Source: Utricularia gibba (lineage: Eukaryota; Plantae; Magnoliophyta). From it: DNA of 64,000 nt. The stretch's first letter is position 1, and the number at the start of each line of letters is the position of its first letter. The position numbers were made by a program, and so were the translations under genes. The notes under the pieces were generated by a model that was not told the DNA's origin, searched no databases, and was given only the letters and a program-made list of their open reading frames with translations. This document shows positions 1 to 64,000 of the stretch, in pieces. The DNA lies in the NCBI GenBank assembly GCA_002189035.1, contig NEEC01000014.1:1984001-2048000 (forward strand), written 5' to 3'.

Positions 1-96
1 TCTTTCAATTCTGAAGTTTTTCATACTTCATGCTCCTGTCTGGTTAATTCATTTCCAAATTTTGAGATTCCTGGTGATTTTTGATGTTTGTGGAAG

Positions 97-843
97 GATG
101 AGATTTGCAAGTCCATTTCTAACACCAGGGGTGTAGATGTTGTTCTTCATTGCATAGAAGAGAGTGGTTTACAGGGCAATGATACTGCGGGGCAAGCTTG
201 CTGCTCGTTACTGTCTAAGGTACCATCTTGAACATTTGCTAAGTAATCCATGCTTGGTTGCTGTTGCCTGAATGAGCTATGTGGATAGCTTGCAGGCAGT
301 GATGACATTAAGAGAGAAATTGTTGAACTGGGAGGCGTAGAGAAGCTCATAAACCTATCAACAAGATTTTCTGGTAATCCTTCAGTGCTTCAAGAGGTAA
401 GCATCTTGAAAATACGTGTGTATCATCGATCTTTCTATGCGTTTTCCCCAATTCCTACCACTTCTTCCAAGGTTATGTCCGTTATCTGCGCTCTCTGCTT
501 GAGAACTCCTGAGAACGCGGCCCATGCAATAAAATCTGGAGCCGGGGATCTCGCCATTGAAGCCATGCAGAGGTTTCCGCAGTCGGAACAACTTCAAAGA
601 AACTCATGCTTCATGATCAGAAATCTGGTGGCTAGGAATCCTGAGAACAGGTAAAAATCCCTTGGAATCCATTTCTTTTCTAATGTTAATGTCCTCTACC
701 CGGCTTTAACAACACGCAGAAAGCTTCTGCTGAACAATGGTATCGAGGAACTAATCAGAAGAGCAAAGCAGAACCACAAAAGCTGCAAAGACGCCGCCAC
801 GGATGCGCTCAGGGACTTGGGAGTTGCTAATTATAACTTGTGA
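97..843 (+). CDS. Armadillo repeat-containing protein 6-like (ARMC6), 3' exons only; gene extends off the left edge
   Basis: Spliced GT-AG exons read DEICKSISNTRGVDVVLHCIEESG...CCSLLSK / LAGSDDIKREIVELGGVEKLI...VLQE / VMSVICALCLRTPENAAHAIKSGAGDLAIEAM...NPENR / KLLLNNGIEELIRRAKQNHKSCKDAATDALRDLG; TGA at 841-843. Matches the plant ARMC6 C-terminus as I recall it. Confidence 0.85.
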
Positions 844-996
844 ACCCATCCTACTTCCTACTCACTGGAGATTTTGTTCAAATTCCGTTGTCTTGAAACT
901 GGATACTTTTGTTCACTTGTTGCGTATCTGGTTTGTGTTATCTGCTCTTCGACCAATTATACAATACTCAGGTTTTCTTAGAACCAGTAACAGCAT

Positions 997-1271
997 ATTT
1001 ACTCATTTTGGGAAATGGTGATATGGTATTTAAAAAAATGAAATAAATATTTCGAAAATAAGTAAATTTGTTTTTTATTTTTTTCGGAAACGAAAATGAG
1101 TAAATCCGATTTCTTTTTGAAAATGATTTAAAATATAATTTAAAATATTTATTTTAATATTATGATTAAATAATGAAAATTTAAAGAAATTTAATAATTT
1201 AATTTTCAGAAATACCATATTAGTATTTCAGAAACGAGTAAAAATAATATTTTCGAAAACGAGTAAAAATA
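997..1271. repeat. AT-rich patch with nested inverted and direct repeats (possible decayed MITE-like remnant)
   Basis: ATTTACTCATTTT (997-1009) is the reverse complement of AAAATGAGTAAAT (1093-1105). ATATGGTATTT (1021-1031) is the reverse complement of AAATACCATAT (1210-1220). AAACGAGTAAAAATA occurs at about 1232 and about 1257. Confidence 0.35.
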
Positions 1272-2043
1272 CTCTAACTATAACAACTACAATGCTGACA
1301 TAGTGAAATCACTGCTACTGAAAATAGTGTTGTTCATTTCTGGGGATTCCACCGGAGATGGGTTGTTAGACAACAATGTCTGTACCAGAAGAACGAATGC
1401 GTGCCCAGGTTCTTTCACCTTCCGAAGCATCGCCGCCGTCTCGCCGCCGAGATGGTGGTGGCACAGCCGGGCCGTTCAAAGCCTTCATTTCCGGCCCAGA
1501 CTTAGTCAGGGCGGCGCGACTAAGTGGGCCGACAAAATGGCATCACGGTTTGGCCCATATCAACTGAGGTGTGTTCGTTACACGTGTCACTCGGGGGATA
1601 AGAAGTACGTCACACTAGCCGTTAAAATCCTATTGCATGAGGTTGAAGAAATTTCTTCGTCTCACGAGCGCGCACTCTCTTCCTCACAACGCGTCGTGTA
1701 ATAAATAAAAGGCGTAGGATGGAGGAATCGCTTTACCAGCACGAGAATCGCAGAGTCCTCTTGAGCCATAAAGTGATGTTTGAGCAATTCAATGGGGTGG
1801 GAAGAAAAACCAGAATTGGTTTTAGTGGCGGGTGAGGTGTGTCATGTGTGGCTTATGGGTAAGCAAGTGATGTTCTTCACGAGGATGTGAGGCCGACCAT
1901 TTCTCTGTATTTGGTTTGTCAAGCTTATCTCGTCGGTCATTCTTTTTTTGGAGAAGTTTTGGATATTTTTATACACCTTTAACGAGGCGGGAGTTTGTGG
2001 GATCGTATGCGTTCTTTGATTCTGTGTTGCGGAAGTTTCTGGG

Positions 2044-3871
2044 ATGGATATTCCAATTTTTCATGATAGCGATAGGTTTGAGCTGATTAGGGATATTGGA
2101 TCTGGAAATTTTGGCGTTGCGAGACTGATGAGGGATCGCAAGACAAATGAGCTTGTTGCTGTGAAGTACATAGAAAGGGGTGAAAAGGTATTCTAAATCT
2201 TTGAATTTTTGTGTCCTTGTGTTTGTTCTTACCTTTACTTGCGCGTGTTTGTTTTGCTTTTCCATTATATATTTTGTTGAATGTTTTTTTTTCTGTTTCT
2301 GTGAGAGCAAGCTAATTTCAAGTGACTTGACCCGTTTCTTCTGCATAACTCTTTGTGCCGAGGTTGTTTTAACTTATTTTTCTTTGGCAGATTGATGAAA
2401 ATGTCCAGCGAGAAATCTTTAACCATAGGTCTCTGAGGCATCCGAATATTGTCAAGTTTAAAGAGGTGAATTTATTCTAAAATCTATTGAAGTTATGCGG
2501 GTTTTTAGTGTCAACTTTCTCAGGTACTACTAACGCCAACTCATTTGGCAATTGTGATGGAGTATGCAGCTGGAGGTGAGCTCTTTGAGCGGATATGCAA
2601 TGCAGGGAGGTTCAGTGAAGATGAGGTATTTATTGTAAGATTATTTTGTGTTTCAGGAACTTCTGATATCATCGCATGCTTGAACTTCGATAAAATTGTT
2701 GTAGGCAAGGTTTTTCTTCCAGCAACTAATATCAGGGGTCAACTACTGTCATTCTATGGTACTTAAATAATTGAAATGCATCTCTTTCTTGTTCATGGTT
2801 GACGAGCCCACTTCCTGAGTTTTTTATCTTTTCTTTAATGTATGAAGCAAATATGCCACCGAGATTTGAAGTTGGAGAACACTTTGCTTGATGGAAGTAC
2901 AACTCCTCAGCTTAAAATTTGTGATTTTGGCTATTCCAAGGTATATTGAATTGGAGCGCCTTTACCTATAACTACTTCCTCCCTGTAAATCAAGTTGTTG
3001 ATTCATTTTAAGCCTTTTTTAAGAATCTAGTTTCAGTCTATTCACTTGTATCACACATTTCTTTCAGTCATTGCTTCATTCTCAACCCAAATCAACAGTA
3101 GGTACCCCTGCATACATTGCACCGGAGGTGTTGCACAAAAAAGAATATGATGGGAAGGTAGGCTTGCTTCTCACCACATGCCATTACAATTTTTTGTTCC
3201 ATTCAACAAGTCCGTGATGAAGTGCTGTAAAATTCCCTTGTAGATTGCAGATGTATGGTCTTGTGGAGTAACTCTATACGTAATGCTGGTGGGTGCATAT
3301 CCTTTTGAAGACCCTGAGGATCCGGGGAACTTCAGGAAAACGATACAGGTATCTATCTGGCTATGGCTTATGTCAATAACACGATCATTTCCCATCTTGC
3401 CATATACCATTATTGCTCTATGTTCTCAGCGAATCTTGGATGTCGAGTATTCGATCCCAGATTACGTGTATGTATCTCCAGAATGCCGTACTTTGCTCTC
3501 AAGAATGTTTACCGCAGACCCAGTAAAGGTTTGACGCAAGCGTGCCGTTTCCTTCTATTTGTTCAGAGTTTTCCCTGATCTCACTTGTTCCTTTGCACAA
3601 TGCCTTTCAGAGGATTACAATTCCGGAAGTAATGAGCCATGAATGGTTCCTCAAGGATCTGTCAAAAGACTTCACAGTCGATATGTCAGCGGTTCAGTTG
3701 GAGCAGCAGGAGCAAGCACAACAGTCTGATGAAGAAATCATGCAGATAATAGCGGAGGCCGCCACCCCACCAGCCGGAGCAACCAGTCTCTACCTTGATG
3801 ATGATACGGATGAAGAAGACACAGACAGTGATGTTGGTAATGGCAGCGGCGAAATCGTGTATGCAATGTGA
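2044..3871 (+). CDS. SRK2E: SNF1-related protein kinase 2, subclass III (OST1/SnRK2.6-like), multi-exon
   Basis: ATG at 2044 reads [31 protein letters not shown]; [38 protein letters not shown]; SnRK2 box [13 protein letters not shown]; acidic tail ending SGEIVYAM, typical of subclass III. The exact ortholog assignment is inference. Confidence 0.9.
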
Positions 3872-4229
3872 AATCATGCAAGAAGCGCATCTGTGTTTCA
3901 CTATTTGGACCGTAGATGAACGAATCCTACAGTACACTATACACATACACCTGTCTGCTTGTTACAAATAATGTTCCAAGGTATTGCATAATAGATCATG
4001 AGCCACATTCTAAGGGAAGAGAAGATAGAATGCGCCTTCTCCAGACACTGCTGCGCTTCCTCAAAGATTGTAAAACAATAGGAGCAAAGCACATTCTTTA
4101 CAGCATCTTCGTCTGTTAGGTAAAACAACGGGAGCAGAGCAGGCAAATTCTTAGTGGGAGGCTACGAGTATGAATAAGCAAGAATAACAGGTACAGAAAC
4201 GGGAGATTATTTACAAGAGCTTTGGATGA

Positions 4230-6615
4230 TCAAGGTGCAGGGAATGAAGTAGCCACAACTACGTATTTTAGGCACTGAAGACCATCTTCCATCCTCCCCA
4301 AGGCTTGCCTGTGCTCAGCATGCAGATGAGCCGTAAATGCATCGGCTTTCTCCTGGACTGCTTTGTCTGAAATGGCTTCCTGTGAGACTGCTGCAGTGCT
4401 TTTAATTGCTGCTAAATAGGACTCTGCTATGTCCGATATGCCTGAGAAGAGTAATTGCATACAACAAGATGAGGGAAATATGCAACTTATATTGCAAATA
4501 ATACATGGGAAGACATCCAAGATAACATCACCAGTAATGAAACTGTTGAACACTGATTCCATGTTCCCAACCATTGATGCTGCCCTGGTTCTAATAATTT
4601 TCGCTCTTTCCACGGAGTCCTCTGGCCAGTCAATTTTTACCCCCTCTTCAGTTTCTTGAATTTCCCCTTCTGCTGAGTTTGGTATCATTGACTTACCAAG
4701 CATCAGCAACTGTGTTACACCAAGGCAGCACATTTCTGAGAGTCTCTGCCAGATAGGGAGATATCTGTTACAAATGTGATACAGGAGAATGACATGCAAG
4801 AAAATTTGTCCAGAAACTAGCGGAATTTATACATACATGAACCCCCTCTGAATGAAGAGCGTCAAGTCTCCCAGAAGTCTTCTGAATGATGTCATTTTGA
4901 GTCAGCCCTGACAGAGCGCTCTCCAATCTGCAAACTTACTAGTGTAAGGTAATGGAAACCAAGAAAAATGAAGAGCCCTAAAAAAGACTCACCCAGCAGC
5001 CAATTCAGCAGCTTTGCGCACACTGGAATCATGCATTTTTTTCCATTCAATGTCATTTGCTGCCTCAACCTTCTTTCCTTTTTCTAGTTCTGTAACATTC
5101 CCGTCGAATTCAGCATGTATGTCAAGTAAGTTTTGGACTTCTTTTAGTTTTCCTTCATACATGGACCGTTGATCAGAAGACAGTTTAGCCTTTCTTCGGT
5201 TATACAACAGAGCATAATGGTTAGATAACGCCTCCAACTCCTGTAGGATAGCATCCTCAGAACAAGAAAAATATGAACAAGGGGAATCAGTGATGTTATT
5301 AGTACCTCCAACTGCTCAGGGCCACCATAAATATAAAAGCATCTATCAAATGTTACTTCCTCAGCTAACTGGTCATCCATCTTCCCATCAGGTCTTCTCC
5401 CCACACCAGTCTCAGAAATAATAAGATCCATTGTTTCTTTTCCAACTTGCTCAAGCACATGTAAACCCTTTCCCATAATCGCCTTTCCACTCTGTTAAGG
5501 AAATCAGAAATCTGAAATCTGGAATGACACCAAAACAGGGTAAACAAATAAATAACAAATAGTTCAACCTCCAGCAGAGATGGTGCTGCAGATCCATTTG
5601 ACACCGGCATACCACCATGCTGAATCGAGTCAGCTAAGTTTGTAGCTGTATCCTCAATCCTGTGGTAGATCACACAGTTAACATAAAAAGACTTGTATTT
5701 CCATAAACAAAGAAAAAAAACATAAAAATTTGAGAGCTAGTTTGATAGTTTTTCTAAGAGATCAAAGTTTCAAACATCACAAATATTTATAATTCATGCA
5801 AATTAAATTGGATTACCCTTTCCAAGCAGTTCCTAGAGCTTGCCAGGCTCCAGAAGCGAAGGATTCCACTGATGTGTCAATAACTTTCAGTCCCTGTTAA
5901 AATCATCACCAGAAGAATTTGACATGCTCTCAGAGGCAGAAGCCGTAAAAGATAGTCGTGAATCTAAGAGAAATTCTCTGAAGTGGAGTGAACATAGAAC
6001 AGGAGAAAAAATAGCAGAAAAAATATGAACTTCTTCCAAAAAAAAAAACAGCTCACTTGACTCAAAAGCGTTTCTTGACTGGCGTTCTCAAGCTTATCCA
6101 GAGTAGCCATACGGCGGTCATAATTCTCATCATGAGTCTCCGCTTCAACTGCAGATGCTTGTTTATCCTCTTCCTTAGAAGTTTCCGAATCTTCCTCTAT
6201 GCTATCCGCAATGCTTTTAGCTGCAATCTTAGCAGCATCAACAGCCTGCACCCAACATAACCCACCGAAAATAATCAATATCAAACAGAAACAGGCGGCA
6301 CTGCCACAAAGCCACGGATTTTAGTTCCATCCATCTCCCACTGTTCAAACATTTTCAGAAAAAAGCTAACAATAGGTCAATAATTTCTAAGCTTGTGTCG
6401 CTAGAAATAGAACTTACATTGCGAGATATCTCTTCGGCCACCACCGTAGCAGCCTTCTGAAGATCCGAAAGATACGAAAACGGAGAAAATCCCCAACCCC
6501 CCCATCCAGCGGTGCCTCCTTTTTCCGAAGGTATATTCTTCCCATCTCCCGATGCTTCTGTGTTATCCACTTCAGGCTTTACTTCCGCGTCATTGGGCTT
6601 CTTCGATTCGTCCAT
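4230..6615 (-). CDS. FAM114/BAT2-domain-like plant protein, multi-exon
   Basis: ATG at 6615 (MDESKKPND...); conserved GWGGWGFSPFSYLSDLQKAATVVAEEISRN, TFDRCFYIYGGPEQLEELEALSNHYALL-type, RKAAELAAG and GLQCLKYVVV segments joined by GT-AG introns; stop at 4230-4232. Confidence 0.8.
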
Positions 6616-7336
6616 TCGCGCTTCAAATCTCAGCGACTCAACCTCCACAGTATCTGCAAACTGCAATTGACTGCAAATTCCGAATAAACCGCCGAATCTA
6701 TCTTCGATCAAGAACGACACCTCAACTGACTTCCCGAGAATCTGTGATCCAATTTTCAACGCGGGCTACTAAAATGATCTGATACGGCGACGTTTCACCT
6801 ATTAGATGCTCTTTGCCAAAAGGGTCGGCCCAGATCTTACAAATCAAGCCCATGGATCAAATTTAAAAATTGATAAACAATTATATTTAATATTCTTTAT
6901 TTGTAATTGAAAAAAAAATCGTACAACAAAACCCATTCTTACCCCTAATCACAAAGGACAACGAACAAACGGCAAGGGAGTGAATTTAGTCATTTACACG
7001 TATCGCCACAGGCGCAGGGTGTCAAAGACAACGACGTCGCCGTTTTGATCTTCCGTTTTCCCCAGAATGTTTCGTTACCTGACGAATTGGAGGAATCTGT
7101 AGAGAATCATCATCCCCTGTAGTTGGAATTTCGTGATTGTGATTCCTGAAGGCTCTGAAATTCTATACTTCCTTCAGATAAGAAAGGAGGGGACTTGCGT
7201 TTCTGGTGTTGCTGTTCTGGGGCTACTCAATAATCGGCGAATCACGTGCTTTTTCGGTATTCAACGGCGAATTATTCGGAGGAACGTTTGGATTGGCTAT
7301 AGGAGAATATTTGTGGTGCCTGCATTTTTGAGGACG

Positions 7337-10300
7337 ATGAAAGGTCTCCAGGATCTGATCGAAGAAGCGAAGCTTCGTACAGTATGGTGGATGCTTTGTT
7401 GGTTTGCAGTGTGCTATTTCATGACGCGTAAGTTTTCAAGTTTGAACTTTTGCATTTAGTGTTCTCGGATAACCTGAATATTTGGTCTTCTTCTGAGAGA
7501 GTATTCTCTGTCGCTGAATCTTTTGCATGCTGGTTACACGGATACTCTTGCTGATTGCAGATACAAGCAAATCGATGTTGATGAATTTGCCCATAGCCCT
7601 ACTATTTGTTTTTGGATTGAGATTTTTGTTCAATGAGGTGGATTTTCGATGGAAGGTTCGGAGCTACCAGCCAAAATCCTACGTGTCACACTTAGAAAAA
7701 AAACAACTTTCAGTAAACGATTTTCGCCTTACAACCCAGCCTGCTTCACAAAAATGGAGAAGGAAAATAGATTCCCCCATCGTGGAGGCTGCTATTGAGG
7801 ATTTTGTCAACAATATTGTGCGTGATTTTGTGATAGATTTGTGGTTTTCTGAGATAACACCAGACAAGGAGACACCAGAGCTAATGCATTCAATGGTCAT
7901 GGATGCACTTGGGGAAGTTTGTGCACGTGTCAAAGAAATCAATCTTGTTGAGCTGTTGACAAAGTAGGTTTGAACGTTGTTTTACTGGAAACAAAATATT
8001 TATCATTATGGGAGAGAGTAAAAAACCTCATTCAAATTGCAGAAGCGTGGTGGACCTGCTGGGTGATCACCTTGATCTGTTTAGAATGAACCAAGCTGCG
8101 ATCGGTGTGGATGTAATGGCAACTTTGTCTTTTGAAGAAAGGGATGATAGGCTCAAGCACCATCTTCTGGAATCCAATGAACTGCACCCCGCTTTGATAT
8201 CTCCAGAGAGTGAGTACAAGGTGTAGAGGTGTTCTAACTCAAGAATGGTCTTGCCTAAATAATATTCCAGTTCCTTTTTTTAGATTTCTGTGATGAACTC
8301 TGCTTTTTGTTACATACAGGTTCTTCAGCGCATTGCTGGTGGAATTTTAGCTATAGTGCTGAGGCCAAGGGATGCCCAAAGCCCTCTAGTTCGATGTATT
8401 GCACGTGAATTATTAACATGCCTGGTTATCGAACCACTACTTAATTTTGCAAGCCCAGCGTGAGATGCTATTTTTTCTAGTTCTTGTTTTAATTAGTTGA
8501 AATCATGTGATTTTTTACTACAGAATTTCTGAACTCAGAACTCATGTTTCAGGTATATGAATGAGTTGATCGAATGCATAATTTCATACAATATTGATGG
8601 GTCCAAAGATACTCTCAATGAGCAGTCAACTCACGCAGAGAATCATAGGGGTGATCTTCTGATCTCTGAGGAACATGATCAAAGCAATAGATCTAGTTTG
8701 AGGAAAAATATGCCCTCAAGAAACGACGTTAAGTTTATGCCTCGTTCCATTGGAGAAAGGGTGGTACAAGCTGATTGTGGTTCAGATGCCTTGAATCCAA
8801 TAAGGTCTGAAACTTCAAATATTGTTAATCCAATGCAGGGTGAACCTGTTCCAGCCCGTCATGCTGAATGGGCAAAAGCATTTGAGGCTGCCACACAGAG
8901 AAGAACAGAAGTACTTACGCCAGAGAATCTTGAAAATATGTGGGCTATAGGAAGAAACTACAAAAAAAAGCTCCAACAGGCTGGAATAGGGGAAAAGGGT
9001 GGTAGCATTGCAGGTTCAAGTTCTCTGAGCAACCAATTAGATGAGAAGAATTGTGTAGGAGAAATTTCAAACAGCAAGCCTGAAACAAGTACAAGGATTG
9101 AAGAAAGTAATTATGCGGAATGTCCTCCTAGGCCACAATTGCATAATGCATATAGTGATCTCCCTGACGATGCTTTGCAGCATTTACAAGAGGTTAATGA
9201 AATGCTTTTCGAAAAAGAAAGCTCTAGCCTTGATGATCTTAACGACACTTCCATTGCTGCCTTGGAGAAAAGGAATAAGCTTAAAAGATCGAGCAGTACT
9301 TCTGACTTGAATGTTTTTTCAAACATTGAAGATGGTATCAAAGGCAAAGCCAGTGTGCCCATCATAAACGAGTACTGTAGTGCAGACTTTCAGAAGATAA
9401 ATGTGCAAACTATGATGAGCAGGTCAGACATGGTAGTAAATCATGACCGATCAAATGCTCAAAAGCTTAAATGTCGTGTAAGTTCTGCAATATCCGTTCA
9501 CTTTTTTCTGTTTTTGTTGTTTCAGTGGATTATTAGTTACTGATATTGTAAACTTCTTAAGCACAGCAAAATACCTAATTAAACAGTTTATGAGTGAGTT
9601 TGCCTTGGTTGTTTTATTTGACTGGAGAGATAACATTAAAAAGAATTTTTCGAAAATTTTGAAATTTGTGATATAGCTGATTAGTTTTTATTTCATTTCT
9701 GTCGTTTGGTTAATTTAACGCATTTTGATACCCTCTTTTCATGTTCAAGGCAATTGGGTATGCTTTATCACTTGGTGTTTCATGGCACTACTGATAGATT
9801 GCACTTGACAGGTTGTTGGTGCTTACTTTGAGAAAATAGGCTCTAACTCTTTTGCTGTCTATTCGATTTCTGTAAGTGACTCTGGAAAGAAAACATGGTC
9901 AGTGAAAAGGAGGTAAATTTCTGTCTTCATGGAGTAAAAAGTACTTTCTAATAAACAGCAAAAATATTTATTGTAATTGACAACATTCCGGTTTCACATG
10001 TTTGAGCTCTTGCTATGGACTTTATCTGCAGGTATAGGAACTTTGAGAGACTGCATAGGCAATTGAAGAATATTCCAAATTATACCTTGCACTTGCCACC
10101 CAAAAGGATCTTCTCTTCAAGCACAGAGGATGCTTTTGTACACCAGAGATGCATACAGCTTGACAAGTATCTTCAGGTGTAGTTGTCAATATTTTTTCTC
10201 TTGCCATGCTCATTATCGTTTTAATGGGAAACTTTATGCAGGATCTTTTATCAATTGCTAATGTTGCTGAGCAACATGAAGTGTGGGATTTTTTCAGTGC

Positions 10301-12746
10301 TCATTCAAAGGTGTGGGTTTTATTTTGAAAATTATGCAACAAATGCATGTTCTGAACTAATTATTGTTTCCCTTAATGAAGAATTACTCGTTCGGAAAAT
10401 CTCCTTCAGTAATGAAGACTCTTGCAGGTAATATCACCATAGTAAGGAATATTAAATTTTGTGTGGTTGATTTCTAAGTTTAGTTTTTGTTTTACATTTT
10501 TCAATATCAGCATTCTACATTAGGAGGAATTCTGTTTAGGATGTATGATTAGTGCAAACTTCTCACGGAACTTCACATCATTTTATACTTTTTGAACGCA
10601 TTGCATTAAATATATATGTGTATATATATATATATATACAGTTTTTTTTTGTGTAAAACAGTTAACGTGGATGATGCTGTGGATGATATTTTTCGACAAT
10701 TCAAGGGTGTGTCTGGCAGCCTTATATGGAAGGTTTCTGGCTCATCATCATCATTAGAACAGGATGCTTCTGTTACCCAACGACATTTGTCCTGGAATGC
10801 TGATGAACAAAGTAAATCAGCCATTATACAAAGTACCAACAACTCAATGAATAATTATTTGGACAATGATGAAGATGATAAGGATACCAACAATAGGGAA
10901 AAAAATCTTCAGGCTGTTGTCCCTGATGTTGAAATGATTTCAAATCTAGAAAATCCTATCAAAAGAAGTCTTACAATTGATGACTCGGATTTGAAGGAAA
11001 TTCACAGCTCAAGGTTGAGATCTAAATCAAGCAGTGTAAACAGTTACTTGGAAACACCACTAGCTTTATCATCTGTTATCAAGGAGGATCCAACAAGCGT
11101 ACCACCAGAGGTACTATTAGATTTGAATTAATTATTTTCATTCCTACTTTCTGCAGGTGAATATATCTTTTTCATTTCTTTTTTGCGCCATTGGTTTATT
11201 ATACGGGTGCTTTCCTTGATGGAATTTGATACGCTTTCAGTGGTCACCGCCAAACTTAAGTGTTCCAGTCTTGAATCTGGTCGATAAAGTATTCCAGCTA
11301 AACAGAAGAGGGTGGATAAGGTGATGGTTATCTTTGGTTTTTTTCCCAACACTGATTATTATCGGGTATACTGACAAAAGCCTTTAAATGTGGCTGACTG
11401 CTTGGAAGTGTGGTGCTTTTGCTTCTAAGGATGATCATTTCATTAATACATAGCCTGCCAAATTTTGGCTCATGAGTTTTACCCAAAATACAGGAGGCAG
11501 GTGTATTGGATATCCAAGCAAATATTGCAGCTGATCATGGAGGATGCTATCGATGACTGGCTTTCAAGTCAAATCCAATGGCTGCGCAGAGAGGATGTCA
11601 TAGCGCAAGGGATTCATTGGGTCAAAGATGTAAGCAAGACACTTTTTAGACGGAAACTTCATAATTGGCACCCCTTTCATTCCTTTTTTTCTCTTCTTAT
11701 TTTCTATGAATTCCATTATTTTAGTTGCTTCTCAAAGCAAGAGCAAGTAGCATCTAAATGGTTTTACTTGTGACAATTCTAAATGGCAAACCTTGCGTAT
11801 TCGTGAGATGGGAATGCTCTCATGTCTTCTTAGTCATCATTAAAAGATTCAAACAATTACCATTTCTTTTGCCTATGATATGTTGCGGCACATGATCATC
11901 TACATTAAATTTTTGAATTTTTGCCCTATCTATGGATTTTCTCTTGCCTGGTTTGTTTTAAAAACCACATTTTCCAGTAAACTGTATGGTCGTAATATTG
12001 TTTTTCGCTTCTTCCTAGGTCCTGTGGCCAAATGGGACATTCTTCCTTAAATTGCGGTCTCAAGGTCCCCTAGGTGATTCTGAAGCAACAACGAAAGCAG
12101 AGGAAATGAGAACCGTACCTCGCACAAGAGGTGCTCAACCAGGAACTTTTGAGCAACAGCTGGAAGCTGCTCGTCGAGCTAGTTATGTGAAAAAGATGAT
12201 TTTCGGTGAGTATACATATATATATGTCTGTGTGTATATGTGCATGTTGTTTTCTTTGTTCTCTGCAGCTTTTTTGACTTGCTCGATCCTACCAACAAGA
12301 TGTGGAGCTGGATGTATTTGATTACTTAGAAAATTTTGAATATCATCTTTCAAGAAATTCCAAAGATAAAATCATATTCCTTCAGCACTCTATAATAGTT
12401 GTCTAGCAATTTTCAGATGGTCATTGCCTTTTTCTTCCCTGCAGATGGTGCGCCTTCTCCTTTGGTCAGTTTGATAGGTTATAAACAGTACAGGCGATCT
12501 GCCCGGGATATATACTACTTTCTTCAGGTACATCCATGTGAATCCGAATGTCACCTACCTTTCCCAATGGCCGTGCCTGCAATAAAATGTCTTATACATT
12601 GGAACCTTCATTTACTGCAGTCCACAATCTGTTTGAAGCAACTTTGGTATGGGATACTGGAGATTTTTCTTATATCAGTCTTCCCTGAATTGCGGGACCT
12701 TGTCGTAGATATTCACAAAATGAATTCCCAGTCGGTCTGTGTATAG
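7337..12746 (+). CDS. PXA / PX (phox) / nexin-C domain sorting-nexin-like protein, multi-exon
   Basis: MKGLQDLIEEAKLRTVWW start; PXA segment WRRKIDSPIVEAAIEDFV..IVRDFVIDLWFSEITPDKE; PX segment YRNFERLHRQLKNIPNYTLHLPPKRIFSS; WISKQILQLIMEDAIDDWL; C-terminal STICLKQLWYGILEIFLISVFPEL. Confidence 0.88.
10607..10638. repeat. (TA)n microsatellite in an intron of the PX gene
   Basis: Direct reading: TAAATATATATGTGTATATATATATATATATA just upstream of the acceptor region. Confidence 0.8.
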
Positions 12747-13207
12747 TCCTTTCATCTCTGCTACTCGGGCAAGGATTCTACTACAACAAAAAAAAAAAAA
12801 AAACAAAAGATGGCAAGGATTTTTGTTGAGCTGCTGCTCCTACTCTTTATTCCTGCACGAGTATATTGCTCCACAGTCGAAATGCCTCTGCTTGTTGAAG
12901 CCTCAGGTCACATTCCTTGCTATAAATTTTTGTAAAATGCATGTACAATGTACATACAACAAAGAGCATAAAGATTTTCCAGGTTTTGTAGATCTGTATG
13001 GTTCCATGTATTGTGTACAGGCCAGAGCATATTTTACATAGAAATTGTGATCAAAGGGAATATTGTAGCCATAGTGATGTATTGAACCAGCACCAAGGCA
13101 ACAAGATACCAAACAGCATGCTGGCGTATAAGCTATAGAACTCAACCCCAGGAAACTACTACCAAAACAAAATCATGGCGTGCAGATTGAATGTAAGACC
13201 TCTGCTA

Positions 13208-14108
13208 TCAGAAGAGGTTGCGGAACTGGTTGGTGAGAGAGTTGCGCAGATCGGAGTAGAGGCCGAAGAGTGAATACTGTCTGAGGTTAGCCACCTCGTA
13301 CCAGGAGTTGAGGACAGCATCGTTCTTGTCTGTACCAGAGAAAGCTAACTGAATGCCCAGGTCACACGTTATATTTCCTCCATTTCCTCTGCACTGAGAG
13401 CTCTGAACTGCACAATCCGTGTTGTTCAGGCAGACGAGGCCGGCACCGGAGCAGGATCCGCAACCGAACTTCTTCCAAAAGAGACTCTGCAGGGTTCCCT
13501 TTTGGAATTCAAGAACCTTCATAGGCGACAGGATTCAAATACATGAATTAGGGTTTAAACTAGAAGCACGGAAGAAGCAGAGTTCATGATGACCTGTGTA
13601 TTCTTACCAGGGTGAAACTGGTGATGATGTGGGTGTTGTCTGCGACGAATACTGGAAGCGATCGTGCAGCATATTGTCTCCCAGCGAATGCCACCATGTA
13701 TCCTCCGGCTAAGCTCTGAGAGGACCCAAAAAAAGCAAGGATCGCCAAACTGTGAAATTAATACAAGGGTGTGTTATATAAGGAACCAGGGTAGGGTGTC
13801 CTGCTGCAGACCGGATTGGAGGAGGAGCTGTTGATGGTGACCAGAGACACCTCGTCGACTCTTGGCCGGAAAACGGCAAGCTGCGCGTTGCTCTGACTCA
13901 GAGAAAGGCGGCTGTCGCACGGTGAAAGCTGAGTTTGGTTGAAGAAGAAGGAATCCCTTGATGAGAACGCAACCCCGAATGTGAAGCCATCGTTTTTCTG
14001 AACTTTTGCATCCGAACAGGGGCTGTATACAGGGTTTGTGTCACCGGCTCGAGCCCTCGCCATCATCAAGATCAGATTCAGGAACAGAAATTTGAGTACA
14101 ACCACCAT
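13208..14108 (-). CDS. Conserved plant secreted protein (Expp1-like family), 3 exons
   Basis: Signal-peptide-like N-terminus, then GDTNPVYSPCSDAKVQKNDGFTFGVAFS, QLAVFRPRVDEVSL, GGYMVAFAGRQYAARSLP, VLEFQKGTLQSLFWKKFGC, LNSWYEVANLRQYSLFGLYSDL. Confidence 0.8.
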
Positions 14109-14594
14109 CGTTTATGCCTGAAAACAGAAAAAAAATTCATAAAAAACAGAGAATTCGAACTGCACGATGGATCAGCATAATACATGGAAGACAGAGACCT
14201 TTCGACGAAACGATTCGTCATCAAAGCAAGCACATGCCCCAGATCAAAAAATTCAGACAGGATGACAAAAAACAGCCTTTACAATCAATATGAGACGAAG
14301 GTGCATGTAACTCACTGAAATCAACCGGACGTAGAGGGAAGGATCACAGAGATGAAAACCCTTTTCTCGGATTCCTCAAAATCACAAAAAAATGTCGAGA
14401 TATTGCCCAGAAACCATGGATCCTGCCTGGAGAATGACCCCCTGGAGTTGACTTCTAATCCAAGTAACTGCCCAACGATTTTTCAAACAAAGAAAGCGTG
14501 CTCTTGCATTTCTAGCCTCATCTCATCGTATATATATATATGAGCCCCCATACATTAAAATACGCGTTTCCCATGTCAACAAAAACCATTTTCG

Positions 14595-16472
14595 TTAGTC
14601 ATTTACCAGATTCACAGCTTCTTCAATATTCATAGAATCAGCTCTGGGTCGTGAAATGAACCCAAAGATTACTTCTTTAATCTCCTCGTAGTGAGGATGG
14701 TCCATCTGGCCCGCCATGAAAGTGAACATTTCCCCATTTATGTCGATCCAACTGCATCCGGGGTTCTTCTTCATATTGCTAGATTTCAAGGATTTCCTAG
14801 CCATTTTGGCACCCGCTGAGTTCCCTGCAATAGCATTCACGTTTGAGACCAACACATAGTACCCTGCATCATTAGGCTTCAACTGAAGAAGTTCATGGCA
14901 TATCTCATCTGCAAGTTCAAAGTTTTTGTGGATTCTACAAGCAGTGAGTAGAGAACAATATGCCTCAACCCCTGGCTGAAGATGCATCACTTTCATGAAC
15001 TTGTAAGCATCACATAGCAGCCCAGATCTAGCAAGGAGATCCACAACGCAGGCATAATGGTTTGAAGTTGGAGGTATTTTCCGAACTTCAATCATATGAT
15101 GAAAAATTTGGAGCCCCTCGGCAACCAAACCAGCATGGCTGCAAGCAGACAAGATTGAGATAAAGGTTAACTCATCTGGTGTCAGGCCTGAGGATTCCAT
15201 CTCGTAAAATAGTTTAATCGCATCGTTTGCGAGGCCGATCATGCCATAACCAGATATTAACGCGTTCCAGCAAGCAACATCTTTTCTTTTTATCAATTGA
15301 AAGTGTCTTCTTGCATCTACAATAGTACCACAATTCGTGTACATGTCTATAACAGCTGATCCAACAAAGACATCTGATTCTATACCCATTTTTATCACAA
15401 GGGAGTGTACCTGCTTCCCCTGACTCAAAGCCCCTGAAGAGCTGCAGCCAGAAAGAAGAGTAACCAAAGAGACAGCGTCAAGTCTAATATGGCCTCTTGC
15501 CATCATCTTTTTGAAATGTTCAACGATACTTCTCCAATCGCCGGTCTTTGTAAAGCCTCTTAACATCAGTGTCCAAGCAATCAAATCCTGGTGATTCAAC
15601 TCTTGGAATATACAATAAGCATGATCAACGAAATCACAGTCTATATACATCTCCATCAAGGCAGTTTTAGTTAACTCATCATTATCAAATCCATTTTTCG
15701 TCATCAAACCGTGAATCGCGCCTCCAACTTCCAAGTCGTTTGCTCTAACCAGACTCATTAGCGAAACGAAATCCACAGAAAGACCTTTCCTTCTCATCAG
15801 GTTGAACAACTTCAGCGCTTCTTCAGCAAGCCCATTCTCAACATAACCCGAAATGATTGAATTCCAACTGACTAGATTTCTACTGGGCATTTTGTCAAAC
15901 ATGTACCTTGCGACCCTCATACACCCACATTTTGAGTACATATCTACCAAACCTGTTTCCAACACTAAATTTACCCCAAACTCATGCCTGATCCAATAGC
16001 AATGCACAGATTTTCCCATCTCCAATCGCTTCAACCTTCCTAAAGCAGGTAAAACACTTGCAATCGTTCTCTGATTTGGCTTAATCTCTTGCATCACCAT
16101 CTCATTGAAAACTTGAATAGCTTCCAAGAAACGTCCATTTTTCCCAAGCCCAGACACTAAAATCGTCCAAGAAACCACATTTTTGTTCGGAATCAGTGAG
16201 AAAACCAACTGGGCATCATGTAGGAGTCCACAAAAGGCATAAGCATACACCAATCTATTGCAAATGAACACATTCTCACTAAGATCAGACAACACGATCT
16301 GTGAATGAACTTGCTGCAGAGGCTTCAAATCTCTAACTTTTTGCAATAATGAAGCATGCAACAATCGATTTGAACATTTTATGACCCTAAATTTACGACA
16401 ATTTCGAAGATCAATGTCAAATTTTACATTTTGCCACCTGCTACGGCTAGGCAGCGAGTGAAGATGGTTCAT
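14595..16472 (-). CDS. Pentatricopeptide repeat protein, PLS-E/E+ class without DYW (putative organellar RNA-editing factor), single exon
   Basis: Uninterrupted ORF; the first ATG is at 16472 (the ORF track starts at a GTG). Repeated PLS motifs (VVSWTILVSG, LVDMYSKCG, SWNSIISGY); E domain YVLVSNVNA...KKNPGCSWI. Confidence 0.9.
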   Translation of the reverse strand: MNHLHSLPSRSRWQNVKFDIDLRNCRKFRVIKCSNRLLHASLLQKVRDLKPLQQVHSQIVLSDLSENVFICNRLVYAYAFCGLLHDAQLVFSLIPNKNVVSWTILVSGLGKNGRFLEAIQVFNEMVMQEIKPNQRTIASVLPALGRLKRLEMGKSVHCYWIRHEFGVNLVLETGLVDMYSKCGCMRVARYMFDKMPSRNLVSWNSIISGYVENGLAEEALKLFNLMRRKGLSVDFVSLMSLVRANDLEVGGAIHGLMTKNGFDNDELTKTALMEMYIDCDFVDHAYCIFQELNHQDLIAWTLMLRGFTKTGDWRSIVEHFKKMMARGHIRLDAVSLVTLLSGCSSSGALSQGKQVHSLVIKMGIESDVFVGSAVIDMYTNCGTIVDARRHFQLIKRKDVACWNALISGYGMIGLANDAIKLFYEMESSGLTPDELTFISILSACSHAGLVAEGLQIFHHMIEVRKIPPTSNHYACVVDLLARSGLLCDAYKFMKVMHLQPGVEAYCSLLTACRIHKNFELADEICHELLQLKPNDAGYYVLVSNVNAIAGNSAGAKMARKSLKSSNMKKNPGCSWIDINGEMFTFMAGQMDHPHYEEIKEVIFGFISRPRADSMNIEEAVNLVND

Positions 16473-16607
16473 TCCCCACACCCAAAAAAAATCTATACCA
16501 AATTATAAAACCTCCTTCATGTGGCAACCGAAGTTGAGATCTTTCCAAAGAATAACAAATCTATCTATTACTACAAGCCCAAAACTCTTTTGTGTTTCCC
16601 TTCAAAC

Positions 16608-16630
<23 letters not shown>
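16608..16630. repeat. Poly(A) tract (23 nt) in the PPR/PetM divergent promoter
   Basis: Direct reading of the A run; AGCCCA site II-like motifs nearby. Confidence 0.8.
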
Positions 16631-16638
<8 letters not shown>

Positions 16639-16922
16639 TGGATAGATTTAGGCTACAAAACAGTTGATTCAGCATACTTAAGCCCAACCATTATCATCTT
16701 ATCCACTGCACGAATTACAAGCCCTTGAAGCCAACCAATTTGTCATCTCATCTCTCAGACGCCCTTTTCTTTCCTACACAAACTGTACATACTCAATCTT
16801 CTCTACCAGGTAGCTTCCAGAGGAGGAGGTTAAGAAGTTAGCGGACACAATTGTCCTAGAAATTTGTTTTGCCCATCTCGTCACCATCTTCTTCTCCACA
16901 GGTTATCAGTGATCTCTGAGCA

Positions 16923-17288
16923 ATGGCAACCGCATCAACACTTTACACCGTGGCCATCCCGCGGGCAGCCATCGTAGCCAACGGAAACCGCCCCGGGGCG
17001 ACAGCAAAAGTGAACTACATTAATGGGCTGAACTCATTTTGTGGGCTCAAGGCAGAGAATAAAGTGTCATCATTATCTTTCCCCGTTTCCACTGATCAAT
17101 GCTTTGCTAAGATTGTTAGTTTCTTGAGAGTGTCGCAGCAGGGCAAAAGGGGTGGCGCTCTTTCATCCACTTGCAACGCTGTAGCAGAGATTTTCAGGGT
17201 TGCAGCAGTCATGCCTGGTCTAGTTCTTGTCGGAGTTGCCGTTGGATTTGTACTTCTTCGACTCGAAGCATCTGTGGAGGAAGAGTGA
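16923..17288 (+). CDS. PETM: Cytochrome b6f complex subunit 7 (PetM), chloroplast precursor
   Basis: Transit peptide, [63 protein letters not shown]. Confidence 0.93.
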
Positions 17289-17584
17289 GTCGCTCTGGAA
17301 CTTATGTAAGCAATTTTTGGATGAATGAATCACAGTGCATTTTGCTTCATTGTCCCACTGATAAGTACCACTGATTCTGATTCATGGAATTATAAACAAA
17401 CAAACCAAATCCTTCATTGCCATGCGAGAACACTCAACAATGTGAAGTTACAAAAAGCCAAAATTGGGTTTGTTCTTAGTATATGAAAGCAGTAATGAAC
17501 CACGATGCACATGTATGTGATATCTAAACATAAAGGTGTAGAAATATAAAACGAGATTTGAGTTGATTAGCTTCACCTTGGAGG

Positions 17585-20500
17585 CTATAATGATGTACTC
17601 TGACTCTGTTCAATGCTTTCACTCCAGTCATTCATACTTATAAGATGAGCCCTCTCTTCCCACTTCAGAATATCCTGACAGTATCTTACTGCGTTATCCA
17701 CAGTGTCTGAATCCAATCCGTTCACCCGAGAAACGAACAGTTTCCGTTCTGTTAAGGAAGTGAATAGCCTTTTAAACTTGACTGCTATGTAGTGGAACGC
17801 CTTCTGTTCAGGGGAACTGTTGTTTCCGTTGGTGTTTTCAGGGTGAAGGCTGGTCGCGGGATGGAAATCCTGAAACCAATCGCATTTTTGCAAAGGGGCT
17901 TGTTGGAGCTTCTCGTGCAGCAGATCATATTTGCTGAGGATCAGAAGGAAGTTGGCTTCAGCTAGTATTGGATGTGTGACGATGGTCTCAAAGAGTTTCT
18001 TAGTTTTCATCATCTTATTCGTAAGCACTCCGTTTGCGTCTTCATAATACTCATCATAGCTTGTCAATGAAGCACAGAAGATCACTAGGACCGTGTCTTC
18101 AAAGAGCTGCAACAACTTGCACTTGTCTCCAAGACTGTTTGCCGTAACCCTTATCAGCTGGTAGCTGCATCATTAGTTGACAAAGAAATCAGGGCACCCA
18201 CAGCATAGAGAATTGATTTCTTACAAAGAAGATGATGTTCATAATCAGACCTTGGTGAAAGATGGTTCTGAACAGACTCCATGACCTCCTCGGATGGGAT
18301 TTCCAGGGAAAAATTGGCCTCTGTAACGCCATTGGAAGAAGAGATGCCTTCAGCATGCACGATATCACCTTCAGAAGGTTCGTAGTCGACCCTCGAAATT
18401 TCAATAGCCTACAGGCCAAAAGGGAAGTTAAAGGCTATGGTGAAGATGAACACCTGTCCTTCCCTTGCACGAAGTGGCGAAGAAAAATGGCTTACTTTCT
18501 CCAAGAAATAACCAGCAACTTCAGGTAACATTTGTATCTCGTGTCTCCGCCGGTAAATTTCTTGAAAATATGTGTCATTCCACAACTCCTCAACCAGAGG
18601 TGCGTACTCTCTGGTTGAAGCAGGGAATACGATCTCCAAACTGCCTGAAGACATCATTTCAGTTAGCTCACAGGAAAAAGCTTCGAGACGTGGGCTGAAT
18701 GCAAGGACCCTTTTCTCATCTTCTTTCTTGTGATTCTCAGTCCGTAAAGGAGTTTTCGAACCTAAGAGATGAGAAAGAGCAGTGATATTTTAGAGAATAA
18801 TCATAATCTCTTGCTGCAACTGAACCTGCATGTTCACCTGAGGGGTCAACATCACTGTCACTTTGCTCGCTTTCTTTTTCAAGAATCCCCCGCCCTTGCA
18901 ACAAAAGGGCAAGGTACCTGTACAGATTTCTTTGGATTATGGTTTTCATGTCCTGCTTCTCATCGTGTGTGAGGGGAACCTTGTACAGAACTCTTGCCTG
19001 AATTCAAGCCAACATATGCATTACTTGTCTTCATCTCATTATGAATGAATAAAAGAACCAAAAAAAACCTGCTTAAATATGGTAGATGTGCCAGATTGAT
19101 CATCTCCTAGTAGAAGAAGCTTATTCGGTAGCATCTGTTCCTGATTATCGCCATTAATAGTTGAATCCCTATCAGCGACTGAGCTGCTAGACTTTTTACC
19201 ATTAGACGGGTACGGCAAAGAAAGAAGCACACAAAACACTCTCATTCTTTTCTGCAAAACCGGCACTCCGATCATGATAGAGCACAACAAAGGAGATTGG
19301 GGAGATAAGTTGTGCTGCCCTTACCTTCCTCCATAAACTCCCCACAATATTGTTCATTCCTTCGTGTTTGCAGGATCCATCTTCCGTTACCCAAAAGTGA
19401 GGATTCCCTTCACAGCGGATCCCAGCAGCCTACAAGGGATCAAAAGAAAAAGTGGTGTCACAGCTCATAATCCTAAAAAAGAAGAAAAAACTAGAAGACT
19501 ATGGACCTTCAGCATGCGAATCTCGGGCTTAGTAATCTCGCGGTTATTTATTTTAACTCCTGTGTCTCCATTGCTTGCATCTTCCTTTAATGAACCCCCA
19601 ACTTCTAGCGCGCAGCTAATAATCTGGAAAGGCTTTTCTCCTTCCTGTTTCATCCAAGCAACGAAGAAGTTCATACAAAAGAGGACAGCAGAGCAAGTAG
19701 TAACAACATAGAATCCTGTAACTTTTGTTACCTTTCCCCAGAAACCACATACTTTGTCATACCAATATTTTCCTGGTTTTAGTTTCTTTGGAGGGTTGGG
19801 GCACCTCTGCAATGTACCGTACTCTTGAAGAGACAGAGGCTTACCATTTACAATGATACGTTTAGGGGATGGGCGATTTGCTTCACATGTTCTCTCAGCC
19901 TCCATGATTTGGTTAATCACTTCACGTGTTAGAAGTTTGCTCAGCATCTTGGAACATTTTCCTAGAGATTGCCTCTTCGACTCGTCAATCGGGGAGCCGA
20001 TGCAAGTAATGCACTTTCTTCCTTCTTCCATAGACCCCATTGCTCTGATAACACAATTGGCGCAGTACTTCGCTCCACACACAAGACAAGCTTCCCTCTT
20101 TGCAAACCTGCTCCTCTTTTCACACTTATGGCACATCCCTTTTCTCCCATTTTCATGAACAATAGGCCTCTCCGGTGACACCTCTGGCTCATCGTGGTAG
20201 CTGCTAGCAGAAAACGAATCACTTGAATCTATCTCATGAAAAGCCACAGATGATCTTTTAGCTTCAACCGCATGTTCTTCCTCCACTTGATTAGAATTCG
20301 AGCTTCTCGGGTTCGATGAATCACCAACTTCCGAACTTCTTGATACTGGTTCCTCTGGGGCGTCGTTAAATCCATGACTACTATTATCACTTTGATATCC
20401 ACGCAAACCAGGGGACTCAGGTATGAAGGCCCTATCAGCTGTTTGATTTTCAATTGAACAGCCATTGTTTCTCTCTACTCCCGATGATGACCCTTCCTCA

Positions 20501-20847
20501 AAAAAACGATTCTCCACGCCTACAAAATTCAAGCGTCGAGTATAACCTGAACCCAACGGCAGAACTTGGGAGGCACCCGGCGCTTCAATTAGCGGTTTCT
20601 TCAACTTACCTCCCTTGGAGGCAATAGGCTGAACAACTGGTATGTCCGACTTTATCACCAAGGCAGATCTCGCAGCCGCCTGTGCCATCGGAAGCCGGCG
20701 CACGTCCACCGGATGAATCCTAGGAATTTCAAAACTCACCGGCGGTCCTGCGTACTCACACCCTATTGAATATTCGGCGCTATAATTATCATCACCGCCA
20801 TCACCCCCAGTCCTCTCCGGCAAACGACTCCTGGGAACTCCCATCAT
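17585..20847 (-). CDS. XLG: Extra-large GTP-binding protein (XLG), multi-exon
   Basis: N-terminal EYAGPPV, Cys-rich region CLVCGAKYCANCVIRAMGSMEEGRKC..C, KPGKYWYDKVCGFWGK, G-alpha domain KLLLLGDDQSGTSTIFKQ, YAPLVEELW, LLILSKYDLL. I could splice all exons in frame. Confidence 0.92.
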
Positions 20848-21418
20848 CGTGGTGGAAATCCTCCCGATCAAACTGCTCGAAATTCAATCCTCAAAGCAAA
20901 AACACACAACTCCCAATTTCCCAAAACAATCACACAGACATTTCAACGGATGGGATCATCCTAAAAACAACCATCTGCGAAGAATCAAGGAACGCGCTTG
21001 TGGGGAAAAGGATGCGCATACTGTGATTTTCATCTTGTTTAGCGCGTGATCTAGACACTTGGTCTCTGATCAATGACGCGATGAAAGGAGCAAGGAAGAT
21101 TCAAGCTTCCTCCAGGACGTTGACTATACCTACCACAACGACTTTGACTTGCTCTTGCAACCTTTGTCTTCTACCTTTTTTTTCCAAGTAATAATAATAA
21201 CAATAAGCTTCGATGCCCGTTATATTATATTTTATTCCCACCACACAATGAAATTGTTATATTAAATAAGTTGTGGATATTTGCATAATACATAAATGAT
21301 TGTAGGAATTTGAACAAATTTAATGGCCTATAATTTAATTGTTAATTAAAAATTATTTTATATGTTTCTATTTTCTCGTATTTTTTATAATAGTATCATT
21401 TTGTGACGTGTCATTTGT

Positions 21419-22771
21419 TTATGTTCCCATTGGGCCAAACTCGGGAACCATCCAGACCTTGACGCTGCGATCGAGGCTTCCGCTGTACAGAATCCATCTC
21501 TCGTCCTGGTCAGTGGCGCCGCCGTCTTTTTCCACCGCCAGACACTTCACGGGGCCGCTGTGCCCCGAGAGTACGGACACACAAGTATGTTCGCCGGCGA
21601 GATCACGCCTCCAAATGCAAATGTTCTTATCAGCGGATCCACTCATGACTAGACTGCCCGCTGAAGCCAAACAGAGAACCGCCTGCTTGTGGCCGCGGAG
21701 CACCCCGCCGAAGGCCATGAAATGCTTTCTTCTCTCCCAGAACTTGACGAGCCCATCGGAGGACCCGACGTAGACAGAATTTCCTTTCAGGTTAGTTACC
21801 AGGGACGTCACCGCGTGGTCTTGCCTCAACATCGTCTCCACCAAAAGATGCTGAGTCGCTCTTCCTACCAATTCCCGCCGCCACGCCTTCACAGTGCCGT
21901 CGGCGGAGCCGGTGAAAACCAGACCGAATGCGATGGCGATGGAATTCACGGCGTCGTCGTGACCATGAACGGATTCAAGGCATTCGGAATTGGAAATTTT
22001 CCATACTTTCCAGGTTTTATCCCAAGATCCAGAGTACAACAAACCGAGATCTGAATCAATGCTCAAGCACGACACGGCGTCGTAATGCTTAATCCACGGA
22101 ACCATTCGTTTCCTTCCGATTACCGTGTAATTAGTTGGATTAATCGCCGTTTTCAACAAATCTCTCGTCGCCGGCAAACTTCCGACGCGTTTATGAGTGT
22201 TGTGCCGTTTACCCCCGCCGGGAAATCTCCAAACCCTAATTTTCCCATCTTGGTGACCCGTGAAAATCTTGTTCTGAAACACGCCTATGGCTTTTACCAG
22301 CCCACTCCTCGATTTAAACCCCTGAAACTCCTGAAAATTCTTCCAGATCCTGATGTTCTTGCTCTCAGATCCCGTGTACAGCAAATCACCGGCGGTGGCA
22401 AGCGAGTAAACGTGTCCTTCCTCGCGGATGAGTGATCCAATCAACCCGTTCTTCACCTCCTCTGCCTCTCCTCCGGTCTGATATATCCAAGGCGATTTCG
22501 TGTACGGCGACGACTGGTTCCACGGTGACGCCGTAAGAGGCGATGAAACGGCGGTTTCGGGATTCGAGCACGGCGTTCTTCCTCCGTCCATCAGGGGACT
22601 CCCCCTCGATATGGCAGCGTCGCTTCTCCGACGGGGATAATGGCGGTTACTGAGCAGATCTTCGTCGCTCTCCATTTCTTCATAGGTGAGAATCGCTCCG
22701 AGCTTTTTCCGGCGGCTACCACTCTTCCCCGGCAAACCTAACCCACCTCGAGACGAATTTTCAAAACCCAT
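21419..22771 (-). CDS. WD40-repeat protein, JINGUBANG-like, intronless
   Basis: ATG at 22771; LIREEGHVYSLAT.GDLLYTGSESKNIRIW, FTGHQDGKIRVW, WIKHYDAVSCLS, LYSGSLDRSVKVW. Confidence 0.87.
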   Translation of the reverse strand: MGFENSSRGGLGLPGKSGSRRKKLGAILTYEEMESDEDLLSNRHYPRRRSDAAISRGSPLMDGGRTPCSNPETAVSSPLTASPWNQSSPYTKSPWIYQTGGEAEEVKNGLIGSLIREEGHVYSLATAGDLLYTGSESKNIRIWKNFQEFQGFKSRSGLVKAIGVFQNKIFTGHQDGKIRVWRFPGGGKRHNTHKRVGSLPATRDLLKTAINPTNYTVIGRKRMVPWIKHYDAVSCLSIDSDLGLLYSGSWDKTWKVWKISNSECLESVHGHDDAVNSIAIAFGLVFTGSADGTVKAWRRELVGRATQHLLVETMLRQDHAVTSLVTNLKGNSVYVGSSDGLVKFWERRKHFMAFGGVLRGHKQAVLCLASAGSLVMSGSADKNICIWRRDLAGEHTCVSVLSGHSGPVKCLAVEKDGGATDQDERWILYSGSLDRSVKVWMVPEFGPMGT

Positions 22772-22820
22772 TGCCAAAGAAATCCCAAGTTCCAGATTCC
22801 CTCGTAGGGGCGTCCACAAC

Positions 22821-23323
22821 TTTATATATACACGCAGAGCGAGGGGGGCTTGGACGCGGCTAGCCACGTGGCAGCAGGCAAAGCGCCTAACCAACCAATA
22901 TCCTAAATATTTTACCGTACCGGATTACCAGCAGGTCGGTGTTGAATCGTGTGAACTGGCCAATGGAGAAGCACAGAAAACGTTTCCCCCCCTTCACGTG
23001 GCATAATTGGTAAATAAAAAATCACAATTCTGCTCACCAACTGATTGACTCCCCAGCCACGTGGCACACAGTTAATTTGACAAATAATATTCAGTAAAAA
23101 AATAACAAAGCCAAATTCAATTCCGCCACAAATGCCATCATCATTCCTCTCAACATTTTATTTGGCTGGAGGATTTCATTGTGGTGCTCGGGCCATGCCC
23201 CAAAGCACAAGCCAGCATTTAGATGCCATAATTGATCACACCCACGAGGGGTGGCTGGCCGGCCCCCTTTTATACATGGGACTATGATTTAGTAGCCGCA
23301 GATCATGATAATTCTGTCACGTG
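22821..23323 (-). promoter_or_regulatory. TATA box plus cluster of four G-boxes/ABREs upstream of the WD40 gene
   Basis: TATATATAAA on the minus strand at 22821-22830; GCCACGTGGC palindromes at 22863-22872 and 23056-23065; CACGTGGC at 22995-23002; CACGTG at 23318-23323. Confidence 0.65.
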
Positions 23324-23745
23324 CCTACCCTCCATTATTCTGAAGGCCATGTTAAAAGTTGATTGCAATACCGCAAACTCATAACTATTTACCGTTCGTG
23401 TTTCGTGTATGGTTGATGAATTTAGTTAGATTTAAAAATAATATTTTTTAATATATGGAATGGAAACAGTGCAGCCGCAGCACCTACTGTGTGTGCGTTG
23501 TAGCATGGAAGTGATTAAGGGAAGTAGATGAAGACATACGCGAAAAATAAATGTAGTTAGTTTGTGGTTAAGTATTGATTTACGAAGCTGCCCTTCGCTA
23601 GCATTTTGGGCCTAATAGAAAGGCCCAATTTGGAGGGGAGAAGCCCAAAGCGTTGCCGTGCCTTTCATGAAATTCTTTTTCTATATTTATAGAATATAGA
23701 GTCAATTGCAAACAATAACGGAACATAAATAGTGAAAGTGACATG

Positions 23746-25370
23746 TCACGCAGAGGACTTGGTCAACGACGTTATGGTGACGGACGAACCGAGGCCGACT
23801 CTCCCCGTTACAGCATCGAAAGTATCGTACCTCAAGAAGAACTCAACCAGCATCAATCTACAGAGGAGGACCACCAGGTCCTTCGCCGGACACTGCTTGT
23901 TCCCGGCGGACGGATTATCGACTTCCCTCCCGTTGGACCAGTAGAGGTACTCCAGAAGCTTCTCGCCGTCGCCGACGAATCGATCGGCGATGAACTCTTC
24001 GGGATCGGAAAATATGACGGGGTCCTTGACGGCGATCGGCTGGTACCCGAACAAGACCTCGCCTTTCTTCACGTGGAAGGTGTGCTCGTGGTTCCTTATC
24101 GTGAAATCGGACCTCGCCGTAGCGTACTGGTACGGCACCGGCGGCTCCATCCTCAGAGCCTCGTACACCACAGATTTCGTCAAGCTCATTTCTTCCATCG
24201 CCGCGAAAGTTACCGTCGACTGCAATAAATTCATTAGGTTAATATATAACTAATTATTTATTTATTATTATTAGTATATAAAATAAATAATTGTAGTGCA
24301 AGTGCAGGTGGATTATTGATGTTGTTTACCCCATGACGGCTGAGGGTGGTTCTGATTTCCTCGGCGAGACGGCGGTGAACGTCTTTTCCGGCGGCGGCGA
24401 CCCATTTCATCATCCCCGGGAAAACCGCCTTCATTCCGCCATAGGCGTTGAATCCGGCCATGAACACCAAGTTGTGAGCCGCTTCGTCCCGCTTCAGACC
24501 TGCTCCCTCTGCCTCGTCTAAGATATCGCCGGTGTTGTCAGTGAACACCTTGAATAACTTGTAGTAATCCCTCTTAACCAAGAAGAAAGGCAGGGGAAAT
24601 GTACGGAGAACCAAGTCTTGTAAGAAGTCGGGAACGAACTTCAAGTCCAAATTCACCAATGGCCCCAACTGTAATAACAGCCACAGATCAAATGTCTTAG
24701 GACCCTTATCTTCAATACCAGTTCCCGCCGGTTGTTTACCGGTAAGCAACCGGAAAACGAAGTCAAACGCCATTTTATCACTCCGATCGTTGAAATACGC
24801 CTTCCCCTTCTCCGAGACCTCCCCTTCGATCCCGGAGAACATTCCAGAAAGCCCTTCCCTGAACAGCGGCAGAACCTCCTTGTGCTTCTTCGCGATCAAG
24901 GAAATGAAAAAGGCCTTGAGAACTTCGTGATTCGTCTCTGCAGTATCGAGATAAGCGCAGGTCCGGTAGCCGCCGGTGAAGTCTGTGGAGGGCATGAATG
25001 TGCCGTCGAGCACATCCCTCTTCTCAACCTTCGAGTTATCAAAGAGGGTCCGGAAGCTGACGGCGTCGTTTACGCATATGACTCCGGAGTTGGCGGCGAT
25101 GAAGGGCCCCGGCGGCATGTTGCACCGGAAGACAGTTGACTTGTGCTTGAGCATTCTGGATCTGAAGAACTCCACCTCCCCTTGTCTGTAGAAGTAGTCG
25201 ATGCGGTCCTTGATCGGGCCGATGAACCGGAGGCCGTAGTCGCCGGGGATTTCGCGCAGAGGAAGCTCTGTCGGCTGGCACGCCATATGATCAGAGGGCA
25301 CTGGAGATCGTGATAATTCTGATTCGTTTCTTTCGGTGCGGGGTATGTGGACCGAGACCATGGCAGCCAT
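23746..25370 (-). CDS. CYP74C: Cytochrome P450 CYP74C-type fatty acid hydroperoxide lyase (9/13-HPL-like), 2 exons (24330-25370, 23746-24219)
   Basis: LPLREIPGDYG, TVFRCNMPPGPF, KRDVLDGTFMPS, I-helix FMAGFNAYGGMK, EALRMEPPVPYQY, heme motif NKQCPAKD. The 110-bp GT-AG intron (24220-24329) restores frame (SRHG|STVTFAAM). Confidence 0.9.
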
Positions 25371-27212
25371 TTATAGATTCTTTTGTGTGTGCGTGTCACG
25401 TGCCTCAGATCGATCCTTTGAAATTGACTAGATTACCCTTCCTTATCGTACTCGGATTCGGATGTCGGGTACTCCGAATTGCATAGTTTGTACATAAGCA
25501 AAACGTGTTATTTTTATTTTGAAAAATTCTTAATTTATGCTATCCGCTAATATTATCACGATTTACTGTTTATTTTTATATATGGCCACACTGTAATATT
25601 TTTAATTATAAATTTTAATGATATCATTTTTAATTTAATATAATTTAATTATTTCAAGAAGAAAAAACATCATATTTTTTAAAGAACTATGCCATAATTT
25701 TTTGATTCTCTATCAAATAAAAAGTATTATGATATGATGTATTGTGCTATTGATAAATAATATCATACTTAAATACTTAAATATCATACTAATAATAATG
25801 TTATTTTTTATTATGATATTTTAAAATTAATTATTAATCATTACATTGATACGATATTAGATTTAAAATAATTATTATATATTAAATTAATAATTATTGA
25901 ATTAAACTTGAAATGAAAACTTAAAAAATCAACTCTAAAATATGTTAATATTTTTAAAAATATTCGATACAAATCATTATTCTTTTTAAATAAAATGGCA
26001 CGTTTTGCCTTTGCGCCATGTGAACTATTTCCAAAAATGATCAATTGATGGCGTGTTTTGAACAAGAAAGTCCCATTGACTATAGACAAGTAATAGCATA
26101 AAGCACGATTTTGTTTCCCATTTTATGGCGCAGAAAGGCGGCGCCGTCGATGAATCGGGAAAATTCGGCAAACAACTACCGAATTTTATTTAAAATTATT
26201 TCCAAAAAAACTGATTCTGTATAATCATTTGCAAAATATTTATATTTCAAGTTTAAAATTTGAAAAATACCCATAATAGACACAATAATGTATGTACATG
26301 TGATTTGCCCTTTACGGAATTCACTCGTTTCCGTTGGGTGCAATTTCATTTTTTTTAATTCAATAATATATTGTAAGGCTAAGATCATGATATAATATTT
26401 CATATTAATTACGGACACAAGAATTGGCCTGTTAAATAAAAGGATCCTTTTAAATTTGCATGAAAATTTTTCCTCAAAATGAGAAACTATAAAAATACAA
26501 AATTGAATACTCAAAAACGATAAAATATCATATAAAAAGTATGATTCGTGATATTTCATGTAAAAGTCAAAAAGAGATATCATTTTACAAGTTGTTATAT
26601 ATATTTTTCATCTAAGAAAATAATGAACGATTAAAATATATCAATGTATTATTTCATGAGTTTACATCAAAATGATAACAATGTCACCAATAAATTTAAT
26701 AATATATAATTATGGAAAAGTATACGAATGCATTTTGTACATGATATCATAAATATATGGATTGTCAAATACTGCATTTATATTCAGCATTTAAATATTG
26801 ACTGTGTGTGTGGACATCTATTTTTTAAAAACAATTTATAAAAAAACAGATAATCGGTTATATATTATATGCAAACACTGGCATGTTGCAAACGTTTTCT
26901 ATTTTCCAATACAAAAACTTGTGATGTAGTTGTATAGTCAAATTAATTAAAAATTATTTAATTTGATCATTTTTAGTTTTTTTATTTATTAAATTACAAA
27001 TTTAATATTGAAATTGTTCGATTTTTTTTATACAAAATTTCTAAATTATCCATTTTGACATTTATTCTACCGTGTTGGATCCGAGGGCCAAAGCGATCAC
27101 ATGGAAGCCAGCTGGCTGGGAATGAGTTGGGTGATGAATTATTGCTAATTTTTTTTAAGTTTATCTTGTTTTGTGTAGGGAAGGAATCCGAAGTCCACAG
27201 TTCCTTGAGTCG

Positions 27213-28334
27213 ATGGAGAAGGAGGCCATGGGCGGACGGAGGGGCTATTTGGCGATGAAGACAGATTATTCAGCTGCTAATGAACAGATAAGCTCAGATT
27301 TGAAGGAAGTTGGGAATGCGGTGAAGAAGCTGGCTAATCATACTGTTTTGCTGGCGAATCTTGGATTTGGGTCTTCCTTTCTGAAATGGGTTGCTGCTGT
27401 TTCCGCAATGTAAGTGCAGCGAGTCAAAAAAAAAAAGAAGAAGAAAAATCTGGGTTTTATGCTCTTTGATTGCTTTCTAGGTTTTCGTTCCTGAATCAAT
27501 TTTATCAGTTGGTGTTGGATCTGATGAAATCAAGAACTGGGTTGATGTTATTTAGTTTCTTTTATTTACTGTTATTCAAGTAGAAGAAAGTGTTTATCTG
27601 GTGGTGCTGGGGAAATTATAGTTTTGGATCTGCAGATACTTGCTGGTGTTAGACAGGACAAACTGGAGAACCAACATTCTTACATCCCTCTTAATCCCTT
27701 ACATCTTCCTAACTCTTCCTACCTGGTTATTCAGATTGCTTAGGTAATCGAAGTTCTCCTTTTTATTCTTTAGATCCTATGAATTCCTCTTTGTTTTTAT
27801 AATCTTCACACGCAGGGGAGAGGTTGGAAAATGGATTGCTCTGATTGCAATCGTGCTGCGCCTCTTCATTCCCCGCCATTTTCCGGGTAAGATGTCATTT
27901 CTCTTACTGCAGCTTCAATCTAGTAACCAACCAGACCCCTTTGTTGCGTCCAGTTCAATGTAGAGTCCAGACAAAGTTTAGTTAAATTGTCACTAGCTTG
28001 ATAAGACAAGGGACTCATGATCCAAGTAAGATATGCTAGTTTGATTGTGATTGTAACCATGAATGATTCATGGGGTGCAGATTGGTTAGAACTGCCAGGG
28101 GCGTTGATTCTGCTACTCGTGGTGGCTCCAGAGTTTTTCGCTGATAAAATTAGGGGCCATCTGGCGGGAACTATTATATGCTTGATCATAGGATGCTACT
28201 TGCTGCAAGAGCACATCAGAGCTTCGGGTGGATTTAGAAACTCCTTCACAAAGAGGGAAGGCATTTCCAACTCCATTGGGATTCTCCTGCTCTTTGTGTA
28301 TCCTGTTTGGGCACTCGTGCTGCAGTTCCTGTAG
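27213..28334 (+). CDS. COR413-PM: Cold-regulated 413 plasma membrane protein (COR413-PM), multi-exon
   Basis: YLAMKTD...SDLKEVGNAVKKLANH, YLLVLDRTNWRTNILTSLLIPYIF, GEVGKWIALIAIVLRLFIPRHFPDWLELPG, YLLQEHIRASGGFRNSFT. The start may be 27213 or 27228. Confidence 0.93.
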
Positions 28335-28695
28335 AGTGCCGGTGCTCACACCCCGTTGCTGGCGAAGTTTAAATAAACTACTGGAAGCTGAACTTCAAAT
28401 ATATCCTCGTTCCAAGGCTTGCTACATATTTCTGTAAAGTGGTGAATTTGACGGCTCATTGTGTATGGTTTTTTTTTTGTGTGCAGTAAACTACGTTCCT
28501 CTGGTTTGAAAGGTATTTGTGAAATTCAAGGCGAATGATTATTCATCATGAAAATTAATGATTCTTCTGTTTCAGAATCTAAATATGCAATGCAACAAGA
28601 AGGGAAAGGGTAAGATTGAATAAACACAAGGCAGAAGAGCAGATTCTTTTATTGAAACTGTCTGCTGGAGGCACATGACATTATATGTAGCTAAA

Positions 28696-31600
28696 TCAGG
28701 TCAAGGATTTAGCCGCTTTGGCTTCAGCATAAAGATTGTCTATCTGATCCTGTCGAGGTTGAAAAAGAGGATGATATCTCAAACACCATCGTGCCTTCTT
28801 TTGAAAATGTGAATCATACTGAAATTGATTGAAAAAGATTACATACCTTGTAGTACTTGAGAAGAACAGGCCTCTTGAGTTTAAATGTTGGGGTAATCAG
28901 CTCACGTTCCGTGTCAAAAGGAATCGGTTCTAAATGAACAGCTCTTAGCAGTTCAAACCCACGAAGCTGCAAGGGAATTCAAGGGTTCAAGTTCTATTAA
29001 AGAGTAGAGCATCCAGGGAGATCTGAGGCATACACTATGGTTTTTGGCAGTGCTGTTAAGCTCATCAAGGATGTATTTTCTAGCGTTGATGTTGCTGCAC
29101 AAGGACTGGAAGTCTGCTTTCTCTTGATTTTCCCTAGCCCAATCTTCGAGTGCCTTCTTCTCTGGTATTGCCACTGCAACTAGAAATGATTCGAAGCTGT
29201 TCCCATACACCCAAATCTGCACAGAAATAGAATAGGGTCATTATGTGTTTTCAATGTGGAGTTGCCCTTTCACTCAAAGTATATTTATCTAGCTTACTGA
29301 TGTTATGAGAGGACATCTTGAGTAAATGTTCTCCAGGCTCTCGACGGCTACATACTCTCCTTGTGATAGCTTAAATATGTTCTTTTTCCTGTCAATGATT
29401 TTCATTGCTCCGTTTGGTTGCCATTCTCCAACATCGCCTGCAAAAGTAGTAGCTTAAAATTGGTCAACATGGCCTTTGAGAAGGTTTGCATCATTCTTTT
29501 TCCCCTCGCATGAGTTCTTTTCACCTGTGTGGAACCAGCCATCAACGAGGACACCTTCCAAAAGATCCGGCCGTTTGAAATACCCAGAAAACAAGGTGTT
29601 TCCCCTAAGACAGATTTCACCTCTTGGAACTGTAGAAAGTGCATCATATCCCATTTCAGGCACTGATTCAAGCCTTGCCTCGATTGTTGTCATAGGAACA
29701 CCAACTGAGCCCAACATGGAGAACTCATTGGCTATTGAAGTAAAGCACCCACCACAGCTTTCTGTAAGGCCTGAAGTCATGTGTGCTTCATCAAGCACCA
29801 TTTTGCGCACAAACGAACGAATGCACTCAAAATAAATAACATAAGGCATTGTGACTTTGAGTTGTGCCACAATGTGATTGCACATACCATAGCCTTGAGA
29901 TAGCACACAACAGCATGTGACCCTCAAGAACTCCTCTATATGCCTTGGTAGAGGTGCTGCTCCAGAAAGAATAAGACGAACACGACCACCAAATGCTTGT
30001 TTTATCTGAAACAAGAGCAAATTCAAATATTTCGAGAATAACTGATAAAAGCAAAACACATGAAAATGCTACAGACATTACTGAACACCAGCTTGTCCAT
30101 GGTAGGAGATGCCTCTTCTTGCTTTAGCCCTTTCTCCATATTCCACAATTTGCTGCCAGTGGTTTAGGAGTCTTTTCATTTATAGAAGACAAAATTCATT
30201 TCAAAATTATCTTGTTTCTCACATATTACTTACTAGTTGTAAGCAATATGGAACAGGGATTTCTTCAATGCGCCCCCAGCAGAAATTTTATCAACTATAC
30301 CTGAAAATGATCACACTTAAGTGTAGAATCTCACTCATTTCTTGCTCTACCTATGGAAACTTTTTTTACCAGTGTATATTCTATCAAAAACTCTTGGAAC
30401 CCCACAAAAGATCGTGGGCTTCAATACAATAAGATCCTCCATCAAAAATCGGATATCCTGCAAATTCATTGTAATCTCAAGCATTGGCGTTGTGTGCAGA
30501 AGAAATGAATTGAATGTATAAATGACCACCCTTACCCCTTGCCAAAATCCAATTGAAGAACCTCGACAAATACAATATGTCGAGATGATTTGATCAAATA
30601 TATGGGCCAATGGGAGGTAAGAGAAGTAGACGTCATCTTCAGTACCCTGAAGAGCACATCAATTAGGTAATGACAATGAATTCATCACTTGCAGTAAAAC
30701 ATATTCTGATTCCTTACAGCTTTGTCAGTCTCTTCAAGAAGTTGGTCCATGGACAGTACTTCTGCCATGAAGGTAGCATTGCTGAGAATCACCCCTTTTG
30801 GTTCTCCTGTTGTGCCACTTGTGTACATTATTGTGCATGTATCCGTCTTCTTCTTTTCAGGGAGATCAACATCCAAATCACCCTGGTAACACATTGATTG
30901 AAAGAAAAATGAAAAATGACAACATGATAGACAAAAAAATTGCATTGCGGCCAAGATGTATGTAGAGACTAACCAATAGATGAAACTCTTCCCACGAGAA
31001 GCAAGACACACCTACTTCCTCAGCTGCCTGCTTCTGCTTGTCTGAAACCTTGCCAAAGCTGACGATGGCTTCACAGTGGACCACCAATCAGATATCATCC
31101 AAGCATCTCAACAAAAATGTATATTATTAGCGCTAGGATTCGTATATTCTCGTACTTTTTAGATGCTCGGCACACTTGGATACGCAAGCTAGGATCTAAA
31201 GAGAGAGAGTGTCGAGTTACCTATAATGAAACAGCACAACAAGAACAATGAAAAAATCAAACAAGAAAAGAAGAAGGAAGCGTACGGAATTCAGCTTGAG
31301 TTCCTGAACAAACGCTATCTTGACTTCGGCATGAGTGATGATGAACTCCACAGCATTAGGACCTGGATCCCAGCATCCCCAGCACACACACAAACGAAAA
31401 ACTTAAGTTGCATTGAATCACAAGAATGCGTATGAAACCCAGAAAACAGGAATCAATGAGTACAAAAAACACTCCAAGGATCGCACACACGGAATTAGAA
31501 GAAAGACGAACAACCAACCGAGTGTATCATATAAGGGCACATATGTGATGGCCTGACTATTACAAGCCTCCATGGCGATGATCCATTCAGGACAATTCGC

Positions 31601-32288
31601 GCCATATATCCCACATCTATCTCCCTGATCACAAAATCTCAAACTTCAAAAACAAACTCTCCACTTTTTCATTATTATAACTGCACCACCGAAGTGTGTC
31701 CATTTCCCCCGTAGAGTTCTTTGAATAACTGAAAACACTCACAGGATTCACTCCACGGCGGCGCACGGCAGCGCCAGTTCTGATCGCCGCATCATAAACT
31801 TGCTTGTACGTCAGCCAGGTGTATCCTCCCGCCTGCCACCATACCAAATGATCTTCTCAACAGACCCGGGGCAGAAACGTAATTTCCAATAGAGCAAATG
31901 GACTACCCACCTTGCCTTCTTTGACCTGGCGACGACCCAGCATCTGGTTATCCGGGCAGCTCTTCGCACTTTTACTGAAACAAACAGATTCATTTTTAAT
32001 CCTAATAATTTAAATCTCAACGGTTATTAGCATTTGATTCGCGAACAACGATCGGAACGTTAGCCTAAGTGCCTGCAAATGTCATCCGTTGGGAAACCTG
32101 CGTGGCCCCTGACACGGCCGTGCAAATCCAGAAAATGTACCTCAAGAATTCCCAGGGAGACTCAATCGCCGGCGGGAGCTCCATGAGGCCATCTTTGGAG
32201 TAAATGCAGCGGTATACGGGACCCGCCGAGGGTTTCCCATCGGCCGCGGGGTAGCTCCGGCGACTTCCACAGTATAGTTTCTCCCCAT
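28696..32288 (-). CDS. LACS2: Long-chain acyl-CoA synthetase, LACS2-like, with an apparent -1 frameshift in exon 1
   Basis: [36 protein letters not shown]-binding [36 protein letters not shown]. The ATG at 32288 is out of frame with the rest from about 32245-32251; the exons I checked downstream splice in frame. Confidence 0.85.
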
Positions 32289-33000
32289 CGCGTAAGAAAA
32301 CCAGGTGAAGAAGAAGAACAAACAAGGGTCCAAGTATAAATGAGAAGGTAATGAGCTTTAGAGTGAGCTGAGTAATGAGCTGCTTGTTACAGATGGGAAT
32401 TTATTCAGGTAGTTGAAGCAACCCAACCCTCCCAGTTTGGCACTTCTTACTACTACTGGAAAAGAGGCAGCCGAAGCAAAACAAGCATGGATGATGAATG
32501 TGTTGATGTTGGGAGTGAGGAGGAGGAGTAACACCTCATCCAATTATTTGAGTCTGTTGTTGCGACAATAACTAGGTGAGGCTACTTATGTGTCTCTACC
32601 TACCATACTTCAATGCACCTTCAATAAAATCGCAATTACATGAATAAGATGCGTATTTACCATCTGAAGCACAATACACATTGCATTTGGTATCACTTCC
32701 ACTCTCCTTGGTTGCCCTGCCCTGATCATCACTTCCAAGCCATCCCAAGGTGGCTGGGCATACGTGGACGATGGATCCATCCAAGCACGACCTCTTAGGG
32801 GCTGGATGGTGAAATGGGGTTGGGCCAATTTGCTGAATTTCTTAAATGCCAGTTGCCAACCCCCACTTTTGCAATCACTCCGAGCTATTTAATGCCGCCA
32901 GCAGGGATTGCAGGTGGTATTAATTTCGGGATGAGGGAGGGCACTCTTCCTCAGGGTATATTTTATTCATTTCTCTTGGCCGTACACGTGTTGGGGATCT

Positions 33001-34266
33001 CTACCGTCGGTTGAATCTCTCTGGTGACACGAGAGCCTCTGGATCGCCGCTTCTAAGCCGGCTGGACGAGAATAGGGAACCGGCCGGTCCGGTTCCTGAG
33101 CGGAGAAACATGGGGCTGGCGAAGGATTTCGTCCTCCTGGATGAGCCACCTCCGCCGCTTGATAGGCCGAGGCGCGCGCTGTAATCTGAGAAGGGGAAGA
33201 ATCCGCCGATGCTCCGCCGCCAGAAGAATGGGGATTTCATGCCTCTGTAGTAGCGGAAGGAGAATACTCTGGCTTTTGCTTGTGAGCTGAAAGGGGAAGG
33301 GCGTTTGCTCCAGAAGGTTCCGCTGCCGATGCTGCCTCTACGGTAGCGCCACGGAGAAGCTGTTACCGGTTCTAGAATTAATCTCTCCGATCCTAGGTTT
33401 CGTTCGAAGCTGAACGAGTAGGATCTCTTCAACAGGAAGTCTCGTCGGGGGAATCTGTCCTCTGATTGATTGCTCTGCCGCGGCGATGGCTCCTGCGTGA
33501 TTTCTTCTTCTCCTTCTGGCACCGTTTCCGATTCGATCGGAAGTTCGGTTAGGGGTTCCAGAATTTCGAATATCATGTCATCGAGGCTCGGCCTAATCCT
33601 CGCTGCCATCAATGGAGTGAAGGGAGAATCCTGACGGAATATTCCGGCGCGGCAGAGTGGGCAATTCGCGTGGGATCGAAGCCAAATATCTATGCAATCA
33701 ACGTGGAAGGCGTGGGAGCAAACTGGCAGAGTACGGACGTAGTCATTCACGTCGAATTCAAGCAAACACACTGCACAGTCATGGAACCCGCTTTTCCGCG
33801 AGTACACCGATAGAGGAAGAGTCTTGATAAGCGATTCATCGAGTCCGTACGGCGAGAAGACGCGGAACCCATCGGTTGCGTCGAATGAGTACGGCATCGA
33901 CTCGATATCTCCAGCGGAAGTTGAAGGAACGAACATTCGCCGCCGCCGCCGCCATCGTCTGTAACGGCGGTAGAAGTGGATCAAGTGATGGGAAAGAATA
34001 CGTGAGTAGGTGATGATGACGAAAGCAGTCGCGATTATAACCACCATCGCTATCAACGGCGGACTGAAATCAACAGGAACTCTTGAAGACTGGCTGGACG
34101 ACGTCAAATTTGACAACGTGTAAATCGGCGGTTTCTCCAAAATCGCCGCCGTATTTGAAGCAGAAGAAGATGGGGAAGGTGTAGGCGTCCACAAGCCGTT
34201 TCCCTGCTGAATCGGCGTTGGCGTTGGCGCATGCGCCGGAGCAAGGGCTCGGCGGCGACGGAGCAT
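33001..34266 (-). CDS. ATL-family RING-H2 E3 ubiquitin ligase (ATL65-like), intronless
   Basis: TM helix PPLIAMVVIIATAFVII, basic patch, GLD motif (YGLDESLIK), RING-H2 CAVCLLEF...CSHAFHVDCIDIWLRSHANCPLCR; ATG at 34266. Confidence 0.9.
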   Translation of the reverse strand: MLRRRRALAPAHAPTPTPIQQGNGLWTPTPSPSSSASNTAAILEKPPIYTLSNLTSSSQSSRVPVDFSPPLIAMVVIIATAFVIITYSRILSHHLIHFYRRYRRWRRRRRMFVPSTSAGDIESMPYSFDATDGFRVFSPYGLDESLIKTLPLSVYSRKSGFHDCAVCLLEFDVNDYVRTLPVCSHAFHVDCIDIWLRSHANCPLCRAGIFRQDSPFTPLMAARIRPSLDDMIFEILEPLTELPIESETVPEGEEEITQEPSPRQSNQSEDRFPRRDFLLKRSYSFSFERNLGSERLILEPVTASPWRYRRGSIGSGTFWSKRPSPFSSQAKARVFSFRYYRGMKSPFFWRRSIGGFFPFSDYSARLGLSSGGGGSSRRTKSFASPMFLRSGTGPAGSLFSSSRLRSGDPEALVSPERFNRR

Positions 34267-34554
34267 CGAGTTGGAAGCCAGCTGCAGCCAGGTGTAAGTG
34301 AGAAATTGGCAATGACGAGATTTGAAGTTGACCGGAAAATGGTGCGGTTTACAGCATTCAAATGCCATCGTGATATTTACGGAATTAAATGTCACGTTGC
34401 TGGATTTAATGTAGGTGGGTGCAGGGTTCGTAGCTGTACCTTCGCCGTCGTGGGCCCAAATAAGAAACGCATGTGACCACCACGTGACACCCAAACACTT
34501 ATTTAGATTAGGGTTTTAGGACGCAGCTGGTGTTCCTTTCTCACAGAGACGAAA
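34267..34554. promoter_or_regulatory. Short bidirectional promoter between ATL and TOM6
   Basis: Only 288 bp between divergent ATGs; site II TGGGCCC at 34451-34457, G-box at 34481-34486, telo-box TAGGGTTT at 34509-34516. Confidence 0.6.
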
Positions 34555-34719
34555 ATGTTCCCAGGGATGTTTATGCGGAAGCCGGACAAGGCGGCGGCGC
34601 TGAAGCAGTTGAAGTCACACGTTACTATGTTCGGAGCATGGGTTGTTGTGATTAGGGCGGCACCCTACGTTCTGCACTACATCTCTGGCGAAAAAGAAGA
34701 ACTCACGCTTCAGCTCTGA
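34555..34719 (+). CDS. TOM6: Mitochondrial import receptor subunit TOM6 (54 aa; not in the ORF track)
   Basis: Manual translation MFPGMFMRKPDKAAALKQLKSHVTMFGAWVVVIRAAPYVLHYISGEKEELTLQL* matches plant TOM6 as I recall it. Confidence 0.93.
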   Translation: MFPGMFMRKPDKAAALKQLKSHVTMFGAWVVVIRAAPYVLHYISGEKEELTLQL

Positions 34720-35409
34720 ATCGGAACTATAGCGTTGTTTCCTACTCAGGTACAAAAGTCGTGTTTTGTTATTGAAGTCTGCTTGAAACTCTAAAAAACT
34801 CTTTGTCAATCCCGCATTGCGATGTCTTGTTCCGCTAATGATTTCAGGATTTGCACGATGCTTTCAATATTTCGTCTTGTTTTCTATTTAGGTTTTGAAA
34901 TTGGATGATCGGTTTTATGATACTGTGGGTGTGGGTGTATTCTATTTCAGTTGATAGAATTTCAGTAGAACAAGTCTGTAGTTGCTGTTGTTTAGGCTAA
35001 ACCGCGAGTGCAGATGAATGATGGGTTCTGCACTTCATTGCAGATATGCAGTTCTGAGAATGAAGTATTTGCACTCCTCCGGTCCGTTAAGATATTGCAA
35101 CTCTAGTGATGTTGAAATAAACTTCATTTAGCCTCTGTGGTATCCCCTAACTGTTCCCCGTTTACATCTTGCTTTTGGATATCTGATAGAAGTGTTTTTG
35201 CTCATCGATAACCATCTGCATGTTTTCCTTTACTCTTGCTGCGCATCATTCAGTAGTGAGTACCCTTTTATTGACAAAGCCAACAGAGCAAATGTAAATG
35301 GTTGAGCATAGATCAAATAGTCCATGCCATGACCTTATGGGAACCTTAAATACTCCAGCACTAGGATGGTCTTAACCAGGGAATGAGGTTTGAGCCATGA
35401 TGGATGGCT

Positions 35410-36202
35410 TCATTCAGAGCCGTAACTCACATCAGCGGTACCAACAGCTGTCTCCTTCGCGGCCTTCCCCGGAGGACGCTCACTGGCAGCATTGGCTGCA
35501 CCGTTATTCACTATCTGGCTAAACAGCTTCACAAGTTGAACCTGCAGATCCTGTTTACTCACCAAGCTTAATGCACTAACAGCTCCGAGTATGGTTAGAG
35601 CTGTCTTAGCTGTTGCAGATGCAAAAACCAATGCTTTTTGCAACGGTCCTGATGCTTCTGGCTGCCCCCCATTGTTCTCCCCATCCGCATTCTCTGTAGC
35701 TCCATTTTGAAGGAATTTCAGAAATGGTGTCAAGAGGCCATTGATATCCTTAGATTCACCAGCGAATGCAATGACTTCATTAATGACTTCCAAGCTCTTG
35801 CCCTTGTATTCCTCCAGCTCTTTGAGCAGTTTCGTTTGGCTCTGCTGGATCGCCGCTAAGGCCGTTTCTCTGTCGCGCAGCTGCTGCTGCGCTAGAGCCT
35901 GGAAAAGCAATTGTCATTTTGGCAATCCATCGAACACTTGAACGGCAGTGACACCAACTAAAAAAACGTTACAAATCGAATACCTGCAAAGAAGAAAGGT
36001 GGCCTTCAAGGGATTCAAGAGCCTCTCTTATATTCGCAAGGCATTTTGCTTCGTCTTCAACCCCGAGCTGTTGATTTTCTGCATCGGAACTCGCTTTTGA
36101 TTCACCTCCATTTTCTCCACTCGTCTGGCAACTGACTATCTTAGACTTCAACTCCAGGATTTTCGCCAAAAACAACGATACCGGATCTTCAGCGTCACTC
36201 AT
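35410..36202 (-). CDS. PDV2: Plastid division protein PDV2, divergent, 2 exons (35984-36202, 35410-35898), 235 aa
   Basis: LFLAKILELKSKI, LANIREALESLEGHLSSLQ|AL, LLKELEEYKGKSLEVINEVIAFAGE, TM segment, PPGK and terminal DVSYG match the PDV2 architecture. Confidence 0.85.
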
Positions 36203-36493
36203 TTCGAGTTCCCCAAATCCCAACTCTCTTCAGAATCGGCTGCGGCTGAGCGACAACGAACCACCTTGCTTGCCGACAAACGCAGCTTTGAAGTATAAAT
36301 ATTTTCAAGTGGATAAAAATTACTAAAAAATATCATGAAAAATCTCTAGAGTTATCTTGAAATCCGAAATTCTCACCTCACAAAAATAGAAGAAATCAAT
36401 AATTATCCGTACAAAAAATCAGATATTTCGTGTGGTTCAGGAAGAAATTTGATTACACATTGGGTCAAGTGTTAAAAGGCCCATTAGAACTGG

Positions 36494-39294
36494 CTATGAG
36501 CCCATTAATGTCTTCTCGGCCCAATTAGAAACAAGCTCGTTTGAGAGAAGAACTGTGAAGGAGAAATCGTGGGGAATCCAATCAATTCTCTTCCACAGCC
36601 TTCCGTTGTCAGCCACCTTCCTCCATGATGCTGAAGGCAATGCGTGGAAAATCTCTTCCGCCAAAGATGATTGAGTGTAAATCTCCGAATCCTTCACGAA
36701 ACACTCCACATTTTTCGGTACGAGAACTCTGTTTTCCTTGTGTCGCTTTACGTTCATTTGAATGTACTCTTCTTTCGCCGTTTCCAGTTGCTTCAACACT
36801 TTCTTCCCCGAGTATACTCGTATCTGAGACAACGTTGTTGAAAAAGGAACTTTTTTTTATGATGATGATGATTGATCGCGGCATACCGGTGGATCAGATT
36901 TGCATCCAGTAGAAAGGGCGAAACGGAGACGTGGCTCACTGGGTTTTATGGCATATGAATTGAGTTGAACTCCGGTTTTGAACTTTGACTTTGGAAACAG
37001 CAACAGATTCAGCCACTGCACGCATGCATTGAATGTAATACGAGAAAGGGAAGAAACAGAAACTGTTAGTTTATCGAATGTTGGTGTAATCCATTTGAAA
37101 ACCTGCGCGGGGCGTGGTGTTCTGCATCGTAGAATCGAGCTTTGGATTGTTTCTATGTCTACAGGGAGACCTCCAACGATGTATGCAGCCTGGATCAATG
37201 AAAATGTTGTGAAAAAACAGGGAAAGGGACTGAGAAGTTGAAGTTTGAGTGGAATCTTGTTACCTTTAAAACTAAATTTGTCCGCCTAATGTTTCCTCTT
37301 GGAATCCCATGAACCAGAAATGCCTGCAGATTTTTGGATCAGAGTGGAATGTGCAGCGTAATGTGAGCATGTATGAGCAGAATCTTCTTACATGCATTAC
37401 TAGTGAATTGTGAATATTGATCCAAAAGGCCATCTTCTCTTCATGCTTAAGCTTTCCGGGATCAACTTTGGCTAATCTAGATATAATTGATCTGAAATAT
37501 GTAGTGATCAGGCCTAACAGCTCATATGTATCATAGATATATCGATAGCACTACAAGATTTCAAGTACCTATAATGGTGGAGCAAGTGGTAAGTAGATTT
37601 GAGCATTTGGGAGTTTGTGAGAAGGCCTTGTATTTTAACTGCAGGGAAGAAAGACTGACGAGGTTCTTTCAATCCGTCAAATCCGAATGCGTCATGCCTT
37701 GAAAGGGGATGATCAGAGAGATGGCAATATATCAATGAGATACATTTGATCATCTCCTCAGAAAGCCAATTCGGAGTTTTATCTGTTGGACAGTCTCCCA
37801 GGGCAGCATTTGAAGTTGAATTATGCACCCTCTGCAGGCATTATTCCAAGTAAGGAAACACCCTTTTATTGACATTTATGTGAAACCACAGTTTGGAAAA
37901 CTAGAAGCAGGTACCTCAAGCATTGACAAGGGCAAGGAGTGGTAAATATCTGGAGTTTCACATGAAGGTGATGCCCGAAAAGAGGAAACCGAGTTTCTTG
38001 ATAGTGAGGAATGACTCCGGTGGATTCCGGAGTCAGTTAGCTTTTCCCCCACAAGAATGCCCGGATTTAGCTTTTCCTTGGAAGAAGGGATGCTGCATCT
38101 ACGAGTTGTGTCTTCCCCCAAATTGTTGGTTTCATCATTGTTGCCTCTTCTATCAGCCAAATCGGGCATCTTCTTCACACAACTACTACTCAGTGATTGC
38201 AGATACTTCTCCAAGCACAGGACTTCCAACTCCAGAAGGGAAACTTCCTTGATCAGATCCTCAGCAGGCTGGAGAAGAAATGGCCCACAAATTCAAAAGG
38301 GAAGGAACACAAGGTTTCATCAGTTTTCAGCGATCAAAAATTGAGATTAAGGTAAAAAATAACCTTAGAAAGTGATTTATAAGCAGGTTCATCAAACAGA
38401 GGCTGGAAACTCAGAGCTTTCTCCAATGCAGCCCTAATGGCTTTCTGGGCATCCAATTCTTTCTGAAGCTGGAGAATCTACAGAAGCAGCATTTCAAATT
38501 TTCATCCTTAAAATGACACTCTCTCTTCTCTTAAAACAAAAAATTACCTCTTTTTTCAACAGGTCCTGCGTTTGTCCTGGGGATAATCTTCTTCTTCTGG
38601 TGTCCAAACTACTGGAATACCCCATGACAGCTCCGAGGAATACAGTTGCAGAGATGTTTCACTAGCAGACGGAGGGAAGAAGAATGGAGGAAGGAAGTGT
38701 AAAGCGAACCCGACAAGAAAGAGCCAAACACTTAGAAACAGAAATGAAGAAAATGCATCTCATCCCATGAAAAGTTCCACCGCTGTAAGAGGAGACGCAC
38801 TCACCGCAAACCCCACCCACCAGCACTAGCCTGCCCACAGACAGCTTCACATCCAAATTAAGGGAATATTGAGATGCAGCCGAAATGCGGAAATGTCAAA
38901 TAATCCAGGAGTTATATAGGGCAAGGACATCCTCCAGATCTATGCACTGAAAGGAAGTCAAACCAAGAAAAGTCAAGGTACGGACATCGTTTTTTTTTTT
39001 TGCTAAATAACGAGTATCATGGAGTTGCCATATTTAAGTACATTTTACCGTCCAAAATCATTTGTTTATGATATCCCAAAAAATACTCCGCAGGGAATCT
39101 TGACCTTTTGAGGGGATACGAATTTCCTTTTCTGTGGCAGGGAAGATCCGAGAATAGTGATGGGTCTTATGAATTCAGAAGGTCGGAATACCTCCCCTTT
39201 TTGACTTGTGAAGAAGGGTTGCCATCTTGAAGTTGGTTTCATCCCCAATTGACCCGTCACGCATAAAAAGAAGCGACTTTGGCCTCATCCTCAT
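36494..39294 (-). CDS. Lzipper-MIP1 + DUF547 domain protein, multi-exon; start codon uncertain
   Basis: ILQLQKELDAQKAIRAALEKAL, PAEDLIKEVSLLELEVLCLEKYL, PNWLSEEMIKCI, EEKMAFWINIHNSLVMH, AAYIVGG, EPRLRFAL, KRIDWIPHDFSF. Confidence 0.82.
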
Positions 39295-39793
39295 TTGAAG
39301 CCGAAACCCATGAGTTCGATTCAGGTGAAAAAAGGCAAGGTATTCCGACCTATTTGACTTGGGTCGGGTCGAATCATTTGGATGTCTGTTCCATGATGTT
39401 GTAGTCATAGTCGAATGCAAAATGGGGGCAGGCATCATTAGTGGATCATTGGCTTATTGTTCATGTTCCTGTGGTTTTTTTTTCTTTTGAAAAAGCTAGG
39501 GTTTGAAAAATTAACCAGCTTTTTCCAGTGCCAGTGCACCACATGGGTAAGGGTAAAAGGCTCCATCAGTTCATTTTTGTGGGCTTGGCCTTTGTCTGTG
39601 GGTCACAGGCACAGCAGCTCACTGGAAAAGGGGGAGAGTCATGATGATGATCAACAACATCACAGTGGACACGAAAATGTTCACTGTCAAATGGTGAAAA
39701 AGTTGCTGCCTCATTGGGAATTACTCATAATGTATCCAAGGATGACTTACTTTCAACAAATGTACGCTAACTACACACTTTGCACAAAATAAA

Positions 39794-39841
39794 TACACCT
39801 AAACAGGAGGCTGTGTATACACCTAAGCAAGAGGCTGTCTG
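39794..39841. repeat. Imperfect 24-bp tandem duplication
   Basis: TACACCTAAACAGGAGGCTGTGTA followed by TACACCTAAGCAAGAGGCTGTCTG. Confidence 0.7.
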
Positions 39842-40328
39842 AAACTGACAACAACGACACACTAAACCATGACAGCAGATAGGCTTGACAAGGACTGGTG
39901 CGCAGGTAAATGAAGCAAAAAGCAGGAACCGGCCAAAAGTTTTGACCAACTCATGCGGCATTTCAGAAAGAGAAAAGGGAACCAGAAGAACCGACGGTGA
40001 AGTTTCGGCCTAGAAAGTCAAAGGGAGTTAAGCGCAGAAAGGGATCATGACTGCTGCTGCAACAGCAGCATCTGCATGCAGTTTCCTGTCTCAAAAGTTC
40101 ATAATGGTACCTGAGGAAAAATAGGACCAAAAGAGAAGATGAAATCTGAGGATTTTTATGGTTCTTATGTTTAATGTTCTGTGACAAGTGGATTTCATGA
40201 TACTTCTAATGCGAGGTTATAATTAGAATCGGAAGCAGAAAACTGAACGATACATGGGAACCGAGCGAGGAGACGGGTTACAGTTTCCCAGTCCCTTGAA
40301 GAAATGTGACTTGACTTCTTTGGTCAGA

Positions 40329-41685
40329 TCACATTTCACCGAGTTCACTTCGGAGAAGATAGTTTTCATCATCTAGTTCGTCGTGGAGAAGCCTTAGAGA
40401 TGGCACACCAACATCTTCATGGCATCCCATGTCAGCTGATGATGATGACCTTTTTCCCTGCAAGATAATCGTCAATCATCTAGGAGTCAATGGAAATGGA
40501 TACCGGTAAGCTTATAGAGCAGAAATAGTTTAACCTTCTTCAAAGCGTATACAAAATAATGGAACCCGTCTCCAAATGTGCTCCATTCAACAGACCATGT
40601 AAATGTTGGAGCATTGAAGAAACGTCGCCTGAAATGCGGCTGCATAATGTAAAGCATGGATTAAGCATCTTTGTACCAAAACGAGAAGGTGGGGCAGTGA
40701 TTTCTATCTCCTCACCTGGCCAAAGGTGATGGAGATGAAGACACCATGGGGCTTCAGTACTCTGTGAACCTCTTCGAGCATTTTCATAACTTTGCTCACA
40801 GTTGCAGGCTCTGGATTCCATGGATCACCCGCATCCACAAGCAACACATCCTTTAAGATGACATACAGTATAATTGAATGACAAGCAACAGACACTTGAT
40901 GCACAGAATCTAAATCAATGTCGAAATCTACATACACCAACACCAAGAAGGACACGCAGTATTCGAGCCTTTACAAACAAGAGTCTCAAACGTTAAGATT
41001 CTAAAAGAGTTATTCCAGAGCTTGTACCATTGTTCCCTTCTCCACAATGACATCAAAAATTTCATCTTCAAAAGGCAGGTCTAACATGTCAGCTTCCAGC
41101 ACTTTAATTTCTGGTAACACAACGTAGGCAACATTGAAAACTTCGAGCTAAAAAACTGCAAGAAATTCTCACCGCGTATAGTCACACATACATAAAAAAG
41201 GATCAAAATAGACATAAAAAATGAAATTCCATCGACCTTTGTATCCCTTGCAACATAGCCGTTGCTTCATCTTCTCAACAGCAACAGAGGATAAATCAAT
41301 GCAGGTGATTTCTGTAATTCCATCTCTGTATAGCCCCTCTGACAGCTGAGAGTTCCCGCAACCCACTTCCAACACCTGTTTAAGCATAGCTATAGTTCTC
41401 ATCATACCAAACAAAACGATGGGTAAAACTCACAGAATGATTGGGCTCGATATACTGAAGCATCAGGTGCCGAAAATGGGAATAATCTTTGAACCATTCA
41501 TAATGCTCCTCCTCCGTAAACCTCTGATCCCTGAAATCCAAACATTCTCAGAACATGCAAAACAATCTTTCTCTGAACACACAAATTCGAAATGGGGATG
41601 CATCGAATTACCAGTAACTAATATCCAGGTAATCTGAAGCACTAGAAGGAGCAAAACCATGTTTGGCTGTGCCGGATTCATCCAT
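40329..41685 (-). CDS. SAM-dependent methyltransferase, EEF1A lysine methyltransferase 4-like, multi-exon
   Basis: YLDISYW|DQRFTEEEHYEWFKDY, motif I VLEVGCGNSQLS, DVIVEKGTM|DVL, VHRVLKPHGVFISITFGQ|PRFRR; stop at 40329-40331. Confidence 0.87.
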
Positions 41686-42522
41686 GACCAAACAATTTAG
41701 GGTTTCCTTCCTGAGCAATGTCCTATTCGATAATCGTCCAGTCAGGTTATTTTGGGGATGGGCCTAAATACGTAATGAGCCTCACAACCAACTTCACAGC
41801 CCAAATTGTCCATTTTTATTTGATTCTAGTTTCTAAATTTAGATATTCAATTTTCATATCTCACATTTTTTTGAATAAATTGTATATAATTATACTTTCT
41901 ATTTATATATAATTAACGTTCTTTTGGTGTTTTGTGTGTTTGTCGACGTTTACGATTTTAAAACAAAGTGAAAAAAAAAAAGAAATTAAAGCATTTGGGT
42001 AGTTCGAGAATATGCTAAAAATAGCTCCAGAGAACGTGGATGAATTTCAAGCAAGTTATCGAAGTGGGTTCCGAAGTACCGCGATTTTTCGCATTCTCGT
42101 GTGAAACAAAGTACAGTTCTCCACTGTCGCTGTGCGTCTTACCAATCCCGCGAAGTTAGGCGCGCCAATTTATGTGGGTTCTGCGAATTTCCGGGCGCAG
42201 CGAAGCCGAACACATGAGCTTGCTGCACGTCGGTTTGCTTTTTCTGGTTGGTGACGACTGATTGCGTTCAGTAATATGGCTTTCTGGAATCATGTCATTT
42301 TTTCTGATTGAAGAAGATCGGCTTCAGTAGTTTGGTAACTCAGTTCTTCATTCGTGTTTGAATCTGCTACGCAATGAAGTGTTTTGGTTTTACTAACCCG
42401 TCTTTTTTTTTTTCGAAGTTTCTCTTTCCGTGCGTTTCTTGTGACAGTTAACTGGGAAGGTGTTCGTATGTGGCACTTAAGGCTCAAGTTTGGATTTTGA
42501 CGGAGCTGGAGCCAGATTACGA

Positions 42523-45500
42523 ATGTGGACAAATATTTTCAAAATTGTAGGTCGCGAGCGATATGTTTTGGTGCATCCAGCATATTTTGTTGTTCTTGCT
42601 TCCATTTTTTTTTTTATGTTGCCGTACTTTACTCTGAATAGATATGAGGTTTGCTGAAGGATTGGCCTGATTTCTCTGTTTTTTTTTTTTTTGAAAAAAC
42701 GTTATTGATTAGTGTTGTTCATACATTTTATAGCCGTTACGTGCGTATTAGCAGAAATCAAAATAGGTCGTCGTGATTTCTTTGTTCTTGTTTGTAAAGT
42801 GATGCAGTATTTGCCCTTTTTTTTCTTGTTCTTGCTGATAAATATTCTCATTTTTTTTAACTAATTCCGCTTCAACAGAGTGGCTTGCATCAGATATCGT
42901 GGTTCCAGTTTCTTCCTCAAGAATTCGATTTTAATGTGCTGGCCGATAAAAGGTTGGTACTCAGCCACCTGAAATTTAGGAAAATTTGAGCAGACAATGT
43001 GACAAGATAATCAAACTAGAAAAATCTTTACCTTTAGTTGATTATTCTTTATGACGGTTTGAAATTATAGATAACTAATGTGGTGCACAATGAGGATAAC
43101 TAAGCATCCAATTTCCTTTCATTTAGTAACCAGGTGCTATTTAACCTGGGTAGTAAGTGGATGTGGATTTTCTTATTGCTTATCTTGGTTTTGGATTTAT
43201 GATATTCTTCTGGCATTATATCATGAAGCCACAAATTGGACCAGAAAGATGCAGCAATGGTGTCAGTGCTTTCAGCGCATCTGCAGCTGCAGAAGGAGGG
43301 TTTTTTGAGCTCATGGACGAACTATTTCGTGGGACCTTGGGACCCTTCTCAGGGTTTGCACAACCCTGGTACGGGTTATTTTAGCATATTGCATGACGTA
43401 TTTTAGCCTGATGTCTCTCAAGAATTTTACCTGTCATTTATGCAGACGAAAAGATTAAGCTGTGGCTTTTTCTCCCTGGACAGCACTCATCTGTTGTTGA
43501 AAAGGCACAGGTTGCTGTTGCTAAGTTGAGAGGTTTGTCTACATCGTGAATTGTTTATCAGATCTTTTTATGTGCCTAAATTCGATGGTTCACCTAAGTT
43601 GTACAATTTTTTGTGGAAGTTCTGGCATCTGGAATTTGGGTTTCACCTGGTGATTCTGAAGAATTTGCTTTTGCCCTTTCTCAGGCATTAAGGAACTGTA
43701 TTGAAAGGTAGAAGAATATATTTTTTCTTGCATTCTTAGGGATGCGTATGTTACCTCTGCTTTTTCCAATTTATTTGACAGACCTTTAAGGGGACTTTCA
43801 TATGTGCGATTTGGGGATGCATTCTCAAAGTACCATCCACTTATGCAGAATGAAGAACCATTCAGGTTGGCTTTTGATGATCATGATGGAAATTGTTAGG
43901 TTTGAGGAGCCATTATTAGATCTCCTAGTGCTTTGTGTGGTTCATTTGATTCTTTGTATTCCAAATATTCCAACATTAGGGATGTTCCTGTGCCCGTTAT
44001 GCAACGCCTCTATTTTTTGGAGCACTCTCTGGGATAGTTCTTCTTTTAGGATATCCAATTGAAGTTCTATCATTACTATGCAGGAGGGGTGAGCCTGTCG
44101 CTGAGTTCATTTTTGCTGCAACGGAGGAAGCAATCTTTGTGCATGTCGTAGTGTCAGCTAAGTTAATAGCCTTTATTTATTTCATCTTTTATTCTGCTCT
44201 AGAACATTAGTTATAAAAGCATGGTGTTAACTTTCCTAAATGTTTGTCATGTGCTTTTTCTTATTTCAAGGAATGTTCGAGCTCTTTCAAGCTCTGATAT
44301 CGAACCATTTTTCAGTAGTTCCACAAGGCATTCCAATGAACGAATTTCAGGTTTCTTTTCTCGTGCCCTTTTTATGTGTTTAAGACATTGAACTGTCATG
44401 AGAGTAAATAATTGGCTATAGTTCTCTAGTGTTTCATAAGATTTGTGATGATGATGTGAGGAATGTCCATCAGTTATTGTTTATATTTAATTTTGGATTC
44501 ATTAATTTGGCATTATTTTTGTTGTTTTTCAGTTGTTGTGTCACCCCATGGTATGCTGGGGAAGCTCACAGGGTATTGCCCTGACGATCTAGTAAAGCAG
44601 GTTTACCTTGGGTATGTGGATCTGCTTTCTAGAATCATGCATTATTGCATATTATATATTGTGTTCAACTTCTTATGTTTTGAGCAGATCAGGGAAGGTT
44701 AGAGATTCAAGTGAACTTGTAGGTCTTTCCCACAATGTTTCTCAAGGTTCTGGAGTTTCTGGTCAACCACGGGGACAAAATTGCTTTGTTGAAGTGACAT
44801 TAGGCAGTGGCAGGGCCATGCAAAAAAGTGCAAATGTACATAGTACTACACCCGACAAGTTTCTAGTTTATGAAAAGCATTTTGTATATCCAAGTGAAGC
44901 TGTGCTTGTTCCTCTCATGCGAATATGCTTTGCGAGGTCATCTCTGAAAAGGTAATTATTTGATGAATTACATAGGTTTTTTAAATGCCCAATATTTCAT
45001 TCCCATTATGAGCATTCATGTCATTGGAATGGGACCTCAGCAAGCATGCTCAGTGCAGGCAATTAGTATTTGAATACCCTATGAATATCAATAGGTAGAA
45101 CGTCATCAACTTTCTCTTGGAGCTCTGAATGATATGCTCAGTTACGATGCCTCTGTTTTCATTTTTCTCACATCTTATTTGATCTGTATTTTCACTGTTC
45201 AATGATTCGTGGTGAAATGTGTAACTAGTTTATTTGTACTGAAATCATGAAATTGAAGAAGTTTGAATGTAAATTATGTGCTATGAAGAATGTGGATTAT
45301 TTGTAAACTTGCAGTCTCAATCGCATTTTGAAGGCGACTTTGTTCCCATGGTGCCCCCCGCACCCCAATGTGCTGTTGAAAGTGACCTCTTTTTCAATTT
45401 TTCAGATTCTGGCTACAGAATTGGGTTGGTCCATCATTGTCAGGTTCAGCACTTTATGTTAACAGGTTAGCCTACAGATTTCACCTTTAAAATTCCATTT

Positions 45501-48500
45501 ATTTATTAAATGCATCCTGTTCTTCACTTTGCTTAGTGATCTTCACAGTGATGACAGAGTTGCTTCGAGGGCTGGATCATCTCTTGGCCGAAATGAAACT
45601 CGCTCTGGATATGGGTATCACAGTAGCAGTAACAGCAACAGTAGTAGCAACTGCAGCATCAGTAGTTCATCTGCTGATGGTGATCATAAGAACATGGAAG
45701 GTGGTGATCTAGAGGCAGATGCAGACTCGTTAATGACCAGACAGTCGGCATTGTCTTCATTGGATCCAGTACCGAGTGATGGCCCTCAATTGGTATGTTT
45801 TAACATTTCCCCTTTGTGTTCTTCGTTTCCTACATACTCATTTCATTGTCTGCACAATGAATGACTCGTTTCAATTGATACGTGTGACCTTAATAGGGAA
45901 CTGTTGCGTATTGCCATTTAGTGATTGAATTTTGCCATGCTTAGTAGTGAGCTCTTATGGTGTGAACTATGTACACATTACCTTATTTATTTAATTCTTG
46001 TTCGCAAACTTGTTGTCATCATTTTTGTTTTACGGAATCAATTTCAAAATTTGAAATTTTTACCATTGTCTCAGTCTTCTTAAATTTCACATATTTTGTA
46101 TTTCGGCCTCCTAGACGCCATCGCCATGTTTGGTATGCTTCCATAGGTTATTGTAACCATCCTCAGCATTTCATCCAGATTATGTTTCAAAATACGGGAC
46201 TCTGGTCTTGGGTGCATGCTAAATGAGTTTTGAGTTATTTCTCAAAATTTGTTTGGGGATGCTATGTCATGTGCTTTCTGCTGGACGGATCAATTCCCAT
46301 ATGATGCCTGCTGGTGCTGGTTTTATTTTAGATGACTTTGGTTGTGTTCATTGGAAGAATGCCTTCTCTATTTCCGTTTCAGGGCTCCAAAAGGCCACGA
46401 GCAGGAACCTCAGAGTCATGCGGTCAAGGCACTGTTATAAATCCTGCAATAAATGATTATGGTACTGGAGAGGTCAATAACATGGGCGACTCTGGTTCTG
46501 CAAACGAACAAACTGTTAATCAGTGGGGGTGGGATGATGATGATAAGGGCATGGGGATGGACATCCAAGAGTTGTTGTCTGAATTTGGTGATTTTGGAGA
46601 TTTTTTTGAGGATGACGCTTTACCGTTTGGTGAGGTAATCCATTACATAAAGTAAAACTAGTAACAACTAGAGGTTTGGAAAAATAATCGGTTGCTTTTT
46701 TCTCTTCTTTTTGTATCACTTCCCTTGGTTTTTTCCATTTAAATACTGTGATGAAATACTTGTTCCCATTTTATAACATCTCAAATATTTTGAACCTTCT
46801 ATAATTTTTTTTGTAAATGAGACTTTTTCTGCAGCCTCCTTCAAGTGAACAATCTCAAGCTCCCATGTTTCATGTACCTGAGGGCGTAGAGGTAGCAAAG
46901 AGTCCCAGCAGCTCTATGATGGATGTATCAGACCAGATGCTTTTACCTTCAGGTATTTCATCTTTTGATAACCCCAACCAACTACAGACCCCTGCAACAT
47001 TTGAAGATTTTCCTAGCAAAATCAATGAAGCCACTAAGAGTTCTTCTGGTAAAACTGTCAAAGAGCTTCCATTTTACAATGTTGAGTTTGATCATGTGGT
47101 CAAGGCTGAAGCAGAAATGACATTTGCTCCTAATTACGGGGCTGTTGAAGCCCCTGGTGGTGATAGTTCTTCAGTTATATTCCAGAGCCCATATACCCCA
47201 AAAGATTACAAAATGGACTGCGTTTCTAGCTCAAATGGTTACGTGTATTCTGCAACACCTCCATCTTCTCCTGTATTTACTGGGTGTGAGAATAAATCTG
47301 TCTTGCCTGCAAGTATGAAAGCATGGAAAGAAAGGAGCAACAAGGCTGCATTAAAATCGAGCAAGTACTACACACATGTTGACAAGGGGAAACAACCAAA
47401 TGTTGCAAGTCAGAATTATTTGTCTGGATGTGAAATCACAGCGGCCCCATCTCAGTTTTCTAGTTTTGGAAAACAGGATGCGAAATCTCTCCCAAATAAG
47501 AGTAGTGAAGGTTCCCTGGGAGGAGACAACATCCTAACATCTTTAACGAATGGAGTTGCTTCACAAATTGAATGCCTTGTGTGCCAGGCTTCGATGTGTA
47601 GGCTCCGACATACACTCATGCCTTCCAGAAACCTGTTGCCCTCCAATGGGAGTGGATTGTCTGTAAATAGCAATACAAATCAGTCTCAAGCGGATATGGA
47701 TAACATTTCTGGGAAATTTGAGTTGAAAAAGAAAGAAATGATTCCCGGCAGGATTGCAGGTGATACTGATACAAGGATGCTTGATGGGCCTTTGAATGCA
47801 GCAGTTGGTGTCTGGAGATCTGTAGGAATTCCCAAAATCAATAAAACAAGTAGCCTAACCATGGAGGGTGCACCCCTTCCCCTAAACTCATTCATTGAAG
47901 AGAGCATGCTCCCTTACGGACAGCAACAACCACTCCAGGAGCTTCTTGATGGCATTGTATTACTTGCACAGCAAGCTACTTCATTTGTTGACCTAGCCCT
48001 GGATGCTGATTGCGGTGATGGTCCTTTTGGTTTGCTTGCACTTGAAGAGCAGTCAAGGCGTGGGCTTTCCTGTGGACCTTCGATGGCACATGCTGGTTGC
48101 GGTGGCCTTTTAGCTTCCTGTCATTCCCTGGATATTGCCGGCATTGAGCTTGCCGATCCACTCTCAGTTGATGTAAGGCTTTGTGTGACAAAACCTTTGT
48201 TCCCTATAAATGATCAGCAAAATAATGTAGTTTGCGATACCACTCTTAATGTTCAGAAAATACTTTATCTGCAAAACTGAATGGATAAAAATGCAGAAAG
48301 TCATGGATTTTGTGATTTTGATGTTGGTTTATGTGAATTCCACAGCAGTTCTTAGAATAATATTTGGTAAATCTATTTTTAATATCAGGTACAGGCATCA
48401 ATGACTATTAGTTTGCTTCAGTCAGACATAAAGGCCGCACTAAAATCTGCATTTAGCAGTGTGGAAGGACCTCTATCTGTTGCTGATTGGTTTAGGGGGC

Positions 48501-51500
48501 GTAGCCTGTCCAATGAAGCTGGTGTGAGTTGTGAGGGTCTCTCTTTGGAGTCAACCGCTAGTGCAAGTGAATGTCGAGATTCCTCTGTTACTGGAAATCA
48601 GTCAGCCGGGGAACCTAGGAGCCCTTCTTTGTCCTCTGCTAGTGGAGCACCTTGCAGTAGAGGTATATTATGTTTTCAGTTGCATGATTTGTTGCCATAT
48701 GTTACAGTTTGTTTAAAATGAACTCGTTGCAGCAGATGGAATCAGAGGCGATGAACCAATTACTCCTACAGTTGAATTCGATCAGCAAAAATGCTCATGG
48801 TTTCGACCCACACTTACTGTAGTTCCATTTCCCTCAATTCTTGTTGGGTATGTAGCATATTACATTTACTCAACTGCATGGAAAAACTATTATGCGATTT
48901 CGTTTGAGTTGATATTTGTGAATGTCATGGTAGTGAAGTTTACTCTTTCCTGTTTAACCTGGATAAAGTAGAAGAAGTGCATTAGGTCATAGGCTATTTA
49001 CATTTTTGTACATTGCAGAGCAAATATTATGTGCTGAATAGTGTTTGCTAATTTTCCATACTCACAATGTTGGAACTTATTCCATTAGAATGGCTTGCTC
49101 AGTTTGTGATTTCTCTTCTTGTTCTTGACCATCTTTTGTTGTTGCTGTGGCTGACCTGGAGGTTTCACTAATTTTCCCCTCAAACTATGCATATGGGTGT
49201 TGAGACACAACAGCCAGAAATTACGCTTTTTTTTACTTTTTGTGTTTAGAAATAGAGTGTGCATTTGACTCATTCGCTGGTGTAGGTACAAAGATGATTG
49301 GCTTAAAACAGCATCCAGCTCCCTGCAAATCTGGGAAAAGGCTCCACTTGAACCATATGCCACACAGAAACATGTAAGAATTGTTTCACTTAGAGTACCA
49401 ATTGAAGTGGGGGGTTTCTTCAAACAACAAAGGGCTGGGTCAACTATTCAATCAAATGATTATTCACATGCTTTACGCTCTAGTTTCACAAGATAAGCAC
49501 CAATGGTGAGATCCAAACATGTAAGAATTGTTTCACTAAGGCTCTCCATAATCAACTACCTTAGTAATGGGTTGACTATTCACATCTGTTTTCGGTCTTG
49601 AGAGGTTGCATCTACTTTTTACTTTACCTTTGGTGCGCTGACAAAAATATGGTTTATGCTTTTTTGATAGATGAGCTACTACGTTGTTTGCCCTAATATA
49701 GATCCACTCATAACGGCTGCAGAAGATTTTTTCCTGCAACTTGGAACTGGTTAGTGTTCGTGATTTATACTGTTTCTTTGATTGCTCTGTTGATTTTGGA
49801 GGCATTGAATAGCATAGGTCAAAGGTATTCCTTGCATTTGCTATTATCTTTTAGAATGATGGCAATAATGTTGTACTTACACGGGCTTGTGCTTCATCTC
49901 TCTGTCAGTATATGAAACCTGCAAGTTGGGAACGCATGCACCTCAAAACCCTGGAAATGAGATGGAGGTAGATTCTGGAAAAACATCTTCTCCTGGTTTT
50001 GTCCTCCTGGACTGCCCACAATCAATGAAAATAGATACCAATAATGCGTCTATGCTGGGATTGATCAGTGATTATTTTCTTTGCCTATCAAATGGCTGGG
50101 ATTTGACTAGCTATCTGAAAACTCTTACTAAAGCTCTTAAAACCTTGAAATTTGGTTCATCCATGACCCAAGGCGCCAAGGAAGAAAACGGTGGACCATG
50201 CACTGTAAGTGTGTCAACATGTACACAATGAATTTGATGTTTTTCATTAGGTTTTTCTTGGAAAATTAAAGCGTGTCTTGATTCCACCAATGATGCATTG
50301 TGTGTAAACAGGTAATTTATGTGGTTTGCCCATTCCCAGAGCCTCTCGCAATTCTGCAGACTGTTGTTGAGTCTTCTGTTGCTATTGGGTCAGCCATTCG
50401 CTCCTCAAGCAGAGAAAAGAGATCCATGGCACACAATCAAGTTGCAAAAGCCTTGAGTTACTCAGTAGCTGCGGATGAATCATTTTCTAACGTTGTATCT
50501 CTCACTGGGTTTTGCATCCCGAAGCTGGTTTTGCAGATCGTGACAGTTGATGCTGTATTTAGGGTAACTAGTCCAAGGCTGAATGAGCTTGTGGTTCTGA
50601 AGGAAATTGCTTTCACTGTGTACAATAAAGCGCGGCGAATCATGAGGGGAGCTTCCAGTGAGACAACCCCTTCACTATCTGTCCCTGGAAGGTCCAATGC
50701 AGTTTTGATGCAGATGTCTTCACCTGTATCTGGCATGTGGAAGGATATTGTTGGTTCTCGAACCGGGGGACCATCACATCAAAGAGAAAGTGAACTTGAC
50801 TCAAGCCTCAGACCGGGTGCTTGGGATAACTCTTGGCAAGTGACAAGAAACAGTGGAGTTGGAAGCGATACAAGCAGAAATGGAGATGCCTTTCAAATCG
50901 ATGACTTGCGTTGTTTATTTGAGCCCCTATACATTCTTTCAGAACCAGGTTCCTTGGAACGGGGTCAATCTCCTTTTTCTTGTGATGCAGCCGAGTCCTC
51001 AAAGATATTATCAGATGACTGTACAAGTACTAGCTTTGCACAAACTTCGGCTTCTTCGGGAGCTGGCGATAATGGACCTACTCCTCAGAATGAATCCCCA
51101 GAATCTGATGCAGCTAGCAATAGAAAATCATTCCCAAGCCTGCACTGCTGTTATGGATGGACGGAGGATTGGCGTTGGATGGTATGCATTTGGACAGATG
51201 CAAGGGGTGAGTTACTCGATTGTTATGTTTATCCTTTTGGAGGAGTGAGTAGCAGGCAAGACACAAAGGGCCTGCAGTCCCTTTTCATCCAAATATTGCA
51301 ACAGGGAAGCCACATTCTTCAGGCCTGCTCTCCTGAAGTTAAACCTAGAGAATTCGTGATTACACGGATTGGCAGCTTTTTCGAGCTCGAGTGTCAGGGT
51401 ACTCATATCAGCACTTCACTTGTTACTTTTTGCTGCATTGTTGCCTAAATTTCCTGGGCAAGCTACTTTCCTTTTCTTTTTGCATTAAGGAAACTTGGTT

Positions 51501-52546
51501 GTCTGCAGAATGGCAGAAGGCTTTGTATGCCGCTGGTGGTTCTGATGTGGAAAAATGGTCGCTGCAGCTGCGGCGATCCTTAACAGATGGATTGTTTATG
51601 AGTAGCAACGGAAACCCTTTGCAACCACAGGACATGAATCTGATGCAAGATAGAGTGCTAACTCCCTCACCTAATCCAATGTATGGTCCTCACCTCAAGA
51701 CATCTACATTCATCAAAGCTGGCATTGCACAGGCTTCCTCCAGGAAGCTCGTGGGTGGACCTGCAGTGTTCGACAACTCAAAGGTCATACTGCAATGGAT
51801 TCAAAGTATCAGTTTTGTTTCAGTGTCCATTGATCATTCCTTGCAACTCATTTATCAGTCAGATTTAGCATCTTCAGGTACGCTTCGTTCCCAGAGCTTT
51901 TTATGTCTGTAACCGGTGACACCCTTATTCACGGTATTGCATTGTTGTCACAGGGGCGAGTCAAGTTAATGCAGCTCCATCGAATTATATTGAAGGATAT
52001 TCACCTGTGAAATCCCTTGGTTCCATGGCTGCGTCCTACATCATGATCCCATCACCTACCATGCGGTTCCTGCCTCACACCACCCTTCAGCTACCAACTT
52101 GTCTAACTGCTGATTCGCCTCCTCTCGCCCATCTTCTCCATAGCAAGGGATCTGCAATTCCCTTGTGTACTGGCTTCGTAGTTTCAAAGGCTGTCCCTTC
52201 AGTAAGGAGTGAGAACCGGAGACCCTCAAAAGAGGAGTGGCCCTCTGTTCTCTCCATTAGTTTAGTCGACTACTACGGCAGCAGTAATTTCAGCCCAGAG
52301 AAGTTGGCAAAGGCAGCCAAAAGAGGTGTGAATCCCGAACCAAAAGACATCAAGGCCGAGAGCCACTTAATTCTAGAACCGATAGCTGCTGAGCTCCATG
52401 CCTTATCATGGATGACAGTTAGTCCAGCTTACATGGACAGAAGAACAGCCTTACCCTTCCACTGTGACATGGTCTTAAGACTTCGACGGCTTCTTCATTT
52501 CGCAGATAAGCTACTCTCTCGCCCCCCTGAGAAGGCTCAGCTGTAA
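42523..52546 (+). CDS. MED13: Mediator of RNA polymerase II transcription subunit 13, multi-exon
   Basis: MWTNIFKI, GLHQISWFQFLP, SAHLQLQKEGFLSSWTNYFVGPWDPSQG, DEKIKLWLFLPG, KTASSSLQIWEKAPLEPYA, LHCCYGWTEDWRWMVCIWTDARGELLD, RRTALPFHCDMVLRLRRLLHFADK. Confidence 0.93.
49368..49537 (+). repeat. Perfect 23-bp duplication of a MED13 exon/5' splice-site junction
   Basis: AAACATGTAAGAATTGTTTCACT at both 49368-49390 and 49515-49537. Confidence 0.85.
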
Positions 52547-53195
52547 GTTTTAGACATGACTATTGCAATGTCATTCAGGTGATAGCTTTCATTTTGTGCA
52601 TATATAGATATCCCCCGTACTTCACATACACTTGCTAACTGACCCATCTGCCAGCCATGTCGTGCATGCCGCCATCGTTTTCTCCTGTTTCTTTGTTTTG
52701 AGGTGGACAAGGACCACCCAGTCAGACTTCACTATGGTAAATGTGTAGGCGTATGTGGGAGTAGTGATAGCAGAACCTAAAACATCTACATATGGTTTCA
52801 AATATGGACACCCCCATTCTTAGCCAAGGCTTCGCATCTGGTTCCTGGGGCTTTTAGCTGCTTGTTTTCAGGCGTTCGCAGACAAGGCTTCATCCCTGTC
52901 TCGCCCTTCTTAACCCTGCAACCCGTGGGGCTTTTGTCCTGCTTCTTTTCACTCTGCATGGTAACACTTGCATCACCTGGCAAACCAAAAGAAAAAAAGA
53001 GAGAAAACAGGAAGGTCCCCTGAGGTAGGTACATGCTTTCTTACAAACGGTTCACTGGGCTGTAATAATAACCTCCGATAATAAAATTGTCTACGCAGGA
53101 CTGACTCTTCTTAAGACAAGAAGACATGGTGTGAACTGGATGATTTGGAGTCTTTTGTTAGTGTTGGAAAAGCAATGGATGAGAATCTGTGATCC

Positions 53196-53215
53196 GGGGG
53201 GGGGGGGGGGGGGGG
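53196..53215. repeat. Poly(G) tract (20 nt)
   Basis: Direct reading of the G run. Confidence 0.85.
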
Positions 53216-54180
53216 CGAGAACTTGTGGTAACTAACGCACCTATGAAACTCCCAATTTCTTCGATCATTCATTCGGAGTTGTCCGTCCATCCACCGCGGA
53301 CGTACGACAGCCACTTGTTTGACTCCTGTCAGGAACCCAGCAGCGACGGCACCGGTTCAGACATAAAGAAATGTTTTTATTTTTCCGGACTAGAAACAGG
53401 GGAGCACCAATAAATAAACAATCATGAGTCGTTGATGCGAAGTCATGGAAGCTACTCGGAGGCTAGGTCAATATGATTGGTTGTTTTCTATAGACAGTCC
53501 AAATGACGCACGATTATCACCTTTTGATTTAAAAATTTCAACTGCCAAGTCCTTTGATCAAACAGCATTCATGTGTATGAACACGGAAATTGCATTCAAA
53601 TGGATTACAACACATGTACCCAGAACTCCGAGGCTCGTCTCAAGACTTCACGCTCTAAAGAGACGGCTCCATCGCTGCTCTGCTCGTGTCAAAAAAACTG
53701 CACATCCAATTTTCGGATAAATTAGTGTTAACCGAAAACAGGAATTCAGGGGATTAAGTTTAAAGATGGCGTTTCATGCGGGCGAGGGCTGTCCTGTCGG
53801 CCGCGGAAATTTCGCCGACGGAGTTGACCGGGCGACTCCGTTGAATTTTCTTGCCGCCCAGCTCACCTCCAAATCTGGCATGCCCAATTTTGTGTCTATT
53901 TAGGGGTGATGGGTCCCACTCCTATTTTCTATTTTCATTGATAATTATAAATAAATGTGCAGTTAAAAAATTATCAAAAAGAAACCTCATAAACAATTCA
54001 GGCTTTGAAAGTTTCAATCGTGGTTCGTGATTGAACTATTTTTTAATATTTATAAAAAAATATCAAGCAATGATTAAATTCTATTTAAATAATATTGTAG
54101 TAAAAAAGGTTTATGTATTGAACCTTTCAAATACTAATTAATTAGTCACATTCGTTACTAAAACAATGTATTTTAAAACA

Positions 54181-54614
54181 GTCGGTGTCGGGAGCCCCAT
54201 ACACATCCGAATCATTTACTTATGGGCACAAGAGATGGATCCATTTCTCGATATAGCCGGCCGTTATGGCATAAAGACTTGGGGATGGTGCCATGTCCGA
54301 CGCCCCGAATTCGACTCCACTAAACGACACTTTTGCGGGTAATTTTTTTTTATTAAAAGCGGAGGGAAAACGTGCATATGTTTTGATGCAACACAAATTG
54401 GAGTTTGCTAGGCGTTCTTATTTCCAACATAGATAGTAATTGTGGTTATAGTTAGTTCAACTCATGGAGCCCACCGACTCAAGTCAAAGCCCGCACCAAT
54501 CACAGCTCCCGGGGGGTGCCAGCAAGCAAAGTCGGTATTTGGCTCCATGATTAATTAAATTATTTTAAAAAATAAAATTATCGGTTTCCCTGTGGGCTGA
54601 AAGATATATATATA
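54181..54614 (+). promoter_or_regulatory. PLT-A promoter: three DRE/CRT cores, CCAAT and TATA
   Basis: GTCGGT at 54181-54186, ACCGAC at 54473-54478, GTCGGT at 54531-54536, CCAAT at 54496-54500, TATATATATAA at about 54604-54614. Confidence 0.45.
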
Positions 54615-54664
54615 AGTACCGTGGTCAGATGGGTGAACTGACTCCACAGGCTCTGGCTTGAAAG

Positions 54665-56726
54665 ATGTCTGAGAACAAGGATGTCTTCTCCGGTCGACCT
54701 GAGCCCGGTTTCGACGCGCCCAAGAAACCTCCCCGGAATAAGTACGCCATGGCTTGTGCTTTCCTAGCTTCGATGACCTCCATTCTGCTGGGATATGGTA
54801 CGGTCACACTCTTCAATTCTGTTTCTGATTAGCAGATTATATGAGCGCTAACTGGAGGAAAATTTTAATGGTGTGCAGATATCGGAGTGATGAGTGGAGC
54901 TATAATCTACATACGAAGGGATATACGCATGACCGCTGTCCAGCAAGAGGTTATAATGGGAATTCTCAATCTTTACTCCCTCATCGGCTCCGCCCTCGCC
55001 GGAAGGACCTCCGATTGGCTGGGGCGGCGCTACACCATCGTTCTCGCCGGGGCTATCTTCTTCGTCGGAGCCCTTCTCATGGGCTTCGCCACGAATTACG
55101 CTTTCCTCATGGCCGGCCGGTTCGTCGCCGGTATCGGTGTCGGGTACGCGCTCATGATCGCTCCCGTGTACACGGCGGAGCTGGCGCCGGCGTCTTCCCG
55201 AGGCTTCCTTACTTCTTTCCCGGAAGTCTTCATCAATTTTGGTGAGCGATTATTTAATTAAAATCTTGAAGCCTCTTCCTGGCTGTTTCTTTGTCCTATC
55301 CTTGAATTAAATTTCTACACTGATCCAGTAGCATGATTGTGGGGACCACCTCTATTTCAATTATTTCCGTCTTAAATGATCTTTAAAACTAAAATTGATT
55401 TATTGTAATTAACGGATACTCTTTTGATTTTATTACAATAATCTGATTTCCACAATTTTTTTGTTCTTACATTTGAACATTTTTTTTTTATTAAAAATTA
55501 GTTTTTAAAATAGATGTGGAAAATACTTCCCCTTGTCTTGGCACTAGCTCAGGAATAGAAAATCGAACTATTATAAGCTTTTATCATGATTAACGGTGGT
55601 TAACGATGTCGCTAATTGTGATGCTTCCTGCGTTTGAATTTTAATTTCAGGTATACTCGTGGGTTATGTATCCAACTACGGCTTTTCGAAGCTGCCGCAG
55701 CGGTTGGGATGGCGATTCATGTTGGGGGTAGGCGCCGTCCCTTCGGTTCTGATCGCGGTGGGTGTTCTCGCGATGCCAGAGTCGCCGCGGTGGCTGGTCA
55801 TGCAGGGGAGACTGGGCGATGCGCGCCGTGTCCTCGATAAGACGTCGGACTCGCCGGAGGAATCCAAGGAACGATTTGAGGACATCAAAGAGGCCGCCGG
55901 GATCCCCAATGATTGCAACGACGAGATCGTGGCCGTGGGCAAACAACACCACGGCGAAGGCGTGTGGCGGGATCTGTTCCTCCGGCCGACGATGCCAGTG
56001 CGCCATATTCTAATGTGCGCCATCGGCATCCATTTTTTCCAGCAGGCGAGCGGAATAGATTCCGTGGTTCTCTACAGCCCAGAGATCTTCGGCAAAGCCG
56101 GGATCACTAGCGACAACGATAAGCTTCTCGCCACGATGGGCGTTGGATTGACGAAAACGCTCTTCATCCTGGTTGCCACCTTCATGCTCGACAAGATCGG
56201 ACGGCGGCCGCTGCTCCTCTCCAGCGTCGCCGGTATGATTCTCTCCTTGGTCGGCCTTGCGCTCGGGCTGACGGTTATCGGTAGATCTGACACCAAGATA
56301 ATCTGGGCCGTTGCTTTGAGCATTACATCGGTGCTAGCATTCGTGGCGTTCTTCTCGATTGGGATGGGGCCCATCACGTGGGTGTACACCTCCGAGATCT
56401 TCCCTCTACGGCTGAGAGCGCAAGGGTGCAGTATGGGCGTCGCAGTGAATCGCGTCACCAGCGGAGTTATTTCAATGACGTTTCTATCCTTATACAACGC
56501 GATAACCATCGGAGGCGCATTCTTCTTGTACGCTGGGATCGCGACGATTGCCTGGGTGTTCTTTTACGCTTTACTCCCTGAGACCCGGGGGCGACCGCTC
56601 GAGGAAGTGGAGACTTTGTTCGGGTCCTTCTTCAAGTGGAGATCAACCCAAAGGGCATTGAAGGAAAAAAAGACCAACCAGAGCAGTGGCGCAGTGGAGT
56701 GGGAGAGCAAGACAGGCCACAACTAG
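54665..56726 (+). CDS. Polyol/monosaccharide transporter (PMT/PLT5-like), copy A, 3 exons, intact
   Basis: RNKYAMACAFLASMTSILLGYD, AGRTSDWLGRRYTI, PVYTAELAPASSRGFLTSFPE, PESPRWL, FFQQASGIDSVVLYSP, LDKIGRRPLLL, SEIFPLRLRA, PETRG. Confidence 0.95.
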
Positions 56727-56923
56727 TAGTGTAGCTTCGATAAATTGCAGCTGTAAAAACAGTGCTATCTTAGCAAGGGCGTTTGTGTCTTGGCCACAGC
56801 GACTGCTATTAATAACAGTAAACCCATGGCGGATTGATCAGCTTCCTTCCTCCTCTGCCACCTGTCATCCTCTCCATGTTCTACATATAGCATCTATCCG
56901 ACCCACCTAACACCACACTGACG

Positions 56924-58799
56924 ATGCTGGAGGGCGAGGATACCCTCTCCGGGCAGCCCGCCGCCGGTGCCGGCTCGCCCAGAGAACCCCGCCGGAACAA
57001 CTACGCCATGGCTTGTTCTTTCTTGGCTTCAACGACGACCATTTTACTGGGATATGGTATCGCTATTTTCTTTTACTTTATACTTCTTCTTATTTTCTAA
57101 CTACGAGAGAGAGAGAGATTGCTTCACTATCGAAATTCTAATGGTGTGCAGATATAGGAGTGATGAGTGGAGCTATTTTCTACATACGAAGAGATATACC
57201 CATGACTGATGTCCAGCAAGAGGTTATAATGGGAATTCTAAACCTTTACTCCCTCATCGGCTCCGCCCTCGCCGGAAGGACCTCCGATTGCTCGGACGGC
57301 GCTACACGATCAATATCGCCGGAGTTATATTCCTAGTCGGGGCGCTTCTCATGGGCTTTGCCACGAATTATGCTTTCCTCATGGTCGGCCGCTTCGTTGC
57401 CGGCATCGGTGTGGGTTACGCAGCCATGATCGCTCCCGTGTACACCGTGGAGCTGGCGCCGGCGTCCTCCCGCGGCTTCCTTACGTCTTTCCCGGAGGTC
57501 TTCATCAATTTCGGTGAGCCATGAATAAAGCATTATTAGTATAATCATTTTTCATTCCTTCTTCCTCGCTTTTTGTGTTGTCATGAGACCTAAATTTCTC
57601 TGTGGGTCCCGAAATTACAAAAAAACATTCCGTGTTCATCTTTGCCACAAAAATTGCAGGTGTTTGATGAAGTGAAGTTATTCCTTTTAATAAAAAATTC
57701 GTTCGTACGCTGAATTGCAGGAATACTTCTTGGCTATGTATCAAACTACGGCTTCTCGAAGCTTCCGCAGCGTTTGGGATGGCGATTCATGTTGGGAATA
57801 GCCGCCGTCCCTTCGATTCTAATCGCGGTGGGAGTTCTGGCAATGCCGGAGTCGCCGCGGTGGCTAGTAATGCAGGGAAGACTCGGAGACGCGCGCCGTG
57901 TCCTCGACCGGACATCCGGCTCGCCTGAGGAGTCGAAGGACCGATTAGCCGATATCAAAGAGGCCGCCGGAATCCCTGAGAGTTGCAATGACGAGATTGT
58001 CGCCGTCACCAAAAAACACCACGGTGAAGGCGTTTGGCGGGATCTGTTTTTCCGGCCGACGCTGGCGGTGCGCCACATCCTAATCTGCGCCATCGGCATC
58101 CATTTTTTCCAGCAGGCGAGCGGAATAGATTCCGTGGTTCTCTACAGCCCTGAGATCTTCGGCAAAGCCGGGATCACCAGCGACAACGATAAGCTTCTCG
58201 CGACGGTGGCCGTTGGATTTACGAAAACGATCTTCATCCTTGTGGCTACGTTTATGCTGGACAAGATCGGACGGCGCCCGTTGCTCCTCTCTAGCGTTGC
58301 AGGAATGACGCTGTCACTGGTGGGCCTGGGACTTGGGCTTACAGTTGTCGGTAGATCTGATTCCAAAATAATCTGGGCCGTTGCTTTATGCCTCACGTCC
58401 GTTCTAGTCTACGTGGCGTCTTTCTCGATCGGTATGGGCCCCATCACGTTGGTGTACAGCTCCGAAATCTTTCCTCTAAGGTTGAGAGCGCAAGGCTACA
58501 GTATGTGCGTCGCAGTGAATCGCATAATCAGCGGCATTCTGTCAATGACATTTTTGTCCCTGTACAAGGCGATAACTATCGGTGGGGCCTTCTTCTTGTA
58601 CGCAGGGATTGCGATCATCGCCTGGGTGTTCTTTTACAGTTTACTCCCTGAGACACGGGGAAGATCTCTCGAGGAAATTGAGACGTTGTTCGGTGCCTTT
58701 TTCAAGTGGAGGTCATCCCAAAGGGCATTTCAGGAAAAGGAGAGGAACCAAGGCGTTGAATTCACTCAGATGGAGAAGAACATCACCAGTACAGAGTAG
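56924..58799 (+). pseudogene. Polyol transporter copy B, with a -1 frameshift in exon 2 (pseudogene or assembly error)
   Basis: Same exon structure as copy A, but TCC GAT TG CTC GGA at about 57290 lacks one base relative to A (TCC GAT TGG CTG GGG), giving TAG at 57334-57336. It also has atypical substitutions (STTTILL, GPITLVY, SMCVAVN). Confidence 0.7.
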
Positions 58800-58929
58800 C
58801 AGGGCAGCCATTAGCTACAGGTAGCCCTCCCTCTATGTCTAAGGGCTTTTGTGTCTTTTCTTATCCTATTGCCACAGTGCAAATCGAAATACAACAAACG
58901 TAAATAAATATTTCGGGTTTGGGGCTTTA

Positions 58930-59150
58930 TTGTCCTATCACCGTAGGAATGTTTTTTTACCAAAAACACCCTGAGACCTTTGGCCTGCGAGCGTTTTTGA
59001 CGTTCTCAACTCTAAGGGCATTGAAGGAAGACAAGGAAAACCGACAGAGTTTAGCCCTGGACAGTCACTGACCACACTATTACTGTTACTACTACCAAAT
59101 TGAACCTAAAAGCCTTCTTAAGCAGGCTCCAGGGCTTTTATGTCTTTTAT
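58930..59150 (+). pseudogene. Decayed 3'-terminal fragment of a fourth PLT copy
   Basis: CCCTGAGACC (58969-58978) and AAGGGCATTGAAGGAA (59014-59029) are identical to copy A (56577-56586, 56651-56666). AGGGCTTTTATGTCTTTT (59131-59148) matches the copy B 3' UTR (58842-58859) at 17/18. Confidence 0.65.
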
Positions 59151-59881
59151 AGTATTTCCTGCCTTTATGGTGCACAAAAAATTGCACTAAAAGTGGAGAT
59201 TGAAATGTTCCTTTTTGAAACCGCAACCGCTGACACTCAAACTACGCCATGCTGCAGTGGGGATGACACTCAAATTACCAATATACCCCTGAATCGTATG
59301 AATGCTGCAGCACTTTGAATTTGAAAACCCACCATCGGCCGTTGTTTCGCGTTGAGTTGCCGCTGTTTCGCGTTTAGTTGACTTTTTAGCTACGTATGAA
59401 AGCCCACCAAATTTCCTTGTGAACAACAAAAAAAAACATTAAAAATATTCCCGTTGTTAATAATGCTGCAGTTGCAATAATTATTCATATGATAGATACT
59501 AAAAAGATCAATGTGCAATAGTGTAACGGACAGCTGGACATTTTTGACTGAACGCCATGGTACTTTCGTGAGGTTTGATTTAATTATAATTATTAAATTC
59601 AGAAGTGAATTTTATTTATAAACTATGTAAAAATTGGAAGAAAAACGTGACATAGAAACGTGATCTATATCGTTATTAAGATGGATTGGTGTGAACTGCA
59701 AGACTTCGTGGAGTTTTTTGTACAAGTGCACTTGGCGTTCTCAATGTGCAAGTAAATAACCTATTTTTTAAAGAAATAGATAGACCTTTTTTGAAAAATA
59801 GAAAAGGCACAAGTGGATGCCTTCTGCTTACTACTAGATATTTATAGGGGGTAGCAGCCATCGGATGCCGGACAAGTAAGC

Positions 59882-62045
59882 ATGGCCGCCAAGACAGCTG
59901 GACCACCCACCTCCGCCGCGGGCGACGCCGCTACCAAAGCCGGGAGTGCCGTCTCCGGGGAGCTTCCGGCCGCCCTTAACCCGAGTAAGAAGCCGGCGAG
60001 AAATTTGTTTTCTTTGGCTTGCTCCATCCTGGCTTGCATGACCTCAGTGTTACTCGGATACGGTACGCATCATACCTACAGCACCACTGATACAACCTGC
60101 AAATGAAATGCAAATTAATGAGGATGAATTTGTTCGTGTACCCAGATATTGGAGTCATGAGTGGAGCCATAATTTTCATCGAGAAGGAACTCAAATTAAC
60201 AAGTGTGCAAAAGGAGATCATCATGGGGATCTTCAGTCTTTACTCTCTTATCGGCTGCATCATAAGCGGCCGTACTTCTGATTGGATCGGCCGCCGCTTC
60301 ACGATCGTCATCGCCGGAGCAATCTTTTTCGTTGGCGCAATCCTCATGAGCCTTGCTACGAATTACGCGTTCCTAATGGTCGGGAGATTCGTCGCCGGAA
60401 TCGGCGTCGGCTACGCCCTTACTATTGCTCCGGTTTACACGGCGGAGGTCGCCCCCGCTTCCTGCCGCGGCTTCCTCTTAACCTTCCCGGAGGTTTTCAT
60501 CAACGTTGGTAAATATTTTATTATATTTTTTCATTAATGGGTCTAATTTTCTTGACTTTTTTTCTTACTAGCAATAGTGTTGTTTTATTACTAATAAATT
60601 ATCAAAATTTAAGTCGTCTTTTGGCATTAGACAACTAGATATAATTGCGTGGTTTTTGGACTATTTCTTAAATATTATTTTAATTTTGTATGCGTTGTCG
60701 TGACTAATGAGTATTACATAATTAAAAATACCTTTTTATCGTTAGGCGTTGTGTCATCGCTGTCTTGTTACCCCATGCCCTAAAGTGGGCGCTCTTGGCT
60801 TGGTACTACATTTATTTAATAGGTGTTTTGTAGTTACGTGTTATTCTTTTACTTTTTTAGTCCTAAAGTAAAAATGATTTTTATATGTTATCGTGTAATA
60901 ATATAAGTTTAATGGATTTTTGGATTAATTGAAGATAATCAATGTTTTTGAACAACAGGGATTCTCTTGGGATATGTTTCAAACCTGGCCTTCTCCAACT
61001 TACCGATCCACTTGGGATGGCGGGTGATGCTGGGTTTCGGCGTCATCCCATCCGCCTTCCTCGTAACGGTCATCATCTTCATGCCGGAATCGCCGCGGTG
61101 GCTGGTAATGCAGGGCCGTCTCGGGGAAGCTAAAGCAGTCCTCTACAAAACGTCGGACACGGAGGAGGAAGCCGAGATCCGCCTCTCGGAAATCAAAGCT
61201 GCCGCCGGTATCCCGAAAGCTGCTCAGATGACGTCGTTACCGTGGCTAAAGGTCACACCGGAGAGGGGGTCTGGCGCGACCTCCTCCTCCGTCCCACAGC
61301 ACCCGTACGTCACATCCTCCTCTGCGCCCTCGGGATCCATTTCTTCGAGATGGCCTGCGGAATCGAAGCCGTGGTTCTCTACAGTCCCGAGATTTTCAAA
61401 CAAGCCGGAATCAGATCCGATCATTACATTCTGCTCGCGACGATGGCCGTCGGATTCGTGAAACTGATGTTCATAATGGTGGCCACTTTCTTCCTCGACA
61501 AAGTCGGACGGCGGCCGCTGCTTCTCACGAGCGTCGGCGGCTGCACAGTGTTTCTAGCGGTTTTAGCCTTCGGGCTCACCGTGATCCAGAAATCCCCGGT
61601 CAGGGTTCCCTGGGCGGTGGCCGTCTGCGTAGTCTCCCTCCTCTGCTACGTGTCGTTTTTCGCCAGCGGGATGGGGCCCATCACGTGGGTATACAGTTCA
61701 GAGATATTCCCTTTGAGGCTGCGCGCCCAGGGGGCCAGCTTGGCCGTGGCCACCAACAGGGTGACGAGCGCTGTTTTCTCGATGACGTTTATATCCCTGT
61801 ACCAGGGCATCACCTTGGGCGGGGCGTTTTTCCTGTACGCCGGGATATCTGCCGTGTCCTGGTTTTTTATCTACAGTCTGTTCCCTGAGACACGGGGGAG
61901 GACACTGGAAGAAATGGAGGGCTTGTTCGGTAACTTCTTCAAGTGGAGGAGGTCATCCCCGAGGGCGTCGGAGGAAGACAAGAAAAGTAGCACCAATGGG
62001 CAGGTTGAAATGGGAGAGGCCTCCAACTTGGTTTCAAACACTTAA
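59882..62045 (+). CDS. Polyol transporter copy C (more divergent), with an apparent -1 frameshift in exon 3
   Basis: RNLFSLACSILACMTSVLLGYD, GRTSDWIGRRFTI, PESPRWL; the frame switches at about 61215 (GGT ATC CCG AAA GCT instead of CCG GAA AGC TGC); then GEGVWRDL, LDKVGRRPLLL, PETRG. Confidence 0.8.
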
Positions 62046-63424
62046 CACTCTTAAGGCCTTCAGAATTCCCGTACACTACGACAATTACAGAATTTTGTGT
62101 GTTGGAATGGGATGCGACATTGCCTGCACATATCTAATAAATATACAAATAAAATACATAGTTCGGTTTCGATGAGGTCTGACCTGGCATCATTAACCCA
62201 AAGTCGAATTTCATTGTCATTTGAAATCGTCCACGTGGGGAATTACCGAGGGTCATGTTGTTGGTTGGTGAGATAAAATTAATAATTCAATTTTCGCATT
62301 TAGAATACTTATTCCGATTTCAAATGAGAAATTAACTTTCACCTTCTTTCCGACACGAAAACTTTGGGAGTTGTATTAGACGACACACACATCGGATAAG
62401 GTCAATGTCTGTTTCAAATAATTTGTGGTTTTTTATTAAAAATACTTTTTTATTCAATAAAAAAACAGAAAACTTTCATCTTTTATTTTATTAGAATTAT
62501 TTTTTATGGAATAAAGCTGAGAGCCATGGGCTATGAGCGAAGCTCCAACGGCTGGGTAGGCTGGGGATGGGATCCATGGCCACACGTGGTGCGATCATGG
62601 AGCATTAACGACTTGTTAGTTTTTTAAAAAGAGGCCATTATTGTCCTTTTTGAAAAACCCACAACAAACTTCTCTTTCGGAGTTGACAAGAGCACGCAAC
62701 GCAACAAACGTGGCCAATGTTTCTGTAGTCAAACAACAACAACAACAAAAAGGACAACTTCAGATGAGATTACGTGTGCTTTCTTCTGAGTAGGACATAT
62801 AATTATAATTAAATTAAGAGAAATTGAGGTTTTTTTTAATGTTTTTTGGATTTTCCTAATTCAAAAGCGATTTTATATCATTATGAGTTGCTGGGAATAT
62901 AATCACCAACAAACACTAGTTAAACGTGGGGAACATGATGTAATAATTTCTAATACAAGTGAATATTAGAACTGAGTTAAAAAAACCATCCTTCAAATGG
63001 GTGTCCGTTTTCTTAAAAGGAATGGGCCAGGCTCATTACAATAATGGGCTTCATGGCCCAGTAATACAAGAAACCTGATGGTTAGTTGTGTTTGAATCTG
63101 GGGCCCATCATGTGATTTGTTTCTTTTCTGTACTGTACTGCCTTGGTTTAATGTGATATATAATAATTAAGAAAAAAAAAACTATGTTGGTAAACGGTAA
63201 CCCATCGGGGTGGATACAACCCGACCCGAAAATGGAGCCGAGCGGGATAAAGGGAGTTGACAATTTCACCCTCCGCTCGAAGGGTTGCTGCAGTTGCTCT
63301 TCAGAGTAGATCGATACCAGGGATTTATTTTTCTTCTCCTGATCACTATCAGGTCAAGGGAGGTGCCGATTCTCAGTGTATTTATTCATTTATCGAGGCG
63401 TTTGGATTTGAATCGGACAGCTCA

Positions 63425-64000
63425 ATGGCGCAGCCGCTAGTCAAGAAAGACGACGATCGCGATGAAGAAGGTGTTGTATTGATTTTCATATTGAGTATTT
63501 GTCTGAAGTTTTTTCTGCTCCGGTATTAAACCTAGGTTTTGGAGTTCTGGACTATGTAATCTGGATCAGTTCTAGATCTGGGATTTTCAACGGAATGCAA
63601 ATGCAATTCGATATCGAAAATTTGTTTCTCTGGGTTAGACAGTTTGACGGCTTTAGTGTCTCTGAGAGTTAATGTTGGGATGGGAGTCAACCCTTGTGAT
63701 GATGCGTATGTTGCATTTCTTCTTTACGGTCAATCCGTTTGTAGATCTATTGTCACATAGAATGAACGGGGTGGCAGTTTACTGATTTGGATGAATCAGA
63801 GTTAGGATTAATCATTTTCAGGTGTCTTTATTTCAAAATGTACTGTTCTCTCGTTGTCAGTAGCATGATCTGATTAAGCACGATTGTATCCTAACCCTCC
63901 TTTGATTTTAGTCTAATTAGTGAAATTGAAACTTAAATTGCAGCGGAGTATTCTCCATTCATGGGAATTGAGAAGGGAGCAGTATTGCAAGAGGCGAGGG
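63425..64000 (+). CDS. Coatomer subunit gamma (gamma-COP), first two exons; runs off the right edge
   Basis: MAQPLVKKDDDRDEE|AEYSPFMGIEKGAVLQEAR. Confidence 0.92.

Follow-up and report, generated by a model that had tools for sequence, protein, structure and literature searches.

In Arabidopsis, PDV2 (AT2G16070) recruits the dynamin DRP5B/ARC5 to the surface of the plastid by means of its cytosolic domain and together with PDV1, and its C-terminus, located in the intermembrane space, inserts into a pocket of ARC6. The tail of PDV2 and its final Gly thereby link FtsZ-ARC6 (at the inner envelope) to PDV2-DRP5B (at the outer envelope and in the cytosol) and position the latter. The preliminary description of the locus treated here invoked a Gly-to-Asp precedent for both PDV2 and its paralog PDV1. 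In the case of PDV2 the change is G307D, which is reportedly a loss of function. In the case of PDV1 the precedent is documented: the carboxylate of its terminal Gly makes contact with W700 and Y798 of PARC6 in the complex of the two proteins, and G272D abolishes the PDV1-induced dimerisation of PARC6 (PMC9945983). The crystal entry of ARC6-PDV2 (PDB 5GTB) contains the last 24 residues of PDV2, LVKERVEIPFDSVVAKRDVTYGYG.

Gene model and orthology

The window, i.e. the whole 64 kb stretch of DNA that was analysed, carries a PDV2 gene on its minus strand. It consists of two exons (36202-35984 and 35898-35410) that, counted exon by exon, provide 73 and 162 codons and thus a protein of 235 residues. 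In the list below, and throughout, highly conserved positions are those with a conservation of 90% or more across 54 asterid PDV2s.

35984-36202, minus strand: PDV2 exon 1, 73 codons from the ATG at 36202-36200 to ...CAG/GT; its product, MSDAED...ALESLEGHLSSLQ, is the N-terminal cytosolic region
35899-35983, minus strand: the sole intron, of 85 nt and in phase 0, with GT..AG borders and located at the conserved SSLQ/ALQQQQ
35410-35898, minus strand: PDV2 exon 2, 162 codons followed by TGA (35412-35410); 80/157 residues identical to Handroanthus
35749-35898, minus strand: cytosolic coiled-coil part, exon 2 residues 1-50 (ALAQQQ...AFAGESK); 16/21 highly conserved positions kept
35560-35634, minus strand: predicted transmembrane anchor with the conserved AKT, ALVFASATAKTALTILGAVSALSLV (exon 2 residues 89-113); 6/7 positions kept
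35413-35559, minus strand: intermembrane-space region, 49 residues compared with ~70 in canonical PDV2
35464-35481, minus strand: E-R-P-P-G-K, the remnant of E-C-P-P-G-K (Cys to Arg) according to the protein alignments; DNA, window against Handroanthus, GTGAGTGTCCCCCGGGGAAGG / GTGAGCGTCCTCCGGGGAAGG
35446-35463, minus strand: A-A-K-E-T-A, probably a remnant of V-V-K-E-R-V; DNA, window against Handroanthus, GTGAAGGAGAGAG / GCGAAGGAGACAG
35413-35436, minus strand: terminal octapeptide A-D-V-S-Y-G-S-E (canonical P-D-V-S-Y-G-C-G), its last two codons being TCT (Ser, 35418-35416) and GAA (Glu, 35415-35413)
35425-35430, minus strand: donor-like GTGAGT, the Val-Ser codons of DVSYG
35267-35272, minus strand: AATAAA, candidate poly(A) signal 140 nt past the stop codon, a consensus match from a pattern scan
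36530-38477, minus strand: DUF547 / Lzipper-MIP1 gene, the upstream neighbour on the same strand (Pfam DUF547, E = 5e-8), used as synteny anchor

Exon 1 matches the canonical PDV2 N-terminus in the alignment, is collinear by tblastx with exon 1 of the Handroanthus gene (40/70 residues identical) and keeps 14/21 highly conserved positions. Together with residues 1-50 of exon 2 it aligns along its length with the N-terminal PDV domain and coiled coil (30/42 positions kept). The gene shows the structure of PDV2 genes, i.e. one intron at SSLQ/ALQQQQ and the remainder in a single exon. The intron junction is identical in the genomic contig L001 (gcag/GCATTGCAACATCAACAG), two tblastx blocks imply a Handroanthus intron of ~1.27 kb (versus the 85 nt found here) at the same junction, and the database models P0006 and P0009 have insertions exactly at this point. 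AlphaFold models residues 2-45 of exon 2 as the helix of the coiled coil (mean pLDDT per ten residues 96, 96, 87, 69 and 61) and residues 85-135 as a helix that spans the predicted anchor, the hydropathy of which is borderline (maximum of 1.62 in a 19-residue Kyte-Doolittle scan).

When 1.84 billion representatives were searched by phmmer for relatives of exon 2, 37 matches were obtained (best E = 4e-14), the nine top matches with a source name all being PDV2 or unnamed models of the PDV2 family. Matches P0030 and P0034, which are unnamed in the database and which we take for PDV1 from their sequence, were far weaker (E = 3.6e-5 and 2.9e-4). The profile search returned 165 PDV2 proteins. PDV2 homologs carry the Pfam domain PF28116 (PDV_N); hmmscan of both exons gave nothing significant with a Pfam copy that predates the PDV_N model. 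In the tree the window PDV2 is nested in the core Lamiales PDV2 clade (support 92/97), while the two best Logan matches group with Ipomoea and Cuscuta and not near it. The adjacency and orientation of the DUF547 gene and PDV2 match those on the Handroanthus contig NKXS01002704.1, with which the region is collinear by tblastx. Neither a closer homology to PDV1 nor a PARC6-type ...R-G tail was found, and tree and synteny point to PDV2. Taken together, homology, the conserved intron position, the placement in the tree and the DUF547-PDV2 micro-synteny with Handroanthus show that the gene is the positional PDV2 ortholog, which bears out the original identification.

The terminal residue and the intermembrane-space tail

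The final codons on the minus strand are GAT GTG AGT TAC GGC TCT GAA TGA (35433-35410), which translate as ...PPGKAAKETAVGTADVSYGSE*, and the Glu end that had been read from them is therefore correct. The canonical homologs L001 and L002 read GAT GTG/GTA AGT TAT GGG TGT GGA TGA and stop at the same point, the final two residues thus being Cys-Gly in the canonical proteins and Ser-Glu in the window PDV2. As was noted before, GAA is a single base (one transition) away from GGA, the codon that L001 and L002 use; Handroanthus has GGC for its terminal Gly. Among the 155 PDV-family proteins that were retrieved, 138 are intact and every one of these ends in ...G-x-G, the other 17 being globin fusions, fragments or alternative isoforms, PDV1 models, and unrelated sequences. 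No intact PDV2 with a non-Gly end was found among the 155, and the asserted loss of the conserved terminal Gly (Y-G-S-E against G-x-G in 138/138 intact homologs) stands. Nor are such ends common (0/138), and judged against this set the Ser-Glu ending is far beyond chance variation.

The preliminary description had also raised the possibility that an alternative C-terminus arises by splicing at GAT/GTGAGT, and this we reject, because the string is kept in the mRNA of homologs and no exon that restores the Gly is available. Its letters are ordinary Asp-Val-Ser codons. The donor-like string is common to L001 (GATGTGAGT) and Handroanthus, has the form GATGTAAGT in L002, a spliced transcript contig, and is thus retained in spliced transcript contigs of canonical homologs; in the genomic contig L001 exon 2 is unbroken up to the stop. 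None of the 69 phase-0 acceptors within 1.3 kb downstream leads to a Gly-terminated or PDV2-like end, and a tblastn search with 22 canonical tails against the 64 kb window retrieved, apart from the known locus, nothing but chance matches (E >= 0.04). Neither a second PDV copy nor a canonical tail was found in the window by tblastn.

The tail differs in more than its terminal residue. It keeps 6/25 highly conserved positions and has gaps at 13 and substitutions at 6 of them, while each of the 54 other PDV2s keeps 19/25 or more, and the DLLLPPYPxRP motif keeps 3/10, whereas the cytosolic part and the membrane anchor together keep 36/49. Some 18 tail residues (~54 nt) are gone in frame, including the predicted beta-hairpin, both Cys residues and the Pro-Phe pair. 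The canonical motif C-P-P-G-K-V-x-V-x-E-x-G-x-x-R-C-x-V-K-E-R-V-E-x-P-F is absent but for E-R-P-P-G-K and perhaps A-A-K-E-T-A, and the alignments to homologs agree with the earlier observation that the Cys-containing block V.V.E.GE.RC.VKERVE.PF is missing. Two further remarks made at the time need qualification. The total of 235 residues is right but not unusual in itself, since the G-x-G-ended P0019 has 208 residues and the Juncus effusus protein 216. The tail is indeed shortened, but not the tail alone, as exon 2 contains in-frame gaps of ~22, 10, 6 and 18 residues.

How the tail was shortened depends on the alignment. DNA alignment to Handroanthus, the closest homolog, suggests two in-frame deletions on either side of A-A-K-E-T-A (the presumed remnant of V-V-K-E-R-V), one of ~11 residues (strand 1 of the hairpin, the turn and R-C) and one of ~7 (E-I-P-F-E-S-V). 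The protein alignment (MAFFT) has a single gap of ~17-18 residues after PPGK, and DNA alignment to distant homologs favours a collinear, degenerate tail instead. The missing residues do not differ between these alignments, all of which lack both Cys residues and the Pro-Phe pair. In the AlphaFold model of the Handroanthus tail the hairpin strands span residues 179-184 and 187-192 (mean pLDDT 76-84 over residues 171-190); in that of the window tail nothing is ordered and no strands occur, and the ten-residue blocks of the last 27 residues have a mean pLDDT of at most 48.

Because 8 of the last 14 residues are identical to Handroanthus and DVSYG is in frame, the comparison hints that the extreme C-terminus is still somewhat constrained and may still dock.

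Gene state and possible readings

The start codon, splice sites and open reading frame are intact, and the indels relative to Handroanthus (at least eight) all keep the frame. Identity to Handroanthus amounts to 57% in exon 1, 51% in exon 2 and, by a hand count on the alignment, ~63% over residues 1-51 of exon 2, a value that is also found for the neighbouring JINGUBANG-like protein (~63%). The JINGUBANG-like gene is sister to that of Genlisea aurea (SH-aLRT 99) and sits on a long branch, its stem and tip measuring 0.24 and 0.52; the window accordingly belongs, in all probability, to the Lentibulariaceae. The end branch of exon 2 is the longest in the PDV2 tree (1.04, median 0.13) and its amino-acid composition is deviant, which fits a general relaxation as well. 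A fully dead gene is unlikely, because the reading frame is intact, no indel disrupts it and the cytosolic part has diverged only at the general pace of the lineage. Since the loss is specific to a region, with 6/25 positions kept in the tail and 36/49 elsewhere, the comparison supports a compromised canonical ARC6-docking module. The list of options that the preliminary description had offered (a rewired or ARC6-independent PDV2, a decaying one, or altered plastids) is thereby narrowed and not decided: the compromise in docking is supported, the fully dead gene is not.

The reading that we prefer, with a probability of roughly 45%, is that of a live PDV2 ortholog in a fast-evolving genome, the docking of which to ARC6 would be impaired or altered. 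The cytosolic N-terminal domain, the coiled coil and the single outer-envelope anchor would then have been kept under constraint, while the intermembrane-space module would have been selectively eroded by in-frame deletions and the change from Cys-Gly to a Ser-Glu end. Canonical ARC6 docking would as a result be weakened or lost, and PDV2 would work mainly via its cytosolic half, with its positioning at the division site provided by something else. Candidates for the latter are PDV1-PARC6, a second copy of PDV2 and residual binding through the retained DVSYG peptide.

Redundancy of PDV2 in the source genome is plausible, because several Lamiales have two copies (Andrographis, Buddleja, Erythranthe and Sesamum have two PDV2 proteins each) and bladderwort genomes are known to have duplicated. 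It could accordingly be imagined that a canonical PDV2 elsewhere does the work and that the copy in the window drifts toward a pseudogene, losing its ARC6-binding tail first. The long end branch, the deviant composition and the loss of most of DLLLPPYPxRP would agree with such a decay. On a collinear Genlisea aurea contig, moreover, MED13, a TOM-like gene and JINGUBANG are present and PDV2 and DUF547 were not found; this may reflect either gene loss or a homeologous segment, and it would suggest that the family can do without PDV2 copies at this locus. Decay is, on the other hand, countered by an intact reading frame, start codon and GT..AG intron and by the consistent preservation of the frame. 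The coiled coil and anchor keep 22/28 positions and diverge no faster than the JINGUBANG-like neighbour, and the copy sits at the ancestral syntenic position beside DUF547. We consider a decaying duplicate rather unlikely. A sequencing or modelling artefact is highly improbable. It is true that a base-call or assembly error could have turned GGA into GAA, and that GTGAGT fits the donor consensus, but a single error does not suffice because the terminal change comes with several independent differences (Cys to Ser one codon before, Cys to Arg in CPPGK and the in-frame deletion of ~54 nt). A C-terminus spliced from GAT/GTGAGT, in turn, conflicts with the retention of that string in the transcripts of homologs, with the lack of a suitable acceptor and with the absence of a canonical tail from the 64 kb.

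The short Ser-Glu tail might instead dock into an ARC6 pocket that has changed in this lineage so as to accommodate a terminal Glu, the hairpin no longer being needed. E-T-A-V-G-T-A-D-V-S-Y-G has stayed in frame across two deletions, the terminal peptide is about as conserved as the rest of the protein, and the last 10 residues sufficed for crystallisation of PARC6-PDV1 and for binding as determined by ITC (PMC9945983). The early tail is also variable in PDV2s that are otherwise canonical, Juncus being without CPPGK and Carex having CPHDK. Even these two, however, show no variation in the Pro-Phe pair and the terminal Gly, and the gain of an acidic side chain at the terminus is of the same type as PDV1 G272D, a loss of function. 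We regard a co-evolved interface as unlikely. We are equally doubtful about a more far-reaching variant, in which the PDV2-ARC6 envelope bridge would be uncoupled or in the course of being lost in the Lentibulariaceae, the only PDV2 of the window no longer docking to ARC6 by the canonical terminal-Gly mechanism, the collinear Genlisea aurea segment having lost PDV2 entirely and division proceeding via PDV1-PARC6 or another route. A literature search on Utricularia combined with PDV2, ARC6 or plastid division yielded nothing. If true, this variant would amount to a natural experiment on the dispensability of the ARC6-PDV2 link in a green angiosperm.

Elsewhere the tail hardly varies from monocots to asterids, the parasitic genera Orobanche, Striga and Cuscuta included. 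In a photosynthetic lineage, a syntenic PDV2 that has the cytosolic half and lacks the hairpin and the terminal Gly would constitute a natural test, which could reveal the parts of the link that are essential, co-evolution of ARC6 or substitution by PDV1-PARC6. If a canonical paralog exists, on the other hand, the case would be one of ordinary duplicate decay.

Comparison with known PDV proteins

With canonical PDV2 (that of Arabidopsis and, for example, Handroanthus impetiginosus P0160 and Andrographis XP_051132428) the window gene shares the two exons and the intron at SSLQ/ALQQQQ, the N-terminal domain, the coiled coil, the AKT anchor and the DUF547 neighbour, as well as a remnant E-x-P-P-G-K and a near-terminal D-V-S-Y-G. 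It differs in the absence of ~18 tail residues and of most of DLLLPPYPxRP, and in ending in Ser-Glu rather than x-Gly. As in Arabidopsis pdv1-2 (PDV1 G272D) and PDV2 G307D the invariant terminal Gly has been replaced by an acidic residue; unlike in those mutants the change is natural, involves Glu and not Asp, and is accompanied by further deletions. PDV1, the PARC6-docking paralog, has the same overall architecture but a terminal Gly, whereas the window protein is set apart from it by the QQQ signature in the coiled coil, the PPGK remnant, the PDV2 syntenic position and its closest match to PDV2.

Short PDV2s also occur in monocots (Juncus effusus KAJ3670114, 216 residues; Carex, 259-263 residues), and in these the CPPGK region is variable or absent, which shows that change is tolerated early in the tail; R-C, the Pro-Phe pair and the terminal Y-G-x-G, all of which the window protein lacks, are nevertheless present in them. 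PDV2 models without a canonical tail exist as well, for example Nicotiana tomentosiformis isoform X2 (P0246), P0008, P0010 and P0236, but these are truncations, isoforms or fragments that stop or run out of frame before the tail, whereas the window gene has the homologous last codons in frame and the terminal residue substituted.

Gene model and orthology

The PDV2 gene of the window is compact and lies in two exons on the minus strand, read here as the reverse complement:

36202 (ATG)-35984, minus: exon 1, 73 codons, ending ...CAG/GT
35983-35899, minus: intron, 85 nt, GT..AG
35898-35410, minus: exon 2, 162 codons plus TGA
140 nt past the stop: AATAAA, from a pattern scan

The exons were handled separately in all searches, alignments, trees and folds, and the length of 235 residues is the plain sum of 73 and 162, the exons never having been joined. 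On rereading, the last codons and residues were identical to those of the preliminary description (GAT GTG AGT TAC GGC TCT GAA TGA; protein end ...SERPPGKAAKETAVGTADVSYGSE).

A Pfam search with the two exons gave no significant match and a word-indexed protein search with exon 2 gave no matches. Exhaustive HMMER comparison of exon 2 with 1.84 billion representatives yielded 37 matches (best E = 4e-14). The ten best were examined: six are models from NCBI, of which those from Andrographis, Impatiens and Carex bear the name PDV2 and those from Orobanche minor, Juncus and Camellia bear none; two matches taken for PDV1 by sequence score much worse (E = 3.6e-5 and 2.9e-4). Exon 1 can be aligned to the PDV2 N-terminus. 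A profile search found 165 PDV2 proteins, of which 120 were listed, with many Lamiales among the matches listed. In a tree of exon 2 (55 rows) the window sequence falls within the core Lamiales PDV2 clade (support 92/97), and its closest relative by identity in that set is Handroanthus (52%). The amino-acid composition of exon 2 (35413-35898) deviates from that of the PDV2 alignment (chi-square p < 0.001, tree tool); by eye it looks rich in Ala, Gln and Gly.

The intron lies at the conserved SSLQ/ALQQQQ junction, which is also found in a genomic contig with a canonical homolog (L001) and is implied in Handroanthus. Two public PDV2 models (P0006, P0009) carry long insertions exactly there, which look like annotation artefacts of intron retention or mis-splicing. 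In Handroanthus a DUF547 gene, PDV2 and a globin gene follow each other on a single strand. Since tblastx shows the window to be collinear with it across the DUF547 gene (38477-36530, an identity confirmed by Pfam) and both PDV2 exons, the sequence comparison identifies the window gene as the positional ortholog of PDV2 and not a stray copy. HMMER, tree and synteny agree on the identification as PDV2 first made from the sequence.

The intermembrane tail and its ending

The canonical codons (GAT GTG (or GTA) AGT TAT GGG TGT GGA TGA in L001 and a transcript contig, L002; ...TGT GGC TGA in Handroanthus) stop at the same position as the window gene, which has TCT for TGT (Cys to Ser) and GAA for GGN (Gly to Glu). 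Upstream, canonical E-C-P-P-G-K reads E-R-P-P-G-K in the window (GTGAGTGTCCCCCGGGGAAGG against GTGAGCGTCCTCCGGGGAAGG in the DNA alignment with Handroanthus), and about 18 residues are absent between it and E-T-A-V-G-T-A-D-V-S-Y-G. Protein alignments place this loss in one gap, and the DNA alignment to Handroanthus in two in-frame deletions (~11 and ~7 aa) on either side of A-A-K-E-T-A, which suggests that the latter is a remnant of V-V-K-E-R-V left between them; alignments with more distant homologs permit a collinear, degenerate reading of the tail. Under all these readings both cysteines, R-C and the Pro-Phe pair are missing, so that the Cys-containing block reported as absent in the preliminary description is indeed gone.

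A G-x-G end is present in 138 of the 155 family members retrieved (last two residues: CG 113, FG 7, LG 6, SG 6, WG 3, and YG, RG and TG 1 each), the other 17 being globin read-through fusions, fragments or isoforms, PDV1 models and unrelated sequences; no intact homolog with a non-Gly end was found among the 155. The 120 profile matches listed are the best-scoring of 165, which biases the survey toward canonical tails; the 37 exon-2 matches, obtained with the window's own sequence as query, show the same ending pattern. The canonical tail is kept in genera including Orobanche, Striga and Cuscuta. Glynn et al. reportedly found in 2008 that the PDV2 substitution G307D abolishes ARC6 binding.

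An artefact of sequencing, assembly or splicing is very improbable as an explanation of this ending. The preliminary description had raised alternative splicing at GAT/GTGAGT, a suggestion that did not hold up: the string encodes the Asp-Val-Ser of DVSYG, canonical homologs have it too and keep it in their intron-less transcript contigs (L002-L004), and exon 2 of L001 runs unbroken to the stop. None of 69 phase-0 AG acceptors 60-1300 nt downstream gives a peptide with a Gly end, YG or PF, and tblastn found no canonical tail anywhere in the 64-kb window.

Regional conservation and genomic surroundings

Conserved positions kept by the window PDV2 (alignment columns with conservation of 90% or more among 54 asterid PDV2s)
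Exon 1, N-terminal cytosolic: 14/21
Coiled coil: 16/21
DLLLPPYPxRP motif: 3/10
Membrane anchor: 6/7
Intermembrane tail: 6/25

The lowest tail value among the 54 other asterid PDV2s is 19/25, against 6/25 in the window. At 35725-35745 (exon 2 residues 52-58) DLLLPPYPxRP has shrunk to INGLLTP, after which comes a gap of 22 residues; we know of no function assigned to this cytosolic motif. AlphaFold predicts a beta-hairpin in the Handroanthus exon-2 equivalent (strands 179-184 and 187-192; mean pLDDT 76-84 for residues 171-190). For the window exon 2 it predicts the coiled coil (residues 2-45), the anchor helix and, in the last 27 residues, no strands (mean pLDDT of ten-residue blocks at most 48). 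Because the Arabidopsis PDV2 peptide in crystal entry 5GTB is exactly the C-terminal 24 residues, LVKERVEIPFDSVVAKRDVTYGYG, the lost segment overlaps the crystallised ARC6-binding peptide.

The surroundings include the following features:

21422-22771, minus: JINGUBANG-like WD40 gene, best matches in Lamiales
34555-34719, plus: 54-aa TOM-like ORF (MFPGMFMRKPDK...), opposite to and downstream of PDV2, weak Pfam Tom5 match
54800-62050, plus: three or more tandemly arrayed genes for sugar or polyol transporters (Pfam Sugar_tr E = 3e-73 at 55659-56726; closely similar ORFs at 57774-58799 and 60103-62045)

The JINGUBANG-like protein has its top identity (72-73%) with Genlisea aurea, to which its gene is sister (SH-aLRT 99) on a long stem and tip (0.24 + 0.52), so that the window most probably belongs to Lentibulariaceae, a family in which substitution rates are high and genomes small. 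The 85-nt PDV2 intron, against ~1.27 kb in Handroanthus (L006 ~10244-11510), fits a strongly compacted genome; density over the window is about one gene per 4 kb. The Genlisea contig bearing the JINGUBANG ortholog (KE528400.1, L005) is collinear with window 21400-43900 for MED13, the small TOM-like gene and JINGUBANG; PDV2, DUF547, AOS, LACS and the ATL RING gene were not found on it, and its 732-aa WD40 and NmrA-like genes are missing from the window, differences that may stem either from genes lost in one lineage or from the segment being homeologous. The 54-aa ORF, which presumably resembles plant TOM6, matches Pfam Tom5 below threshold (E = 2e-4), and its Genlisea counterpart (L005 8584-8736, minus) matches in two different frames near the end, suggesting a frameshift or a divergent C-terminus. 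No tblastx match of at least 35 bits to the Handroanthus globin (L006 13571-15124), a non-symbiotic haemoglobin, was found 3' of the window PDV2 (34720-35409). PDV2-globin read-through fusions occur among database models (P0011, P0173, P0191, P0272).

Competing readings and the docking interface

The ORF, start codon and splice sites are all intact, and every one of the eight or more indels that separate the gene from its Handroanthus counterpart keeps the reading frame. Exon 1 is 57% and exon 2 51% identical to Handroanthus; a hand count on the alignment gives ~63% for exon 2 residues 1-51, no worse than the ~63% of the neighbouring JINGUBANG-like protein to other Lamiales. By this comparison the cytosolic half therefore evolves at the pace general to the lineage, whereas the normally most conserved part has collapsed, a pattern that favours relaxation of the intermembrane module in particular over inactivation of the entire gene. 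Our tentative reading, at a probability of roughly 45%, is a live PDV2 that still performs its cytosolic function but docks to ARC6 in the canonical manner only weakly or no longer. That the gene is a decaying duplicate of a canonical paralog elsewhere in the genome seems unlikely; the profile search shows that Lamiales commonly carry two copies of PDV2, and the window PDV2 may have become redundant recently. Quite unlikely, too, is an ARC6 pocket that has co-evolved and can still take up the DVSYG peptide kept in the tail.

In the published model, PDV2 is an outer-envelope protein whose cytosolic part recruits DRP5B/ARC5 and whose C-terminus binds ARC6 in the intermembrane space, leading to PDV2 positioning and ARC6 dimerisation (PMC13650779, PMC9945983, bioRxiv 10.1101/2024.01.08.574726). 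In the paralogous complex of PARC6 with PDV1, the terminal Gly touches W700 and Y798 through its carboxylate, and PDV1 G272D abolishes PDV1-induced PARC6 dimerisation (PMC9945983).
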